Shown: positions 1 through 64,000 of the stretch, piece after piece | How positions within the stretch are numbered: the first letter of the stretch is position 1 | Layout of the letters: each line of letters opens with the position of its first letter | DNA from: Deltaproteobacteria bacterium | GTDB taxonomy: Bacteria > Myxococcota > JACRCW01 | Assembly (NCBI GenBank): GCA_016218805.1 | Contig: JACRCW010000022.1 | Location: 1 to 64,000, forward strand | DNA length: 64,000 nt | Reading direction: 5' to 3' | Position numbers and translations under genes: made by a program | Notes under the pieces: model-generated | Seen by the model: the letters and a program-made list of their open reading frames with translations, nothing else | Database searches by the model: none | Told to the model about the DNA's origin: nothing

Positions 1-2
1 GC

Positions 3-134
3 CGGCGCCGGCGCCGCGGCGGCCGGGGACGCGGTCACGGCGGCGAGGGCCAGGCGCCCCACGAGGGCGGCGGCGGCGGTGGTGGTGGCGAAGGCGGCGG
101 CGGCGCGCCGCCGGCAGGTGGGACGGCTGGATGA
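3..134 (+). CDS. 3' end of an upstream gene (partial), Arg/Gly-rich tail
   Basis: Frame from position 3 reads RRRRRGGRGRGHGGEG...TAG then TGA, overlapping the ATG of the next gene (ATGA at 131-134). Product cannot be identified. Confidence 0.5.
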   Translation, partial: RRRRRGGRGRGHGGEGQAPHEGGGGGGGGEGGGGAPPAGGTAG

Positions 135-778
135 GCCGGGACAGTCTTGACCGCAAGCTGGCCGAGCTGGACCCGCGCAGCGAGCGCTACCGCGCGCTGC
201 TGGCGGCGCGGGATTTCAAGGCGTCCTGGGTGCGGATGGCGGAGGCGCTGCACCAGGTGCAGGAGCTGGAGAAGCACCTGGAGTGGGGCTTCCACAGCTT
301 TGACGAGTACTGCGAAATGGAGCTGCGCATCAGCCCGCGCACCGCGCAGAAGCTGCTCAAGAGCTACCAGTTCCTCAACGAGCACGAGCCCGAGGCGGTC
401 AACCGCGGCGCGGACGACCCGCGCGAGCGGCCGGAGGTCCCGGACGTGGCCCAGGTGGCGTTCCTGGCCCGTGCCCGCAAGGACGAGCGCGTGCCGGAGC
501 CCGTCTACAAGAAGCTGCGCGACGCCGCGTTCCGGGATGGGGCCACGGTGACGGAGCTGCGCACCCGCCTCAAAGAGGCCGTGCCCGAGGCGCCCAAGCC
601 GCGGCCGGCGCGGGACAGCGCGCGTGCGCTGCGGGTGGCCCTCTCCCACGTGGCACGCACCCTGGAAGTGCTGTCTGAGGTGGACGGCCTGGACGACGAG
701 CTCATCCGCCTGGCGGAGAAGCTGCGCGACGAGCTGGCGCACCGCCTCCCCCGCACCGAAGAACGCGCGGCGGGGTAG
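131..778 (+). CDS. Conserved hypothetical protein, possible HTH-like segment
   Basis: Strong GC3 codon bias; WGFHSFDEYCEMELRISPRTAQKL resembles an HTH-like segment; ATGA coupling to the upstream gene. Confidence 0.75.
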   Translation: MSRDSLDRKLAELDPRSERYRALLAARDFKASWVRMAEALHQVQELEKHLEWGFHSFDEYCEMELRISPRTAQKLLKSYQFLNEHEPEAVNRGADDPRERPEVPDVAQVAFLARARKDERVPEPVYKKLRDAAFRDGATVTELRTRLKEAVPEAPKPRPARDSARALRVALSHVARTLEVLSEVDGLDDELIRLAEKLRDELAHRLPRTEERAAG

Positions 779-903
779 CCCTGCAGCGGCCGCCCCAGGC
801 ATGAGGAGAGTTGCGGGTGGGTGCGGGATGGGTCGGCGGCAGGCGGGGACGCCGCCCCTACCGGTGCGGCGGCACGAGTCGGCAGCGGGGGGGTGACGCC
901 GGC

Positions 904-1368
904 CTACCGGCGGCGCGGCGGAGCCTTCTGACAGCGGGGACACAGGCCGTGCATCTCGTGGCGGTGGCTCTCCACGCGGAACCCGTGCTGCGCGGCCACC
1001 TCGCGCTGCAGGCGCTCAATCTCCTCGTTCTCGAATTCCACGATCAGCCCGCACGCGCGGCAGATGAGGTGGTCGTGGTGCTCGCCGCGGCGCTGCGGCT
1101 CATAGCGCGCCTGCCCGTCACCAAAGTGCCGCTCCACCGCCAGCCCGCACTCCGTCAGCATCTTCAGCGTACGGTAGACGGTGGCGTACCCGATGCGCGG
1201 GTTCTTGCGCAGCACCATGCGGTGCAGGTCCCCAATGGCCACGTGCTCGTGCGAACCGAAGAAGGCCTCCATGATGGTGTCGCGCTGGGCGGTGGACTTC
1301 AGGCCGTTGCGGGCCATGTAGCCCTGCAGGACCTCGCGGGCCTGGTCGTTGATGGCGCTGTCCTTCAC
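904..1368 (-). CDS. fur: Fur-family transcriptional repressor
   Basis: GLKSTAQR, IGYATVYRTL, HHDHLICRACG and C-terminal CPRC motifs. Confidence 0.93.
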   Translation of the reverse strand: MKDSAINDQAREVLQGYMARNGLKSTAQRDTIMEAFFGSHEHVAIGDLHRMVLRKNPRIGYATVYRTLKMLTECGLAVERHFGDGQARYEPQRRGEHHDHLICRACGLIVEFENEEIERLQREVAAQHGFRVESHRHEMHGLCPRCQKAPPRRR

Positions 1369-1745
1369 GGCGTCCCTCCCTCCTGGGCCAGGTTGATGAC
1401 GGGCGCCCCACCGGGCACGTCAAACTCGGCGCTCGCTTGCAGCGTTCTACCGTCCCGGCTGCACAGTGCACGCGCGTGATAGCGCCCCGCGTGCAGGGTC
1501 AGGCGGTGGGAGACTTGGCGCGCGCCGGCGGGGACGGCCACGTTGGCGGTCCGGACCACCTGGCCGCCGCGGCGCAACTCCAGGTCCACGCTGCGCCCGG
1601 TGGCGGCGGGGGGCAGCAGCAGGCCCACCAGGACCTCCTGGCGGCCCAGCGCGGGGCGCAGCCAGGTCCACCCGCCCGCCCCCAAGGCAAGCGCAACGCC
1701 CAGCGCCAGCAACGGGCGCCGCGGCACCGGGCGCGGCGGGAGCAC
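1365..1745 (-). CDS. Membrane-anchored hypothetical protein
   Basis: N-terminal hydrophobic helix; 4-nt overlap with fur start; operon position. Confidence 0.6.
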   Translation of the reverse strand: MLPPRPVPRRPLLALGVALALGAGGWTWLRPALGRQEVLVGLLLPPAATGRSVDLELRRGGQVVRTANVAVPAGARQVSHRLTLHAGRYHARALCSRDGRTLQASAEFDVPGGAPVINLAQEGGTP

Positions 1746-1747
1746 GG

Positions 1748-2161
1748 TCAGCCCTTGGCCCGGCGGGGGCGCGGCCGGCGGCGCGCCTGCGGGGACAGAT
1801 TGCGGACCACCGGCTGGATCTTTCCGCGGGAATCCAGCTTGAAGCGGATCTCAGCGTGGACGTCCAGGACCAGGTGCTGGATGGCGCGCTCAAACAGCCG
1901 CTGGGTGTCCAGCGTCTCCAAAAAGGCGCGCATCTCACGCCCCAGCACGCTGACCACTTCCTCCTTGGTGTTCTCCGCCTGGTGCAGAAGGTAGGTGGCC
2001 ACCTCCTTGGGCAGTTTGATCTCCTTGAGCAGCGTGCGGACGCCCTCCTCCGTGGTCAGGAACGTGCCCACGCCGCTGATGAGCAGGCGCCTGAGCGCGT
2101 CCGCCACCCCACCGGACTCCTGCGGGTCATCCTGCACGTCGTCCTCGTCGTTACGCGCCAC
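1748..2161 (-). CDS. Conserved hypothetical helical protein (phasin-like pattern)
   Basis: GGAGG RBS before GTG; LRRLLISGVGTFLTTEEGVR amphipathic pattern; good codon bias. Confidence 0.7.
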   Translation of the reverse strand: MARNDEDDVQDDPQESGGVADALRRLLISGVGTFLTTEEGVRTLLKEIKLPKEVATYLLHQAENTKEEVVSVLGREMRAFLETLDTQRLFERAIQHLVLDVHAEIRFKLDSRGKIQPVVRNLSPQARRRPRPRRAKG

Positions 2162-2183
2162 GGGGAACCTCCGGAACGGCTGC

Positions 2184-2633
2184 TCAGTAGGAAATCTCCA
2201 GGGTCACCTGGGGCTGGTTGCTCGCGTGGCCGGCGCCGTCATGCGCCAGGATCCCCACCGTGAAGGTGGAGCCGGCGCGCGGCGGGTCATCATCCGGGAT
2301 GGCAATCTCCAGCTCAAACTGCATGCGGCCGGCGCGCGCGTCCGCCGCCAGCCCGCTGCGCAGGAACACGGGGGCCAACGGGAGGGCGTTCTGCACCGCG
2401 GGCGCGCCGTTGATGAGCGGCGCAAAGTCCCCGGCCGCCAGGTCGCGGTCCGCGTCGCGGAAGTCCACGCTGAACAGCAGCACGCGTTCGTTGTCAGCCG
2501 CCTGCCCGTCCAGCGTGAGGGCGGTGAGCAGCGGCAGGTCCGGGTTGTTCTCCTGTTCGGTGGGCGGGGTGCACGCCGCGCACGCCAGCGCCAGGGCACC
2601 AAGCCAAACCGCCGGACACAACAGCCTGCGCAT
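2184..2633 (-). CDS. Putative lipoprotein
   Basis: Signal peptide ending LACAAC; beta-rich mature domain. Confidence 0.7.
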   Translation of the reverse strand: MRRLLCPAVWLGALALACAACTPPTEQENNPDLPLLTALTLDGQAADNERVLLFSVDFRDADRDLAAGDFAPLINGAPAVQNALPLAPVFLRSGLAADARAGRMQFELEIAIPDDDPPRAGSTFTVGILAHDGAGHASNQPQVTLEISY

Positions 2634-2675
2634 GGCAGCCAGTGTTATGGGAGGCGCCCCGTCGTGTCCAGCCCG

Positions 2676-3158
2676 TCAGCGGCGCAGCTCCTCGTCAACC
2701 ATCCGGAGCAGGTCCGCGTACGGCACGTAGCCCACAAAGCCCTGGCGGACCGTCCCGTCCCGTCCCACCACGTACACGCGCGGCACTTCCTGCGGCCGGC
2801 CGAAGGGCGTGCGCCCCTCCAGGAAGGTCCCATCCGGCATCCACAGCGGGTAGCCCGGCTTGAGGGTGCGCTCAAACGACGTGAGCGCGAGGGCACCTTC
2901 CAGGTCCAGCCCGATCCCGACGACCGAGACTTCCTTGTTCCGCTGTTGGGCCAGCGCGCGCAGGTCCGCCACCTGCCGCAGCCCGGGCACGTCCCACGTG
3001 GTGAACACGTGCACCACCACCACGCGGCCCTTGTGCGGCCGCAGCGTGGTGGACCGCCCGTCCAGCGTCTTGAACAGCACGTCATGGACGGTCCCGCCGG
3101 CGGCGGCGGCCACCCCGGGGGCAAGCAGGCAGGCGGCCAGCAGCAACGCGCGCATCAC
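2676..3158 (-). CDS. TlpA/redoxin-fold exported protein lacking the CxxC motif
   Basis: Signal peptide; KGRVVVVHVFTTWDVPG aligns to KGKvvlvnFwatWCxPC; cis-Pro motif VPRVYVVGRDG. Confidence 0.8.
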   Translation of the reverse strand: MMRALLLAACLLAPGVAAAAGGTVHDVLFKTLDGRSTTLRPHKGRVVVVHVFTTWDVPGLRQVADLRALAQQRNKEVSVVGIGLDLEGALALTSFERTLKPGYPLWMPDGTFLEGRTPFGRPQEVPRVYVVGRDGTVRQGFVGYVPYADLLRMVDEELRR

Positions 3159-3223
3159 GGGAGCTTGTAGCGCCGCCCGGCGCGCATGACACGCCGTCCG
3201 GCGCTGGGTATTGCCGCGCCCCC

Positions 3224-4399
3224 ATGTCCGTGGTCGCCGTGCTCCTGCTGGCCTGCGCCTCCGTCGGCGGCACCGCTGACCCCACGGCGGACGCGCGGCG
3301 CGTGGTGCTTGCGGTGCAGTACGTGGGCACGGACTACCCGCTGGCGGTGCGGGACGGGACCGTCATCAACGCGTTTGAATACGACGAGCAGACGGCGTTT
3401 CTCCGTGACGCGGTGGCGCTGTACGCGCAGCGGGTGCCGGCCGGCCGGCATGCGGCGGCGCTGGAAGCGCTGCGGGACGCGCACGCGCGCAGGGTCCCGG
3501 CGCCGGAGCTGGCGGCGCGCGCGCGCGCGCTGGCGCCACCGCTGGCTGACGAGCTCACCCTGCCCGCGGCACCGGCGGCCTGGCCGCCGCTGGACAGGGC
3601 GCGGGCGGTGTTCGCCACGGTGTGCGCCAACTGCCATGGCGCCACCGGCATGGGGGATGGGCCGTTGGGCAAGCCGCTGGTCCCACCGCCGGCCACCATG
3701 GCCGTGCCCGCGTGGGCGGACGAGCGCGCGCCCTTCCAGCTGTACAACACCATCACGCTGGGCATCCGCGGCACCGGCATGATGGGCTACGCCCCGCAGC
3801 TGGACGAACAGACCCGCTGGGCGCTGGCGTTCCTGGTGCTCACCCTGCGCACCCCGGCGCCGGACGCGCCGCCCGCGCCTGCCCTTCCGCTGGCGCGGCT
3901 GGCGTCCCGCACCAACCGGCAGCTGGCGGAGGACCTGGTCACGCAGCGGCGGGCGCCGGACCTGGCCGCGGGACTGGTGCTGGCGGACGCAGCGCGCCGC
4001 GCACCACCGCCGCGGCCCACCCCGGAGCAGGCGTTGCACGCCGTGACCACCGCCGCCCGCGAAGCCGCCGCACTGGTGGCCGCCGGGGAGCGGCCGCGCG
4101 CGGACAACTTGATGGACGAGGTGGTGGCCGGCAGCCTGCGGGAGGTGGCGCAGGACCTGCGGCTCCGTGACGCGGCGGGGACGGACGCGCTGCTGGGCGC
4201 GGTGCGGTCGCTGCGCGGGGCCATCACCGACGGGAGCAACGTGGACGCGCGCGTGGCGGACGTGCTGGCGCGCGCGGAGGCGCTGGCGGTGGCCAACCAG
4301 CCGGGCGGTGCAGGCCCGGGCTGGGGATGGCTGCCGACGGCGCTGGGCGCGCTGCTGGTGCTGGCCGGCCTGGTGGTGCTGCTGCGCCGGCCGCGATGA
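3224..4399 (+). CDS. c-type cytochrome resembling the N-terminal part of cytochrome c/FTR1 iron-permease fusions, with a C-terminal membrane anchor
   Basis: YVGTDYPLAVRDGTVINAFEYDEQ segment, CANCHG heme motif, GIRGTGM distal Met region, one C-terminal TM helix. Confidence 0.75.
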   Translation: MSVVAVLLLACASVGGTADPTADARRVVLAVQYVGTDYPLAVRDGTVINAFEYDEQTAFLRDAVALYAQRVPAGRHAAALEALRDAHARRVPAPELAARARALAPPLADELTLPAAPAAWPPLDRARAVFATVCANCHGATGMGDGPLGKPLVPPPATMAVPAWADERAPFQLYNTITLGIRGTGMMGYAPQLDEQTRWALAFLVLTLRTPAPDAPPAPALPLARLASRTNRQLAEDLVTQRRAPDLAAGLVLADAARRAPPPRPTPEQALHAVTTAAREAAALVAAGERPRADNLMDEVVAGSLREVAQDLRLRDAAGTDALLGAVRSLRGAITDGSNVDARVADVLARAEALAVANQPGGAGPGWGWLPTALGALLVLAGLVVLLRRPR

Positions 4400-4404
4400 G
4401 CGCG

Positions 4405-5067
4405 TCACCAGCGCAGCCGCGGCCAGCCGTGTGCGCGGGCCAGCCGCCGCAGGCGCGGGTCCGGGTTCACCGCCACGGGGGTCCCCACCTCCCGCAGCAG
4501 CGGCGTGTCCGACGCGCTGTCCGTGTAGAAGCTGCAGGCGGACAGCGGGACGCCGCGGGCCTCCGCGTAGAGCCGGGCGGCCTCCACCTTGTGGGCACCA
4601 AAGCACATGGGACCCGCCAGCGCGCCCGTCAGCCGCCCCTCCCGCACCTCAAAGCGCGAGCAGCGCACCGCCATCCGCAGGTGGCGCCCCAGCGGCTCCA
4701 CCACGTAGTCCGGTGACGCGCTCAGGATGACCACGTCATCGCCGCGGGCGCGGTGCTCCTCCAGGCGGGCCAGCGCGGGCGCGCTCAGGCGCGGGATGAT
4801 CAGTTCGCGCGCGCACCGCTCACCGCGGGCGCGGTGGTCCGCATCCAGGCCGCCGGCCACCCGGCCAATCACCGCCGCCACCACGCGCTGCGTATCCACC
4901 AGGTTGAGGAAATACAGCAGCAACAGGAAGCCGGCGCGCATCAGCGTAAACAGCGGGATGACGCCGTCCCGCCGGAGCATCCGCAGGTAGAGCAGGCTGG
5001 TGTGGTGGGGCAGCAGCGTGCGGTCCAGGTCAAAGAACGCGACCGCACGGAGCGGGGTGGTGCTCAA
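4405..5067 (-). CDS. HAD-IB family hydrolase (SerB-like)
   Basis: FFDLDRTL, ILSAS, conserved K, YTDSASD and VNPD motifs. Confidence 0.9.
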   Translation of the reverse strand: MSTTPLRAVAFFDLDRTLLPHHTSLLYLRMLRRDGVIPLFTLMRAGFLLLLYFLNLVDTQRVVAAVIGRVAGGLDADHRARGERCARELIIPRLSAPALARLEEHRARGDDVVILSASPDYVVEPLGRHLRMAVRCSRFEVREGRLTGALAGPMCFGAHKVEAARLYAEARGVPLSACSFYTDSASDTPLLREVGTPVAVNPDPRLRRLARAHGWPRLRW

Positions 5068-6077
5068 CCGCTGGGACGGACCGTGAATGTGACTTCCATT
5101 TCCACGGAGAACTTCACGGTGCCGCCCGGCTTGGCAAAGCTCTCGCAGTAGTCGTCTCGTTCCGTCACCAGGTGGCCGGGCATCTTGCAGTTGTCTTCGC
5201 GGGCGGCGTCCGTCTCCGGGGGGATGTCCGGCTGGGCCTGTGCGGCCAGCGTGGCCTTGAAACCACGGATGGCGTCCGACAGGACGGCCTTGCCGGCGGC
5301 TTCCAGCTGCATGTTGCGGTTGCCGGTGAACATGGCGGTGACGTTGCTGAGGGTGCCAAACAGCGTGACCTTCTGATCGGCAATGAGCTGCTTGGCCACA
5401 CGGACCTCCTCGTCACTCACCGGCTTGCCCACAAACATCTCCGTGGTGGGCACCGCGTACGGGAACGAGTTCTCCTTGAACTTGAAGGTCACGCGCTGGA
5501 CGGTGACCTTGCGGACCTGGCTGACGTCCTTGAGAGAGCCCTTTTCGCTCAGGTCAAACTTCACCGCCTGGGCAATCTTGGTCAGTTCCTCAACGCCGTC
5601 CACCTCCATCAGCCACGCGCTCACATCCACGCAGCCGTTCCCGGGCGGCAGGCTGGTGGTGCTGACCGTGCCGCTGGCCACCAGCGCGGGGTCCGTGGGG
5701 TCACAGGTGGAAGACGTGGTGTGATTGGCGGCAGGCACCAGGGTGGGCGGGTTGGTGCTGCGGTTGATGTAGCCGGCCGGCCAGATGTACCGCGGGATGC
5801 GGACGGGGAAGCGGGGGTCGGTGTCGCAGGTGGTGGCGGCGGGGTCCGCCTTGCACAGCGTCACCAGGATCTGCCGGTTGGAACCGCCGTCGCTGTTGAT
5901 CTTGTCTTCCAGCTTGGTGACCTGCTCGGAGACGTTGACCGTGATGTCCGGGCTCTCCTGGGACACGGTGATGTCATAGTCGCTGCCGAGGATCCGGTTG
6001 ATCTCGCCCTCGATGTCGGTCCCGCACCCGGCCGCGACGATCGCCGCGCCTGCCAGCATTCCCAGCCTTCGCATCAT
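5064..6077 (-). CDS. Putative lipoprotein
   Basis: Lipobox AAGC; GGAG RBS; strong codon bias. Confidence 0.75.
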   Translation of the reverse strand: MMRRLGMLAGAAIVAAGCGTDIEGEINRILGSDYDITVSQESPDITVNVSEQVTKLEDKINSDGGSNRQILVTLCKADPAATTCDTDPRFPVRIPRYIWPAGYINRSTNPPTLVPAANHTTSSTCDPTDPALVASGTVSTTSLPPGNGCVDVSAWLMEVDGVEELTKIAQAVKFDLSEKGSLKDVSQVRKVTVQRVTFKFKENSFPYAVPTTEMFVGKPVSDEEVRVAKQLIADQKVTLFGTLSNVTAMFTGNRNMQLEAAGKAVLSDAIRGFKATLAAQAQPDIPPETDAAREDNCKMPGHLVTERDDYCESFAKPGGTVKFSVEMEVTFTVRPSG

Positions 6078-6176
6078 GGTTCGCTCCCCGACCCGTCACG
6101 GGCCGTCCACACCCTTGTCCGGAGCAGTGTAGGCGGCCCGGCCGGGTGTTCAAGGGGCGGAAGCTTGTGCGCCCGG

Positions 6177-7196
6177 TCACGGGCGCAGCAGGCGGCCAAG
6201 CCAGGCGGCCACTTCGGACTGCGGGTCGCTCTGGCGGTGCAGCACGCGGCCCACCATGGCCGTCACACCGGCGTCACCGCCGGCCGCGTGAAGGGCGGCG
6301 CGCATCAGCTCATGCTGCAGCAGCGCCAGCAGCCCCCGCCGGGCGCGCGCCTGGCGCCGGGCCAACAGCCCACCGGTGGCCTCCATGTGCGCGTGGTGCC
6401 GGTCCACCTGCGTGAGCAGAGCCGCCACCCCCTCCCCCCGCTGCGCCACCGTCTTGATGATGGGCGGCTCCCAGTCCAGCGACGCCGCCGCGGGCGCCAG
6501 GTCCATGCCGGCGGCGTGGTGGCCGTGGGCCATCCGCTCGGCCTGGGCGCGCGCCACGGCCTGGTCGCGCAGGTGCAGCATCATCTCCAGCTCGCGCACG
6601 GTGCGGTCCGCGCCCTCACGGTCCGCCTTGTTCACCACAAACACGTCCGCAATCTCCATGATGCCCGCCTTGATGGCCTGCACCTCGTCACCCAGGCCCG
6701 GCACGCACACCACCACCACGGTGTCCGCCAGGCGGATGATGTCCACCTCATCCTGGCCCACGCCCACCGTCTCCACGATGATGACGTCCTTGCCCATGGC
6801 GTCCAGCACCGCCACCACGTCGGAAGTCGAGCGGGACAGGCCGCCCAGCGCGCCGCGGGTGGCCAGGCTGCGGATGAACACGCCCTCGTCCGTGGCGTGC
6901 TCCATCATGCGGATGCGGTCACCCAGGATGGCGCCACCGGAGAACGGGCTGGAGGGGTCCACCGCCACCACGCCCACGGTGCGGCCCGCCGCACGGTGCG
7001 CGCGGATGAGCTCATTGGTGAGCGTGCTCTTGCCGCTGCCGGGGTTGCCCGTCACGCCCACCACGCGCGCGTGCCCGGTGCGGGCGTGCAGCCGGGCAAG
7101 CTCCTCGCGGGAACCCGGGATGTCATCATCCAGGTCCCGCATGAGGCGGGCCACCGCGCGCACGTCCCCGGCAAGAACCCTGTCCGCAAGTTCCAT
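6177..7196 (-). CDS. meaB: MeaB/ArgK GTPase (methylmalonyl-CoA mutase chaperone family)
   Basis: GNPGSGKST, AVDPSSPFSGGAILGDRIRM, ETVGVGQDE, NKAD. Start moved to MELADRV at 7196. Confidence 0.93.
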   Translation of the reverse strand: MELADRVLAGDVRAVARLMRDLDDDIPGSREELARLHARTGHARVVGVTGNPGSGKSTLTNELIRAHRAAGRTVGVVAVDPSSPFSGGAILGDRIRMMEHATDEGVFIRSLATRGALGGLSRSTSDVVAVLDAMGKDVIIVETVGVGQDEVDIIRLADTVVVVCVPGLGDEVQAIKAGIMEIADVFVVNKADREGADRTVRELEMMLHLRDQAVARAQAERMAHGHHAAGMDLAPAAASLDWEPPIIKTVAQRGEGVAALLTQVDRHHAHMEATGGLLARRQARARRGLLALLQHELMRAALHAAGGDAGVTAMVGRVLHRQSDPQSEVAAWLGRLLRP

Positions 7197-7307
7197 GGCC
7201 ACTCCGTCCGCCCCGCGGGGAAAACTCCAGGCGGCGGGCGGCCTTAGCGCGTGGCCCCCGGGAGCGCCAAGCCCGGGCGGGCGCGCGGGCCCTTGCCAGC
7301 GGCGCGC

Positions 7308-7322
7308 TGGAACACATCTTGC
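7308..7322 (+). promoter_or_regulatory. sigma54 -24/-12 promoter candidate for dnaJ
   Basis: TGGAACACATCTTGC (GG-N10-GC), 42 nt before the ATG at 7365. Confidence 0.5.
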
Positions 7323-7364
7323 GCGGTCGGAGGCGGCCGGGGACCGGGCCGGAGCGGTGTGCAC

Positions 7365-8453
7365 ATGGCGGAGCGGGGTGACCTGTACGGGGTGCTGGGC
7401 GTCGCACGGGACTGCTCAGAGGAGGATCTCAAGCGGGCCTATCGGCGGCTGGCGCTCGAGTGCCACCCCGACGTCAACCCGGGTGACAACGCGAAGGAGG
7501 CGCGGTTCAAGGAGATCAACGTTGCCTACGAGACGCTCAAGGACCCCGCGCGGCGCGCGCTGTACGACGAGTTTGGTGCGGCGGCGTTGCAGCAGGGGTT
7601 TGACGCGGACCAGGCGCGGGCGTGGCGGGCACCGCCGGGCGGCGGGACGCCGTGGGCGGAAGGCGCCGGGTACGACGTGGCGGACCTGTTGGGGCAGGCG
7701 TTTGGTGGTGGAGTGCGGCGCACGCCGCGCAGCGGGCCGGCGCCGCGCGACGTGGCGCTGGCGGTGGAACTGGACCTGGGGCAGGCATTGCGCGGGACGC
7801 ACCTGGACGTGGAGGTGCCCCAGTGGCGCGCGTGCGGCGCCTGCGGCGGCTCCGGCGAGCAGCCCGGCGCGCAAGCTGCTTCCTGCCGCGGGTGCCGCGG
7901 GACGGGGCGGGCCACCATTGGGGACGGGCCGTTCCGCGTCAGCGCCGCGTGTGACGAGTGCGGCGGGTCCGGGGCGCGGCGGCCGGCGTGCGGAATGTGC
8001 CGCGGGCGGGGCGCCGTGGAGCGCCGCGAGCGCGTCCGCGTGCGCATCCCCCCGGGTGCGGATGACGGGTCCCGGCTGCGGGTGCCTGGGCACGGCTCCG
8101 CGGGCGGAGACCTGGTGATTGAGACGCGCGTGCGCCCGCACCCACACTTCCGCCGCGACGGTCTGGACCTGCACCTGAAGCTGCCCGTCACGCTGGACGA
8201 GGCCTGGAACGGGGCCAGCATTGACGTGCCCACGGTGGACGGGGCGGTGAAGCTGCGCGTGCCGCCGCGAAGTTCAGGGGGCACCGTGCTGCGCCTGCGC
8301 GGCAAGGGTGTCCACCGCGGCGATGAGTCCGGGGACCTGTACGCGGAACTGCGCGTGGTGCTGCCGGATGCACCGGACCGCGCGTTTGACGACGCCGTGC
8401 GGGCCTCCGCGCGGGCGTACCGCACGCCGGTGCGGGCCGGCTTGGGGTTGTAG
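7365..8453 (+). CDS. dnaJ: DnaJ-class chaperone with zinc finger
   Basis: J-domain with HPD, four CxxCxGxG repeats, C-terminal DnaJ_C domain. Start MAERGDLY at 7365. Confidence 0.9.
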   Translation: MAERGDLYGVLGVARDCSEEDLKRAYRRLALECHPDVNPGDNAKEARFKEINVAYETLKDPARRALYDEFGAAALQQGFDADQARAWRAPPGGGTPWAEGAGYDVADLLGQAFGGGVRRTPRSGPAPRDVALAVELDLGQALRGTHLDVEVPQWRACGACGGSGEQPGAQAASCRGCRGTGRATIGDGPFRVSAACDECGGSGARRPACGMCRGRGAVERRERVRVRIPPGADDGSRLRVPGHGSAGGDLVIETRVRPHPHFRRDGLDLHLKLPVTLDEAWNGASIDVPTVDGAVKLRVPPRSSGGTVLRLRGKGVHRGDESGDLYAELRVVLPDAPDRAFDDAVRASARAYRTPVRAGLGL

Positions 8454-8493
8454 GCGCCGCGCGCGGAAAGGCCGGTCCTGCAGCGCCCCCCGG

Positions 8494-10641
8494 TCAGCGG
8501 AGGTAACACGCGTCGGGTTGCTGGTCGGCGTCTGTGTCCACGCACACCAGCCCCGCGCCGGCGCCGCAATCCGCCGTGGTGGTGCACGCGCGGCGGCATT
8601 CGCCGGTGATGGGGCCGGTGGCCACGCAGGTCTCTGACGCCTGGCAACCGCTCCCGCTGGTGCGCGGCACGCAGCCCTCACGCACGCACGTGTGGTCCGC
8701 CCCGCAGCGCAGGCCCAGCGCGCACGGGGACGCCACCCCGCACGCCGCCCCCACGCCAGCAGCCGGGTGGTGGCAGGTGGCTGAGTCAGCGTCACACTCA
8801 CCACCGGCGCAGGGAGCGGCCGCTGAGCAGGGGTGGAAGTTGTTCCACGGCCAGCACAGCGGGTGCCACACGACGAACGCGCTGTCCGCCGTCACCACGG
8901 TGACGGCGGGGACGCCGTGACAGTCCATGCCGGCGGCGCAGTCCGCGGCGGTGGCGCACCGGGAGGTGCACCGGCCGGGCTCGGCCGCCAGCGCGCCATG
9001 CGGCACCAGTCCGCCCGCCGCCGCGCACGCACCGGACAGGCAGTCATCCGGCGAGCGACAGGCCTCCCCCACGCGGCCGCGCTGCGCGCAGCGCCAGGTT
9101 CCCGCGGGATCCAGCAGGCACACGCGCCCGGCGGCGCAAGCGCGGCTGGGGCCACAGGCCGGGTCGGACAGCGCGCTGCGCCCTTCCACGGTGCAGGCGC
9201 TGAACAGAGAGCGCTGGTCCAGGAACGCGCAGCCCGCAATGCCGCAATCCGCCTCGCGGCGGCACAGCTGGCGGTCCGTGGGCACGCTGACGCACACCGC
9301 GGCCACCGCCGGGGCGCTGGGACCGGTGATGGGCCGCTCGGCGCAGAACGGCAGCGCCGCGGGGCAATCACCGTCCCACTGGCACAGCTTGGAGCACGCA
9401 CCCTCGGCGCAGACGCCGTGGCGACACGCGGCGCCCTCGCCACCGGGGCACGCGTCTCCGGGGGGCAGCGAGCCCGGAAGGACGGGGCGACACCGCGGCG
9501 TGAAGGCAGCACCCGGCACCGTGACGTCGGACGAGGGTGCGCACACCTCACCCGCGCCGCACACGTCATCCTGCCCCGCCGGCGCATCCCCGCAGACCAC
9601 GCCCGTGCAAACGCCCGCTGCGTCCGCGGCGGCGCCCGCGGCCAGGCACACGCGGCCCTCCCCGCACGCCACGCCGTCACCGCACGCCGCACGGCACACG
9701 CCGTCCGAGCACTGGGCGGGGTGGGGACCGAACTGGCGGCAGTCCGCGAGGCTCCGGCACGGCCCGTCCACCGGCGCCCCGGTGGACCGGTCCGCCGTGC
9801 ACTGCAGCGCGGGAAGGAGCGGGCCTCCATCCGCCGCTGACCACCCCAGCACGCAGCTCTCGCCCTCAGTGCAGGCCGCGCCGCCCCCGCAGGAGGTGAG
9901 CGAACCGGGAAGGCACGCGCGGCCGGTCAGCGACGGGTAGTCTCCACAGCGCAGGCGCGTACCGGCGGGCAGCGGCGAGGCCGTCTCTTCCACGCGGCAG
10001 TGTTCATCCACCGAGCACGGCGCGGAACACATCCCCGCGACGCAGAGGCCGGAGGCGCATTCGCCTGGCGCGCGGCAGCATCCGCCCGTCCCGCGCGGCC
10101 CCGGGCCGGCGCCGGCACACCCCGGTTGGAGCGGCCCCGCATCCGCGCCCCCGTCCGCCCCCGCCGCGTCCGCGGCACCCGCGTCCGCCGCGCCAGCGTC
10201 CCACGCCACCCCGCTCCAGGACGAGGAACCCGGCGTGTGGGACGCGTTGGACGATGAGGCGACCGCCGACGCCGTGCCGCCGGAACCGGACGGTGCCGAC
10301 GATGTTGCCACCGCGCCCGAGGAGGCACCGCCCGACGACGTCCCGCCGTCCGCAACCCGCGTGCAGACCATGGACACGCAGCGCAGCGGCGTGCGGCAGT
10401 CCGCGCTGCGCAGGCAGGTGTCCCCTTCCCCGCCGGACGCTCCGGCGTCACCCGTCCCGCCGTCCACCACCGGCGCGCTGCACACCAGCGCCACGCACAA
10501 CAACCCCCCGGCACAGTCCTGCGACCGCAGGCAGCTGGCGCCCGCGCCGCCGCCGCCCGCGTCTCCGCGGTCCCATCCGCCGCCACCCGCGCAACCCGCC
10601 GTCAACCCGGCGAACACCCAGACTGCCCATGAACCACGCAT
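8494..10641 (-). CDS. Large Cys-rich repeat lipoprotein
   Basis: Lipobox LTAGC; many CxxxxDC..C repeats; Ser/Gly and DAG linkers. Confidence 0.8.
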   Translation of the reverse strand: MRGSWAVWVFAGLTAGCAGGGGWDRGDAGGGGAGASCLRSQDCAGGLLCVALVCSAPVVDGGTGDAGASGGEGDTCLRSADCRTPLRCVSMVCTRVADGGTSSGGASSGAVATSSAPSGSGGTASAVASSSNASHTPGSSSWSGVAWDAGAADAGAADAAGADGGADAGPLQPGCAGAGPGPRGTGGCCRAPGECASGLCVAGMCSAPCSVDEHCRVEETASPLPAGTRLRCGDYPSLTGRACLPGSLTSCGGGAACTEGESCVLGWSAADGGPLLPALQCTADRSTGAPVDGPCRSLADCRQFGPHPAQCSDGVCRAACGDGVACGEGRVCLAAGAAADAAGVCTGVVCGDAPAGQDDVCGAGEVCAPSSDVTVPGAAFTPRCRPVLPGSLPPGDACPGGEGAACRHGVCAEGACSKLCQWDGDCPAALPFCAERPITGPSAPAVAAVCVSVPTDRQLCRREADCGIAGCAFLDQRSLFSACTVEGRSALSDPACGPSRACAAGRVCLLDPAGTWRCAQRGRVGEACRSPDDCLSGACAAAGGLVPHGALAAEPGRCTSRCATAADCAAGMDCHGVPAVTVVTADSAFVVWHPLCWPWNNFHPCSAAAPCAGGECDADSATCHHPAAGVGAACGVASPCALGLRCGADHTCVREGCVPRTSGSGCQASETCVATGPITGECRRACTTTADCGAGAGLVCVDTDADQQPDACYLR

Positions 10642-10744
10642 GCCATTGCGCTCCTCGCGCCACGTCAAACGCCGCGCATGATACCCCGCCCCGGGGCCCC
10701 GCCCGCTTTTCCCGCCGCGCAGCGGCCCCGTCGGAAGAAAGTGG

Positions 10745-10773
10745 TTGACGAGCCCGACCGCCCCGGATACAAG
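10745..10773 (+). promoter_or_regulatory. sigma70-type promoter of the tRNA
   Basis: TTGACG-17 bp-TACAAG followed by a GC-rich discriminator just upstream of the tRNA. Confidence 0.6.
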
Positions 10774-10786
10774 CCGCCTCCCCTGA

Positions 10787-10862
10787 CGCGGGGTGGAGCA
10801 GTTGGTAGCTCATCGGGCTCATAACCCGAAGGTCGCAGGTTCAAGTCCTGCCCCCGCATCCA
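10787..10862 (+). tRNA. tRNA-Met(CAT), initiator type
   Basis: 76-nt cloverleaf; C1:A72 mismatch; GGG/CCC anticodon stem; loop CTCATAA; TTCAAGT T-loop; encoded CCA. Confidence 0.97.
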
Positions 10863-10873
10863 ACTTACGTCGT

Positions 10874-10916
10874 GAAAGCGCGCGCTTGGGAAAGCCCCCG
10901 GCGCGCGTTTTCGCTT
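10874..10916 (+). terminator. Intrinsic terminator after the tRNA (element-encoded)
   Basis: GAAAGCGCGCGC...GCGCGCGTTTTC stem followed by T-rich bases; near copy at 18943-18986. Confidence 0.7.
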
Positions 10917-10927
10917 GTGGGGCAGGC

Positions 10928-10946
10928 TGGACCCCTATTGGACCAC
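10928..10946 (+). repeat. Putative integrase arm-type sites, left end
   Basis: TGGACCCC-TAT-TGGACCAC: two TGGACC units 11 bp apart; same arrangement at 18764-18782. Confidence 0.6.
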
Positions 10947-11035
10947 GGAACGGTCCTTACAGGGGCGCCCAGGCCGCAAAGCGGGGGTGTTCTTTTGCGG
11001 GACGCGCGTGTGTTGCCCGGCTCTACGGAGCAACC

Positions 11036-12136
11036 ATGCCGGACAGGCACGGAACCAAGTGGCGCGCACGCTGGCTCGACGTCGAGGGGCGACGTCGCTG
11101 CGCCGTCTTCCTGAGCCACGCCGACGCCGCGGCGTACGAACGGGAGCGCAAGTCCGAGGCGGAGCAGATCCGACGAGGGCTGCGCCCCGCGCCCGTGCCC
11201 GAGCACTCGTTCGACGAGTTGTGCGACTACTGGCTGACGCACAGGGCGTCCCGAAAGCGCTCGGCCAAGGACGACGAGAGCATCATCCGACGACACCTGC
11301 GGCCGACGTTTGGCGCACTGCGTGTTGCGGATGCGTCGTGGGTGGAGCGCTACGACGCCTTCGCGTCGACGTTCGCGGCGACACCCAAGACCCTGCACAA
11401 CGTCGCTACGCTCCTCGTTTCCATGCTCCGCTGCGCAACGGACCTCGGGTGGATCGCCCGCTGCCCGTCGATACGCAAGCCCCGCATCGTGCGGGACGCG
11501 ACGGACTTCCGCTACCTGCGCACGCCGGAGGAAATCGGGCGCTTCCTTCGGGCCGCCCGCAACGAAGGGCCGGACGTCTTCACGCTCTACATGGCTGCCG
11601 TCTACACCGGCATGCGTGCCGGCGAGCTCGCCGGGCTGCGCTGGGAGGATATTGACCTGTCGCGGCGGCTCGTGACCGTGCAGCGGAGCTTCGGCGGGCC
11701 GACGAAGGCCGGCTACGTGCGTTACGTGCCCCTCGTCGACGCGCTCCTCCCGCACCTCCAGGCGTGGCGGCTGCAGTGCCCCGGCGACCTCGTGTTCCCG
11801 AGCAAGACGGGCACCATGCTCTTGCCGTCTGCGCGCATCTTCCAGGACGTCCTCCAGCGCGTGCTGCGCACCGCGGGCTTTCCCGACGCCACGCGCAGCG
11901 GGAAGCCGTGCGCATACGTCACTTTCCATGACCTGCGGCACACGTTCGCGTCACACTGGATGATGAGCGGGGGCGACATCTTCAAGCTTCAGCGCATCGG
12001 TGGGTGGAAGTCGTTCGCGATGGTGCAGCGCTACGCGCACCTCGCACCGGACGCGTTCACGGCGGACTACGGGCGCATGCCGCGCGTCGTCGTCGAGGAA
12101 TCGGCGGCGGTCATTCCGTTGCGGGCGTGGAGATGA
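11036..12136 (+). CDS. int: Tyrosine recombinase / integrase
   Basis: N-terminal arm-binding-like KWRARW; YTGMRAGEL, TKAG, FHDLRHTFAS, GGW, QRYAH catalytic motifs; GGAG RBS before ATG 11036. Confidence 0.95.
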   Translation: MPDRHGTKWRARWLDVEGRRRCAVFLSHADAAAYERERKSEAEQIRRGLRPAPVPEHSFDELCDYWLTHRASRKRSAKDDESIIRRHLRPTFGALRVADASWVERYDAFASTFAATPKTLHNVATLLVSMLRCATDLGWIARCPSIRKPRIVRDATDFRYLRTPEEIGRFLRAARNEGPDVFTLYMAAVYTGMRAGELAGLRWEDIDLSRRLVTVQRSFGGPTKAGYVRYVPLVDALLPHLQAWRLQCPGDLVFPSKTGTMLLPSARIFQDVLQRVLRTAGFPDATRSGKPCAYVTFHDLRHTFASHWMMSGGDIFKLQRIGGWKSFAMVQRYAHLAPDAFTADYGRMPRVVVEESAAVIPLRAWR

Positions 12137-12189
12137 GAGCACGCATGGCAGCCGCCGTCGTGAATGCGCGCGACCTCGCCCTGCGCCAC

Positions 12190-12420
12190 CTACCGCGTCG
12201 CCGCCTCCCACTGCTCAAGCGGCTTCAGATTCATCTCAGGCACCTCAAGCTCCATGGGCTCGTAGTCCGGTCCGGGGTCGAGGCGGACGCGCCACAGCCG
12301 ACGACCGCCGACGCCAATGGGACCGCGGTCTTCAATGATCTTCACCTTGGCGATGTACGGCGCCATGTCCAGCATGACATCCTGGCCAAGGGAGAACGCG
12401 GGCGGGTGGCGTCGGCTCAT
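12190..12420 (-). CDS. Small hypothetical protein, SH3/KOW-like beta pattern
   Basis: 76 aa, starts 9 nt after the HEPN gene stop; FSLGQDV...AKVKIIEDRGPIGVGGRRLWRVRL. Confidence 0.6.
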   Translation of the reverse strand: MSRRHPPAFSLGQDVMLDMAPYIAKVKIIEDRGPIGVGGRRLWRVRLDPGPDYEPMELEVPEMNLKPLEQWEAATR

Positions 12421-12429
12421 AGTGCAATC

Positions 12430-12996
12430 CTACCAGGGCGCCTTGTTCGTGACCACCTGGACCTGTTGGCTCACCGCGACGTCGAGGGTCGCCGCAAGGC
12501 CATCGCAAGCTCGCCGCCATCGGACCACCTTGGCAAGGCGAAGTCCGGGCTTCACCTTGGAAAAATCGTGATGCGCAATTGCATTGCGGTAGGAGTTGAG
12601 TTCTTCCAAGGCGTCTTGCCGCCCTTTCGTTCGCACGTCGACGGACTTCGCCGCGTCCCAGATCTTGGATGTGCCAAGGAAGTCGAAGTCTGCACCGATG
12701 GCGCTCGGGCTGGCGTTTCCTTTGTCGAGCCGCCGGTTCTTGAGGAGAGCGGCGCGCAGCACTGCGCCCATCGACGGGCCGGCAGCGTCCGCCAAGGCGT
12801 CCACTGCCTCGGAGTGAAGGTCGCGGCAATACCGCTGGAACTGGGCAGCGACGAGAAGTGCATAGGCATAGTTCAGTTGCCGCGTCGCCCAGCGACGTCC
12901 GCGACCGGCGCCTCCGACGCTCTTGTGCGCAGTTTCCAGTTCGTCCAGTTCGTGCTGCCCCTCACCTTGCCACCGTTTCAGTGCGCCGGACGCCAT
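12430..12996 (-). CDS. HEPN-domain protein (predicted RNase)
   Basis: Rx4H motif in LEELNSYRNAIAHHD; N-terminal helix YALLVAAQFQRYCRDLHSE typical of HEPN folds. Confidence 0.75.
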   Translation of the reverse strand: MASGALKRWQGEGQHELDELETAHKSVGGAGRGRRWATRQLNYAYALLVAAQFQRYCRDLHSEAVDALADAAGPSMGAVLRAALLKNRRLDKGNASPSAIGADFDFLGTSKIWDAAKSVDVRTKGRQDALEELNSYRNAIAHHDFSKVKPGLRLAKVVRWRRACDGLAATLDVAVSQQVQVVTNKAPW

Positions 12997-13144
12997 GGAT
13001 CGCGTCAGTCGCACACACCCGGCCCGCAGGCAACGTCGTCATGGACGCCTACTGTCGGCGTGCACCCTCACAGCGCGCGGGGCGCCTCCGCCTTCGAGGT
13101 CTTCAATCTCGCGCGAGTAACCGCTAAGGCGGGCCTACCACGCC

Positions 13145-13765
13145 ATGCGTGGCGTTCAATACTCGGCAGACCCGGTCAGGCTGGGGCAGGTGAAGCCGTC
13201 CCTTGCCGCCCGCCCGACGGAGAACAAGCGCCCTCGACGTCAGAGCGCCCGTTTTGGCGAGTACGTCCGCCGCCTGCGACTCACCAAGGGCTGGACCCTC
13301 GACGACGCGGCGGAACACATGGGCCTTGATCCGAAATACCTGCAGAAGATCGAAACGGGCCGCGTGAATGTGACCCTTCCGACGGCCCTACGCGTGCTCT
13401 CAGGTCTCGGCGAACCCATGAGCGCCGCGTTCGAGGAGCCTGCCCAACGCCCGCCCAGCCGGCCGACGTTGGTGGCGACGCGCGTCGATGATCCGGACGT
13501 CGCGCTGCACGTCGTGGGTAACAACGTCGCGCGACTCCGTCTCTCACTTGGCTGGACGCAGCGGACGCTTGCGGCGCGCGTGGGACTTGGCCTGACGACG
13601 GTGCAACAGGTTGAGGCAGGGAAGCAGAACCTCACCGTTCGCTCGCTGGTTCTCCTCGCCGCAACGCTTGACGTCGACGTGGCGACGCTGTTCCTCGCGG
13701 GACCCGAGACGGCCCGCCGTCAGCGGCGGCCACGGGTGACAGGGAACCCGCGCCCCCGGACGTAG
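13145..13765 (+). CDS. XRE-family regulator with two HTH domains
   Basis: FGEYVRRLRLTKGWTLDDAAEHMGLDPKYLQKIETG and VGNNVARLRLSLGWTQRTLAARVGLGLTTVQQVEAG. Start uncertain. Confidence 0.85.
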   Translation: MRGVQYSADPVRLGQVKPSLAARPTENKRPRRQSARFGEYVRRLRLTKGWTLDDAAEHMGLDPKYLQKIETGRVNVTLPTALRVLSGLGEPMSAAFEEPAQRPPSRPTLVATRVDDPDVALHVVGNNVARLRLSLGWTQRTLAARVGLGLTTVQQVEAGKQNLTVRSLVLLAATLDVDVATLFLAGPETARRQRRPRVTGNPRPRT

Positions 13766-13929
13766 ACCGGGCAGGATGCGCCCGGGCGCCGTCCGCTCCG
13801 CGCACCGCAAATCCGTGTTTTCCGTCGGCAATCTCCTCCGGAAAAAGGAGGGGTGCCTTTTGCGGGACGACGTCATCGCAAGAAAGCCCAAGGTCTGACC
13901 TCCAACGCCATCACGGCAAGGAGGACGAT

Positions 13930-14181
13930 GTGTCAGACCTCATGACGTACAAGGAAGCGGCACAGTACATCGCGGTCCCGCTTGGGACGCTGTACTCGCT
14001 CGTGTGCCGCAAGCGTATCCCCCACGTGCGGCTGGGCAAGCGCTTCGTGCGCTTCAAGCGCGAACACCTCGACAAGTGGATCGACACCGGCGTGGTTCGC
14101 CAGTCGGGCGAGTACGCGGGCCTTGGGCATGCGCCAGTCGGCGGCCATGCTGACGCAACGACGACGGCCCCAAGCCGGTAG
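13930..14181 (+). CDS. xis: Excisionase-like HTH protein
   Basis: LMTYKEAAQYIAVPLGTLYSLV...IPHVRLGKRFVRFKREHLDKWI; AAGGAGG RBS before GTG. Confidence 0.88.
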   Translation: MSDLMTYKEAAQYIAVPLGTLYSLVCRKRIPHVRLGKRFVRFKREHLDKWIDTGVVRQSGEYAGLGHAPVGGHADATTTAPSR

Positions 14182-14195
14182 CGCGCGGGCGTGTC

Positions 14196-16163
14196 GTGGA
14201 GCCGTTGCACGGGGTGCCGTGCGCCCCGTTGGGGCGCAGTAGCGGCCGTCAGCCGGCCGCTGGCGGCGCGCTTGCGCGCCCACCGACCCGTGTAGGGGAG
14301 CCGGCGGGGGCCCCGGCGACGCCGGGGGCGGCTCCCCGTGAGCGCGACGCTGACACCGCCGCAGCCGTCACCTCTCAAGAGCGCAGTTGGAGCGCCGTCG
14401 AGTGCCTCGCGCAAGCGCCCGAGCCTGCCGCCCGACGTGCGGCGCCCGCGCCGCGCACACGGCAGCCGCACGCCTATTTCAGCGGCCCGACCGACGCGGA
14501 CCCGGTGCTGGCCGTTCCGGCGAACTGGCCTGACGACATTGCCCGTGTTGCCTACGCTGACCTTGTCCACCGACTCGAAACCGGATTGCTGCGGCCGGGT
14601 GACGACGTCCACGCGTGGACGCTTGATGACGAACCCGGCGAGCTGGGCCGCTACACGCCGGTGCGCCTCCTCAGTCCGGCGCAATGCGCTGCGAGCCTGC
14701 AACGTGCGTCCAGCGCCCCCGGTCCGGCGGCGAACGACCTGGAGCATGATCTCGGCGCACACCGCATCGGATACTGCCAACCGGAGCCCTTCGTGCCCCG
14801 CGACGATGACGAGCGGGAAGCGCTCGCGGGTGTGCGAGGCGACTGCATTCTCGCGGAGAACGCCCAGCGCGACGCCCTCGCGGTCAAACACCGCGAGGAG
14901 CGGGAGGTGCTCCGATCATCGCTGCGCGGTGAAGGCGCGAACCGCGCGCAGGGGGCTGACAACGCGGAGGCGGCCGATGCGGACGCTCGCATAGCTCGCC
15001 TAGGAGCGCGCCAGCGCGACGAACGCGATCGCCTCCATGCCGAGGGCAGGGAGCGGCTCCGTGCTGCCCTGGACGCCTGCCAGAGCGCGCTGAGGGTGGC
15101 ACGAATTGCGCGGCCCGCGGACGGGGCGACGGCGGGCCTTCCCGTTAACTTGAACAGGGCTCAAGTAGTTTCCAGGGACAGCGACGACGTCACAGACTTC
15201 GCGCGCTGGGAGAACGAGGGCGGCGCAAGGCCGCCGCCGCCACCCGACCCCTTGACCCGCCTCAACCTGTACGGGTGGCGCAATCCGACGCGCTGCGAGA
15301 GCGGCACTTGGATGCGGTGGAAGTGCGACAACGGCCACGAGCGCTCCGCCTACTGCGGCTGCAAGACGCTGGACTGCGAGGTTTGCCGCGACGAGGTGAC
15401 CCGGCAGCGGGCCAACCGTGCCTGGGAGACAACGGGGCGACTGGCGTCGTCCTATGGCTGGCACGTCCTCACGGTTCCGCCATCGTGCCGACAAGCCGTT
15501 GCCGACGCCGGGCCCCGCGCGTTCGCGCGCACTGCGTGGCGGGCGGTTGCCCGGTGGTACGCAGAGAAGGGCTATGACGTCGGCGGCATGGTCTTCCTGC
15601 ATCCCGTGGGGTCCATGCCCCGCGCCTGCGCATGCGGTGCCCCGCCGCCGACCGACGGCGTTGGTGCTCTGCGCGCGCGCTGCCGCTGCGGCCGTGACTT
15701 GGACTTTGACGATGGGGACCGCTTCCACCCGCACGCAAACGTCGGCGTGCCGCTCGTTGGACAGGACGGCAATGGCGCCGCTGTCGTCGTGCCGCGGTGG
15801 AAGACCGAGGCGGACTTGAAGCGCCTACGCGATCTGTACCGCCAGGAGCTTTCGGCACTTGTCGGGGAGGACACGGGCCGCGTCGTCGTCAACTATCGGT
15901 ATACCAAAACCACCGTCCAAGCCCGACACGCACTGCGGTACTTTGCCCGCTCGTTCCCGGGCTGGAGCGCGTGGACGTCGCTGCGCGGAGGCAGTTTCTA
16001 CGGCCTCTTGTCGAACGGCGTCGCCATGCGCTTTCATCTCAACGTCATCCGTGCAGGGCTGCGGCGGGCGATTGAGCCCCCTCTGCGCGCCTGCGCCGTG
16101 TGCGGCGCGGAAAGTCACATCGTGAGCATCACGGCTGGAGCGCCACCAACCGGGCCTCCGTGA
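14196..16163 (+). CDS. HUH endonuclease related to IS91-family transposases; probable rolling-circle Rep or relaxase
   Basis: The C-terminal ~290 aa carry, in IS91 order: RCESG...CDNGH...CKTLDCEVC (Zn), HVLTVP, FLHPVG, FHPHAN, ALRYFAR, FYGLLSN, CAVCG and terminal TGPP. N-terminal half unassigned; start uncertain. Confidence 0.72.
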   Translation: MEPLHGVPCAPLGRSSGRQPAAGGALARPPTRVGEPAGAPATPGAAPRERDADTAAAVTSQERSWSAVECLAQAPEPAARRAAPAPRTRQPHAYFSGPTDADPVLAVPANWPDDIARVAYADLVHRLETGLLRPGDDVHAWTLDDEPGELGRYTPVRLLSPAQCAASLQRASSAPGPAANDLEHDLGAHRIGYCQPEPFVPRDDDEREALAGVRGDCILAENAQRDALAVKHREEREVLRSSLRGEGANRAQGADNAEAADADARIARLGARQRDERDRLHAEGRERLRAALDACQSALRVARIARPADGATAGLPVNLNRAQVVSRDSDDVTDFARWENEGGARPPPPPDPLTRLNLYGWRNPTRCESGTWMRWKCDNGHERSAYCGCKTLDCEVCRDEVTRQRANRAWETTGRLASSYGWHVLTVPPSCRQAVADAGPRAFARTAWRAVARWYAEKGYDVGGMVFLHPVGSMPRACACGAPPPTDGVGALRARCRCGRDLDFDDGDRFHPHANVGVPLVGQDGNGAAVVVPRWKTEADLKRLRDLYRQELSALVGEDTGRVVVNYRYTKTTVQARHALRYFARSFPGWSAWTSLRGGSFYGLLSNGVAMRFHLNVIRAGLRRAIEPPLRACAVCGAESHIVSITAGAPPTGPP

Positions 16164-16294
16164 GCATTGCTGCGCTCACCCGTTGATCGCAAGCCCCCGA
16201 CCAACGCGCCGGCACGGCACCCTGGAGGCGCCGTTGCAGCGAAATGCGCGTCTGCGTACAAGACTCGTCATACCGAGCAAGCGGGAGGTGGCCA

Positions 16295-17338
16295 ATGCGG
16301 TTTGTCGTCGCGGGCGCTGTGTTCACGGCGCTGGTAGCGTGCACAGGTGGCGGCTCGCCGTCGTCCTCGTCATCTGGCGGTGCTTGCGTTCCCGGTGATC
16401 AGAAGGCGTGCGCATGCGCAGGGGGAACGCAGGGCGTCCAGGCATGCAAGGCTGACGGCAGCGGGTACGAGGTGTGCGGTCAGTGCGGCGGCGGAACGTC
16501 GTCGAGTGGAGGCATCAGCGGCGACACTGCTTGCACCGACGTCGCCACTGCCGTGTGCACCCGAATCGCTGCATGCTCAAACTACTGGCTAAAGGCGGCG
16601 TATGGAGACCACGCCGCGTGCGTTGCGCGGGCGAGGCTCGCGTTTTCTTGCCCGGGCGTGTTCTCGCTTGACGGAGCCACGGCGACCCCCACGCAATTTG
16701 AGGCATGCGCGACCGCGCTCCAGTCGACCACCTGCCAAGACCTCATCGTCGCCAAGTGGCCGACGGCCTGCCAGCTGGCGGGGACTCGCCCTAACGGGAG
16801 TGGCTGCGGCATGGCGATGCAATGTCAGTCCGGTGCATGCAACACGACGACGGCCAGCCAGTGCGGCACTTGTGCCGCGATGCCGCAGGCAGGAGACACG
16901 TGCACGACGGATGAATGCGACGGAGGCCTGACGTGCGTCAACGGGGTGTGCGCCCGATACGGCAGTGCCGGCGACACTTGCGACGCGAACCACCCGTGCA
17001 ACCCGTTTCTCACCTGTCGGTCTGGCACGTGCGGAACCCCCCTTGCGGGCGGAGCCACCTGCGACCCGCAGGCGAGCCAGTGTGACGCTTACGGCGCTTC
17101 GCTGTTCTGCAACGCGCAGAGACTCTGCCAAGTCATCGACGTCGTCGGCGCAGGGAGTCAATGCGGGTACGCAGCCGGTGCCACGTGCACGGCCATGGGC
17201 ACTTGCCGCAACGGCTTGTGCGTGTCGGCCGCGGCCGATGGCGCCGCCTGCGACGTCACGAATGGGCCCCAGTGCCTTTGGCCGGCGACGTGCGCCCAAG
17301 GGCTGTGTCACCTCACCGATCCGGCGGGGTGCAACTAA
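16295..17338 (+). CDS. Cys-rich lipoprotein
   Basis: GGGAGGT RBS; lipobox LVAC; Ser/Gly linker; dense Cys repeats. Confidence 0.85.
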   Translation: MRFVVAGAVFTALVACTGGGSPSSSSSGGACVPGDQKACACAGGTQGVQACKADGSGYEVCGQCGGGTSSSGGISGDTACTDVATAVCTRIAACSNYWLKAAYGDHAACVARARLAFSCPGVFSLDGATATPTQFEACATALQSTTCQDLIVAKWPTACQLAGTRPNGSGCGMAMQCQSGACNTTTASQCGTCAAMPQAGDTCTTDECDGGLTCVNGVCARYGSAGDTCDANHPCNPFLTCRSGTCGTPLAGGATCDPQASQCDAYGASLFCNAQRLCQVIDVVGAGSQCGYAAGATCTAMGTCRNGLCVSAAADGAACDVTNGPQCLWPATCAQGLCHLTDPAGCN

Positions 17339-17340
17339 CA

Positions 17341-17811
17341 ATGGCCGCGTCCGTCGTCGCGGCACGTTCCACCGTCGCGAGACTCCTGCGGGCCGGACTG
17401 CTTGTTGGCGCTGGCCTCGCTGCGTTCGCCGACGCGCCAACGGCGGACGCGCGCCCTCGTGGAGACGTCACGCACGTCAAAGTCCAAGCGAAGAAAACCA
17501 AGGAACGCAAACAAGTCCAAGTGCAGGCGAAGCGGCGCAAGGACGAGCCGAAGGCCGCGCAGGATCGCACCACCCACGACGCACGACGAGACAAGAACGG
17601 GAGAATCAAGCGGAGCGCGGCCGCGAAGCATCGCTTCCGTGAGAAGAACCCCTGCCCTTCGACGGGACGAACAAGTGGAAGGTGCCCCGGTTACGAAGTC
17701 GATCACCGGAGGGCGCTGGCCTGCGGAGGCGCCGACTCGCCGGGCAACATGCAGTGGCTCACGACCAAGGAGAACAGGGCGAAGGGTGCGGACTGCGCAC
17801 GGACACGTTGA
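17341..17811 (+). CDS. HNH endonuclease with N-terminal signal/hydrophobic segment
   Basis: CPSTG...CPGYEVDHRRALACGGADSPGNMQWLTTKENRAK; basic linker; ATG 2 nt after the upstream stop. Confidence 0.8.
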   Translation: MAASVVAARSTVARLLRAGLLVGAGLAAFADAPTADARPRGDVTHVKVQAKKTKERKQVQVQAKRRKDEPKAAQDRTTHDARRDKNGRIKRSAAAKHRFREKNPCPSTGRTSGRCPGYEVDHRRALACGGADSPGNMQWLTTKENRAKGADCARTR

Positions 17812-18759
17812 TCACCGGCCCTTTCTCTTCCGTCGCCCGCTTCCTTGCAAGGGACTAAGCAAGACTGCCTTCCCGTGCCGCAGCGACGAACTGGCGACCT
17901 CTGGCGACGACGACGCGGCGCGAAGCCAATCGGGCGGCTGCACCCCCAGCGCTTGGCAAGCGGCCTCAGACCGGGCCGCCTTCGCGTGCGTGACCTCAGG
18001 GGGCGGCTCGGGAGAATTCTCCAACGCCTGTGCCAACTGCAACGCGGCCGCCTTGACGTCAACGAACAACCGGGGGGCGTATCCTAGTCTCGCGCAGCAG
18101 TCTGCGAGGAAGGACGCACCCCACCGAAAGTCCAGCGCAAGTGCCTCGCATGTTGCGGCCAAAAGCAACCATGGGTGCGTCCCTGGCACAATTGCGTCGT
18201 CGTCACAGTTGTTCATCAAGCGAAGGACCAGCGACGGAGTGCCGTCTGGAATGGCCGCTTGAATGTTGAAGATGGTTCGCGCGGACCGACCCCACACGTT
18301 CCATACGAAGTCGGGAAACGCGTCGCGAGCCGTCGGAGGCGCGTGCTTCTTGGTAGCCCGCTTTGGGGACGGGCGGAAGGCCCGTGCCCGCGCAGCCTCC
18401 TCGTCGGTCAGAGGAAGCGAACAGTCGGCACATGCACGTATCACCGCCTCCGCGCCACCTCCCGCGTCGAAAGCAACACGCGCCACGTCCAACTGCATTG
18501 CGATGCGCAGGTCGCCGGCCTTCCGGACCGACCGGCCCTCGCCGCGCCCCAGTGGCCGTTCCCGCTCGACTTGCTGCGCAAGAGCGTTGGCGTTTCGGAT
18601 GCTGTCGACCTGCGCTTTCCAGGCGGCGTGCCTCTCAGACGGTAGCGGCGTGTCCTGACGACGACAAAACGCGTACACCTTCGCGTGATACAAGACCTTC
18701 ACCGCCCACTGCACCAACGCCGTGGCTTCGCGGACCACCTCGTCGTCGTCGTCGGGCAT
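17812..18759 (-). CDS. Hypothetical protein at the element's right end, possible HTH
   Basis: Long ORF abutting the HNH stop; WGRSARTIFNI resembles a recognition helix. Start uncertain (18759 or 18774). Confidence 0.55.
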   Translation of the reverse strand: MPDDDDEVVREATALVQWAVKVLYHAKVYAFCRRQDTPLPSERHAAWKAQVDSIRNANALAQQVERERPLGRGEGRSVRKAGDLRIAMQLDVARVAFDAGGGAEAVIRACADCSLPLTDEEAARARAFRPSPKRATKKHAPPTARDAFPDFVWNVWGRSARTIFNIQAAIPDGTPSLVLRLMNNCDDDAIVPGTHPWLLLAATCEALALDFRWGASFLADCCARLGYAPRLFVDVKAAALQLAQALENSPEPPPEVTHAKAARSEAACQALGVQPPDWLRAASSSPEVASSSLRHGKAVLLSPLQGSGRRKRKGR

Positions 18760-18763
18760 TCTT

Positions 18764-18782
18764 TGGACCACCATTGGACCAC
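18764..18782 (+). repeat. Putative integrase arm-type sites, right end
   Basis: TGGACCAC-CAT-TGGACCAC, 11-bp period, same orientation as the left-end pair. Confidence 0.6.
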
Positions 18783-18813
18783 AGGATGCCGAAAACCGGC
18801 CAGCCCGGCAAGG

Positions 18814-18841
18814 TTGACAGGGTTGGCAAGGCACGTATGCT
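18814..18841 (+). promoter_or_regulatory. sigma70-like promoter pointing into attR
   Basis: TTGACA-16 bp-TATGCT, overlapped by three tandem 9-mers GGCAAGGTT/GACAGGGTT/GGCAAGGCA (18807-18833). Confidence 0.5.
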
Positions 18842-18886
18842 GCCGGAATCACCATGTTTCGCCGGGATTTACATCGCGCGGAGCGC

Positions 18887-19241
18887 CTCATAACCCGAAG
18901 GTCGCAGGTTCAAGTCCTGCCCCCGCATCCAACTTACGTCGTGAAAGCGCGCGCTTGGGAATGCTCCCCGGCGCGCGTTTTTGCTTGTGGGGCAGGCTTG
19001 ACCCCTATTGGACCACGGAAACGTCCTTACAGGGGCGCCCAGGCCGCAAAGCGGGGTGTTCCTATTCGGGACGGGCGTATGTTGCCGAAACCAAGTGGCG
19101 CGCACGCTGGCTCTACGTTGACGGACGACGTGGCTGTGCCGTCTTGCACAATCACGCCGACGCCGCGGCGTACGAACGTGAGCGCAAATCCGAGGCGGAG
19201 CAGATCCGGCGTGGGCTGGGCCCTGCGCCCGTGCGGAGCAC
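18887..19241 (+). repeat. attR plus diverged copy of the element's left end (homologous to 10818-11206)
   Basis: 75 bp identical (18887-18961 vs 10818-10892), then a diverged terminator, arm site and integrase 5' end. Confidence 0.9.
19088..19241 (+). pseudogene. Integrase 5' remnant
   Basis: TKWRARWLYVDGRRGCAVLHNHADAAAYERERKSEAEQIRRGL matches the intact integrase; RBS and ATG deleted; truncated after about 50 codons. Confidence 0.88.
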
Positions 19242-19351
19242 AACGTCACTACGCTGCTCGGGTCCATACCCGACGAGCAGCCACGGTGTCGCTTGCCGTG
19301 GCGGACGCCCTCATGGCGTGAGCACAGCGGCGGTCCCGCCGGTGCAGCACA

Positions 19352-19663
19352 TCAAACGCGACGCCTTGCCCAGTATCCAGGGCGCCGTCGTTCATGCGCG
19401 ACCGCGACGATGAGAACGTGGTCAGTGCGCACCTCGTAGATGACCAAGTACGGGAAACCGCTGACCAGCGCGCGCCGTGGCTGCGCATCCGGTGGGGCGT
19501 GGCCCAGCGGGGAGAAGCGCAGCGGGTTGACGCTGATGGCGTGGGCGGCGGCCTGCACGGCGTCGACGAACGCGGCCCCAAGGCCCTCGCGCTTGGCCGC
19601 GTACCAAGCCGCCGCTTCCGTGATTTCCTCCTTGGTGTCGGGATGCCACCGGAGCGGCGTCAT
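19352..19663 (-). CDS. RelE/ParE-family toxin
   Basis: HPDTKEEITEAAAWY...GLG...F, FPYLVIYEV, IVAVAHERRRPGYW. Confidence 0.9.
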   Translation of the reverse strand: MTPLRWHPDTKEEITEAAAWYAAKREGLGAAFVDAVQAAAHAISVNPLRFSPLGHAPPDAQPRRALVSGFPYLVIYEVRTDHVLIVAVAHERRRPGYWARRRV

Positions 19664-19896
19664 TTGCGCTTGATGGCGGCGCGGGCGGCACCCAGCACTT
19701 CGTCCGTGGAGAGTGTAGCCACGCGGCCCTCGTTCACCTCACGGATGCGGCGGACAGCTTCTGCCAGCCACGCGGCATCCGCGTCCGGATCTTCAGGCCC
19801 CTGCAAGGAGTCCAGCAGGCGCGTGGCCAGGGCCAATCGCTCGCCCTCAGGAAGGGCCAGGGCCGCGCTGGTGATGTCCTGGGTGGGGTCTGCCAT
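19660..19896 (-). CDS. Addiction-module antitoxin component
   Basis: ALALPEGERLALATRLLDSL...AAWLAEAVRR; 4-nt overlap with the toxin. Confidence 0.88.
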   Translation of the reverse strand: MADPTQDITSAALALPEGERLALATRLLDSLQGPEDPDADAAWLAEAVRRIREVNEGRVATLSTDEVLGAARAAIKRK

Positions 19897-20065
19897 GAAC
19901 CGCATCCTAGCCCACCCGGGCGGGCCTGGCAGGACCGCCGTCGCGCAGTCCCGTGACGCGCCAGTGCCGCTCATGTCCCGTTGGGACGCGCTTTCCGGTG
20001 CTATCTCCGCGCGGCGATGCAGTAAGCGCGCGTCCCGGCTCAGCTTTGTGGATGCGGAAGAACGC

Positions 20066-20091
20066 GTTCAAGTCCTGCCCCCGCATCCAAC
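20066..20091 (+). repeat. Third tRNA-Met 3' fragment (outer att site)
   Basis: GTTCAAGTCCTGCCCCCGCATCCAAC, identical to the tRNA T-arm, CCA and next 2 nt. Confidence 0.9.
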
Positions 20092-20098
20092 CACCAAC

Positions 20099-20138
20099 CG
20101 CGCACCCACGTCTGACGTCGGTGCGCGTTTCGCTTTTT
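20099..20138 (+). terminator. Probable ancestral tRNA terminator
   Basis: CGCGCACC...GGTGCGCG stem followed by TTTCGCTTTTT, directly after the outer att copy. Confidence 0.7.
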
Positions 20139-20203
20139 CAGGTCCTCGCCGCGAACGCGGCCAGTGCGCTATGCGTCTGCCTCTTCCCGCGCTGAGGCCC
20201 TGC

Positions 20204-21052
20204 ATGCCCCATCACCGACCCGCCACGTTCCTGCTGGCCGCCCTGTTGGGCACCTCCGCGTGCAAGCCGGACGCGCCCGCCGCCCGGCCCCCGCCCGCTG
20301 CGTCCGCGGCCAAACCGCCGGCTTCCGGCAAGCCGCCAACGGTGAAGCGCCTCTGGATGGTCCCGCATCCCTCCGAGATCATGGAAGTGATGCGTGGCAT
20401 GGGCCTGGCGGACAAGACGGCGGCGTTGTGCCCGGTGGTGAAGGTGGACTTTGCGCCCCTGGACGGGCAGCGCGTGGCGTTCAACACCGGCGCGCTGGTG
20501 GCGGACCTGGTGCTGTCCCTGGAGGGCAGCAAGGGTGGCGAGGTGGCCGCGCGGCTGGACACCATCATGCAGGGGCTGCGGGAGCTGGGCATGAATCCGA
20601 CCCAGCTTGCCGACGTGGACAAGCTCAGCAAGCGCCTGGCCACCGGCAAGGTCACGCCGGAGGAACTTGCCGGCGAGTTGGACGTGCTGCAGGGCCGGCT
20701 GATGGACGACGTATCGCAGTATTCGTCGCAGGATGCGCTGGTGGGCATCCAGGCGGGTGCCTGGGTGCGCGCGGTGAACGTCGTCGCCACGCTGCTCATG
20801 CAGGTGGGCAAGGCGACTGAGGGTGCGCACCTGTTCGCGCAGCCTGCGCTGGTGGACTACTTCACCAACTACCTCAAGAAGAACACGGACAAGACGGTGG
20901 AGAACCCGGCGCTGGAAGCCAGCCTCCCGCACCTCAAGGAGCTCAAGCGCATTGCCTCCAAGGCGGAGCTGACGGCGGAGGACGTGCCGGCGGTGCAGCA
21001 GGCCACGGCGGCCATCCTGGCGCAGTTCCAGGCCAAGGGAGGCGCGCCATGA
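20204..21052 (+). CDS. Putative lipoprotein, helical
   Basis: Lipobox TSAC, Pro/Ala linker, strong codon bias; alternative start 20171. Confidence 0.75.
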   Translation: MPHHRPATFLLAALLGTSACKPDAPAARPPPAASAAKPPASGKPPTVKRLWMVPHPSEIMEVMRGMGLADKTAALCPVVKVDFAPLDGQRVAFNTGALVADLVLSLEGSKGGEVAARLDTIMQGLRELGMNPTQLADVDKLSKRLATGKVTPEELAGELDVLQGRLMDDVSQYSSQDALVGIQAGAWVRAVNVVATLLMQVGKATEGAHLFAQPALVDYFTNYLKKNTDKTVENPALEASLPHLKELKRIASKAELTAEDVPAVQQATAAILAQFQAKGGAP

Positions 21053-21483
21053 CGACGCGCAGCTGCTTGCTGGTGCTGGGGCTGGTCCTGTTCACGCTGC
21101 TCCCCGTGGGTGCGCCGCACGCGGGGGCCGGGCGTTCAGCGTGCCTGGACCGCGCGCTGGCGGGGGCCATGGCGCAGGGCTGGCGCTCGCGCGGCGTGGA
21201 CACCGAGTCGCTGTTGCCGGGGGATTCCACTCGTTACGAGATGAGCTTCTACAAGGGCAGCCGCTACCTGTTCCTGGCCTGCACCGATGACGACGACGCG
21301 GGCATCACGCTGGCGGTGACCGACAGCGCCGGCAAACCGCTGGGCAAGCCCAGCGACAAGGGGGCCAACGTGCTGTTGGAGGTGAAGGCGGTGCGGGCCG
21401 GGGGCCACGTGCTGGAGCTGGGCCTGCAGTCCCCCAGCGAGGGACGTCCCACCTGGTACGCGCTGGCCATGCTGTACCGCTAG
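21049..21483 (+). CDS. Secreted beta-sandwich-like hypothetical protein
   Basis: Signal peptide; ATGA overlap with the upstream gene. Confidence 0.7.
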   Translation: MTTRSCLLVLGLVLFTLLPVGAPHAGAGRSACLDRALAGAMAQGWRSRGVDTESLLPGDSTRYEMSFYKGSRYLFLACTDDDDAGITLAVTDSAGKPLGKPSDKGANVLLEVKAVRAGGHVLELGLQSPSEGRPTWYALAMLYR

Positions 21484-21500
21484 AGCGAGGACGCCGAGCC

Positions 21501-24389
21501 ATGGCTCCCCCGCAGAAGCCGGGTGGCCCCCCGCCGCCCACGCGGCCCAGCCGTCCCACGCTGCCAACGCGGCCGCCCGATCCTGCGGCGCTGGAGCCGC
21601 GGCCGACGCTGACGTCCATGCGGGTGCTGCCGGCGGGTGGAGCACTCCCACCGCCCACCGACGCGCGCGCCGAGGCGAGCCCCCAGGGCACGGCGGAGAC
21701 CGCGGACACCTGGCGGCACGACGCGCTCACCGGTGCGTGGCACACGGTGGGGTCCGCCCTGGACGCGGACATCCGCATGGAGGACGCGGCCGGCCGGCAT
21801 GCGCGCATCCGCCGCGTGGCGGGCAACCGCTTGGAGGTGGAGGACCTGGGACGGGGCGTGTGGGTCAACGGCAAGCGGGTGGAGCGCGCCGTGGTGGCGC
21901 TGGACGCGCGCATTGAGCTGGCCGGTGCGGTGCTGCCGCCGTCACGCATCCCGGATGATGTGCTGCTGGAGTCCGAACTGCCGCGCCTGGCGCAGTCCAT
22001 TGTCATTGGGCGGGACGGCAGCGTCTGCCAGCTGGCGGTGAATGACGCGCGGGTGTCCACGCGGCACGCGCGGCTCACCGCCGACGAGGAAGGGTGGGTG
22101 CTGGAGGACCTGCAGTCCACCAACGGGACGATGGTCAATGGTCAGAAGGTGCGGCGGATGCGCATTGGCTGGCGGCAGGCCTTCCACGTGGCGGAGGTGC
22201 GCCTCACGCCGCTGCAGGTGGTCAGGGAGGTCAGCCACCAGGCGGCGCCGTTCCAGGGCACGGTGATGGTGGCGGTGGATGAGCTGGCGCCGCCGCCGCA
22301 GGACGCGCTGGCGCGCGCGGCCACCAAGCCGCGCATGGTGGTGGGCCGTTCGCCGGAGGCGGACATCGTGGTGGACAGCCCGCACGTGTCATTGCGCCAC
22401 GTGCTGGTGGAACAGAAACCGGACGGGTTCCTGGTCACGGACCTGCGGAGCACCAACGGGACGTTTGTCAACGGCGAGCGCATCACCGCGCCGACGCTGG
22501 TGCGGCCGCGGCAGGTGTTCCACCTGGGCGGCTACCCCTTCAAGCTGGACGGGTCCGGGCGGGCGGAGGCGCCGGAGCGCGCGTGTGTGCACGGCCTGCG
22601 GGTGGAGTTGCAGGAGGCCAGCATGACCGCCGGCGGCGCCACGGTGGTGGACCGCGTCACGGTGTGCGTGGAGCCCGGAGAGATGGTGGCCATCATGGGC
22701 CCGTCCGGCGCGGGGAAGACGTCACTGCTCACGCTGTTGTCCGGCCACGGCGTGCCGTCCTCCGGCGCGGTGCTGTTGGACGGGCTGGACGCGCACGCGC
22801 ACGACGCGATCTTCCGCCACGCCGTGGCGCTGGTCCCGCAGGAGGACGTGATGCACCGGATGCTCACGCCCAGCGAGGTGTTGTTCTTCACCGGGCGCCT
22901 CAACTTCCCGGCGGACACCACGGCGGCGGAAATCCGCACCCGCGCCGTCCAGGTGCTCAAGCGCCTGGACCTGGAGCACGCAGCGCACGCGCGGGTGGGT
23001 GACGAAGTGGTCCGCGGCCTGAGCGGCGGCGAGCGCAAGCGCGTGAATGTGGCCATGGAGCTGATGCACGAGCCGTCGCTGTTGTTGCTGGATGAGCCCA
23101 CCTCCGGCCTGGACGGGCGCAGCGCACTGCAACTGGTGCGGCAGTGCCGCGGGCTGGCCACCGCCGGGCGGACGGTGATGATGACCATCCACCAGCCGCG
23201 CGAAGAGGCGCTGGCCCTGTTTGACAAGGTGCTGCTGCTGGCCCAGGGCGGGAGGCCGGCCTACTTTGGTCCGCCGGCCGGCATCCGCCACTACTTTGAA
23301 ACGCACGTGGAGAACGCGGAGGCGGGCGCCGCCAACGCGGCGGACTTTGCATTGGAGGTGCTGGACCCGCAGGACAGCGCGCGCCGCCGGCCGCCGGAGT
23401 TCTGGGCGGACACGTTCCGCGCCAGCGCGCAGTTCTCGGAAGTGGCGGCGCGGCAGCGCCAGGGCGCGTTGGAGGGGTCGTCCGCGCTGGCCGCACCCGC
23501 GCCGCAACGCGCCCGGGCATGGCGTCAATTTGTGACGCTGGCGTGGCGGTACGCGCTGGTGAAGTGGCGGGACCGCGCCGCCCTGGGGCTGCAGTTGCTG
23601 CAGGCGCCGCTCATTGCCGCGGTCACCGTGCTGTTGTTCCACCGCGGCCGGTTTGTCCCCATCCGCGGTGATGACGACGTCACACCCGCGCTGGTTGTGG
23701 CCGCGGCCTCCGCGGTGTGGCTGGGCACCAGCAACGTGGCGCGCGAGGTGGTGGGCGACCGTGCGATTTTCGCGCGCGAATCCCGCCGCGTGGTGCGCGC
23801 CGGGCCGTACCTGGCCGCCGTCACCGCGGTGCAGTTGCTGCTGATACTGGTGCAACTGCCGTTGCTGGTGGGCCTGGAGCAGATGTTTGTGAAGTTCACG
23901 GCGCCGTTCCTGCTGCTGGGCGGCGTGGTGATGCTGCTGGGCGCCGCGGCGCTGATGATGGGGCTGCTGGTCTCCGCGCTGGTGCGCACCCAGATGGCGG
24001 CGGCCGTGGTGGTACCGCTGCTCATCCTGCCGCAGATCCTGTTGAGCGGGCAGTTGGCGCCGGTGGGCGGCCGGTCCGCCACCACCACGCAACAGGTGCT
24101 GGCGGCCCCCATGCTGCTGCGCTGGGGCTACTCCGCGCTGGTCAACGTGGAGTTTGCGGAGCTGGCCGAGGAGCGGGCGGAGACGCCGTGGGGACTGCGG
24201 GCGGCCAAGGGCCGCGAGTGGGTGCTCCCGCGCCTGGGGTTTGAGCACGATCCGCCCTGGCTGCCGCGCACGCTGGTGTTGGTGATGGGCCTGGCCAGCG
24301 GCGCCGCGGCGTGGTGGGTCCTGGCGCGCCGCGCGCGCCGCCCGGTCCGCCGCACCGCCGCGCTCCCTCCGCCCACCGCGCCACCATGA
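21501..24389 (+). CDS. FHA-domain ABC transporter (ABCG-like NBD plus membrane domain)
   Basis: Two canonical FHA domains (IGR..STRH..STNGT; VGR..SLRH..STNGT) and one degenerate; GPSGAGKT, LSGGERKR, LLLDEPTSGLD; about 6 TM helices. Confidence 0.92.
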   Translation: MAPPQKPGGPPPPTRPSRPTLPTRPPDPAALEPRPTLTSMRVLPAGGALPPPTDARAEASPQGTAETADTWRHDALTGAWHTVGSALDADIRMEDAAGRHARIRRVAGNRLEVEDLGRGVWVNGKRVERAVVALDARIELAGAVLPPSRIPDDVLLESELPRLAQSIVIGRDGSVCQLAVNDARVSTRHARLTADEEGWVLEDLQSTNGTMVNGQKVRRMRIGWRQAFHVAEVRLTPLQVVREVSHQAAPFQGTVMVAVDELAPPPQDALARAATKPRMVVGRSPEADIVVDSPHVSLRHVLVEQKPDGFLVTDLRSTNGTFVNGERITAPTLVRPRQVFHLGGYPFKLDGSGRAEAPERACVHGLRVELQEASMTAGGATVVDRVTVCVEPGEMVAIMGPSGAGKTSLLTLLSGHGVPSSGAVLLDGLDAHAHDAIFRHAVALVPQEDVMHRMLTPSEVLFFTGRLNFPADTTAAEIRTRAVQVLKRLDLEHAAHARVGDEVVRGLSGGERKRVNVAMELMHEPSLLLLDEPTSGLDGRSALQLVRQCRGLATAGRTVMMTIHQPREEALALFDKVLLLAQGGRPAYFGPPAGIRHYFETHVENAEAGAANAADFALEVLDPQDSARRRPPEFWADTFRASAQFSEVAARQRQGALEGSSALAAPAPQRARAWRQFVTLAWRYALVKWRDRAALGLQLLQAPLIAAVTVLLFHRGRFVPIRGDDDVTPALVVAAASAVWLGTSNVAREVVGDRAIFARESRRVVRAGPYLAAVTAVQLLLILVQLPLLVGLEQMFVKFTAPFLLLGGVVMLLGAAALMMGLLVSALVRTQMAAAVVVPLLILPQILLSGQLAPVGGRSATTTQQVLAAPMLLRWGYSALVNVEFAELAEERAETPWGLRAAKGREWVLPRLGFEHDPPWLPRTLVLVMGLASGAAAWWVLARRARRPVRRTAALPPPTAPP

Positions 24390-24422
24390 CGCCAGACTGT
24401 GTCACCGCGGCGCGTAAGAAGG

Positions 24423-25451
24423 TCAAACCGCTGCGGCGGCGGCACGGCTGTGACACGTGTGCTTGTCCAGGAACGCGGCCAGGTCCCGCACCGCGCCCCA
24501 CGCGGAGCCGGCTTCGTGGCGCACGCCGCGGAAGTACTCCAGGCCGTAGGAAAGCGTCGCCCCGGCAAGCGCCGGCCGCTCCCACCCCAACCCGTCCAGC
24601 GCCTCGGCCGCGGCCAGCGCTGCGCGCGCCAGCACCTTGCCCACCACCGGCGCCACCACAGTGACCAGGATGAGTGAGGCGGACACCGGGTTCACCTCAA
24701 ACAGGAAGTGCCAGGGGTCCGCGCTCTCCACGTCGGGGTGGCGCTGCCCGATACGCCGGTCATAGATGCCGTACAGGAAATTGCGCTGAATCCAGACTTC
24801 GCGCCGGTCCACGTCATTGTGGTTGATGGTCCTTGCGTCCCGCGCAAAGGCGACGCGCGCGCCCGCCTTTTCCAGGCGGATGCCCAGTTCCCGGTCCTCG
24901 GAGCGCGCCAGGGTGCGGTCAAAGCCGCCCACCCGCAGGTAATCCGACCGGCGGAAGGACACGTTCCCCGTGCACACGGCCGATCCGCGCGCCGGCACCC
25001 AGCGCGCGTGGGCCCGCTCCCGTTCCCGCGCGAGTTGTTCCGCGTGCATGCGGTGAAACACAGGCTGCCTTGCGGTCGTCCGCGGGTCCTCCACAATCGC
25101 GCCCAGCACCAGCGAGTACCCGTTCTCATGCGCACGCAGGTGCTCCTCCAGGAAATCCGGCGGGACCACCATGTCATCGTCCGTGACCACCACAACCTCA
25201 CCGCGCGCCGCCAGCACACCCGCATGGCGCGCTGCGGCGGCGCCGGCGTTGGCCTGCTCAAGCACCCGCAGCGCATACGGCAGCGCAAGCGCTTGCAGCG
25301 CGGGCCGCACCGGCGGGGTGGACCCGTCATCCACCACCACCACCTCAAACTGCTCCGCCGGTAGGGACTGGGTGGCCAGCGCCTGCAGCAGGTCCGTGAT
25401 CAGCACCGGGCGGTTGTAGGTTGCCACCACCACGCTGAGCCGCGTTCCCAT
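24423..25451 (-). CDS. GT2 glycosyltransferase
   Basis: SVVVATYNR, VVVDDGS, TDDD, TGNVSF, SEDRELG. Confidence 0.92.
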   Translation of the reverse strand: MGTRLSVVVATYNRPVLITDLLQALATQSLPAEQFEVVVVDDGSTPPVRPALQALALPYALRVLEQANAGAAAARHAGVLAARGEVVVVTDDDMVVPPDFLEEHLRAHENGYSLVLGAIVEDPRTTARQPVFHRMHAEQLARERERAHARWVPARGSAVCTGNVSFRRSDYLRVGGFDRTLARSEDRELGIRLEKAGARVAFARDARTINHNDVDRREVWIQRNFLYGIYDRRIGQRHPDVESADPWHFLFEVNPVSASLILVTVVAPVVGKVLARAALAAAEALDGLGWERPALAGATLSYGLEYFRGVRHEAGSAWGAVRDLAAFLDKHTCHSRAAAAAV

Positions 25452-25529
25452 GGCTTGCGCTCCGGCCCGAACGACGGGCCCGTCAAAAACCGGTGATTCC
25501 TCACCACGCCGGTTGCGTGCGTCAGCACA

Positions 25530-25544
25530 GCATGAAGCGTGCCC
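25530..25544 (-). promoter_or_regulatory. sigma54 promoter candidate for the GT2 gene
   Basis: Minus strand GGGCACGCTTCATGC (GG-N10-GC). Confidence 0.55.
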
Positions 25545-25663
25545 GCTGAACTTGTCTCAACCCGAGAAACCTCCAGTTCCCGCGAGAACGCGCGCCGGTG
25601 AGGCCGCGCAATTCTCCATGGTTATCCAGCGCAAGACACGTCTGGTCCGCGGCCACGGTTCCA

Positions 25664-25679
25664 AGGCGCGCAATTCGCA
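25664..25679 (+). promoter_or_regulatory. sigma54 promoter candidate for the nadE-like operon
   Basis: AGGCGCGCAATTCGCA, 34 nt before the GTG start with an AGGAGG RBS. Confidence 0.5.
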
Positions 25680-25712
25680 GGTGGCAACTGCGACCCGAAC
25701 CAGGAGGCGTGC

Positions 25713-26687
25713 GTGTTCTCTCGCGACGTTCTGAGAATTGATGCCAGCGCAGTTGCCGGGCGAATCCAGCGTGCCGTTGCGCAGCAGGTCCAGGAAACAC
25801 TACGTCGGCGTGGGGCGGTCCTTGGCCTGAGCGGTGGCGTGGACAGTTCCGTGGTGGCTGCCCTGTGTACGCGCGCGCTGGGTCCCAACCGCGTGGTGGG
25901 CCTGCTGATGCCCGAGCGGGATTCGTCGCCAGACGCGCTGCGCCTCGGACACCGGGTGGCGGATTCGCTGGGAATCAAGACCATTGTTGAAGACGTGGGA
26001 CCCACGCTGGAAGCGGCTGGGTGCTATTCCCGCCAGGCGGAGGCCATCCGCACCGTGTTCCCGGACTACGGGGACGGTTGGAAGTGCAAGATCACGCTTC
26101 CGTCCATCCTGGACAGCGAGCGCCTCAACATCTTCCAGCTGACGGTGGAGGACCCCGCGGGGCAGCGGCAGAGCTCGCGCATGCCACCTGCCGCGTACCT
26201 GCAGCTGGTGGCGGCCACCAACTTCAAGCAGCGCACGCGGAAACTGATGGAATACTACCACGCCGATAGGCTGCTTTACGCCGTGGCCGGCACACCCAAC
26301 CGCCTGGAGTACGACCAGGGCTTCTTTGTGAAGCAGGGTGACGGCGCCGCAGACATCAAGCCCATTGCGCACCTGTACAAGACGCAGGTCTATCAATTGG
26401 CCGCGTTTCTGGGCATCCCGGAGGAGGTGCGCAGCCGTCCGCCCAGCACGGACACCTACTCGCTGCCCCAGACGCAACAGGAGTTCTTCTTTGCGCTTCC
26501 GTATGACCAGATGGACGTCTGCCTGTGGGGCGTGGACCACCAGGTGCCGGCGGCTGACGTCGCCGCGGACCTGGGCCTGGACCAGTCCCAGGTTGAGCGC
26601 GTGTACCACGACATTCAGGCCAAGCGGCGCAACGCCACGTACCTGCACGCGCCACCGCTGCGGGTTGAAGAGCCGCCGGAGGTGTGA
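25713..26687 (+). CDS. nadE: NadE-like NH3-dependent synthetase (cluster-associated paralogue)
   Basis: LGLSGGVDSS PP-loop, NFKQRTRK, GTPNRLEYDQGFFVKQGDG, IAHLYKTQV. Confidence 0.85.
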   Translation: MFSRDVLRIDASAVAGRIQRAVAQQVQETLRRRGAVLGLSGGVDSSVVAALCTRALGPNRVVGLLMPERDSSPDALRLGHRVADSLGIKTIVEDVGPTLEAAGCYSRQAEAIRTVFPDYGDGWKCKITLPSILDSERLNIFQLTVEDPAGQRQSSRMPPAAYLQLVAATNFKQRTRKLMEYYHADRLLYAVAGTPNRLEYDQGFFVKQGDGAADIKPIAHLYKTQVYQLAAFLGIPEEVRSRPPSTDTYSLPQTQQEFFFALPYDQMDVCLWGVDHQVPAADVAADLGLDQSQVERVYHDIQAKRRNATYLHAPPLRVEEPPEV

Positions 26688-26689
26688 CC

Positions 26690-28699
26690 GTGTGCGGAAT
26701 CACCGGAATTGTCGCGCTGGGACCATCAGGGCGTGTGCCGGACACTGCGGAGGTCACGGCCATGGTCGCGGCGCTGCGGCACCGCGGTCCAGACGAATTC
26801 GGCATGTTCCGGGATCACCGCGCAGCGCTTGGCCACGCGCGGCTTTCCATTGTTGACCTTTCTAACGGCCAGCAGCCCATGTGCAATGAAGACGGCACGC
26901 TGTGGGTCGTGTTCAATGGCGAGATCTACAACCACGTTGAGCTCCGTGTGGAGCTTCAGGCCCTGGGCCACCGGTTCCGCACCCGCTGTGATACCGAGGT
27001 GATTCTCCACGCATTTGAATCCTGGGGCGAGGATGCGTTCCGGCGCTTCAACGGCCAGTTTGCGCTGGCCCTGTGGCATGCGTCGGACGGGACCCTGGTG
27101 CTGGCGCGCGACCCGCTGGGCGTGCGCCCGGTGTACCTGTGCGAGCACGCCGGGCGGCTGTACTTCGCCAGCGAGCTCAAGGCGATCTTTGCAGCCGACC
27201 CGTCCATTCCGCGCGAATTCGATCCGGCGGGACTGGCGGAGACCTTCACGTTCTGGACGGTGGTGCCGCCGCAGTCCGTGTTCCGCGGGGTCACGGAACT
27301 GGAACCCGGGCACGCGCGGACGTACGCGCGCGGAACGGTGCGGGACACCTGCTTCTACCAGCCGCGCTTCCCCGTGGAAGCGCGTGGCGAACTCCGCGTG
27401 CCGCTGGCGGACGCCGTGGAGCAGGTGCGCTCCGCCCTGCAGGAGGCGGTGCGGTTGCGCATGCTGCGCTCGGACGTCCCGGTTGGCAGCTACCTCTCCG
27501 GCGGCCTGGACAGTTCGCTTATCGCTGCGCTTGGCCGCACCTACCTCGGTGACCGGCTCCGAACCTTTTCCCTGCGTTTTGCTGACGCCGAATACGACGA
27601 AACGCCCTACCAACGCGCCATGGTGAAGCGCATGCAAAGCGATCACCGCGAATTGCTGGTGCGGCGGGAAGACATCGCGAACATTTTCCCGGACGTCGTG
27701 GAGCACGCGGAACGGCCCCTTCTTCGTACCGCACCCGCACCGCTGTTCCTGCTGTCGCGGCTGGTCCGGGATGCGGGAATCAAGGTGGTTCTCACCGGTG
27801 AGGGCGCGGACGAGATGTTTGCGGGATACGACCTGTTCCGCGAGGGCAAGGTGCGGCGCTTCTGGGGTCGCCAGCCTGGCTCGTCGCTGCGGCCGCGCCT
27901 GCTGGACCGGCTCTATCCGTACCTGGCGCGCTCGCCGGTCTCGCAGCAGGCCATGGCGCGCGAGTTCTTTGGCCGCGGCCGGGAGCGCTGGCAGGACGCG
28001 GGATTCGCGCACCAGCCGCGGTGGCAGGGCGCCGCCAGCCTGCAGCGCCTGTTTGCCGGCGGCCTGCGGCACGCGGCGCGGGAGGCGGATGTGGTGGGCC
28101 GGCTGCTGCGTTCCCTGCCCGCCGAGTTCCCGCGGTGGACGTCGCTGGCGCAGGACCAGTACCTGGAGGTGCGCACGCTGTTGTCGGGCTACCTGCTGTC
28201 GTCCCAGGGTGACCGCATGCTGATGGCCCACTCGGTGGAGGGCCGGTTCCCGTTCCTGGATCCCGGCGTGGTGGCCCTGGCCAACGCGTTGCCGCCCGCC
28301 CACAAGCTGCACGTGCTGGACGAAAAGCACGTCCTGAAGCGCGTGAGCGACGGCCTGGTGCCGCCGGAGATCATCCGGCGTCCCAAGCAGCCGTACCGCG
28401 CGCCGGATGCGCTGGCATTTGTGGGGCCGGGAGCACCGGACTGGGTGGGACAGGTGCTGAGCGAATCTGCCGTGTTCGCGGCCGGTGTGTTTGACCCGCG
28501 CGCGGTCACGCACCTGTGGCGGAAGGTGCTGGCGCACGACGCGGGTGAGCCGTTCTCCAACGCCGACAACATGGCGCTGGTGGGGGTGCTGTCCACGCAG
28601 TTGCTGCATCACTCGCTGGTGGCCCGGACTCCCGCCGCCGGTCCACCGGTTCACTTCAAGACCCGCATTGACCGTGTTGCCGTGGAGGATTCCCGATGA
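26690..28699 (+). CDS. asnB: Asparagine synthase (glutamine-hydrolysing)-family amidotransferase
   Basis: MCGI N-terminal nucleophile Cys (GTG at 26690, GGAGG RBS), HRGPD, FNGEIYN, LSGGLDSS, GEGADE, EGRFPFLD. Confidence 0.95.
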   Translation: MCGITGIVALGPSGRVPDTAEVTAMVAALRHRGPDEFGMFRDHRAALGHARLSIVDLSNGQQPMCNEDGTLWVVFNGEIYNHVELRVELQALGHRFRTRCDTEVILHAFESWGEDAFRRFNGQFALALWHASDGTLVLARDPLGVRPVYLCEHAGRLYFASELKAIFAADPSIPREFDPAGLAETFTFWTVVPPQSVFRGVTELEPGHARTYARGTVRDTCFYQPRFPVEARGELRVPLADAVEQVRSALQEAVRLRMLRSDVPVGSYLSGGLDSSLIAALGRTYLGDRLRTFSLRFADAEYDETPYQRAMVKRMQSDHRELLVRREDIANIFPDVVEHAERPLLRTAPAPLFLLSRLVRDAGIKVVLTGEGADEMFAGYDLFREGKVRRFWGRQPGSSLRPRLLDRLYPYLARSPVSQQAMAREFFGRGRERWQDAGFAHQPRWQGAASLQRLFAGGLRHAAREADVVGRLLRSLPAEFPRWTSLAQDQYLEVRTLLSGYLLSSQGDRMLMAHSVEGRFPFLDPGVVALANALPPAHKLHVLDEKHVLKRVSDGLVPPEIIRRPKQPYRAPDALAFVGPGAPDWVGQVLSESAVFAAGVFDPRAVTHLWRKVLAHDAGEPFSNADNMALVGVLSTQLLHHSLVARTPAAGPPVHFKTRIDRVAVEDSR

Positions 28700-30252
28700 A
28701 TCCCATCCCCCTGCTGCATGACTACCTGGCAGACGCCGCGCAGCGGTACCCCGAGAAGGTGGCGCTGGTGTGCGGCGATCAACGCGTACGCTACGGCGAG
28801 CTGGACCAGCGCGCCAACGCTCTGGCCAGCGCGCTGGTGGGACGCGGCGTGGCGCGCGGCGACCGGGTGGTGATCTTTGGTGACAATCTTCCTGAAACCG
28901 CGCTGTCGTTCTGGGCGGTGCTGAAGGCGAATGCGGTGGTTTCCATCGTCAATCCGCTCACCCGCCCGGACAAGCTGGCGTACCTGCTCAATGACTGCCG
29001 CGCCACCGCGCTGATTGCTGATGCTCACCTGGGGCGCGTGTTTGTCCACGCGGCGGCACGCGCCCCGTCCTTGCGCGCGGTGGTGGCGTTTGGACGCGGT
29101 GTGCACACGCCAGCCATGAAGGCTCTGCCCGGATTCTCCGCGTTGGAGAGCATCCTCGCCGGGAGTTCCGGCGCGGTGTGCCCAACAAGGCGGACGCTGG
29201 ACGTGGACCTGGCCAGCCTCATCTACACCTCCGGCACAACCGGCGAGCCCAAGGGCGTGATGCTCACGCACCGCAACATGCTCACCGCCGCAACGTCCAT
29301 CTCCAGCTACCTGGAGGTGGCGCATGACGAAGTCATCCTCGGCGTGCTGCCGCTCGCGTTCGACTACGGCCTCTATCAGATGATCATGGCGTTCCGGGAA
29401 GGTGCGCGTCTGGTGCTGGAGCGCTCCTTTGCGTTCCCTACGCAGGTACTGAACCGCGTGGTGCAGGAAGGCGTGACCGGCTTCCCGGGCGTGCCCACCA
29501 TCTTTGCCATGCTGGCGGAAATGACGTCGCTGAGCGAGTACGACTTCTCGCGCATCCGCTACGTGACCAACACCGCCGCGGCGCTCCCCGTGAAGCACAT
29601 CCGGATGCTGCAGGGTCTCTTCCCCAAAGCCCGCATCTACTCCATGTACGGCCTCACGGAGTGCAAACGGTGCACGTACCTGCCGCCCGACGACATCAAC
29701 CGCAAGCCAACGAGCGTGGGCGTGGCGATCCCGAACACAGAACTGTGGCTGGTGGATGAGAACGACCGGAAACTGGGGCCCAACAAAGTGGGCCAACTGG
29801 TTGTTCGCGGGGCCACGGTGATGCGCGGCTACTGGGAGAAACCCGAGGAAACTGCCCGCAAGCTGCGCCCCGGTCCGCTTCCCGGCGAGCAGGTGCTCTA
29901 CACGGGGGACCTGTGTCGGATGGACGACGACGGTTACCTCTACTTCGTGGCGCGGATGGACGACATCATCAAGACCTGCGGCGAGAAAGTGGCGCCCAAG
30001 GAGGTTGAGCACGCCATCATGGACATTTCGGGTGTGCGGGAGGCCGCCGTCATTGGCATCCCGGATGACGTGCTCGGCCAGGCGGTCAAGGCGTTTGTGG
30101 TGTTGGAGCGCGGCGCCCGCCTGGACGAGCACGTCATCATTCGCGAGTGCCAGCGGCGGCTGGAGCGCTTCCTGGTTCCCAAGCTGGTGACCTTTGTCCC
30201 CGAATTGCCGAAGACCGACACCGGGAAGGTCACCAAAGCAGGTCTTGCCTGA
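28696..30252 (+). CDS. AMP-dependent acyl-CoA/ACP ligase
   Basis: YTSGTTGEPKG, YGLTE, YTGD, PKTDTGK. Confidence 0.93.
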   Translation: MNPIPLLHDYLADAAQRYPEKVALVCGDQRVRYGELDQRANALASALVGRGVARGDRVVIFGDNLPETALSFWAVLKANAVVSIVNPLTRPDKLAYLLNDCRATALIADAHLGRVFVHAAARAPSLRAVVAFGRGVHTPAMKALPGFSALESILAGSSGAVCPTRRTLDVDLASLIYTSGTTGEPKGVMLTHRNMLTAATSISSYLEVAHDEVILGVLPLAFDYGLYQMIMAFREGARLVLERSFAFPTQVLNRVVQEGVTGFPGVPTIFAMLAEMTSLSEYDFSRIRYVTNTAAALPVKHIRMLQGLFPKARIYSMYGLTECKRCTYLPPDDINRKPTSVGVAIPNTELWLVDENDRKLGPNKVGQLVVRGATVMRGYWEKPEETARKLRPGPLPGEQVLYTGDLCRMDDDGYLYFVARMDDIIKTCGEKVAPKEVEHAIMDISGVREAAVIGIPDDVLGQAVKAFVVLERGARLDEHVIIRECQRRLERFLVPKLVTFVPELPKTDTGKVTKAGLA

Positions 30253-30268
30253 TGCAGAGGAGGGTTCA

Positions 30269-30529
30269 ATGGACACCCAGCAACGTCTCCGAGGGTTCAT
30301 CACCGAGAACTTCTATGTGCCCGACGCGGAGGAACTCGCGCTGGACACACCGCTGATCGACGCAGGGATCGTCGACTCCACGGGCATGCTGGAGGTGATC
30401 GCATTCATTGAGGGAGCGTTTGGCATCCGCGTGGAGGACCGCGAGACGCTGCCCGAGAACCTGGGCACGCTGGGGCGGATCCTTGCGTTCATTGCGCGCA
30501 AGCAGGGCGGCGCGGTGGCGGCGGCGTGA
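30269..30529 (+). CDS. Acyl carrier protein
   Basis: GIVDSTGMLE phosphopantetheine Ser motif; acidic 86 aa; GAGGAGG RBS. Confidence 0.92.
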   Translation: MDTQQRLRGFITENFYVPDAEELALDTPLIDAGIVDSTGMLEVIAFIEGAFGIRVEDRETLPENLGTLGRILAFIARKQGGAVAAA

Positions 30530-31035
30530 GGACGGTCTCCGTCCTTGTTGGGTGGACCCGGCGGCTCCACGCGCTGCGCGGCCGCGCGCGGCTGTGGCGG
30601 TGCCAGCGCGTGGGGCGCGACGTATGGGTGCGCGGGATTGTGCGGGTTCACGGCGGCGGCCGTGTCACCGTGGGCGCGCGCGCGCGGATGGACGCGCGCA
30701 CCGCGCCCATTGAGATCCATGCCCTGCCCGGCGCGGAAATCATCATCGGTGACGACGTCAGCATCCGCGGCGGCGCGTCCATCGAGGCCCGGGCGCGCGT
30801 CGTCATCGGTGACCGGGCGCACTTGGACGGATTCTGCAAGATCGTTGACAACCACTTCCACCCGGTGCGCGGCGACCGCCACGCCAGGCCGGAGTCACAA
30901 CCGGTGGTGCTGGAGCCGGACGTGGTGCTCGGCTGGCGCGCCGTGGTGTTGCCGGGCGTTACCGTCGGGCGCGGCACATTCATTCATGCGGGCACGGTGG
31001 TGCGCCGGTCACCCGGCGCGCCCAAGGAGGCGTGA
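30526..31035 (+). CDS. Hexapeptide-repeat (LbH) acyltransferase
   Basis: IIIGDDVSI, IVDNHFH, VLPGVTVGRG. Confidence 0.8.
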   Translation: MRTVSVLVGWTRRLHALRGRARLWRCQRVGRDVWVRGIVRVHGGGRVTVGARARMDARTAPIEIHALPGAEIIIGDDVSIRGGASIEARARVVIGDRAHLDGFCKIVDNHFHPVRGDRHARPESQPVVLEPDVVLGWRAVVLPGVTVGRGTFIHAGTVVRRSPGAPKEA

Positions 31036-31039
31036 GGCC

Positions 31040-31630
31040 ATGCGTCCGCGCCTTGCCCGGCTCAAGCGCGTGCTCAACACGCTTCGTGATGATCCATTCA
31101 AGGCCATTACCCGCAGCGTGGACGTGACGCGCGCGCAACTGTTCCTGTTCGGCTGTGCGCTGGGAACGGGCGTCTGCGCCTCCGGTGCGCTGCGCGTTGT
31201 CGGCCCGGGGCGCATCCACGTTGGGGACCGCGTGACGTTTGTGGGCGGCGTGACGCCCACCGAACTCATCTGCCACCCGGGCGGCGCGCTCATCATCGGC
31301 GAGGAATCGCTGTTCAATTACGGCGTTTCCGTCGAGAGCCACGGCGCGGTCACCATTGGACGCCGCTGCATGCTGGCCTCGTATGTCCGCATCTGTGACG
31401 GTGCGCGGGACGGCCCCCGGCCCATCACCATCGAGGACGACGTCTGGCTCGCCCACGGTGTCATCGTTGAGCCCGGGGTCACCATTGGTGCGGGCTCCGT
31501 GGTCTCAGCGGGGAGCGTGGTCACGCGGGACGTCCTGCCCGGGTCGCTGGCAGCGGGGAATCCCGCGCGCTGCATGAGCCTCAATCTGGCTGCGCCCGTG
31601 GCCGCGCACACCGCGCCCCGTTTCTCCTGA
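31040..31630 (+). CDS. Hexapeptide-repeat (LbH) acyltransferase
   Basis: PITIEDDVWL...PGVTIGAGSVVSAGSVVTRDV...GNPAR; AGGAGG RBS. Confidence 0.88.
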   Translation: MRPRLARLKRVLNTLRDDPFKAITRSVDVTRAQLFLFGCALGTGVCASGALRVVGPGRIHVGDRVTFVGGVTPTELICHPGGALIIGEESLFNYGVSVESHGAVTIGRRCMLASYVRICDGARDGPRPITIEDDVWLAHGVIVEPGVTIGAGSVVSAGSVVTRDVLPGSLAAGNPARCMSLNLAAPVAAHTAPRFS

Positions 31631-31713
31631 CCGCGGATTCCGTCTCACCCCGTCTCACCCGCTTCCCAGCGTTTGTGCCACGGCCCACGGCGTCAGGACC
31701 GCATTCTGACGGG

Positions 31714-31729
31714 CGGCGCGGCGGTTGCA
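31714..31729 (+). promoter_or_regulatory. sigma54 promoter candidate for wzy
   Basis: CGGCGCGGCGGTTGCA; tandem CGTCTCACCC x2 at 31641-31660 upstream. Confidence 0.55.
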
Positions 31730-31762
31730 GCGCAACGGCGATGAGCGCGGCTCGGAGGAACC

Positions 31763-33316
31763 GTGACAACGCTTCCGCTTGTTGCCCCCCCACGCGCCGC
31801 GCACGGGCCGGCGGAGGTCTCGTGGGGATACTTTGCGCTCGTTGGCACGTTGGTGGTGCTGGGGGTGGTGATCAACGCGGCCACGGGCGGCAACGTCCTG
31901 CTGGCAGTGCTGCCCGCACTGGTCATTGCCGGCGCCTGGGCCCTGTGGCGGCTGCCCATGCGCCACACGCTGCTCGTGCTGCTGCTCGTCGCGCTGGTTG
32001 TTGACAACCCGTCCGAGCGGCCGCAGCAGGGCCGGTGGCAATCCCTTCTCTACGACCCGGGAACGCTGCTGTACCTGAACCTGCACGTGACCACGGGAGT
32101 CTCCGCGCTGCGCTTCTCGCTGTTGGAGGTGCTGTTGGCGTTTCTCGCCGCGGTGGCGGCGGCCCGCGCGGTCCGCGGCACCACGGAGGATGGCCCAGCG
32201 GGGGCCGCGGGTGCGCGCCCGCTGGGGCAAGCCCTGGTGACCTATTCCGCCGCGTTGGCGGTGTTTGCGGCCTGGGGCCTGGTCCGCGGTGGCAGCGGGG
32301 TGCAGATCCTCTGGCAGGTGCGGCAACTGGGATGGCTGCCGGTGCTGGTGTTCCTGGCCATGCGCGCGTTCCGGTCCCGCGCGGACGTGTGGAGGCTGTC
32401 CGCGGCCATGATCCTGGCGGCGCTCATCCGGGGCGGCGTGGGAATCTACTACTACTTCGCCATCTGCCGGCCGCAGGGTTACACACCGGACTTTGTCACC
32501 ACGCACGGTGATTCCATGCTTTTCGGAATCGCGTTCATCATTCCGCTGATCTGTCTGCTTGAGCGGCCAGGCGCGTCGTCGGTGTGGCTGTCGCTGCTGG
32601 TGCTGCCGCCGGTGGGCCTGGCGTTGGTGCTCAACAACCGCCGGCTCGCGTTTGTGAGCCTGCTGGTGGCGCTGGTCGCCCTGGCGTTCTCGCTGCGGCG
32701 CTCCGTGCGGCTCGCCCTCGCCCGCGCGCTGATCGTCGGGGCGCCACTGCTCCTCGGGTACATTGTGCTCGGCTGGAACTCCGCGTCCGCATTCTTCGCG
32801 CCCATTGCCCGCATCAAGAGTGCTGCGGACCCCGGCAACACTTCCAACCAGACCCGGGACATTGAGAACACCAACCTCATCGTCACCTACCTGCAGAACC
32901 CGCTGGTCGGGAGCGGGTTTGGCCACGAGTACATCGAGGGCGTGCGGGCCTTCGACATCTCCACGCTGTTCGCCCAATACCGCTATATCGCGCACAACAG
33001 CGTGCTGTGGCTGTGGAGCCAGGCGGGAATTGTCGGGTTCCTGCTCTTCTGGGCGCCGTTTCTCGTCGGCGTGTTCCTGGCCACGCGCACCTACCGCTGC
33101 GCGGAGTCCGGCACGCAGCGGGTGGCGGCCATGACCACGCTGGCGGCGCTGGTCTGTTACTTCGGCCAGGCCTACGGCGACATGGGTCTGCAGAGCTGGA
33201 CCGGGACGCTGGTGCTGTCAGCGTGGCTGGGCGTCACCGGTCACCTGGCGGTGGTGACGTCCGCTTGGCCGGAAGGAGAAGGCGTCTTGCGGTGGCCAAC
33301 ACACGCTGCCGGCTGA
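31763..33316 (+). CDS. wzy: Wzy-type polysaccharide polymerase (O-antigen ligase superfamily)
   Basis: Many TM helices; NNRR, SNQTRDIEN, PLVGSGFG, AHNSVL motifs. Confidence 0.82.
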   Translation: MTTLPLVAPPRAAHGPAEVSWGYFALVGTLVVLGVVINAATGGNVLLAVLPALVIAGAWALWRLPMRHTLLVLLLVALVVDNPSERPQQGRWQSLLYDPGTLLYLNLHVTTGVSALRFSLLEVLLAFLAAVAAARAVRGTTEDGPAGAAGARPLGQALVTYSAALAVFAAWGLVRGGSGVQILWQVRQLGWLPVLVFLAMRAFRSRADVWRLSAAMILAALIRGGVGIYYYFAICRPQGYTPDFVTTHGDSMLFGIAFIIPLICLLERPGASSVWLSLLVLPPVGLALVLNNRRLAFVSLLVALVALAFSLRRSVRLALARALIVGAPLLLGYIVLGWNSASAFFAPIARIKSAADPGNTSNQTRDIENTNLIVTYLQNPLVGSGFGHEYIEGVRAFDISTLFAQYRYIAHNSVLWLWSQAGIVGFLLFWAPFLVGVFLATRTYRCAESGTQRVAAMTTLAALVCYFGQAYGDMGLQSWTGTLVLSAWLGVTGHLAVVTSAWPEGEGVLRWPTHAAG

Positions 33317-33456
33317 GGCCGGGGTGGTGGCCGCAGTATCCGCGCCCTTTGGCGGGGATTTCGCCGAGCACTGACCTTGCAGGTCCATGGCGGGTGATCA
33401 TTCTCAGTCCGGTCCGTGGTGTGGGCGACCGTCACTGACGGACCGTGGGAGGCCGT

Positions 33457-34704
33457 ATGGGTCTCAGTGAACGCGCTTGGGCGTGGAGAGCACGAGCGGG
33501 GGCGCTGGGACGCCGCGCCCGGTGCGAGTTGGCGCTGGCCCGACGACGGCTGCAACCTTCGGACACCGCGATGTTCGAGCTTAGGGGACTGCTGCGCGGC
33601 CGGATGCCGGCCAAGATCCTGTTTGGCGGCGGCGCGGCACGGCTGCAGGAAGTCCGCCAATTCCTCTTCCACGGCGCAGTGGAAACACGTGAAATCGGAC
33701 CGGCGTCTCCTTTCCACCTTGGACCGCGCCTTGCCAGGGAGGCGGACCCCGCTGTGCATGCGCTGCTGTGGGACGCGTGGCCATGGGAACACAGCGCGGC
33801 GGGTACGTATGTGGTGCAGGCGTGGTTGGATGCGCACGCTGACCCGGGTCCTGACTGGGAACGCAACGTCAAGTCGCGGGTGAACGAAACGGTAGCGAAG
33901 TGCCTCCGCCGGGCTGAGCGGCTGGGCTGCACCTTCAGCACCAGCCGCGATGGGTCCGAATTGGAGCGTTTTTACAACGAGATGGTCCTTCCGACGGCGC
34001 TGGCCCGCTATGGAGAAGATGTGTTCCTGGCCGACGTGGGCACGTTCCTGGCACGCGGCGCGGGCGAAGACCGGATCCTGCTCAAGGTCCAGCGGGATGG
34101 TATGTGGCTGGCCGGAAGCGTCGTGGTGTTTGCGCCGGAACGGTCGGAGGCTTGGATGCTGAACTGTGGGATGGCATCCACGGTGCTGGCGGACCGGGCG
34201 TTGACCGCGGAAGTGAACGCACTCAAGCGCGCGTGGGTGTTCAAAGAGGCCAGCCGGCGGGGCCTGCGGGTGAATCTGGCGCTGACGCGGCCATTCCTGG
34301 ACGACGGCGTGTTTGACAACAAGCGCCGCTGGGGGTGCTGGCTGCAACAGGTTCCGGCGCTGCCGCGCTACCGAATGCAGCTGGCACCTCAGCACGTGGA
34401 CGGCTTTCTGCGCGTGGCGCCGTTTTTCCACCTGGCACCGGACGGCGTGCGGGGCGTGCTGGCGTTTGCACCGTCGCTGCCGGACGCGGTTGAGGAGCTG
34501 CGGGCGCGGCTCAACGCCTGCGTGTTTCCCGGGTTGCGGGGCCTCACGGTGCGCGTGGCTGGCGGGGCGGAGCTGTTGGCGGAGTTGTCCCGGGCGGTCC
34601 CCGCCGTGAAGGGTTGCGGGGTGAGCTACCAGGCTGCGGGGCCGGAGCAGCGCGCTGGCGCGCACGCCGGAGACCTGGAGATGGGCGGCCGCCCGGCCGG
34701 GTGA
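33457..34704 (+). CDS. FemAB-like GNAT-fold protein (paralogue A)
   Basis: ELERFYNEMVLPTALARYG and NLALTRPFLDDGVFDNKRRWG; GGGAGG RBS. Confidence 0.65.
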   Translation: MGLSERAWAWRARAGALGRRARCELALARRRLQPSDTAMFELRGLLRGRMPAKILFGGGAARLQEVRQFLFHGAVETREIGPASPFHLGPRLAREADPAVHALLWDAWPWEHSAAGTYVVQAWLDAHADPGPDWERNVKSRVNETVAKCLRRAERLGCTFSTSRDGSELERFYNEMVLPTALARYGEDVFLADVGTFLARGAGEDRILLKVQRDGMWLAGSVVVFAPERSEAWMLNCGMASTVLADRALTAEVNALKRAWVFKEASRRGLRVNLALTRPFLDDGVFDNKRRWGCWLQQVPALPRYRMQLAPQHVDGFLRVAPFFHLAPDGVRGVLAFAPSLPDAVEELRARLNACVFPGLRGLTVRVAGGAELLAELSRAVPAVKGCGVSYQAAGPEQRAGAHAGDLEMGGRPAG

Positions 34705-34744
34705 GCACCCGGCGGGATGGCAGGGGGGCCGGATGGAGGAAGCC

Positions 34745-37174
34745 ATGCACGGCACGTTCTATGAGGACGGCACGGACGGCGCGGGCACCACGGAAGACGT
34801 GGAAGTCAGGCTGCCCTCGCTGCTCGCCGGGTGGGACAGCGACGCGCGCTTCCGCGCGATTGTGAACGACGCTGCTGAGGGGATTGTCACCATTGACGAG
34901 TCCGGGACCATTGGGTTCATGAATGCCGCCGCCGAGCGCACCTTTGGGTTTGCGCGGGGTGAAATGCTGGGCCACTGCGTCTCCCAATTGGCGGCGCCGC
35001 CGCACCGCGGCTGGCGTCCCACGGACGTGGCGCGCTTCCTCACCATGGTGGAGAGCGACGTCATCCGCGGCTCGCACGAGCTGGAGGGGCAGCGCAAGGA
35101 CGGCAGCGTATTCCCGCTGCACGTTGCCGTGAGCGAGTTCTACGTGGCGGGCGGGCGGTTCTTCACCGGCATGCTGCGCGACCTGACCGCGCAACGGCAG
35201 GTGGAGGAGCAGTTGCGCCGCGCCAAGGCCGCCGCGGAATCCGCCAACCAGGCCAAGACGGACTTCCTGGCCACCGTCAGTCACGAGATGCGGACGCCCA
35301 TGAACGCGATCATTGGGATGTCCGAGCTGGCGCTGGTATCCCGCTCGCCGGCAGAACAGCATGATTTCATCCAGCGCGTGCAAGCCAACGCCGAAGCGCT
35401 GCTGCACCTCATCAACGGCATGTTGGACCTCTCCAAGATTGAGGCGCAGCAGCTGGACTTCCACCCGGAACCCGTGGACGTGGCGGCGCTGGTGGAAGAG
35501 GTCACGGACGAACTGCACGTGCGCGCGTCCGCAAAGAACCTGGAGATGGTATGCGACATTGCGCCGGACCTGCCGGCGCGGCTGCTGGTGGACCCCAACC
35601 GGCTGCGCCAGATCCTGGTCAACCTGGTGGGTAACGCCGTAAAATTCACGGACGCAGGCGAGGTGTGCCTGCGCGCGTTTGTTGACGGGTGGAACGGTGA
35701 GACGGTGCGGTTGCACTTCTTGGTGGTGGACACCGGTATTGGCATTGGGCCGGAGGACCAGAAACGCGTATTTGACAAGTTCTTCCAGGCGGACGCGTCA
35801 ACCACGCGGCGCTTTGGTGGCACGGGGCTGGGGCTGACCATCACCCAGTCACTGGTCCAGGCCATGGGCGGTTCCATGACGCTGGAGAGCGAGCCCGGGT
35901 GCGGCACCACTTTTGGCGTGCAGCTGCCGCTGGCGGTTGCGGATGCAACGCCGTGCGTGGTGGCCCAACCGCCCAGCACCGTCACGCGGGTGCTGATGGT
36001 TGAGGCCAACGCCAGCGCCGTGCTGGCCGCGCGCCGCGTGCTGGAACACCGGGGCTACCTGGTGGAGGCCGTGGCGGAATCCGCGGAAGCGGTGCGGCGC
36101 CTGCAGGAGGGGCCGGACCGGGTGAATGTGCTGCTGGTGGACCAGACGGTGGACGGCGGCGCATCCGCGGTCATCCGCGCGCTCCGGAGCCGGAGCGAGA
36201 ACGCCACCAGCCGCGTGGTGTTGCTGGCGGGCTACGGTGGCGCGGCGGTGGACGAGCAGATTGACGCGCGGCTCATCAAGCCGCTGGGCGGCCCGCGCCT
36301 GGTGGCGGGGGTGGAGCGTGTGCTGGGGCGGCAATCCGTGCCGGGCGCGGACCACGCCGTCTCACCTCGTCGCAACACGGCGCCGGCCCGGTGCCACCGG
36401 ATTCTCCTGGCGGAGGACTGCCCGGACAACCAGGTGGTGACCAGTCACACGCTCACCCGTGCGGGATACCAGGTGGACGTGGTGGACAACGGACAGCGCG
36501 CGGTGGAGCGCTCCGCGGATTACCCGTATGACCTCATCCTGATGGACGTGGAAATGCCGGAAATGGACGGCTTCCAGGCCACGCAGCGCATCCGCGAGCG
36601 CGAGTCCCTGCGCAGCGCCGAGCGCGTCCCCATTGTGGCGGTGACCGCGCACGCCCTGGAGGGCTTCCGCCAGCGGTGCCTGGACGCAGGCATGGATGAC
36701 TATGCCGCCAAGCCCGTGACACGGCAGCGGCTGGTGGAGTTGGCGGAGAAATGGATCGACAACCGGCCGCTCGTCCTGGTGGCGGATGACTCGGCGGACA
36801 GCCGGCACCTGTTGCGTTCCATTGTCACGCGTGACGGGCGTTTCCGCGTCATGCTGGCCCGCGACGGGCGCGAGGCGCTGGACCTGGCGGCACGCCGGCG
36901 CTTTGCGGCCGTGCTGCTGGACATGGAGATGCCATTGCTGGACGGCTACGCCACGGCTGCCGCCCTGCGCGCACGTCCGCAAGGGGACCAGTTGCTCATC
37001 ATTGCGCTCACCGGCAACGAGGGGCCGAACGAGGAGCGCAAGTGCCGTGAGGCCGGCTGCTCCGATTACCTTCTCAAGCCCATCCGCACGCGCGACCTGT
37101 TGGAGGCGCTGGATCCCGTTGCGCACACCGACTTCCCGACCCGGGGCACGGAGCTTGCGGTGGCCGACGGGTGA
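34745..37174 (+). CDS. Hybrid sensor histidine kinase (PAS-HisKA-HATPase-REC x3)
   Basis: FLATVSHEMRTPMN, NLVGNAVKFT, DTGIG, GGTGLGL; three receiver domains, the first degenerate; no TM segment. Confidence 0.93.
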   Translation: MHGTFYEDGTDGAGTTEDVEVRLPSLLAGWDSDARFRAIVNDAAEGIVTIDESGTIGFMNAAAERTFGFARGEMLGHCVSQLAAPPHRGWRPTDVARFLTMVESDVIRGSHELEGQRKDGSVFPLHVAVSEFYVAGGRFFTGMLRDLTAQRQVEEQLRRAKAAAESANQAKTDFLATVSHEMRTPMNAIIGMSELALVSRSPAEQHDFIQRVQANAEALLHLINGMLDLSKIEAQQLDFHPEPVDVAALVEEVTDELHVRASAKNLEMVCDIAPDLPARLLVDPNRLRQILVNLVGNAVKFTDAGEVCLRAFVDGWNGETVRLHFLVVDTGIGIGPEDQKRVFDKFFQADASTTRRFGGTGLGLTITQSLVQAMGGSMTLESEPGCGTTFGVQLPLAVADATPCVVAQPPSTVTRVLMVEANASAVLAARRVLEHRGYLVEAVAESAEAVRRLQEGPDRVNVLLVDQTVDGGASAVIRALRSRSENATSRVVLLAGYGGAAVDEQIDARLIKPLGGPRLVAGVERVLGRQSVPGADHAVSPRRNTAPARCHRILLAEDCPDNQVVTSHTLTRAGYQVDVVDNGQRAVERSADYPYDLILMDVEMPEMDGFQATQRIRERESLRSAERVPIVAVTAHALEGFRQRCLDAGMDDYAAKPVTRQRLVELAEKWIDNRPLVLVADDSADSRHLLRSIVTRDGRFRVMLARDGREALDLAARRRFAAVLLDMEMPLLDGYATAAALRARPQGDQLLIIALTGNEGPNEERKCREAGCSDYLLKPIRTRDLLEALDPVAHTDFPTRGTELAVADG

Positions 37175-37581
37175 GCCTCAGCCAGGAGTCCGCCGTGGGC
37201 ACAGAGCACGACCGTGACCCGATTCCCCGAAGAAAGTTCCCATCCCTGGGCCATGACCCTGAACGGCGCCTCGGTAGTGACCGCCGCGCCGTGGAGGAGG
37301 AGGTGGTCCTGCTGGTGCCTGACTTCATTGAGAACCGGCGGCGCGACGCGGAGGCGATTCCCCACCTGGCGCACGCCGGGGCGTTTGGGCAGGTCCAGCG
37401 GCTGGGTCACAACATGAAGGGCTGCGGTGTTTCCTACGGATTCCCGTCCATCAGCGAGATAGGACGAGATTTGTCCGCCGCGGCCAAGCAGGGCAATGTG
37501 AACGAGATTCTGCGCCTGAACAACGAGCTTTCCCGGATCCTGGAGAGCCTTCCGCACACCGGGCCCTGGCACGGGGACTGA
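37171..37581 (+). CDS. Stand-alone Hpt protein
   Basis: RLGHNMKGCGVSYGF Hpt motif; GTGA overlap with the kinase. Confidence 0.85.
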   Translation: MSLSQESAVGTEHDRDPIPRRKFPSLGHDPERRLGSDRRAVEEEVVLLVPDFIENRRRDAEAIPHLAHAGAFGQVQRLGHNMKGCGVSYGFPSISEIGRDLSAAAKQGNVNEILRLNNELSRILESLPHTGPWHGD

Positions 37582-37598
37582 CCGGCAGGGGCGGGGAC

Positions 37599-37613
37599 GT
37601 CTCAGCGTGAGAC
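37599..37613. promoter_or_regulatory. Palindromic operator / enhancer candidate
   Basis: GTCTCA-GCG-TGAGAC, intergenic; same motif at 45556. Confidence 0.55.
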
Positions 37614-37694
37614 GGCCGTGGTGCCACGCTCCGCCCAGCAACCGCACCGCCCAACAAGCGCGACGGGCCGCAGCCGGCCAACCGGGGTGACGAT

Positions 37695-39173
37695 GTGCAT
37701 GGGGCCCTCTTCCTCCTGTTGCTGGCGGTTGGCGCGCAAGCGGCCCCCGTGCCGCGCGCCAGGGAGCGGACGGGCATACGGCTGCCGCACCGCAACGTGC
37801 TCAAGATTGAGTTGGATGGCGGGCTCCTGCTGGACAGCAATCCCACCAATTCATCCCTTTCCAACCAGGCGCGCCTGCTCCGCGGAGAACTGCGGACCAG
37901 TTCGCCCGGCCTGGGGGTGTTCTTGGGGCGTTCCATTGCGTGGAGCCGGGAGCGCCGCCGCTATTCCGCGGCATTGGCGGCCAACGCGCGTGCGTGGGGT
38001 TCGGGGTACCTGGCGCCCGTCACTCCCGCGGTGCTGGCCGGGACCGCGCACCCGCGTCCGCCGGGAAACGTGTGGCCGCAGGGTCGTTTCTCGCTGGACC
38101 TGAGCATCGTTGGCGGTTTCACCTGGCGGACGCGGCACCGCGGCCAGTTGACGTCGTCGGTGGCGCTGGTGCGCACCAACCTGCCCACGCCCGAACAACT
38201 GGGACTGGTGCAGGGGCGCACCACGCTCCTGCTCACGCAGGCCTGGCAGCGCGTCAGCCCGCGCCGGACATGGATCACCACGCTGCGTGCGGGTATCCGC
38301 GGTGAGGCGCTGGATGACATCGCGCTGGACCTGTCCACGTGGAAGCTGCCTTCGCGTGACCAGGCACTGCCCATCTCGCTTGGGGGAGGGGGCCTCACCG
38401 CGGACGGGACGGTGGAGCGGCGGCTGAGCGCGCGCCACGCGCTGTATGCGCGCGGCCAGGTCGCCACCGCAGCGTTTGTCCGTTCGTCGCGGCTGCTGTC
38501 GCTGGCGGTCCCCGTAGCGGCCGTGGCGGGCTGGGCCAGCGTCCTCCGTCCGGACACCACCCTCCGGTTGGAAGCGGGGGCCTGGCTTCCCAACTCACTG
38601 TGTCCAAACCCCGCCATGGTGGCGTGTGTCCTTCCGTTGCGGACGGACCCATCCGTGGAGGCGACGGAAGCAACCGCGTGGGCCGCGGCGGCGGCGTGGG
38701 CACCGCAGCCGGTGGCGTTGCTGCAGTTGGAACAGGCGCTGGGGCGGCGCTGGCTGCTCAGCGTTCGGTTGGTCAAGGATGGCCGTTCCACGGCGCTGTA
38801 TTCGTTTGTGGATGACAAACGGCTGGACGTGAGTCTGACAGGGCTTCCCGCCCGCGCCTGGCAGGTGCGCCTCTCCTCGTCGGTGGCGCTGCTTTCATAC
38901 GGCGCTCCTGCGGACCCAGCCACCTTCCGCAGCCGAGTGCCCTGGCCAGGACTTGCCGCACCGTCACCGGTGGACCGGCTGGGGCGCCAGGACTTCCACG
39001 GCACGTTGGACGGGTCCGTGCGTTGGGTGGTCCGCCCGTGGCTGGTCCTCTCCGCGCAACAGAGCCTGCTCCTGCTGTTGACCACGTCGGAATCCCGGGG
39101 CGCGGACGGCAAGTGGCACAACCCAAGCCTGGCGCGCGGACTGACGGGAGCGTCGGTATTGCTGCAGTGGTGA
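37695..39173 (+). CDS. Probable outer-membrane beta-barrel (EpsX/Wzp-like EPS translocon partner)
   Basis: Signal peptide AVGAQA; alternating beta-strand pattern; C-terminal GASVLLQW; located in an EPS locus with a short OPX protein. Confidence 0.6.
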   Translation: MHGALFLLLLAVGAQAAPVPRARERTGIRLPHRNVLKIELDGGLLLDSNPTNSSLSNQARLLRGELRTSSPGLGVFLGRSIAWSRERRRYSAALAANARAWGSGYLAPVTPAVLAGTAHPRPPGNVWPQGRFSLDLSIVGGFTWRTRHRGQLTSSVALVRTNLPTPEQLGLVQGRTTLLLTQAWQRVSPRRTWITTLRAGIRGEALDDIALDLSTWKLPSRDQALPISLGGGGLTADGTVERRLSARHALYARGQVATAAFVRSSRLLSLAVPVAAVAGWASVLRPDTTLRLEAGAWLPNSLCPNPAMVACVLPLRTDPSVEATEATAWAAAAAWAPQPVALLQLEQALGRRWLLSVRLVKDGRSTALYSFVDDKRLDVSLTGLPARAWQVRLSSSVALLSYGAPADPATFRSRVPWPGLAAPSPVDRLGRQDFHGTLDGSVRWVVRPWLVLSAQQSLLLLLTTSESRGADGKWHNPSLARGLTGASVLLQW

Positions 39174-39259
39174 GTCCCGCCTGGGGCGAAAACCGCCCAT
39201 TGGGCACCGCTCCACGCCAATGGCGACGAGGACAACGTGCCACACCGATTCCGCTGAAT

Positions 39260-39275
39260 TGGCAGCCAGCTTGCA
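39260..39275 (+). promoter_or_regulatory. sigma54 promoter candidate
   Basis: TGGCAGCCAGCTTGCA, near consensus. Confidence 0.7.
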
Positions 39276-39324
39276 CCTCCGGGTGCCGTCCGGCTGTCCC
39301 GGGCCAACCATCAAGGGGCGCTCC

Positions 39325-40092
39325 ATGTCTGTTGAGACCCTGCAACTCGGCCCCGTTCCTGTTCACGCCGTGACCATGGCCCAGGCGCTGGACCTGATCC
39401 TGGATCGCCGCGCGTCCGGCGTCCCCGGCTACGTGTTGACGCCCAACGTGGACCACGTGGTGCTTGCCCGCCAGGACGCCAGCCTGGCCGCAGCCTACCG
39501 GGACGTATTTCTGTCACTTGCGGACGGCATGCCCATCCTGTGGGCGGCGCGCGCACTGGGCCGTCCGTTGCCGGAGAAGGTGAGCGGGTCTGACCTGGTG
39601 GTCCCGCTGCTGGAGCGTGCGGCGCGGGAGCATTGCAGTATTTACCTGTTGGGCGGCCGGGCCGGCAGTGGCCCGGAAGCGGCGCGTCGGATCGCGCAGC
39701 GCTGGCCCACGCTGCGCATTGCCGGCGTGGACGCACCGTTCATCAACGCCACCGCGGATGACGACGCTTCACGCGCGGCGTTTGACCGCGTGGTCAGGGC
39801 CAGCCCGGACCTGTTGCTGGTGGGGCTGGGGTGCCCCAAGCAGGAGCGGTGGATTCACCGGTATTCGTGCCTGCTGCCGGGGACCGTGTCGTTGGGCATT
39901 GGCGCGTCCATTGATTTCCTGGCCGGCGCGGTGCCGCGCGCACCCGCGTGGATGTCCCGCAGCGGACTGGAGTGGCTCTACCGTCTCAGCCGTGAGCCCC
40001 GGCGGCTCTGGCGCCGCTACCTGGTGCGGGATCCCGCGTTTTTCTGGATTGTGGGGCGGTTGCTGCTTGCGCGGGCGCCGGAGGCAGCGTGA
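39325..40092 (+). CDS. WecB/TagA/CpsF glycosyltransferase
   Basis: TPNVDH, LADGMPI, VSGSDL, GLGCPKQERW, GLEWLYRLSREPRRLWRRYL. Confidence 0.93.
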   Translation: MSVETLQLGPVPVHAVTMAQALDLILDRRASGVPGYVLTPNVDHVVLARQDASLAAAYRDVFLSLADGMPILWAARALGRPLPEKVSGSDLVVPLLERAAREHCSIYLLGGRAGSGPEAARRIAQRWPTLRIAGVDAPFINATADDDASRAAFDRVVRASPDLLLVGLGCPKQERWIHRYSCLLPGTVSLGIGASIDFLAGAVPRAPAWMSRSGLEWLYRLSREPRRLWRRYLVRDPAFFWIVGRLLLARAPEAA

Positions 40093-41324
40093 CCACCGGT
40101 GACCGCCTCCCCGGCGTGGCCGTGTTTGACGCGGACGCGCCGCCCGCGGTGGCGTTCACGCGCTCCCTGGGCGCGCGTGGCGTCCCGGTCACGGTGTACT
40201 CACCGCACCGCACCAGCGCGGCGGGCGCGTCGCGTTTTGCGGCGGCCACTGCGCGCTGCCCGCCGCCGGACCAGCCGGAGAGATTCCTTGTCTGGCTGGA
40301 GGCCGAATTCCGCGCCGGGCGCATCGGCTGCGTGGCGCCCACGTCGGACAACATCGCGTTCTGCCTGGCGGAGCTCCATGACCTGCTGCCTCCCGCCCTC
40401 CAGCGCGTGCTCCCGGCACCGGCCGCGGCCCGCAACGCGCTGTTCAAAGACCGCTTTCACGGCGTCCTGCAAACCCTGTCTTTCCCCGCGCCCCGGACCG
40501 CGGCGCCACGCACCCCGGACGAAGCAGAGCAGCTGGCGACAACCCTGCGTTTCCCGGTCGTGATCAAGCCGCGCGCGCATGTTGGCGCCATGCTTGACCG
40601 CGGGACCGTGGTGCGTGACCAGCGTGCGTTGCGCCGCCACTTCACCGCCTGCCATGACGGCAGCCCCATGGTGCTTGCGCGTTACCCATCACTGCGGCTG
40701 CCCATGCTCCAGGAGTACGTTCCCGGCGCGCTGCAGAACCTCTACAGCGTCAGCGGCCTGCTGGGGTGCTCCGGGGAGGTCCTGGCGGTTGCCGGTGCGC
40801 GCAAGACCGCCCAATGGCCACCCACGCTCGGCGTGGGCACCCGGTTTGAACCCTGGCTGGACGCTGCTGCCATGGCCAGGGGCGCGGAGCTTGCACGGGC
40901 AGTCCTGGGCACGGGCATCTTTGAGTTGGAGTTCATCTGGGACGCAGAGAGACAGGCGTTGCTTGCCATTGACCTCAATCCCAGGGGCTTTGGACAGATC
41001 AGCCTGGACGTGGCCCGCGGCAATGACCTCCCCTGGGAGTGGTACCGCCTGTACCGCGGCGACACATTGTCTCCGCGAGCTGCGCCGCGTCCCGATGTGC
41101 ATTGGCGCCACGCCCTGCCCTTCCACGTGGACCACGTGGCGCGCGTGGTGCGCGGACCACACCGGGTCCGGGAGGCGGCCGCCTATTTGACAACGTGGCG
41201 TGAGCCCGCGGTGGACATTGTGTTGGACACGCGGGACGTCCTGCCGGCCGTGGTCTACACGGCGCGGATGTTGCGGCACCCGGGCGGTCTGGTGCGTCCC
41301 TTCCTGCGCGCGCCAGCGGCCTGA
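40089..41324 (+). CDS. ATP-grasp carboxylate-amine ligase (D-aspartate-ligase-like)
   Basis: RSLGARGV, PTSD, FPVVIKPR, LQEYVPG, FELEF, IDLNPR. Confidence 0.8.
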   Translation: MTTGDRLPGVAVFDADAPPAVAFTRSLGARGVPVTVYSPHRTSAAGASRFAAATARCPPPDQPERFLVWLEAEFRAGRIGCVAPTSDNIAFCLAELHDLLPPALQRVLPAPAAARNALFKDRFHGVLQTLSFPAPRTAAPRTPDEAEQLATTLRFPVVIKPRAHVGAMLDRGTVVRDQRALRRHFTACHDGSPMVLARYPSLRLPMLQEYVPGALQNLYSVSGLLGCSGEVLAVAGARKTAQWPPTLGVGTRFEPWLDAAAMARGAELARAVLGTGIFELEFIWDAERQALLAIDLNPRGFGQISLDVARGNDLPWEWYRLYRGDTLSPRAAPRPDVHWRHALPFHVDHVARVVRGPHRVREAAAYLTTWREPAVDIVLDTRDVLPAVVYTARMLRHPGGLVRPFLRAPAA

Positions 41325-41356
41325 GCCGGTGGTCCCGCCCGCGGTCCCGTCGTTTC

Positions 41357-41372
41357 CGGCACGCACCTTGCG
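41357..41372 (+). promoter_or_regulatory. sigma54 promoter candidate
   Basis: CGGCACGCACCTTGCG, 30 nt before ATG 41402. Confidence 0.72.
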
Positions 41373-41401
41373 CCGCAAGACGCGGAAACCCGGAGTTTCA
41401 C

Positions 41402-42775
41402 ATGAACCCCGCATTTGACCGCATGGCCCCCACTCCTTTCTCGCTGGTGCACCTCTTTGCGGACCTGGTGATGTTGGCAGGTATGGCGTGGAGCCTGGAG
41501 CCCACGGGCATCTCCACGGGCCTGGAAGTGGCCCTGATGGTTCTGCTGTCGCTCGGCTGGCTCACCGCCTCCGCCGCGTTGCGCGCCTACCAGGCCTCTG
41601 CCCACCGCCACGCGTCCGACCAGTTCAGCGTCTGGGCGATGCAGACCGTGGTGGCCTGCGGCTGCGCGTTGCTGCTGTCCGTGCTTGCGCACGGGGCGAT
41701 GCCTCCCTCCGAGACGGTGTTTCTCGTTGCCGCCGGCCTGGGGCTGACACGGACGGTCCTGGTGGAGGCCGAGCACCTGTTCGGGCACCCCTCACAGACG
41801 GTGCTGATTGTCGGCGTGGGGCCGCTGGCGTGGTCCCTGGCCGGGCGGCTGGGCCGCGGGCGGGGCATGAGCCGCGTGGCCGGGTTCATTCCGCTGGACG
41901 GAGAAACGCCGTCACCCGCGCTGGCGCCGCGGGTGTTGGGTCCCGCCGGCAGCCTGGCGCACACGCTGTCTGAGCACTCCGTGGACGAGGTGTACGTGGC
42001 GGGCAACGCGGTCACGCAGACGGCGTCCATGCAGCAGGCCGTCACCGTGTGCGAGGAGCTGGGGATGCCGTTTGCGCTGCCGGCGCACGCGCTGTGCGTG
42101 GAGCGGGCGCAGGCGTTGACGCTGGACCGCAAGGACCTGGGCTTTGTCCATCACATCACCGCGCAGCCCATGCCCATGGCGCGCGGGGTGAAGCGCCTGT
42201 TTGACGTCATGGCCTCCGCCGTGGCGCTGCTGGTGCTGTCACCCCTGCTGCTGTTGGTGGCGTTCCTCATCAAGGTGACCAGCGCCGGCCCGGTGTTCTT
42301 TGGCCAGAAGCGGGTGGGCATGCATGGCCGGCCGTTCACCATGCTGAAGTTCCGTTCCATGGTGGTGGACGCGGAGGGCCAGCAGGAGAAGCTGGCCGCG
42401 CTCAATGAACAGGACGGACCGGTCTTCAAGATCCGCAATGACCCGCGCATCACCTCCGTGGGCCGCTTCATGCGGCGCTATTCCGTGGATGAACTGCCGC
42501 AACTCATCAACATCCTGCGCGGCGACATGTCCGTGGTGGGGCCGCGCCCGCCGGTGCCCAAGGAGGTGGCGCAGTATGAGCCGTGGCAGCGGCGGCGCCT
42601 GTCCGTCCGTCCCGGGTTGACGTGCCATTGGCAGGTGAGTGGCCGGAACAACATCTCCTTTGACCAGTGGATGCTGCTGGACCTGCGCTACATCGACCAG
42701 TGGTCCTTCTTCACCGATCTCAAGCTGATTGCCCGAACCATTCCTGCGGTGTTCTCCGGCCGCGGCGCAAGCTGA
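41402..42775 (+). CDS. Initiating phosphoglycosyl transferase (WcaJ/EpsZ-like)
   Basis: KRLFD, KFRSM, DPRIT, DELPQLINILRGDMSVVGPRP, PGLT; N-terminal TM helices. Confidence 0.95.
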   Translation: MNPAFDRMAPTPFSLVHLFADLVMLAGMAWSLEPTGISTGLEVALMVLLSLGWLTASAALRAYQASAHRHASDQFSVWAMQTVVACGCALLLSVLAHGAMPPSETVFLVAAGLGLTRTVLVEAEHLFGHPSQTVLIVGVGPLAWSLAGRLGRGRGMSRVAGFIPLDGETPSPALAPRVLGPAGSLAHTLSEHSVDEVYVAGNAVTQTASMQQAVTVCEELGMPFALPAHALCVERAQALTLDRKDLGFVHHITAQPMPMARGVKRLFDVMASAVALLVLSPLLLLVAFLIKVTSAGPVFFGQKRVGMHGRPFTMLKFRSMVVDAEGQQEKLAALNEQDGPVFKIRNDPRITSVGRFMRRYSVDELPQLINILRGDMSVVGPRPPVPKEVAQYEPWQRRRLSVRPGLTCHWQVSGRNNISFDQWMLLDLRYIDQWSFFTDLKLIARTIPAVFSGRGAS

Positions 42776-42786
42776 GGGGTCCCATC

Positions 42787-43452
42787 ATGGTGAACCTGTC
42801 CGCCCTTGTCTCCACCGCCGCCGCCAAGTGGCGCCGCGACGCTGACCTGCCCATGCATCTGCGGCTGTCCAAGGCCGCCGCGTACGCCCATGACCTGGCC
42901 GTGGCGCCGTGGTGGTTGCGCCACGTGGACCAGCGCGGCCACGGCGCGCGCATCCAGGGCCATCCGCCGCGGATTGAGAACCACGGCCGCATCATCCTGG
43001 GCAACAACGTGATGTTCCGCTCCGCCACCCTGCGCGCGGAATTGTACACGGCGCTGGATGCGGAGATCCGCATCGGTGACGGCTGCATCTTCGGTTCTGG
43101 CTGCGTGCTGGCAGCAACCAAGAGCATTGTGCTGGGGCAGCGCGTGTTCATCTCCTCCCTGGTGTACGTCATGGATTCCAACTTCCACGACGTGGAGAAC
43201 CGGGACCTGCACCCGCCGGGTGAGCCGGTGGTGCTGGACGACGACGTGTGGATTGGCACCAAGGCCTCGGTGCTCCAGGGCGTGCACATCGGGCGCGGGT
43301 CGGTGGTGGGCGCGCACGCGGTGGTGACCAAGGACGTGCCCCCGTATTGCATTGTCGCCGGGGTGCCTGCGCACGTGGTGCGGCGCATTGGCAGCGACAA
43401 AGCCCCGGCGGAAGGTCATCCGCCGTTCCGTCCCCCGCACGGCGCCGCGTGA
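42787..43452 (+). CDS. Hexapeptide-repeat acyltransferase
   Basis: MDSNFH, PVVLDDDVWIG, VVTKDVPP, GVPA. Confidence 0.88.
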   Translation: MVNLSALVSTAAAKWRRDADLPMHLRLSKAAAYAHDLAVAPWWLRHVDQRGHGARIQGHPPRIENHGRIILGNNVMFRSATLRAELYTALDAEIRIGDGCIFGSGCVLAATKSIVLGQRVFISSLVYVMDSNFHDVENRDLHPPGEPVVLDDDVWIGTKASVLQGVHIGRGSVVGAHAVVTKDVPPYCIVAGVPAHVVRRIGSDKAPAEGHPPFRPPHGAA

Positions 43453-44960
43453 GTCACGCCGCCCCCACCCCCGCCGCCACCCCGGCAGCCCCCGCCACCG
43501 AGCAGGCCGAGACCGCGCGCGCCGTCGTGAACGCTGCGGCGCTGGCGCTGTCGCTCGGCGGGAGCTGGGTGATTTCCCTGGCATTGCGCCTGGCGTTGCC
43601 GCGGATGCTCGGCCCGGAGCGGTTTGGCCAGCTGGCGTTTGCGGACTCCTTTGCCATCACGTTCCTGGTGTTCTCGTCGCTGGGGCTGGACACCTACGTG
43701 CGCAAGGTGGTCTCCGTTGATGCGTCAAAAGCCGGCGAATTCATGGGCGGCGCCATGGTGCTGCGCAGCCTTGCCACCGGAACGCTGGTGGCGCTGATGG
43801 TGGGCGCGTTGCGGCTGGCGGGTGGTGATGCGGCGCCGGTGAGCCTGGTGGTCCTGGCCGGCCTTGCGCAGGCGCTGTTGTCGCTCAACACGTCGCTGGC
43901 CGCGCTGATGGACGCGCGCGGTGAGACCCGCCGCACGGCGCCGCTGGCCGTGGTGGCCAAGGTCATCTACGCGGGCGGTGCGGCCACCGCGTTGCTGCTG
44001 GGTGCGGGACTGCACGCGGTGCCGCTGTCCATGCTGGCCGGCGAGGCCTGGCGCTGCGTGGTGCTGTGGCGGCGCGTTGACGTGGCCTTTCCGGGGAAAT
44101 GGCGCGTGGACCTGCGCGCGGCGGGACGCGTGGTGATCGCGTCGCTGCCGTTCTATCTGAACATCGTCTTCTTCAGCATCTACGGGGAGCTGGATCTGAC
44201 GCTGATTGCGTTTGGCCCCGGCCGCGTGGAGGCGGGATACTACGGCGCATCCAACAACCTTGCGGCGCTGACCCTCATGTTGATGCCGCTGCTGCCCGCC
44301 ATCGTCATGCCGGCCGGGTCGCGCGCGGCGGCGCGGTCGCTGGAGGAGCATGACCGCCTGATGGGCGCGGCCTGGCGGGTGGCGCTGCTCATCAGCATTC
44401 CCCTGGCCGTCTTGCTGGTGGTGGGTGCGCGGGACGTCGTGGCGGTGGTGTTTGGTGCGGACTACGCGCCGTCCTGGAAATCCCTGGTCATGCGCGCTCC
44501 CACGGTGGTGCTGGGCTATGCCAGCACGCTGAGCGCCATCTATCTCATTCAGATGGAGCGGACCTGGTACGTCACGCTCACGTCCGCAGCGGGGCTGCTG
44601 GTGAAGCCGGCGCTGAGCCTGGTGGCCATTGCGTGGGGTCATGCGCACCTGGGCGCGGGCGGGGCCGGGGCGGGGGCCGGGGCGGCCTCGCTGCTGACTG
44701 AGTTCCTCATCGTCGTGCTGATGATGCGCGCGGGTGCGCGGATTCCCGCGGCGGCGCAACTGCGACGGACCCTGGTGGCCACCGGCGTGCCGTGCGCGGC
44801 GGCCGTGCTGGTGCACGCCGTGCTCCCCCTGCAGGGCTTGCCCGCGCTGTTGGCGTTGACCGCCACGTATGTGGCGGTGGGGCGCCTGACCGGCGCGTTG
44901 GGCCTGGGGTCGGTGGTCCACGTCTTGCGTTTGCTTATCCGCCGGAGGACGGCCTCATGA
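43449..44960 (+). CDS. wzx: Wzx flippase
   Basis: RMLGPERFG, LGLDTY, AGYYG; about 14 TM helices; GTGA overlap with the upstream stop. Confidence 0.88.
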   Translation: MSHAAPTPAATPAAPATEQAETARAVVNAAALALSLGGSWVISLALRLALPRMLGPERFGQLAFADSFAITFLVFSSLGLDTYVRKVVSVDASKAGEFMGGAMVLRSLATGTLVALMVGALRLAGGDAAPVSLVVLAGLAQALLSLNTSLAALMDARGETRRTAPLAVVAKVIYAGGAATALLLGAGLHAVPLSMLAGEAWRCVVLWRRVDVAFPGKWRVDLRAAGRVVIASLPFYLNIVFFSIYGELDLTLIAFGPGRVEAGYYGASNNLAALTLMLMPLLPAIVMPAGSRAAARSLEEHDRLMGAAWRVALLISIPLAVLLVVGARDVVAVVFGADYAPSWKSLVMRAPTVVLGYASTLSAIYLIQMERTWYVTLTSAAGLLVKPALSLVAIAWGHAHLGAGGAGAGAGAASLLTEFLIVVLMMRAGARIPAAAQLRRTLVATGVPCAAAVLVHAVLPLQGLPALLALTATYVAVGRLTGALGLGSVVHVLRLLIRRRTAS

Positions 44961-45553
44961 CGCGTGCAATCCACGGATGGTGCGGCGCACTCGTGTTGCT
45001 GGCCTGCGCGTGCGCCCACGGTGGCAGCTTTGTCTGGGCGGACCGCGTTCCGGACCGCAGGGTGGATGAGATGGTGATCCGGCACGGTGACCTGGTGCGC
45101 GTGACTGTGGCGCAGCAGGATCAGCTGGGGGTCACCGCGCGGGTGCGGCCTGACGGGCGCATCACCATGCCCCTGTTGACCGACGTGGAGGTGGCCGGCC
45201 TCACGCCCCCCGCTGCGGCCGCCCGCATCCAGGCGGCGCTGGAGGGATTTGTCGTCTCGCCGCGCGTCACCGTGGGCGTGGAGGAGCGCGCGCCGGTCCG
45301 GGTGGCCGTGCTGGGAGCCGTGACCCGGCCCGGCATGTATGACCTGGATGGCTCGCAGGGCGTGCTGCACGCCCTGGCGTCGGCCGGCGGCCTCACAGAG
45401 CTGGCGGATGACGGGGGCATCTTTGTGCTGCGCCCCAACGGTTCCCAGATGCAGCGCGTGCGCTTCTCCCTGGCACTGCTCACCCGGGGCGAGGGCGTGG
45501 GCCACCGGTTCGCGTTCCAACCTGGTGACGTGGTGCTGGTGGAAGAGGAGTAG
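44957..45553 (+). CDS. wza: Short OPX/Wza polysaccharide export lipoprotein (EpsY-like)
   Basis: Lipobox-like LACAC; VRPDGRITMPL PES motif; one SLBB domain; ends GDVVLVEEE without a membrane-spanning helix. Confidence 0.88.
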   Translation: MTRAIHGWCGALVLLACACAHGGSFVWADRVPDRRVDEMVIRHGDLVRVTVAQQDQLGVTARVRPDGRITMPLLTDVEVAGLTPPAAAARIQAALEGFVVSPRVTVGVEERAPVRVAVLGAVTRPGMYDLDGSQGVLHALASAGGLTELADDGGIFVLRPNGSQMQRVRFSLALLTRGEGVGHRFAFQPGDVVLVEEE

Positions 45554-45555
45554 CC

Positions 45556-45570
45556 GTCTCAACTTGAGAC
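45556..45570. promoter_or_regulatory. Palindromic operator / enhancer candidate
   Basis: GTCTCAA-C-TTGAGAC perfect palindrome, 41 nt upstream of a -24/-12 site. Confidence 0.6.
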
Positions 45571-45610
45571 CGGGGAGACCCCGCACCGCAGGTGCGCGTC
45601 CAACGGGGGA

Positions 45611-45626
45611 CGGCCGGCTTCTTGCT
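45611..45626 (+). promoter_or_regulatory. sigma54 promoter candidate
   Basis: CGGCCGGCTTCTTGCT (GG-N10-GC). Confidence 0.55.
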
Positions 45627-45660
45627 GCGTCAGCCAGCAGCAACCACCGCGGACGGCACC

Positions 45661-45831
45661 ATGGCGAAGGTCCTGCTGTTGTCCATCCTGATCGCCAGCT
45701 TTGTCATCCCGTACTCGGCGGCGGGAGAGCCGGATGCGCGCGGCGCGCTCCGCCGGGCGTTGTTGCGGATGGCGCTGTTTGCCGTCGCGTACGGATTGTG
45801 CCTGCGCTTTGTCTACTGGCGCCTGCTGTGA
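45661..45831 (+). CDS. Small two-helix membrane protein (56 aa)
   Basis: MAKVLLLSILIASFVIP...RRALLRMALFAVAYGLCLRFVYWRLL; fills the gap between promoter and response regulator. Confidence 0.65.
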   Translation: MAKVLLLSILIASFVIPYSAAGEPDARGALRRALLRMALFAVAYGLCLRFVYWRLL

Positions 45832-45844
45832 ACCGGAGGGAACC

Positions 45845-46252
45845 ATGGATGACAACACGCTCCCATCCACCAACGCGTCCCGCACGGTGCTGGTGATTGA
45901 CGACGACCTTGACATGCAACGCATGGTGGCGCGGGCCATCACGCTGGCCGGGTTCCGCCCGGCGTGCACCGCGGATGCGCGGGGCGGATTGCGCCTGTTT
46001 CATGAACTGCGTCCGGCCATGGCGTTCCTGGACCTGATGCTGCCGGACCTTTCCGGGCTGGAGATCTGCCGCCGCCTGCGCGCAGAAGGGACCGCCACAC
46101 CGCTGGTGGCCATCTCCACGCGTGACTCGCCGGAGGATGAAGCCAACGTGATGGCCGCGGGATTCAACCTGTTCATCCACAAGCCCATGCGGCTGGAACT
46201 GGTGCGGCGGACGGTGGCCCGGTTCCTGGGCCCCGCGCCGGGAGGCCCGTGA
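45845..46252 (+). CDS. Single-domain response regulator (EpsW-like position)
   Basis: VLVIDDD, FLDLMLP, HKP; GGAGG RBS. Confidence 0.88.
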   Translation: MDDNTLPSTNASRTVLVIDDDLDMQRMVARAITLAGFRPACTADARGGLRLFHELRPAMAFLDLMLPDLSGLEICRRLRAEGTATPLVAISTRDSPEDEANVMAAGFNLFIHKPMRLELVRRTVARFLGPAPGGP

Positions 46253-47784
46253 TGAGCCCCGGTGATCTGCAGGATCCGGCGCAGCCACTGCTGGACATGC
46301 GGCAGACGCGGGAGCTGCTGGGCTACGCCGCTGCCTCGCTGTACCGGCACCGCCGGCAAATCCTGATCATTACGCTGGTGGCCACCGCGCTGAGCGTGCC
46401 CGCGCTGCTGTACACGCCGCGCACCTTCACCACCACGGCGCGCGTGACCGCCCGCCGGGAAGTGGTCATGGCCGCGCTGGCACATCCGCGCCGTTCCATG
46501 CCGTTCTACGCGGACAACCCGGCGCACCACGCCCCGGAGATGACCCTGCGGGATGACCACCTGCGTGAGTTGATTCGCCGCATTGACCTGGCCCGCACCT
46601 TCCGGGAGCGGCGGCCACCGGTCCTGCAGTTCAAGGACTGGCTGGTGGACGCGGTGATGGGCCCGCCCACGGACGCGGAACTTGAGAAGGCGTTGATGGG
46701 CGCCATTGAGCGCAACGTGCAGGCGTCCTCCAACAACGAGATTGTCACCATCACCGGCACCTGGCGTGACCCGGTGACCGCCGCCGAGTTGGTGGACACG
46801 CTCAAACAGTTGTTCATGGAAGAGCGGCGGCGCCTGGAGGTGGAGCCCATCCTGGAAGCGGTGAAGCTGCTGGACGAGGAGGTCCGCAAAGCGGGCGTGG
46901 CGGTGGACATGGCGTTTGCGGAACTGCGGATCCTGCACGCGGCCGACCGGGCCGAGAACCGCCGCCAAGCCCGCCGCCTGCGCGCCGAGGTGGAGGCAGA
47001 GCGGCTGGCCCTGTTCCGCCAGGAACAGGCCGCCCGTGAAGCGCACCGCGTGCAATACGAGCAATACACCAACCTGCAATCCCAGTTGATTGCCAAGCGG
47101 CGCTCCATCGCGGAGCTGGAGGGGGAACGGACGCGCCAGACCCAGGAGCTGCGCAAGCAGCTGGTGTCCTTGGAGGCGCGCCTGGGCGAACGGCACCCGC
47201 AGCGCCAGGCCGTTCAGCGCGACCTGGAAACGCTGCAGGCCGGCATTCCGGAGGTGGCCGTGCTCAAGCGCGAAGAGGAGGAGCTGGCGGAGGCGTTTGC
47301 CAGGATGGGAGGGCATGAGACGGGGAGCGACCGGACCAACGCCCGCCCCATCCCGCCCCCGCCGCCGCCCATGCTCACCGCGGCGCTGTCCGTGCAGGAC
47401 CCCGCGGCCGGCGCGCTGCTGGGCCGCGCCAGCGAGGACGAGGATGAGGCCGTGGTCCACAAGCGCACGGAGCTGCGCATGCTGGTGGACCGCTCACAGG
47501 ACCTGCAGGAGCGGCTGCTGGGGGCGCGGATTGAGCAGCGCGTGGCGGAAGACGCGTTCCGCTTCCGCTACTACGTGCTGCAGGAGCCCGACCCGCCGCG
47601 CCGACCCGACCGGCTGCAGCCCTACGTCATGCTGCTGGGCGGCTTTTTCAGCGGGCTGCTGCTGGGCATCTTTTCCGCGTTGGCGCGGGACATCCTCAGC
47701 GGGCGCATCTTCCAGGCGTGGCAGGTGGACCGCTTCCTGGGCCTGCGCCTGGTGGGCAACGTGGACCTTCCTCCGTTGGCGTGA
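46249..47784 (+). CDS. wzc: Polysaccharide co-polymerase (Wzc/EpsV-like, no kinase domain)
   Basis: Two TM helices flanking a long coiled coil with GERHP; Pro-rich motif before TM2; short cytoplasmic tail without a Tyr cluster. Confidence 0.82.
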   Translation: MMSPGDLQDPAQPLLDMRQTRELLGYAAASLYRHRRQILIITLVATALSVPALLYTPRTFTTTARVTARREVVMAALAHPRRSMPFYADNPAHHAPEMTLRDDHLRELIRRIDLARTFRERRPPVLQFKDWLVDAVMGPPTDAELEKALMGAIERNVQASSNNEIVTITGTWRDPVTAAELVDTLKQLFMEERRRLEVEPILEAVKLLDEEVRKAGVAVDMAFAELRILHAADRAENRRQARRLRAEVEAERLALFRQEQAAREAHRVQYEQYTNLQSQLIAKRRSIAELEGERTRQTQELRKQLVSLEARLGERHPQRQAVQRDLETLQAGIPEVAVLKREEEELAEAFARMGGHETGSDRTNARPIPPPPPPMLTAALSVQDPAAGALLGRASEDEDEAVVHKRTELRMLVDRSQDLQERLLGARIEQRVAEDAFRFRYYVLQEPDPPRRPDRLQPYVMLLGGFFSGLLLGIFSALARDILSGRIFQAWQVDRFLGLRLVGNVDLPPLA

Positions 47785-47792
47785 GCCGGACT

Positions 47793-47808
47793 TGGCCCGC
47801 CGTTCGCT
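47793..47808 (+). promoter_or_regulatory. sigma54 promoter candidate
   Basis: TGGCCCGCCGTTCGCT, intergenic. Confidence 0.55.
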
Positions 47809-47847
47809 AGTTCTTTGTGCGCCGCACCGGCGCGCGGGGCGGACCAC

Positions 47848-49053
47848 ATGGGTGCGCACATGATGGTGTCGCTCAACCTGACTCTCATTGTTCTGGCAGT
47901 GCCCGTGCTCCTGCTGGCCCTCTACCTGGCGGTGCTGGCCGCCGCGTCCCGGCAGGCCCGCGCACTGCCCCCGGGTTTTCCGCGGCTGCAGTTCACGTTC
48001 CTGGTGCCCGCGCATGACGAGGAGAAGGTCCTGGCGCGCACGCTGGAGAGCCTGTTTGCGGTGAACTGGCCGCACAACATGTTCCGCGTCCACGTCGTTG
48101 CGGACAACTGCACGGACCGCACGGCGGACATTGCCCGCCGTGCCGGCGCGTCCGTCACGGAGCGGTTTGACGCCGGGCGGCGCGGCAAGGGGCACGCCCT
48201 GGCGGCGGGCTTTGCCCACTGCCTGGCGGACCCGTTTGCGGACGCGGTGATTGTCATTGATGCGGACAGCACGGTGGACGCGGACTTCCTGGTTGCCATG
48301 CAGGCCCACGTGGAGTCCGGCGAACAGGTGGTGCAGGCGCGGTACGGCGTGCTGAACGCCGGTGCGGGCTGGCGCGCGCGCCTGATGGACATTGCGCTGG
48401 CGCTGTTCCACGACGTGCGTTCGTGCGGACGGGAGGTGCTGGGACTCAGCAGCGGCCTGCGCGGCAACGGCATGTGTTTCACACGTGAGGCGCTGAACCG
48501 GCTCCCGCCACAGTCCACCTCCATTGTGGAGGATGTGGAGCAGGGGATCCTGCTGGGGCGGGCCGGCGTGACGGTGCACTACGCCCTGGAAACCCGCGTG
48601 CTGGGCGAGATGCCGCGGCAGGCCGCCGCGGCGGGCACGCAGCGCATGCGGTGGGAGAGCGGGCGCGCACAACTGCGCCGGCGCTGGCTGGCCACACTGG
48701 TGGCCCAGGCGTGGCGTGAGCGCAGTGCGGTGCTGGCGGACCTGGCGCTGGACCTTGCCATGCCGCCGCTGTCGTCGCTGGCGCTGATCATCCTGGCCGG
48801 TTGGCTGGCGGCCTCCGCGGTGGCGCTGCGCGGTGGGGGCCCCGGGGCCTGGGAGACCTGGTCCGCCGCGGCGCTGTTGTTGCTGCTGTACGTCGCGCGC
48901 GGAGTGGACGCCACGGGGCGCGGCTGGCGCGCGTGGCTGGACCTGGGCGCGGCACCGCTGTTTGTGGCTTGGAAACTGGCGCTGCGCCTGCGCCACCGCG
49001 GCCCCGCCGCGCTTCCGTGGGTCCGCACGGCGCGGGCAGGAGAGCGCTCATGA
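47848..49053 (+). CDS. GT2 glycosyltransferase, membrane-associated
   Basis: VPAHDEE, VADNCTD, GKGHAL, IDADS, VED, QRMRW. Confidence 0.92.
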   Translation: MGAHMMVSLNLTLIVLAVPVLLLALYLAVLAAASRQARALPPGFPRLQFTFLVPAHDEEKVLARTLESLFAVNWPHNMFRVHVVADNCTDRTADIARRAGASVTERFDAGRRGKGHALAAGFAHCLADPFADAVIVIDADSTVDADFLVAMQAHVESGEQVVQARYGVLNAGAGWRARLMDIALALFHDVRSCGREVLGLSSGLRGNGMCFTREALNRLPPQSTSIVEDVEQGILLGRAGVTVHYALETRVLGEMPRQAAAAGTQRMRWESGRAQLRRRWLATLVAQAWRERSAVLADLALDLAMPPLSSLALIILAGWLAASAVALRGGGPGAWETWSAAALLLLLYVARGVDATGRGWRAWLDLGAAPLFVAWKLALRLRHRGPAALPWVRTARAGERS

Positions 49054-49592
49054 TCACCGAGTTGTTGCGTGACCTGGAGGAACTGGCCGTGGCCGCATCA
49101 TCACCCGGGCGCCGCGCCACGCGCCTGGCGGTGCTGACCCGCACGGACTCCATCCCCATTCTCTGGCTGCACCGCCTCCCGCGCACCCGCTTGGGGCGGC
49201 GCATCCCGCTGTTGCGGTGGGCCACGCGCCGCATGCTGGCCATGGTGTACGGCATGGAACTGGGCGCGGACGTGCAGCTGGGACCGGGCGTGTTCTTTGT
49301 GCACCCCCAGGGGATCATTGTGGGCGGGGACGCGCGCGTGGGCGCGCGGGTGCGCTTCTACGGGGACAACACCGTGGGCACGGCCAAGGACAACGGCTAC
49401 CCCGTCATTGACGAGGACGTCCGCATCGGCTGTGGGGCGCGCGTGCTGGGGCCGGTGCACATCGGCGCGCGCGCGGTCATTGGCGCCAACGCGGTGGTGC
49501 TGTCAGACGTTCCGCCCGACCAGGTGGTGGCGGGCGTTCCCGCCCGCGTGGTGGGCCAGGCCGGCGCGGCGGCGGCCGGGAGGCCCGCATGA
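49050..49592 (+). CDS. Serine-acetyltransferase-like LbH protein
   Basis: FFVHPQGIIVG, YPVIDEDVRIG, IGANAVVLSDVP, GVPAR. Confidence 0.88.
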   Translation: MITELLRDLEELAVAASSPGRRATRLAVLTRTDSIPILWLHRLPRTRLGRRIPLLRWATRRMLAMVYGMELGADVQLGPGVFFVHPQGIIVGGDARVGARVRFYGDNTVGTAKDNGYPVIDEDVRIGCGARVLGPVHIGARAVIGANAVVLSDVPPDQVVAGVPARVVGQAGAAAAGRPA

Positions 49593-50092
49593 ACGACGAC
49601 ACGATGCTGATGAAGCCCCTGCAGGTCGGGCTTGAACCGGGGCCCCCGGTGCGAACCGCCACCACCACGTTCGTGCGCGCGGAGCCGGGCCACCTGGTGC
49701 ACTGGCAGTCACTCTGGGTATCGCTGGTGGACCATCACTGGGCCACGCTGGCCGTGGTGCCCGTGGGACCGTGGCCCCGTGGCTCTGAGGTCACTGGACG
49801 CCTGGTGGATGCGGCCCGTTCCATGTGCCAGGCCGCCTTCTCCGTTGAGGATCCCAGCAACGTTCCCGATGAGGTGGGGCGCGCCATCCTACCGCTGACC
49901 TCCCCGCTGCTGGCACCTGCGTCGGCGCTGGTGGCACGCAACGTGGACGCCGCGCTGCTGGTCGTGTCGCTGGGCCGGGACACGTTGAGCAACGCGCGGG
50001 CGGTGCGGGACCTCATCGGACCGGAAAAGTTCGTGGGCTGTCTGGTCGTGCGCGAAGGCGACCTGGAGCGGGAACCATGGGAATCGCGCTGA
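49589..50092 (+). CDS. Truncated BY-kinase-like protein (WzeX-like pseudokinase)
   Basis: C-terminal VARNVDAALLVVSLGRD...IG..FVGCLV matches the BY-kinase/MinD tail; no GK[ST] Walker A. Confidence 0.6.
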   Translation: MNDDTMLMKPLQVGLEPGPPVRTATTTFVRAEPGHLVHWQSLWVSLVDHHWATLAVVPVGPWPRGSEVTGRLVDAARSMCQAAFSVEDPSNVPDEVGRAILPLTSPLLAPASALVARNVDAALLVVSLGRDTLSNARAVRDLIGPEKFVGCLVVREGDLEREPWESR

Positions 50093-51675
50093 GCGTGGTG
50101 GTGGTGACGCGGGACCGTTGGCAGGCGCTGGAGCGGCTGCTGGCGGACCTGGCGCAACAGGAGCTGCCGGGGGCCGGGTTTGAGGTGGTCATCGTGGATG
50201 ACGGTTCCGTGCCGCCGGTGCGCCCGCGGCTGGAAGGGCTGACGCCGCCCTACGGGCTGAAGGTGCTGGCGCAGACCCGCGCGGGCCGCGCGGCCGGGCG
50301 CCGGCGCGGTGTGCTGGCGGCGGAGGGGGAAACAGTCCTGTTGCTGGATGATGACCTGCGGCTGCGCCCCGGATTCCTGGCCGCCCACCTGCGCGCGCAT
50401 GACCAGCGCCCTCGCGCCGTGGTGACCGGTGTCGTCGTTGCTGAGCCGGGAGCAGGCAACCTGCCGCTGGTGGAACGCGCGCGCGTGACGGCGCACCGCA
50501 ACCGCCGGCAGGCGCATGGCGGGCACCTGTGCCCGGACAACTTCTCCCTGCGCCGTGACGACTACCTGGCCCTGGGCGAACCGGACGCGGCCCCGCGGGA
50601 TGCCCTGGAGCGCGCCGTGGGTATCCGCCTGGAGCAACAGGGCGTGCCGCTGGTTGTTGTCCAGGATGCCACTGCGTACCGCGATCCGGTCCCGCTGGAT
50701 GCGGAGGCCTGGGTGGACGCCGCACGGCGCGCGGGTGCCGACGATCTCCGGGTGCACCGGGAACTGGCCGGCGCTGACGACACGGCACCGTGGCGCCTGG
50801 CGTGCGACTCCGCCGGGTGGGTGCGGCCGCTGTTGTGGCTTGCCGCCGCGCGCCCGGACGCCGGCGCCGCCCTCACGCGCGGGACGCTGGCCGCGGCCGC
50901 CGCGGCGGACGTGCCCCTGCTGCACCCGCTGGCCGAATGGCTGGCCACGGTAGCCCACGGCACCGGCTACTTTTGCGGCGCGGGCGAGGCGGCCGGGTCA
51001 CTGGGTCCGGTGTTGCGCGGGCTGGCCGCGGAGACGGCGCGGCGTGGCACAACCGAGCGCGCGGGGGTGGGGCTCAAGGCGGCGGCGGACTTCCTGGACG
51101 CCACGCACCAGGACTTTGCCCAGGCGTGTTTCTACCGGGACCGCTACCACGCGGATGCCAAGCGCCCGGCAGACGTTGGCCGCGCACTGGTGGAGCAGAT
51201 TGGATTCCAGATGATGACCGCCGTGCGCCTGATGCAGTTCGCGCGCAACGCCGGGTGGCCGCTGGGGGCGCGCGTGTGTTCGCGCCTCATCCGGCACCTG
51301 TACGGCGCGGAGATTCACTGGGACACCGTGCTGGAACCGGGCGTGTGCGTGGTGCACGGGCTGGGACTGGTCCTGGGTCACCAGGCGCGCGTGGACGCGG
51401 GATGCATCCTGTTCCACAACGTCACGCTCGGCGAAGCCCTGCACCCGGACACCCAGGCGCGCGGGAGTCCGCACCTGGAGCGAGGGGTCCACGTGGGACC
51501 CGGAGCCACGCTGCTGGGGCCCATCACCATCGGGGAAGGCAGCAAGATCGCGGCGGGCTGCGTGGTGACGCGCTCCGTCCCGCCGGGCGCGCGCGTGCTG
51601 CCGGCGGAAGTGGTGCTGGCCCGGCGCCGGCCGCCGCCCACACATCCCGGTACGCCGCCCACGGCGCACGCCTGA
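50077..51675 (+). CDS. GT2 glycosyltransferase fused to a serine-acetyltransferase-like domain
   Basis: N-terminal SVVVVTRDR, VDDGS, LDDD; C-terminal VHGLGLVLGH, FHNVTLG, GPITIGEGSKI; a single ORF. Confidence 0.82.
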   Translation: MGIALSVVVVTRDRWQALERLLADLAQQELPGAGFEVVIVDDGSVPPVRPRLEGLTPPYGLKVLAQTRAGRAAGRRRGVLAAEGETVLLLDDDLRLRPGFLAAHLRAHDQRPRAVVTGVVVAEPGAGNLPLVERARVTAHRNRRQAHGGHLCPDNFSLRRDDYLALGEPDAAPRDALERAVGIRLEQQGVPLVVVQDATAYRDPVPLDAEAWVDAARRAGADDLRVHRELAGADDTAPWRLACDSAGWVRPLLWLAAARPDAGAALTRGTLAAAAAADVPLLHPLAEWLATVAHGTGYFCGAGEAAGSLGPVLRGLAAETARRGTTERAGVGLKAAADFLDATHQDFAQACFYRDRYHADAKRPADVGRALVEQIGFQMMTAVRLMQFARNAGWPLGARVCSRLIRHLYGAEIHWDTVLEPGVCVVHGLGLVLGHQARVDAGCILFHNVTLGEALHPDTQARGSPHLERGVHVGPGATLLGPITIGEGSKIAAGCVVTRSVPPGARVLPAEVVLARRRPPPTHPGTPPTAHA

Positions 51676-51682
51676 AGAGCCG

Positions 51683-53137
<1,455 letters not shown>

Positions 53138-53215
53138 AGCGCAGAGACCTCCCGAAGTATGCACAAAGGTTCGCACGGCGCTTGCAGGTCATGGACGGGA
53201 CACCCTGGGGGTTCC

Positions 53216-54901
53216 ATGTCCGCCTTTTTCCGCGCAACTGCCCTGCTGGTGGCCTGTGCCGGTGCCGCGGGCGTGGCGCTGGTCCCGCCGCGGCGCGCCG
53301 ACGTCCAGTGGCGCGTGGACGGGAGCGCCAGGGAGCCCATCTCGCGCTACATCTATGGCCTCAACTTTGCGGAATCCCGCTCTGCCTGGGGCGCAGACGT
53401 CCCGCGCGGCATCACCTTGAGCAGGATGGGTGGCAACCGTCTCAGCGCGTACAACTGGGAGACCAACGCGTCCAACTGCGGCAACGACTGCAACGCCAAC
53501 TTCAACAACGACGGCTACCTGGGCGGCGGCGCCGTGCCCGGCGAGGCGGTGCGCAGCCGCGCCGCATGGGCCGCGTCCCACGGCGCGGCGTTCCTGGCCA
53601 CCGTGCCCATGCTGGGCTTTGTGGCGGGGGACAGCGCGGGGGCCATGAGCCTGGCCACGCCGGTGACGGCACGCCGGGCCAACCGGTTCGTCATCTCACG
53701 CGCGCGCAAGGGCGCGCCCCCAGCGGCGGTCCCCAACGTGCGTGACGGTCTGGTCCACCAGGATGAATTCGTGGCATTCCTGGAGCGGGCCTTTCCCGCG
53801 GCGGAACGTCGGGCGGAGACGCCGCTGTGGTACTCGCTGGACAACGAGCCGGATATCTGGGGTTCCACGCACGAGGCAATTCGGGGCAATTGCGCGGGTC
53901 CGGGGCGTTGCGTGTTGACGGGCTATGACGAACTGGCCGACCTGGGCATTGAATACGCATCCGCGGTGAAGGGCGTGGCGCCCGCCGCGCTGGTGTTTGG
54001 CCCCGTGCTCACCAACTGGAACGGGTTCACCAACCTGTTTCATAACGACACGCCGGACCCCGCCGGCCGGCAGTTCTACCTGGCGTACTACCTGAACCGG
54101 ATGCGCGCGGCGGAACAGGCCGCCGGGCGCCGCCTGCTGGATGTGCTGGACGTGCACTGGTACGCGGAGGCGGTCAGCGCGCGCTCCCAGTCAGTGGCCA
54201 ATGAATGGGCGGAGCAGGATGAGGACATGATCCAGGCCCGCGTGCAGGCGCCGCGTTCCCTGTGGGATCCCGGCTACCGCGAGCGCAGCTGGGTGACCCG
54301 GGTGACGTTGGGACCCATCCGGCTGATCCCCCGGCTGCGCGAGCTGATTGCCCAGCATTACCCGGGAACGCGCATTGCGATTACCGAGTATTTCTACCAC
54401 CGGGGCGGAGACATCTCCGGCGCGCTGGCCCAGGCGGACGCCCTGGGCATCTTCGGGCGGGAGGGTGTGTTCGCGGCCACGTTGTGGCCCCAGGGTTCGC
54501 GCTGGGCATACAAGGGTAACCTGGAACAGAGCTACGCGTGCGTGTTTGCCGCGTTCCGCGCCTTCCGTGACTATGACGGGCACGGGGCCGCGTTCGGCGA
54601 TATCTCGCTGGGCACCACGAATCCCGACGTGGAGCGCACCAGCGTCTACGCCAGTGTGGATGCCGCCCAACCCCGGCGCATGGTGGTGGTGGCGCTCAAC
54701 AAGTCAGCCGCGGATGTGGCGGCAAAGGTCACGCTGGCCAACGCGCCCGCCGTGGAAGCCGCCGCGGCGTGGCGCGTGACCGGCACCGTGGGGCGTTGCA
54801 CGGGACCGGTGGCCGTGACGCCGGACCCCGTCGTCTCGCAGGACACCGTTGCGCTGACGCTTCCCCCGCTCAGCATCACCACGCTGGTGCTCAATCCGTA
54901 A
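53216..54901 (+). CDS. Secreted glycoside hydrolase family 44
   Basis: Signal peptide; RMGGNRLSAYNWE, LDNEPDIW, LLDVLDVHWY, IAITEY. Confidence 0.85.
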   Translation: MSAFFRATALLVACAGAAGVALVPPRRADVQWRVDGSAREPISRYIYGLNFAESRSAWGADVPRGITLSRMGGNRLSAYNWETNASNCGNDCNANFNNDGYLGGGAVPGEAVRSRAAWAASHGAAFLATVPMLGFVAGDSAGAMSLATPVTARRANRFVISRARKGAPPAAVPNVRDGLVHQDEFVAFLERAFPAAERRAETPLWYSLDNEPDIWGSTHEAIRGNCAGPGRCVLTGYDELADLGIEYASAVKGVAPAALVFGPVLTNWNGFTNLFHNDTPDPAGRQFYLAYYLNRMRAAEQAAGRRLLDVLDVHWYAEAVSARSQSVANEWAEQDEDMIQARVQAPRSLWDPGYRERSWVTRVTLGPIRLIPRLRELIAQHYPGTRIAITEYFYHRGGDISGALAQADALGIFGREGVFAATLWPQGSRWAYKGNLEQSYACVFAAFRAFRDYDGHGAAFGDISLGTTNPDVERTSVYASVDAAQPRRMVVVALNKSAADVAAKVTLANAPAVEAAAAWRVTGTVGRCTGPVAVTPDPVVSQDTVALTLPPLSITTLVLNP

Positions 54902-54915
54902 ACGCGTGCCGGCTT

Positions 54916-56103
54916 TCAGGCGTCTTCCACCAGCGCCACGCTGCACGGGTACTCCGCGCGCGCCCGGCGGAGGACCTCCAGCAGGCGGTCCCGCGTCCGC
55001 ACCACGCCGCGCGTGAACAGCGTGATGGACCGCAGGGGTGGGAACTGCGCGGCGCGGAAGCGCTCCAGCAGCGCAGCCTCCGCGTCCGCGTCCAACTCCC
55101 CATCCTGCCCCAGCCACGCCACGGGCTCCGCCCCGCGCCACATCACCACCGGCCGGCAGGCAAACAGCGCGGGCGGCAACCCCGGGCTGCTGCACACGGC
55201 CAGGTCCACCGCCTCCGCCGAGTGGTGGAAGGTGCAGCCGAACCGCCGCTTGTGGACAAACACCCCGTCATTGAGGACCGCGCGGGTCCAGCCCATGTGA
55301 ATCTCCGCAAATCCCTCCCGGACGGCGTAGGTCAGCAGCGCGGCTTCAAGGCGATTGTAGGGCTCGGTCAGCTGCGTCGGCGCCAGGGATTGGCAATGCT
55401 CCACGCCCACCTTCCAGTAGTGCAGCACGCGCGGCCGGTGCGGGAACGTGCACACCAGCGCTCCGCTGGCGGCAATACCCTCGCCCTCCTCCGTGAGGAG
55501 CAGGCGGCCGCTGCGGCGGAACTGCTGCTCCATCACGTCCATGGATGTGACGCTGGCCTCCAGGCCAAAGCGCGTGGTGGCGGTGGGCAGGTACATGTCC
55601 GTGTAGAAGGATTGGAACTCTGCGGGATCCGCTGAGACGCGCCACGGAACGCCCTTGCGCAGCGTGCGCTGCATCTTCTTGCGCGCGCCCACGGAACGGT
55701 ACTGCGCAAGCTGTTCCTCCATGTTGGCCCGCACCGGGAGCATGGCCTCAACAAACGGCGCCAGCACAGGCTCCCGCCACGCCGTCCCGGGCGACAGGAA
55801 CGTGTCCACCAGGCCCACGTCCACGCCGTGGAGATGGCCGCGCACGTGCCGGCGGTCCAGCAGGAAGCGCGCAAGCCCGTACACGCGGTGCGGCTCTCCG
55901 TCTGTCGCATCCGACGCGGCATCCTCAAAGAACATCCGGCAGTCGTTGGAGAAGCGCGCGCGCCCCACGTAGTGGATGGACAGGGGTGTGCGTGCACTGG
56001 CCATCAAACCACGGTGTACGTGCGAAACGAATCCGTCGTCGCGCAACAGGTCGCCTGCCGTGTCACGAGCGTGCCGCAACGTCTCGATGAGCTGGGTTTC
56101 CAT
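54916..56103 (-). CDS. FemAB-like GNAT-fold protein (paralogue B)
   Basis: EFQSFYTDMYLPTATTRFG and IHMGWTRAVLNDGVFVHKRRFG align with the 33457 gene. Confidence 0.65.
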   Translation of the reverse strand: METQLIETLRHARDTAGDLLRDDGFVSHVHRGLMASARTPLSIHYVGRARFSNDCRMFFEDAASDATDGEPHRVYGLARFLLDRRHVRGHLHGVDVGLVDTFLSPGTAWREPVLAPFVEAMLPVRANMEEQLAQYRSVGARKKMQRTLRKGVPWRVSADPAEFQSFYTDMYLPTATTRFGLEASVTSMDVMEQQFRRSGRLLLTEEGEGIAASGALVCTFPHRPRVLHYWKVGVEHCQSLAPTQLTEPYNRLEAALLTYAVREGFAEIHMGWTRAVLNDGVFVHKRRFGCTFHHSAEAVDLAVCSSPGLPPALFACRPVVMWRGAEPVAWLGQDGELDADAEAALLERFRAAQFPPLRSITLFTRGVVRTRDRLLEVLRRARAEYPCSVALVEDA

Positions 56104-56132
56104 GCTGCGCTCCACCAATGCATGGCCGCTTC

Positions 56133-56188
56133 GCATCGGCCGTGCCGTTTGGAAGACGGTTCACGCCACAGCGGGCACGCTCCCTGCA
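56133..56188. promoter_or_regulatory. Divergent sigma54 promoter pair
   Basis: Minus strand CGGCACGGCCGATGC (56147-56133); plus strand GGGCACGCTCCCTGCA (56173-56188). Confidence 0.6.
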
Positions 56189-56229
56189 GCGTCGACACGG
56201 CGGGACAGACCCGGACGGGAGCGGCAGTC

Positions 56230-57231
56230 ATGCAACGACTCGCCTTGCTGGTGGTGGTGGCTTCGGTGGCGAACGCGTGTACGAGCGGGAGCGTAGCCGA
56301 CGGAGGGACCGCAGCGGTCGACGGAGGAGCGGCGGGGGCCTCCTCCGGCGGCGGGGGGGCCACCACCAGCGAGGGTTCTACCAGCAGCGCCGCCAGTTCG
56401 GGCGGCGCGGCGTCCGGGGACCCCTCGTCGGGCACCACGGTGTCGTCGTCCAGCGCAGCGTCCAGCCGCGGACCCGAGTGCAGCGAGACGCTCGCGTGCA
56501 CCACCGGGACCTGCTGCACCGGGACGTGCGCCAACCTGGCCACGCACTTTGCCCACTGCAGCGCGTGTGACACCCCGTGCGAGGCGCGCGAGTTCTGCCT
56601 GGACACCGCGTGCGTGGCAGCCACCCTGGCCAACAGCTGCGTCACCGGCAGTGCGTTGCTGCTGCTGGACGGTTACCGCCCTGACGACGGGACCGCGCGG
56701 GCCATGGGCGCAGCGCTGGTGAGCGCGTGCCATCCCGCGCCACTGGCTCTGCTGGAAGGCGGCACACGGGACCCCGCGTTCGTGTCTCCGGACACCGGGC
56801 TCCCGGTGAAGCGTGATGAACGCCTGATCGTGACCGTGGGTGGTCCGTTTGTGAACGCCGTGGTGGGCGCCTACGAGGCCAGTGGGGTCGCGCCGCTGTT
56901 CTTTGACCGGGCCGCGGACCCGACGCTGCGCGTCCTGCGCGTGACCGCCACCGGAGACGTGGCGCTCCAGGTGGAGGATGCCGCGGTCACCATGTGCCAT
57001 GACTACTTCCTGCTGGAGGTCTTCCGCGACCCCGTCGACGGGCGCCTGGTGGTTGCCGCCTATGGCCTCTACGAGGACGGAACCCGGGCCGCGGGCGTGT
57101 ACTTTGCCCAGACTCTCATCCCACTCCTTGCAGTGCAGCAGCAGGAATGGCTGGTGGTGGAGTGGACGGACCCGTTGTGTGACGGACCTGACGCCACGGA
57201 CACGTTCGCACGGGTGTCCACGTCGGACTGA
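56230..57231 (+). CDS. Lipoprotein with Ser/Gly linker, Cys-rich module and unknown C-terminal domain
   Basis: Lipobox ANAC; CCTGTCANL...HCSAC motif; VTVGGPFVN segment. Confidence 0.75.
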   Translation: MQRLALLVVVASVANACTSGSVADGGTAAVDGGAAGASSGGGGATTSEGSTSSAASSGGAASGDPSSGTTVSSSSAASSRGPECSETLACTTGTCCTGTCANLATHFAHCSACDTPCEAREFCLDTACVAATLANSCVTGSALLLLDGYRPDDGTARAMGAALVSACHPAPLALLEGGTRDPAFVSPDTGLPVKRDERLIVTVGGPFVNAVVGAYEASGVAPLFFDRAADPTLRVLRVTATGDVALQVEDAAVTMCHDYFLLEVFRDPVDGRLVVAAYGLYEDGTRAAGVYFAQTLIPLLAVQQQEWLVVEWTDPLCDGPDATDTFARVSTSD

Positions 57232-57425
57232 AGCGCATTCTCCCGTCGTCTCGAAGCGAGACGGACGGGGGTGCGCGCCCCCCGCGGCAACAGCGTAAGA
57301 ACGCCAAGAGGCAGAGCGGTGGCCGCCGCCCTGACCGGGAGCGCATGGCCTCAGCTTTCCGAGGTGCTTGAGCGATTCCCGAGGGCAAAGCGGCGCGCGG
57401 GGCTTGATTCGCCACAGGATTCTGC

Positions 57426-57440
57426 TGGCCCGGGGCTTGC
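57426..57440 (+). promoter_or_regulatory. sigma54 promoter candidate for the serpin gene
   Basis: TGGCCCGGGGCTTGC. Confidence 0.55.
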
Positions 57441-57486
57441 CTATGCGGGCCGCCGTGCGCGCTTTGCGCACCCTGTGGAGGCAGTC

Positions 57487-58812
57487 ATGCGGCGTGTGAC
57501 GATGGGTACGGCGGGCATGTGGACGGCGGCGGCCTTGGCCTTTCTGGCGGGCTGCGGTGACGGCGGAGGCGGTGGCGGTGGCGGCAGCAGCAGCTCCGGG
57601 GGCGCCGCTCCCGGCTCAGAAGTCCGCTCGTCCCTGCCGCGGGTGACCTCGCCCATCGTCAGCGCGGACGACCGCACCGCGCTCGCGGCGGGAAACCGCG
57701 CGTTTGCCACCTCGCTGTTCCAGCGCCTGCGCTCCTCCGGCGCCAACGTGTTCTTCTCACCGCACAGCATCTCCGAGGCGCTGGCCATGGCCTACGCCGG
57801 TGCGCGCGGGACCACCGCCAGCCAGATGGAAACCGCGCTGCACTACAGCCTGGGACAGGCCGGCCTGCACAACGCGTTCAATGAACTGGACCTGGCGCTG
57901 GCCAGCCGCGGCCAGAACGCGCAATCCGACGCAGGCGTGCCGTTCCGCCTGCGCGCGGTCAACGCCACGTGGGGCCAGTCCGGTTACGCGTTCGAGCCGG
58001 CTTTTCTTGACGTCATGGCCGCCAACTATGGCGCCGGCCTGCGCGTGCTGGACTACGCCACGGATCCGGACGGCTCACGCCAGGTCATCAACGGCTGGGT
58101 CTCCGAGCAGACCGAGCAGAAGATCCCCGAGCTCATTGCGCCGGGCCTCCTCACGACGTCCACGCGCCTGGTCCTCACCAACGCCATCTACTTCCACGCG
58201 GCGTGGGCGGAACCGTTTGACCCCGAGGACACCGTGCAGCGTCCCTTCACGAACGCAGACGCCACCACCGCCAACGTGGACATGGTCGTCGGGCGGCGCG
58301 CGCTGAACGCGGGCACCGGCAACGGGTTCACGGGCGTGGAAATCCCGTATGACGGCCGCGAACTCTCCATGGTGGTGCTGCGGCCGGACGCCGGGCGCTT
58401 TGACGACGTGGAAGCGGCGCTGGACGCGCCCTTCCTGTCCGCCATCATCGCCGGCATGACCCACCAGGACGTGGACCTCAAGCTCCCCAAGTTCCGCCTG
58501 GAGTACAGCGCCAACCTTGCGGACACGCTGAAGGCCCTGGGCATGACGGACGCGTTTGATTCCTCCACCGCGGATTTCACGGGCATCACCGTGCAGGAGC
58601 AGCTGTTCATCTCCGACGTGGTCCACAAGTCCTTCATCGGCGTGGATGAGAAGGGCACGGAGGCCGCCGCGGCCACCGCGGTGGTGTTTGCGGGCAGCGG
58701 CGTGCCAACCGACGTGCTGGACTTTGAGGTGAACCGCCCGTTCATCTTCCTCATCCGCGACCTGCAGACCGGCGCCATCCTGTTCATGGGCCGGATCACG
58801 CAGCTGGGCTGA
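57487..58812 (+). CDS. Serpin lipoprotein
   Basis: Lipobox LAGC; NVFFSPHSI, LVLTNAIYF, LPKF, hinge EKGTEAAAAT, NRPFIFLI, ILFMG. Confidence 0.95.
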   Translation: MRRVTMGTAGMWTAAALAFLAGCGDGGGGGGGGSSSSGGAAPGSEVRSSLPRVTSPIVSADDRTALAAGNRAFATSLFQRLRSSGANVFFSPHSISEALAMAYAGARGTTASQMETALHYSLGQAGLHNAFNELDLALASRGQNAQSDAGVPFRLRAVNATWGQSGYAFEPAFLDVMAANYGAGLRVLDYATDPDGSRQVINGWVSEQTEQKIPELIAPGLLTTSTRLVLTNAIYFHAAWAEPFDPEDTVQRPFTNADATTANVDMVVGRRALNAGTGNGFTGVEIPYDGRELSMVVLRPDAGRFDDVEAALDAPFLSAIIAGMTHQDVDLKLPKFRLEYSANLADTLKALGMTDAFDSSTADFTGITVQEQLFISDVVHKSFIGVDEKGTEAAAATAVVFAGSGVPTDVLDFEVNRPFIFLIRDLQTGAILFMGRITQLG

Positions 58813-58818
58813 GGCGAA

Positions 58819-60054
58819 TCAGAACTCGCACGCGGTGAGCTGCCAGTTCAGCGGCGCGGGGTTGCTGCCCGGCTGCGCCCACGGCGGCGGGGTGGACAGC
58901 TTCACGGGTCCGCGGCCCAACACGTACCAGCCCACGTTGTCCTGGACGGACCCGCCAACGTCCAGGTGCTGCCGGATGCGCAACGCGCGCACGGTGCCTT
59001 CGGGCACCACCACATCCTCCTCGGCCTCCACCGTGACGGTGCTCTGGAGCGTCACCGTGCGGTTGATGGGACCCAACGGCGTCTGGGCCAGCACCTGCGC
59101 CTGCACGCTCTGGTTGAAGGACGTTCCGGTGGCCATGTTGGCGCGCAGCACATCCACCGGCGACGCCGGCGTGATGGAACTCGTCGTCGTGACGCCGTTC
59201 GCGGTGGTCTCCATCTGCAGCGCCACCTGCGACAGGACGTTGGATGCGCACTGGTAGTCCTGCGTCACGGTGGCGGTGTTGCCGTCCGCGTTGGAGCTTG
59301 TACGCACGCGCAACGCGGCCAGCGTCTCCATGACCTGCGTCCCGGAACCCGACGAGGAAGCGAGCGTGTACGTCCACGTGCGGCCCGCGGCGTCCACCGG
59401 CCACATCGGGTGGCATCCCGCTGCGCTGCATCCTTGCGGCGCACCCGCGTCTGGAACCGCGCCGCCCGACGACGACGAAGCAGACGATGAACCGCTGCCC
59501 GGCGGTGGCACAGCGTGCACGCAGCCGCCGCCGAAGTTCTCCGCGCCCGGCGTGGCCGCCGTCAGGTCCGCCACGCGCACGTCGCCATCGTCATCGCCGC
59601 GGCTCTCACAGTCACACCGGCGCGTGACGGCGGCGCGCGTGGCAGCGCCCAGCGTGAAGGCCAGCGCGTCCACCTGGACCAGATCCGCGTCATACAGCTT
59701 GAGCACGGCGCGGGCCGGCGTGACCGGGACGTCAAACGCCGCGTGCACATCCGGAACGGTGTTGCCCGGGCCAATGATGTTGTGCCGGCCGGGGTACAGC
59801 ACGTCGTCGTCACCAAACTCGTGGAGGGTGGTCTCCTGCCCATTGACCTCCAGGCGCAGGCGCCACCCCTTCAGCGGCCGGTCCTCGGTGCCGCGGTTGC
59901 AGACCTCCACCCAGTCCGCGTCGGTGCCAGAACCGTCACGGTGCGCGGGCGCCAGCTCGTTGAGGACGTAGGGCCCGTGCTCCGCCGTGAAGAAGCGGCA
60001 TCCGCCCGCCGCCAGGAGCGCCAGACCGCCAAGGACTGCCCGGGTTGCACGCAT
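58819..60054 (-). CDS. Lipoprotein with lamin-tail-like domain and C-terminal beta domain
   Basis: Lipobox AGGC; VLNEL...DWVEVCN...LKGWRL, ATPGAEN; C-terminal VVPEGT...WYVLGRGPVK. Confidence 0.75.
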   Translation of the reverse strand: MRATRAVLGGLALLAAGGCRFFTAEHGPYVLNELAPAHRDGSGTDADWVEVCNRGTEDRPLKGWRLRLEVNGQETTLHEFGDDDVLYPGRHNIIGPGNTVPDVHAAFDVPVTPARAVLKLYDADLVQVDALAFTLGAATRAAVTRRCDCESRGDDDGDVRVADLTAATPGAENFGGGCVHAVPPPGSGSSSASSSSGGAVPDAGAPQGCSAAGCHPMWPVDAAGRTWTYTLASSSGSGTQVMETLAALRVRTSSNADGNTATVTQDYQCASNVLSQVALQMETTANGVTTTSSITPASPVDVLRANMATGTSFNQSVQAQVLAQTPLGPINRTVTLQSTVTVEAEEDVVVPEGTVRALRIRQHLDVGGSVQDNVGWYVLGRGPVKLSTPPPWAQPGSNPAPLNWQLTACEF

Positions 60055-60097
60055 GGCGTCGTGGGTAGCGCCGCTCCACGCGCGGGGCAACCGCGCC

Positions 60098-61333
60098 TCA
60101 CCGCCCGGACACGCCGGTGCCGTCCCGGTACGCGCGCCCCTTCCACGTCACTGAGCCTCCCCGCAGCGCCGTCCAGGTGGACTTGAGCAGCAACGCGCAC
60201 ACCACGGCCGCCCCCAACGGCGCAAACAGCGCGTAGCCCGGCGGCTGCCCGCCCAACCTCCGCAGGGACGCCTGCATGGCCAGTGGAACCACGTATCCCG
60301 CCACCCACGGCAGCGGCGCGCCGGTTCCGGACCACGCAAGCCACGCCGCCACCACGCCGCAGAACGTGGGTGATGCGCCCAACAGCAGGGATGCCAACGC
60401 ATACGCCGTCACCTTGCCCGGCGTCCCACCGACGAGCCGATAGGCGTTCTTGGACCAGCCCTGCCACAGCTCACCCAGGGATTCGTACATGCGCGTGGAG
60501 CAGACCGCCTGCCCGTCCGCCAGCGCCACGCGCCGCCGCTGCCGCTTGACCAGTTCCGCCAGCGCCACGTCTTCCAGCACCAGTGACTTCACCGCTTCAT
60601 GCCCGCCCACGGCGGCGTACGCCTCCGGCGTGACCATCATGAACTGCCCGTTGGCCAGCACTGCCGCGTGGTCCGGGTCATTCACCTGTGACGGGCGGTG
60701 CCGCGCCGTGACCAACCCGCCAACGGACGGGCCCGCCACGTGCTCCCAGAAACTGCGGCACACCAGGTGCGGCAGCGCGCTGGCCAGGCCCAGTCCCTGC
60801 TCCTGCACCAGCTCCGCCATCTCTGCCACCGCCGTCGGCCGCAACACCACGTCCGCGTCCACAAACAGCAGCGCGTGCGGAGCCACGTCGTCCGCCATCC
60901 GGCCGCTCATCACGTTGTAGCCCGCCGCTTCCATGGCCCGCACCAGCGCGTGCGGCTTGCCGCACCAGCCCGGCGGCGGTTCGGCGGTGCCGCGGTACAG
61001 CGTGACGCGCCCCTCGCTCTGCTCTGCCACCTCCAACGCGCGCGCCGCGGTACCGTCGTGGGAGCGGTCGTCGTACACGGCCACCCGCAGGTCCACGCCC
61101 TGCTGCGCCACCAGGCTGCGCAGGCAACTGGCAATGCACGTCTCCTCGTCGCGCGCGGGCACAATGGCCAGGACGCGCGCCCGCTCCACGGGGCGGGGCA
61201 GCCGGCCCGTCAGGCGCGGCATGCGGCGGTGTTCGGAGCGCGTCACCCACGCGAGCCCCACCCAAACCAGCGCCACCAGCAGGGGAAAGTACGGCACGGA
61301 GACGTTGTAGACCCGCGTGTGCCGCGTCTTCAA
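60098..61333 (-). CDS. GT2 glycosyltransferase (CrtQ/HpnB-like lipid glycosyltransferase)
   Basis: VPARDEE, DDRSHDGT, PPGWCGKPHAL, FVDADV, ANGQF, LEDVALA, TRMY, VTWKGRAY. True start may be GTG 61297. Confidence 0.88.
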   Translation of the reverse strand: MKTRHTRVYNVSVPYFPLLVALVWVGLAWVTRSEHRRMPRLTGRLPRPVERARVLAIVPARDEETCIASCLRSLVAQQGVDLRVAVYDDRSHDGTAARALEVAEQSEGRVTLYRGTAEPPPGWCGKPHALVRAMEAAGYNVMSGRMADDVAPHALLFVDADVVLRPTAVAEMAELVQEQGLGLASALPHLVCRSFWEHVAGPSVGGLVTARHRPSQVNDPDHAAVLANGQFMMVTPEAYAAVGGHEAVKSLVLEDVALAELVKRQRRRVALADGQAVCSTRMYESLGELWQGWSKNAYRLVGGTPGKVTAYALASLLLGASPTFCGVVAAWLAWSGTGAPLPWVAGYVVPLAMQASLRRLGGQPPGYALFAPLGAAVVCALLLKSTWTALRGGSVTWKGRAYRDGTGVSGR

Positions 61334-61632
61334 AGGACTCAGCGCGGGCGTGTGCGGGTGGCTCCTGTGCGCGGGCCGCCGTGCCCTGGGTCAGCACCGG
61401 GCGTGTTGCTCCTACGCCGGACGCACCGCCAGGCAGTGAAACGCGCGCGTCGTTCGCTGTCTTCGCACCCGGGCAACAGGGTGAAATCCGTGACTTTCGC
61501 CTGTTCCCGTGAGCCACAAATGTTCCGTTCCGAAGCCGCGTCCCACCCAACCAGCAAACATCTCGCGCTATCGGTGCTTGTTGCGGAGAACAACGGGGCG
61601 CAGGATGCGTGGCTTCAGAAAGGGGATGACAC

Positions 61633-64000
61633 ATGCACCTCCGCCTGTTTGTTCTCGTTGTGGCCAGCGCGCCGGCCTTGGTGGGATGCCCGGACCGGTG
61701 CACGTCGGACGCGGACTGCCCGGGGTCGGGCGAGGCCTGCGTGGATGGGACGTGCGGCCCGGGCGGCGGGGGCAACACCTCCTCGTCGTCCTCCGGCTCC
61801 GTTTCCGCCTCATCCAGTCGGGCAATGACTTCATCCATGGCCACCAGTGCCAGCGCGCCGTCTTCCGGCAGCCGCGGCTCGTCGTCGGGCACCGCGACTT
61901 CTGCGGCCTCGCTGCCGGCGTCATCCTCCTCGTTGACCGCCACGAGCGATGGTCCATCTTCCAGTTCCGCGCTGGGCGCCTCGTCGTCCGCATTGTCTTC
62001 CACGGGGAGCACCGGACCGTCGCCCGCGTCGTCCTCCATGACGAGCACCGGCTCATCGTCCGCAAACTCCAGTTCGAGTGCCGGCGGCCCCTACCACGTC
62101 AGCGGCCAGTTGGTGGGCGATGCGGGCGTTGGCGTCGTGATCGCGCTCAACGGCTCCGAACAACTCACGCTGGGAGCGGCAGGTGCGTTCGCGTTCACCA
62201 CGGACCTTGCCAGCGGCGCAACGTACGACGTCACGGTGGTTGCCAGGCCGCCGAATGTCGCCTGCACGCTCCAGGGTGGCTCCGGCGCCGTCAGCGGCGC
62301 CGACGTGACCGCCGTTGTGATCACCTGCGTCCCCTCCTTTGGCCTGTACGCGTCCGGTGAGGGCTGGAATGACTGGTTGGTGAACGATGGCGCCGATTCC
62401 CTGAGCGCGACGGGGACTGCATGCACCCGCACGCTTGCCGGGACCGGGTGGGATCCGTGTTTCCACGCTGGCGAAATACGCGCCCTGGAACTGCGCGACG
62501 TGCCGGATTGCGTTGGGGTCATGCTCACCGACGCCCTGGACGCGTTCACCTGGACGTGTGACGACACGGGCGGCACCGTCCGGGCCATCTCCAAGGGACT
62601 CAAAGACGGCCGGTATCTGTCGCACCTGCTGAACTTCACGGCGCCCGTCGGATGGAAGGCCAACAGCGTCACCGCCCTGCGTGGCGCGGACGCGTACCCA
62701 AGCACACCGGCAGCGTGGTGGCCCAACCCCGTCGTCGCCCAGTTTGCCAGCGGGAACCTCTCCCAGGCGGGTACCATCTACGTCGTCACCGAAGACCTGG
62801 CAGCGAGCTTCAATCTTTCGGCCGACCGGGTCGGCCTGGTCATCGCGCCGGGATTCACGCTCCTGGGGCGGGGCGACACGACGGACCCCTGCGTGGAGAC
62901 CACCACGTCGGCGGCGCGCGCGTTCCTGTGGGTCGAAGGGGACATCGACGCCACCGGCGACAAAGCGGCACTCAGCCTGCCCATGACGTCTTTCAGCGTG
63001 GTCCGCGGGCTCACCACCCTTGGCGGCGAATCCGGCGACACGGTCTACTTCCCCACGGACAACGGCCTGTTCGTGGACGCAGCGCTCACGGGCTCCCGCC
63101 AGGGTTCGCTCTGGCTCGACGGAAGTTTCGGCCGGGTCCGCAACGTCACGGTCACCGAGTCGGGGGTCAGCTCGACGGGCGGGGACGCCGGCATCTACCT
63201 CGGGGCGAATTTCGACGACAACGATGTCGCCGACATCTGGGTGCTGCGGACCGAGGGCAACGGAATCCACGTTGGGACGTCATCCTGCTGCGCGGAGCGG
63301 AACGTCTTCCGGCGCATTCGCGTGCTGCAGGCGGGCGGCAACGGGATCTCCATCAGCCACATGCGGCACAATGTCTTTGACGACGTGGTGGTCGCCGACA
63401 GCGGTGTGCGGACCCCGTCCACCGCCGCCGGGATCACGTTCGGCAGCTATGTCTACGCCAACGTGTTCCACCGGGTGCGCTCCACTTCCAACGGCGGGGC
63501 GGCGCTCTACCGGAACGGCTACAATCTGGTGTTCCTGGACAGCGTTCTGACCGGGTCGGACTATGAAGGTGCGGGTGACGAGCGCGGCGTACATGCCCCG
63601 GATGGGAGCGTATTCATCGCGACGACAATTGCGCACCACACGGGCGGCGGCGTGGACGTGGAACAACTCATGGACCGGATGGTCTTCATGGCCACCGCCA
63701 TCGTGGCCAACGGCGTCGGAGAATCGGGAGGAATATCTTCCACCGGGCTCTACCTGCAGGGAGACGACAACCGGTTCATTGACACGGCCATCACAGACTC
63801 TGAGACGCAGGACGTCTACGCCTCGCAGTTCGCGTCCAACGACCAATTCGAGGGCATTCTGCTGCTGACCAACCAGGCGACGAGTTGTTACGTCTCCAGC
63901 CTCGCCATCTCACCGGGAATCACCGGAACCTGCACGGGTGCTGCGGGCACGGTGACGTTCGGCTCGGCCGCGGGGTCTTTCGTCGGTGCGGTGTCCACGG
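61633..64000 (+). CDS. Large lipoprotein: Cys module, Ser-rich linker, Ig-like domain, right-handed beta-helix (3' partial; absent from the ORF track)
   Basis: Translated by hand: MHLRLFVLVVASAPALVGC, CTSDADC, long Ser tract, VSGQLVG...YDVTV...VITC, then repeated GI/N ladders. Frame appears open to the window end. Confidence 0.8.
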   Translation, partial: MHLRLFVLVVASAPALVGCPDRCTSDADCPGSGEACVDGTCGPGGGGNTSSSSSGSVSASSSRAMTSSMATSASAPSSGSRGSSSGTATSAASLPASSSSLTATSDGPSSSSALGASSSALSSTGSTGPSPASSSMTSTGSSSANSSSSAGGPYHVSGQLVGDAGVGVVIALNGSEQLTLGAAGAFAFTTDLASGATYDVTVVARPPNVACTLQGGSGAVSGADVTAVVITCVPSFGLYASGEGWNDWLVNDGADSLSATGTACTRTLAGTGWDPCFHAGEIRALELRDVPDCVGVMLTDALDAFTWTCDDTGGTVRAISKGLKDGRYLSHLLNFTAPVGWKANSVTALRGADAYPSTPAAWWPNPVVAQFASGNLSQAGTIYVVTEDLAASFNLSADRVGLVIAPGFTLLGRGDTTDPCVETTTSAARAFLWVEGDIDATGDKAALSLPMTSFSVVRGLTTLGGESGDTVYFPTDNGLFVDAALTGSRQGSLWLDGSFGRVRNVTVTESGVSSTGGDAGIYLGANFDDNDVADIWVLRTEGNGIHVGTSSCCAERNVFRRIRVLQAGGNGISISHMRHNVFDDVVVADSGVRTPSTAAGITFGSYVYANVFHRVRSTSNGGAALYRNGYNLVFLDSVLTGSDYEGAGDERGVHAPDGSVFIATTIAHHTGGGVDVEQLMDRMVFMATAIVANGVGESGGISSTGLYLQGDDNRFIDTAITDSETQDVYASQFASNDQFEGILLLTNQATSCYVSSLAISPGITGTCTGAAGTVTFGSAAGSFVGAVST

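Follow-up and report, generated by a model that had tools for sequence, protein, structure and literature searches.

A tRNA-fMet-integrated element of a myxococcotal bacterium encodes a putative rolling-circle initiator of a family related to IS91 transposases

Results and discussion

The window analysed, comprising the first 64,000 nucleotides of contig JACRCW010000022.1 of a deltaproteobacterium (Myxococcota), contains an element which is probably a capsid-less integrative rolling-circle replicon without transfer genes, i.e. an integrated plasmid or a cryptic integrated element. As expected of an integrated plasmid, it has att repeats, an integrase and a putative replication initiator, and no virion or mating genes were recognised. 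The HUH gene of the element belongs to a separate and apparently undescribed family and not to the IS91 transposases, as judged from profile and tree comparisons.

Integration site and attachment repeats

The integration target is an intact host tRNA-Met(CAT) gene on the plus strand (10787..10862; ARAGORN), which reads as initiator-type from C1-A72 and the three G-C anticodon-stem pairs (GGG/CCC). The att repeats start at 10818 and 18887, and their spacing of 8,069 bp is the length of the element. attL (10818..10892, plus strand) starts exactly where the anticodon loop does, with 45 bp lying within the tRNA gene; attR (18887..18961, plus strand) consists of the 45-bp 3' half of the tRNA gene and 30 more identical bases. 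A previous sequence-only reading had proposed an 8-kb tRNA-integrated element, which is borne out by the att repeats at tRNA-fMet and by intact int and xis genes. The exact repeats of 45 bp that it described are real, but attL and attR are identical over 75 bp, 45 bp being the part inside the tRNA gene.

Beyond the exact repeat, a similarity of 83% runs on to 11206/19241, because a decayed sister element comes next. This older remnant at the same site (18932..20091) comprises a P'-like arm, part of the 5' end of int with a frameshift (about 19079-19241) and a ParE/addiction-module toxin-antitoxin pair on the minus strand (19352-19974), and ends at a 26-bp att core (20066-20091). This third att core was absent from the sequence-only reading, as were the arm-type repeats described below.

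DNA folding predicts a terminator-like hairpin after the tRNA gene (10868..10915, plus strand). Tandem repeats of 8-9 bp in the P' arm (10928..10946) and a tandem repeat in the P arm (18764..18782), both on the plus strand, are candidate arm-type sites of the integrase. The pattern TGGACC.C.ATTGGACCAC occurs only at 10928 and 18764 in the whole 6.4-Mb genome; a copy of the arm-type repeat with one mismatch is located at 18998, inside the remnant.

An assembly artefact is unlikely, since an independent contig spans 10957-18916 in one unbroken piece. Four sequencing runs contain the element, all of them from one study, and one may be the source; no RNA runs containing it were listed. No att joint was present in the contigs of these runs, in which a joint running through a 75-bp repeat would not be visible. 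The element had a contig depth of 26.4 and its flanks had depths of 23.3 and 23.4, values which do not represent a copy number.

Gene content and the integrase-excisionase module

The order int, cargo, repressor, xis, HUH gene, cargo, as given in the sequence-only reading, agrees with the family matches (PF00589, double HTH_3, HTH_17). The plus-strand int gene (11036..12136) codes for a tyrosine integrase of 366 aa (PF00589, E 2e-27). It is followed on the minus strand by a 76-aa cargo ORF (12190..12420) without family match and by a gene for a HEPN-like cargo protein (12430..13014; RiboL-PSP-HEPN, E 1.5e-4, below the cut-off); the latter had no PADLOC match, and there is a weak possibility that it could be an RNase toxin or defence gene. 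Plus-strand genes encode a double XRE-HTH regulator as repressor candidate (13145..13765; HTH_3 in two stretches, E 1e-22), an excisionase-type HTH_17 protein (13930..14181; PF12728, E 1e-11), and the 655-aa HUH protein (14196..16163; start codon uncertain, 14196-14229). Downstream are a cysteine-rich, probably exported cargo protein (16244..17338, plus strand; weak DUF7107 match), which has a 43%-identical paralogue elsewhere in the host genome (tblastn to C100), an HNH-like nuclease with a hydrophobic N-terminus (17341..17811, plus strand; PHROGs endonuclease VII / HNH, E 3e-6 to 3e-4), and a minus-strand cargo ORF of about 315 aa (17812..18759) without family match at E<=0.001. As had been claimed, none of the element's genes matched a capsid, Zot, primase or conjugation family in Pfam, PHROGs or NCBIfam.

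The integrase family is common in the host phylum (21/401 genomes at E<=1e-60) and mostly targets tRNA-Met, 12 of the 19 fetched relatives adjoining tRNA-Met(CAT); an integrase search of IMG/VR returned one 28% match. Homologues of xis are present in 14/19 sister loci. The slot downstream of xis is occupied by a primase/helicase-type or Rep_1-like gene in 7 of 13 annotated sister elements, the Rep_1-like gene being found in sister element L188. The HUH family itself occurred in none of the 19 same-integrase elements, which counts against the replicon reading.

Fold and active site of the HUH protein

The product of 14196..16163 was assigned as an HUH rolling-circle initiator on the basis of the family alignment, a structure model, structural matches and profile comparisons. 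Its N-half is lineage-specific and common to the homologues P0088-P0090 and P0002, and its C-half carries a Zn ribbon and a C-terminal CxxC. Catalytic candidates are His469, His513-x-Asn515 and His578-x-x-Arg-Tyr582. Among 78 family members, the upstream His (78/78), the first HUH His (77/78) and the Tyr (78/78) are conserved, and the HxxRY motif is present in 73. The second HUH position holds Asn in 56, His in 14, Glu in 4 and Asp in 4 members; the metal motif, as read from the sequence, is a variant H-x-N form. The idea that the enzyme is inactive because its HUH motif reads HAN was rejected, Asn being the commonest residue at this position.

The structure model reached a pLDDT of 90, and a single-sequence model one of 37. 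The best 6 of 48,161 chains in a structure search were HUH nucleases, with moderate Z-scores of 8.6-7.1 and rmsd values of 3.2-3.5. No PDB entry was matched by Foldseek at E<=0.001, nor by a sequence search. A viral library yielded 13 unnamed matches at E<=0.001, and named matches lower in the ranking were microvirus initiators. Model and structure search therefore support the HUH fold that the sequence-only reading had assumed and proposed to verify. The genome carries one copy of the gene, and a word-indexed search with the C-half detected no homologue.

Placement relative to IS91, Rep_1 and SNJ1 RepA

Among named families, the closest is that of the IS91 transposases (hhalign E 3e-20, vs. 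2e-7 for Rep_1 and 2e-6 for SNJ1 RepA). Alignment to seven IS91 sequences gave E values of about 4e-19, as compared to 2e-7 for seven Rep_1 references, and the hhalign match to IS91 was 99.3% over 138 columns. For comparison, SNJ1 RepA matched IS91 with E 3e-7 in the test in which the HUH family gave 3e-20. However, the protein scored 22 bits with the IS91 transposase model NF033538, the cut-off being 125 and the control L008 scoring 432 bits. It had no Pfam match to PF04986 (Y2_Tnp) or PF14319 (Zn_Tnp_IS91), the latter being matched weakly by 14/78 family members. In a tree without outgroup, from which the direction of descent is therefore not claimed, the HUH family formed a clade apart from the IS91 transposases with a support of 1.0.

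Rep_1 (PF01446) had no Pfam match in the protein, nor did it appear among 25 of the 27 families recorded for the 78 members; ESM Atlas features of the protein were nearest to Rep_1 clusters (0.96). The comparison with SNJ1 RepA, based on only three references, gave E 0.016 with hmmsearch and E 2e-6 with hhalign, and the motifs differ, placing the protein outside that family. An affiliation to Rep_1 or SNJ1 RepA rather than to IS91 was rejected by the hhalign profile comparison.

The earlier description as an IS91-like enzyme holds insofar as IS91 is the nearest named family, but not with respect to the NF033538 score, the one Tyr and the separate clade. A repurposed IS91 transposase, also suggested, is not supported: the family is separate, and those members whose context could be read are mostly located on small circles or phage-like contigs without integrase. 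By these profile comparisons, it is the nearest non-transposase relative of the IS91 transposases among those found here.

Relatives and their genomic contexts

The family comprises 83 clusters at 50% identity, which are missed by Pfam and PHROGs and fall below the NCBIfam cut-off. Relatives are encoded on terminal-repeat contigs (circles) of 2,307, 3,144, 5,753 and 9,504 bp, the smallest of which (L117) carries the nearest relative with readable DNA. Others occur on phage-like contigs of 9.5-17 kb and in two proviruses, one coding for a double-jelly-roll (DJR) capsid (L013), the other for packaging-type ATPases (L038). These occurrences on minimal circles and in proviruses support the role in rolling-circle replication that the sequence-only reading had proposed. 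Searches of IMG/VR, and of GenBank phages and PLSDB plasmids with query P0006, found no members; a GTDB motif scan produced 35 matches, about the number expected by chance, one of which was real.

Two divergent members belong to independent att-flanked tRNA elements of 6,213 bp (L014, 52-bp att) and 4,222 bp (L015, 56-bp att), relatives of the type that the sequence-only reading had called for. The two Reps have altered motifs, with HxE or HxM and with A or R in the first position of motif 3, and may be inactive. The int-xis-Rep order was kept by no relative and is not the usual state of the family. A tyrosine integrase was found in 0/32 metagenomic Rep loci, only 13 of which are >=5 kb, and a tRNA gene in 0/31 scanned, with the same limit set by short contigs. 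Free IS copies, which would have contradicted the proposal, were not seen: the contexts read were circles, phage-like contigs, proviruses and att elements, and no member in the loci read was multi-copy or among unrelated host genes. No candidate for the replication origin emerged from shared 8-mers, from common nick motifs, from the z-scores of hairpins or from a blastn comparison with 11 relatives; there was neither a DNA motif shared near the gene among 25 relatives nor an outstanding hairpin.

Proposed mechanism and alternative explanations

Recombination by the integrase between attP and the tRNA-fMet anticodon loop would have restored the tRNA gene and displaced the older sister element downstream. 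Upon derepression, Xis and Int would excise a circle of 8,069 bp; excision by tyrosine recombination, as postulated earlier, is supported by the anatomy of the element. On the circle, the single Tyr582, with the metal held by His469, His513 and Asn515, would nick the double-strand origin, and host polymerase and helicase would complete rolling-circle replication. As there is one Tyr only, a second subunit is probably required at termination. The Rep of a separate family would have taken over the replication slot in an int-xis chassis that is common in the phylum.

An int-repressor-xis-replication layout resembles that of satellites, and it is conceivable, if unlikely, that the element is packaged by a tailless DJR helper phage whose Rep belongs to the same family; this would add a route of spread to the integrative replicon rather than replace it. 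The proviruses of the host phylum and the size of 8 kb, below that of the phage-like relatives, are consistent with such a satellite, but the Reps of the proviruses lie far from it in the tree, eight query proteins detected no helper capsid or ATPase in the host genome, Zot was not found there, and the element has no recognisable interference, packaging, terminase or capsid-size gene. The wider proposal that it is a satellite of tailless DJR phages sharing its kind of Rep, and that the family is a surviving replicon lineage of bacteria ancestral to the IS91 transposases, is unlikely; if true, IS91 arose by acquiring one more Tyr and an inserted segment, a step testable with few point changes. 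That the HUH protein is mainly a relaxase which delivers the excised element to the conjugation pore of a helper, as in an integrative mobilisable element (IME), seems quite unlikely. A layout of int, xis and HUH gene with no mating genes would suit an IME, and streptococcal IMEs often have relaxases related to rolling-circle initiators (118/144 in the part of PMC5357655 available to us). However, the motif order is Rep-type, with the Tyr after HUH (PMC5714925, available part), no coupling protein was found within the element nor PF02534 in the 92%-complete host genome, and relatives reside on minimal circles or within proviruses, both of which require an initiator. Of the two functions left open by the sequence-only reading, replication is thus supported, whereas a relaxase is less likely because of the Rep-type motif order and the lack of a detected coupling protein.

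An element stranded in the chromosome, its Rep out of use and its cargo inherited vertically, would fit the adjoining decayed sister element and the fact that no activity was observed; it is improbable in view of the intact frames of int, xis, regulator and Rep, att copies identical over 75 bp, both arm-type sites retained, and a full set of conserved catalytic residues. The insertion of an IS91-type rolling-circle transposon, or of its transposase, into an ordinary tRNA island is largely refuted: IS91 is the nearest named family and some IS91 copies (L008) have an upstream tyrosine-recombinase gene, but the low NF033538 score, the missing Y2_Tnp match, one Tyr instead of two, the separate clade, the single copy in the genome and the contexts of the relatives all speak against it.

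Comparison with known systems

Myxobacteria have few plasmids, and a working replicon combined with a tRNA-fMet integrase could yield vectors for them. The probable integrative replicon presented here points to a bacterial initiator family, apparently undescribed, with an unusual active site (H...HxN, HxxRY), which connects small plasmids, tailless phages and integrative elements, and whose profile recovers proviruses that our IMG/VR searches did not. PICI/P4-like satellites have the layout int, regulator, xis, replication gene, cargo at a tRNA gene within about 8 kb. The element shares this layout, and primase versions exist among its sister elements, but it has a rolling-circle HUH gene instead of a primase/helicase, and terminase and capsid-size genes were not recognised.

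With IS91, IS801 and IS1294, the N-terminal Zn ribbon, VxTxP, the upstream His, HPHx(H/N), (Y/F)GxL and the C-terminal CxxC align column-wise. The element family differs from IS91 in having HxxRY instead of YxxRY, a correspondence drawn manually from the pattern because the motif was left unplaced by two aligners, Asn where IS91 has the second HUH His, and, by manual reading, no segment of about 55 aa after motif 3; the element's protein moreover has a long N-terminal extension and sits within tyrosine-integrase att sites. IS91 needs both Tyr of YxxxY, according to the part of PMC5714925 at hand. IS91 has been proposed to descend from extrachromosomal replicons (Kazlauskas 2019, in the portion available); the family is a concrete candidate sister group. 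Rep_1 proteins of pC194/pUB110 likewise combine a Zn ribbon, HUH and a single catalytic Tyr in Rep-type motif order, but profile similarity is weak (E 2e-7) and there is no Rep_1 Pfam match. The IMEs covered in the accessible part of Coluzzi 2017 (PMC5357655) share the tyrosine integrase, the tRNA-type target, an initiator-like HUH protein and the lack of a mating pore; they differ in HUH family and phylum, and the element is without TcpA or another coupling protein.

RepA of SNJ1 has reportedly been linked to IS91 in a title by Wang in 2018. It drives rolling-circle replication in a tailless virus (Simuloviridae profile, PMC12642351), and NitAQ6f-E2 is a thaumarchaeal cryptic integrated element with an IS91-related HUH initiator (Krupovic 2019, PMC6563490, available part). 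Both use an IS91-related HUH protein as rolling-circle initiator, SNJ1 being viral and NitAQ6f-E2 integrated and capsid-less, but both are archaeal, and SNJ1 RepA keeps HxH, has another Tyr motif and is only distantly similar. The combination of features, which the sequence-only reading did not recognise as a named family, accordingly has an archaeal precedent in NitAQ6f-E2, as far as the available text of that source goes, whereas here it is bacterial and built on a distinct Rep family.

Attachment sites and gene content of the element

The sole tRNA gene detected by ARAGORN in the window, tRNA-Met(CAT) at 10787–10862, is judged from its sequence to be an initiator, marked by a C1-A72 mismatch and three G-C pairs in the anticodon stem. 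The usual discriminator base is A; this tRNA has U at that position (3′ end ...GCAUCCA), a feature common to all three att copies. A direct repeat has one copy starting with the anticodon loop, whose first base is 10818, and a second copy starting at 18887, 8,069 bp further on. The sequence-only reading had described exact att repeats of 45 bp; the repeats are confirmed, but they are exact over 75 bp, 45 of which lie within the tRNA, and beyond this stretch similarity of 83% extends into a duplicated integrase 5′ end. A 19-bp tandem motif, present on both arms about 110 bp from the core, has no other match in the 6.4-Mb genome; this is the pattern to be expected for integrase arm-type sites, and the two copies are candidates for such sites. 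The GC content of the element is 67.7%, versus 70.2% for the genome. The host is taken to belong to Myxococcota, since it is of the same phylum as G157 and the G157 sequence recurs in L038, which carries the order-level label Myxococcales.

Downstream, a 1.2-kb remnant (18932–20091) comprises a frameshifted fragment of an int start, a ParE-type/addiction-module toxin-antitoxin pair and a third, shortened att core of 26 bp (20066–20091). The simplest reading would be two successive integrations, the present element having displaced downstream an older sister element, now the remnant. A sister locus, L178, likewise contains a second int fragment. The flanking host genes (21501–24389 and 8494–10668) encode, judging from the ORF sequences, an ABC-transporter-like protein with an FHA domain and a long lipoprotein-like protein with cysteine repeats. 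Family matches bear out the predicted int, double-HTH regulator and HTH_17-type xis, and none of the element's genes matched capsid, Zot, primase or mating families in Pfam, PHROGs and NCBIfam searches, as had been proposed. The element is real and probably intact.

The HUH protein and its relation to IS91 transposases

The 655-aa protein encoded by 14196–16163 (+) matched no Pfam or PHROGs family. Among 1.84 billion representatives, phmmer retrieved 84 proteins at E ≤ 0.001, including the query itself. Alignment of its C-terminal half with 77 of the 83 others (six short ones were excluded) revealed as conserved features a Zn ribbon, VxTxP, HPxG, PHx(N/H), HxxRYxxRxFPxW and, at the C-terminus, CxxC. 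No variation occurs at the upstream His or at the Tyr, and a His precedes this Tyr by four residues in 73 of the 78 members. The second HUH position is occupied by Asn (56 of 78), His (14) or Glu or Asp (8); Asn as metal ligand has a precedent in the HEN relaxase MbeA. The N-terminal half, which matched no family, is kept in the closest relatives. The HUH fold postulated earlier is upheld by a structure model with a pLDDT of 90, for which the best six of 48,161 solved chains were HUH nucleases at moderate Z scores of 8.6–7.1 (parvoviral NS1/Rep, SIRV1 ORF119, vientovirus Rep), while Foldseek against the PDB returned nothing significant.

The label "IS91-like" proved right, because profile comparison (hhalign) placed the family far closer to 11 IS91 transposases (E 3e-20; about 4e-19 for three random sets of seven) than to seven Rep_1 proteins (2e-7), which rules out Rep_1 as its family, or to three SNJ1-like RepA proteins (2e-6). 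The enzyme is nonetheless not an IS91 transposase: model NF033538 scored it at 22 bits, where the cut-off is 125 and a control reached 432. IS91 requires two tyrosines, according to PMC5714925; the first of these corresponds to His in the HUH family, a correspondence read manually since the hhalign match is confined to the N-terminal 138 columns and motif 3 was placed by neither of two aligners. Trees were built from 11 IS91 proteins and 61 family members, including 35 protein hits and excluding redundant and fragmentary loci; under both alignments they separate the family from IS91 with support of 1.0. As the trees have no outgroup and the C-terminal halves align poorly, no direction of descent is inferred. 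Genuine IS91 transposases of the host's phylum (L008, L016, L017, L019) have a tyrosine-recombinase gene immediately upstream. Elsewhere in the host genome, a weak match to the family profile beside an integrase-like frame (L142, G000:C165:24221-24589) is probably an IS91 fragment.

Replication genes of sister elements

Relatives of the integrase at E ≤ 1e-60 occur in 21 of 401 genomes, host counted. From the 22 other integrase matches, 19 loci were fetched, three that run off contigs being excluded; tRNA-Met(CAT) adjoins 12 of the 19, xis is present in 14, and this Rep family in none. These loci (L176–L194) form a Myxococcota int-xis island family, mainly at tRNA-Met(CAT), with swappable replication genes and defence-type cargo. 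Annotation of 34 selected genes from 13 elements identified a replication-type gene downstream of xis in seven: DnaG-type (two), D5/DUF5906-type (two), Prim-Pol (one), DUF3987 with its helicase role (one), and a Rep_1-like HUH gene slightly below the cut-off. The large post-xis genes of L181 (703 aa) and L184 (742 aa) matched no family. Because seven of 13 sister elements carry a replication-type gene there, the position of the HUH gene is, on gene order, assigned as a replication slot taken by interchangeable modules.

Genetic contexts of related Rep proteins

When JGI metagenomes were scanned with the motif, 81 matches emerged, of which 32 loci, some redundant, are members at E ≤ 1e-30. Tyrosine integrases were found in none of these 32 and tRNAs in none of the 31 scanned, 13 of the 32 being at least 5 kb long. 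Five loci with terminal repeats of 123–141 nt represent circles of 2,307 (L117), 3,144 (L060, L083), 5,753 (L085) and 9,504 bp (L063). The 3,144-bp circle (L060, L067, L083), whose rotations differ between assemblies, encodes Rep, an HTH_17 protein and an AAA_25 ATPase. Other relatives reside on 10–17-kb contigs that also encode M23 peptidase, transglutaminase-like or tail-like proteins, or on elements of about 5 kb in which a serine resolvase accompanies Rep (H-x-N, HxxRY; L065, L071, L130, L137); no capsid was confirmed on either. Within a clade of 13–17-kb high-GC phage-like contigs with Rep, transglutaminase-like and M23 genes (L062, L064, L073, L098, L138), no capsid was recognised. The closest proteins (P0088–P0090, 55% identical) lie on contigs of 2,977, 9,182 and 8,868–8,875 bp; since the 8.87-kb contigs recur, they suggest a complete unit resembling the present element. 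P0002 follows in the tree; further out come P0003 together with the 2,307-bp circle and, after these, a 12.4-kb phage-like contig.

Eleven of 401 genomes of the host's phylum matched (the host, four members and six IS91 transposases), a floor because a stricter filter was applied. For the capsid gene of a 12.6-kb double-jelly-roll provirus with Rep (L013:48-12676, genome G129), the Atlas model matches P2/P3 clusters of the double-jelly-roll type (TM 0.66–0.73). The provirus has no integrase and, since a complete dif-like site and a partial one border it, probably integrates via host XerCD; dif-integrating double-jelly-roll prophages appear to have been published for Vibrio. A second provirus (L038:447-19134; its sequence equals the G157 loci) carries one Rep between two phage-like gene sets in divergent orientation (packaging-type ATPase, large capsid candidate, lytic enzyme); integrase, tRNA and dif-like site were not found on it. 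The att-flanked relatives anticipated by the sequence-only reading exist: two capsid-less elements pair a tyrosine integrase with a family member at tRNA-Arg (L014) and tRNA-Ser (L015). Their Reps group apart in a distant clade and show altered motifs, so that the Rep-integrase pairing is taken, on sequence grounds, to have arisen more than once.

Proposed mechanism and alternatives

From the observed anatomy, fold, motifs and contexts we infer excision, nicking, synthesis and re-integration as a probable joint scheme: Int and Xis would excise an 8,069-bp circle, Tyr582, with a metal at the His/His/Asn site, would nick it, host enzymes would carry out rolling-circle synthesis, and the circle would re-integrate at tRNA-fMet. 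Shared-motif and hairpin searches did not find a replication origin.

Spread as a satellite of a tailless phage is suggested by the proviruses of the same Rep family in the host's phylum, but with no helper found in the host genome this route appears rather unlikely. A role of the HUH protein as relaxase has a precedent in streptococcal IMEs, according to the available part of PMC5357655; however, no coupling protein was found, and we regard this role as quite unlikely. A stranded element fits the data poorly and is very unlikely, and an IS inside an island, likewise a poor fit, is hardly credible.

Comparison with known systems

Homology of SNJ1 RepA to IS91 was reportedly the subject of Wang 2018, by its title. 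SNJ1 RepA drives rolling-circle replication (PMC12642351), and one thaumarchaeal integrated element, NitAQ6f-E2, carries an SNJ1-like initiator, as stated in Krupovic 2019 (PMC6563490). Kazlauskas 2019 (PMC6668415), in the portion available, connects IS91 to bacterial and archaeal plasmids; the available text of Yutin 2018 (PMC5894146) names initiators of the phiX174-like and M13-like kinds in double-jelly-roll phages and mentions no transposases, and the accessible parts of PMC13107129 and bioRxiv 2025.08.03.668216 have no bearing on the HUH Rep family. A literature search of main texts, few subscription papers among them, found no description of the bacterial Rep family or of the combination, although members might be listed in the supplementary material of Kazlauskas 2019 and Yutin 2018. 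The earlier impression that the combination belongs to no named family appears to hold for the bacterial version but not for the kind: an integrated rolling-circle replicon with an IS91-related enzyme as Rep is already known from archaea. The apparent novelty lies in the bacterial Rep family itself, in its active site and in its distribution among plasmids, tailless phages and integrative elements.
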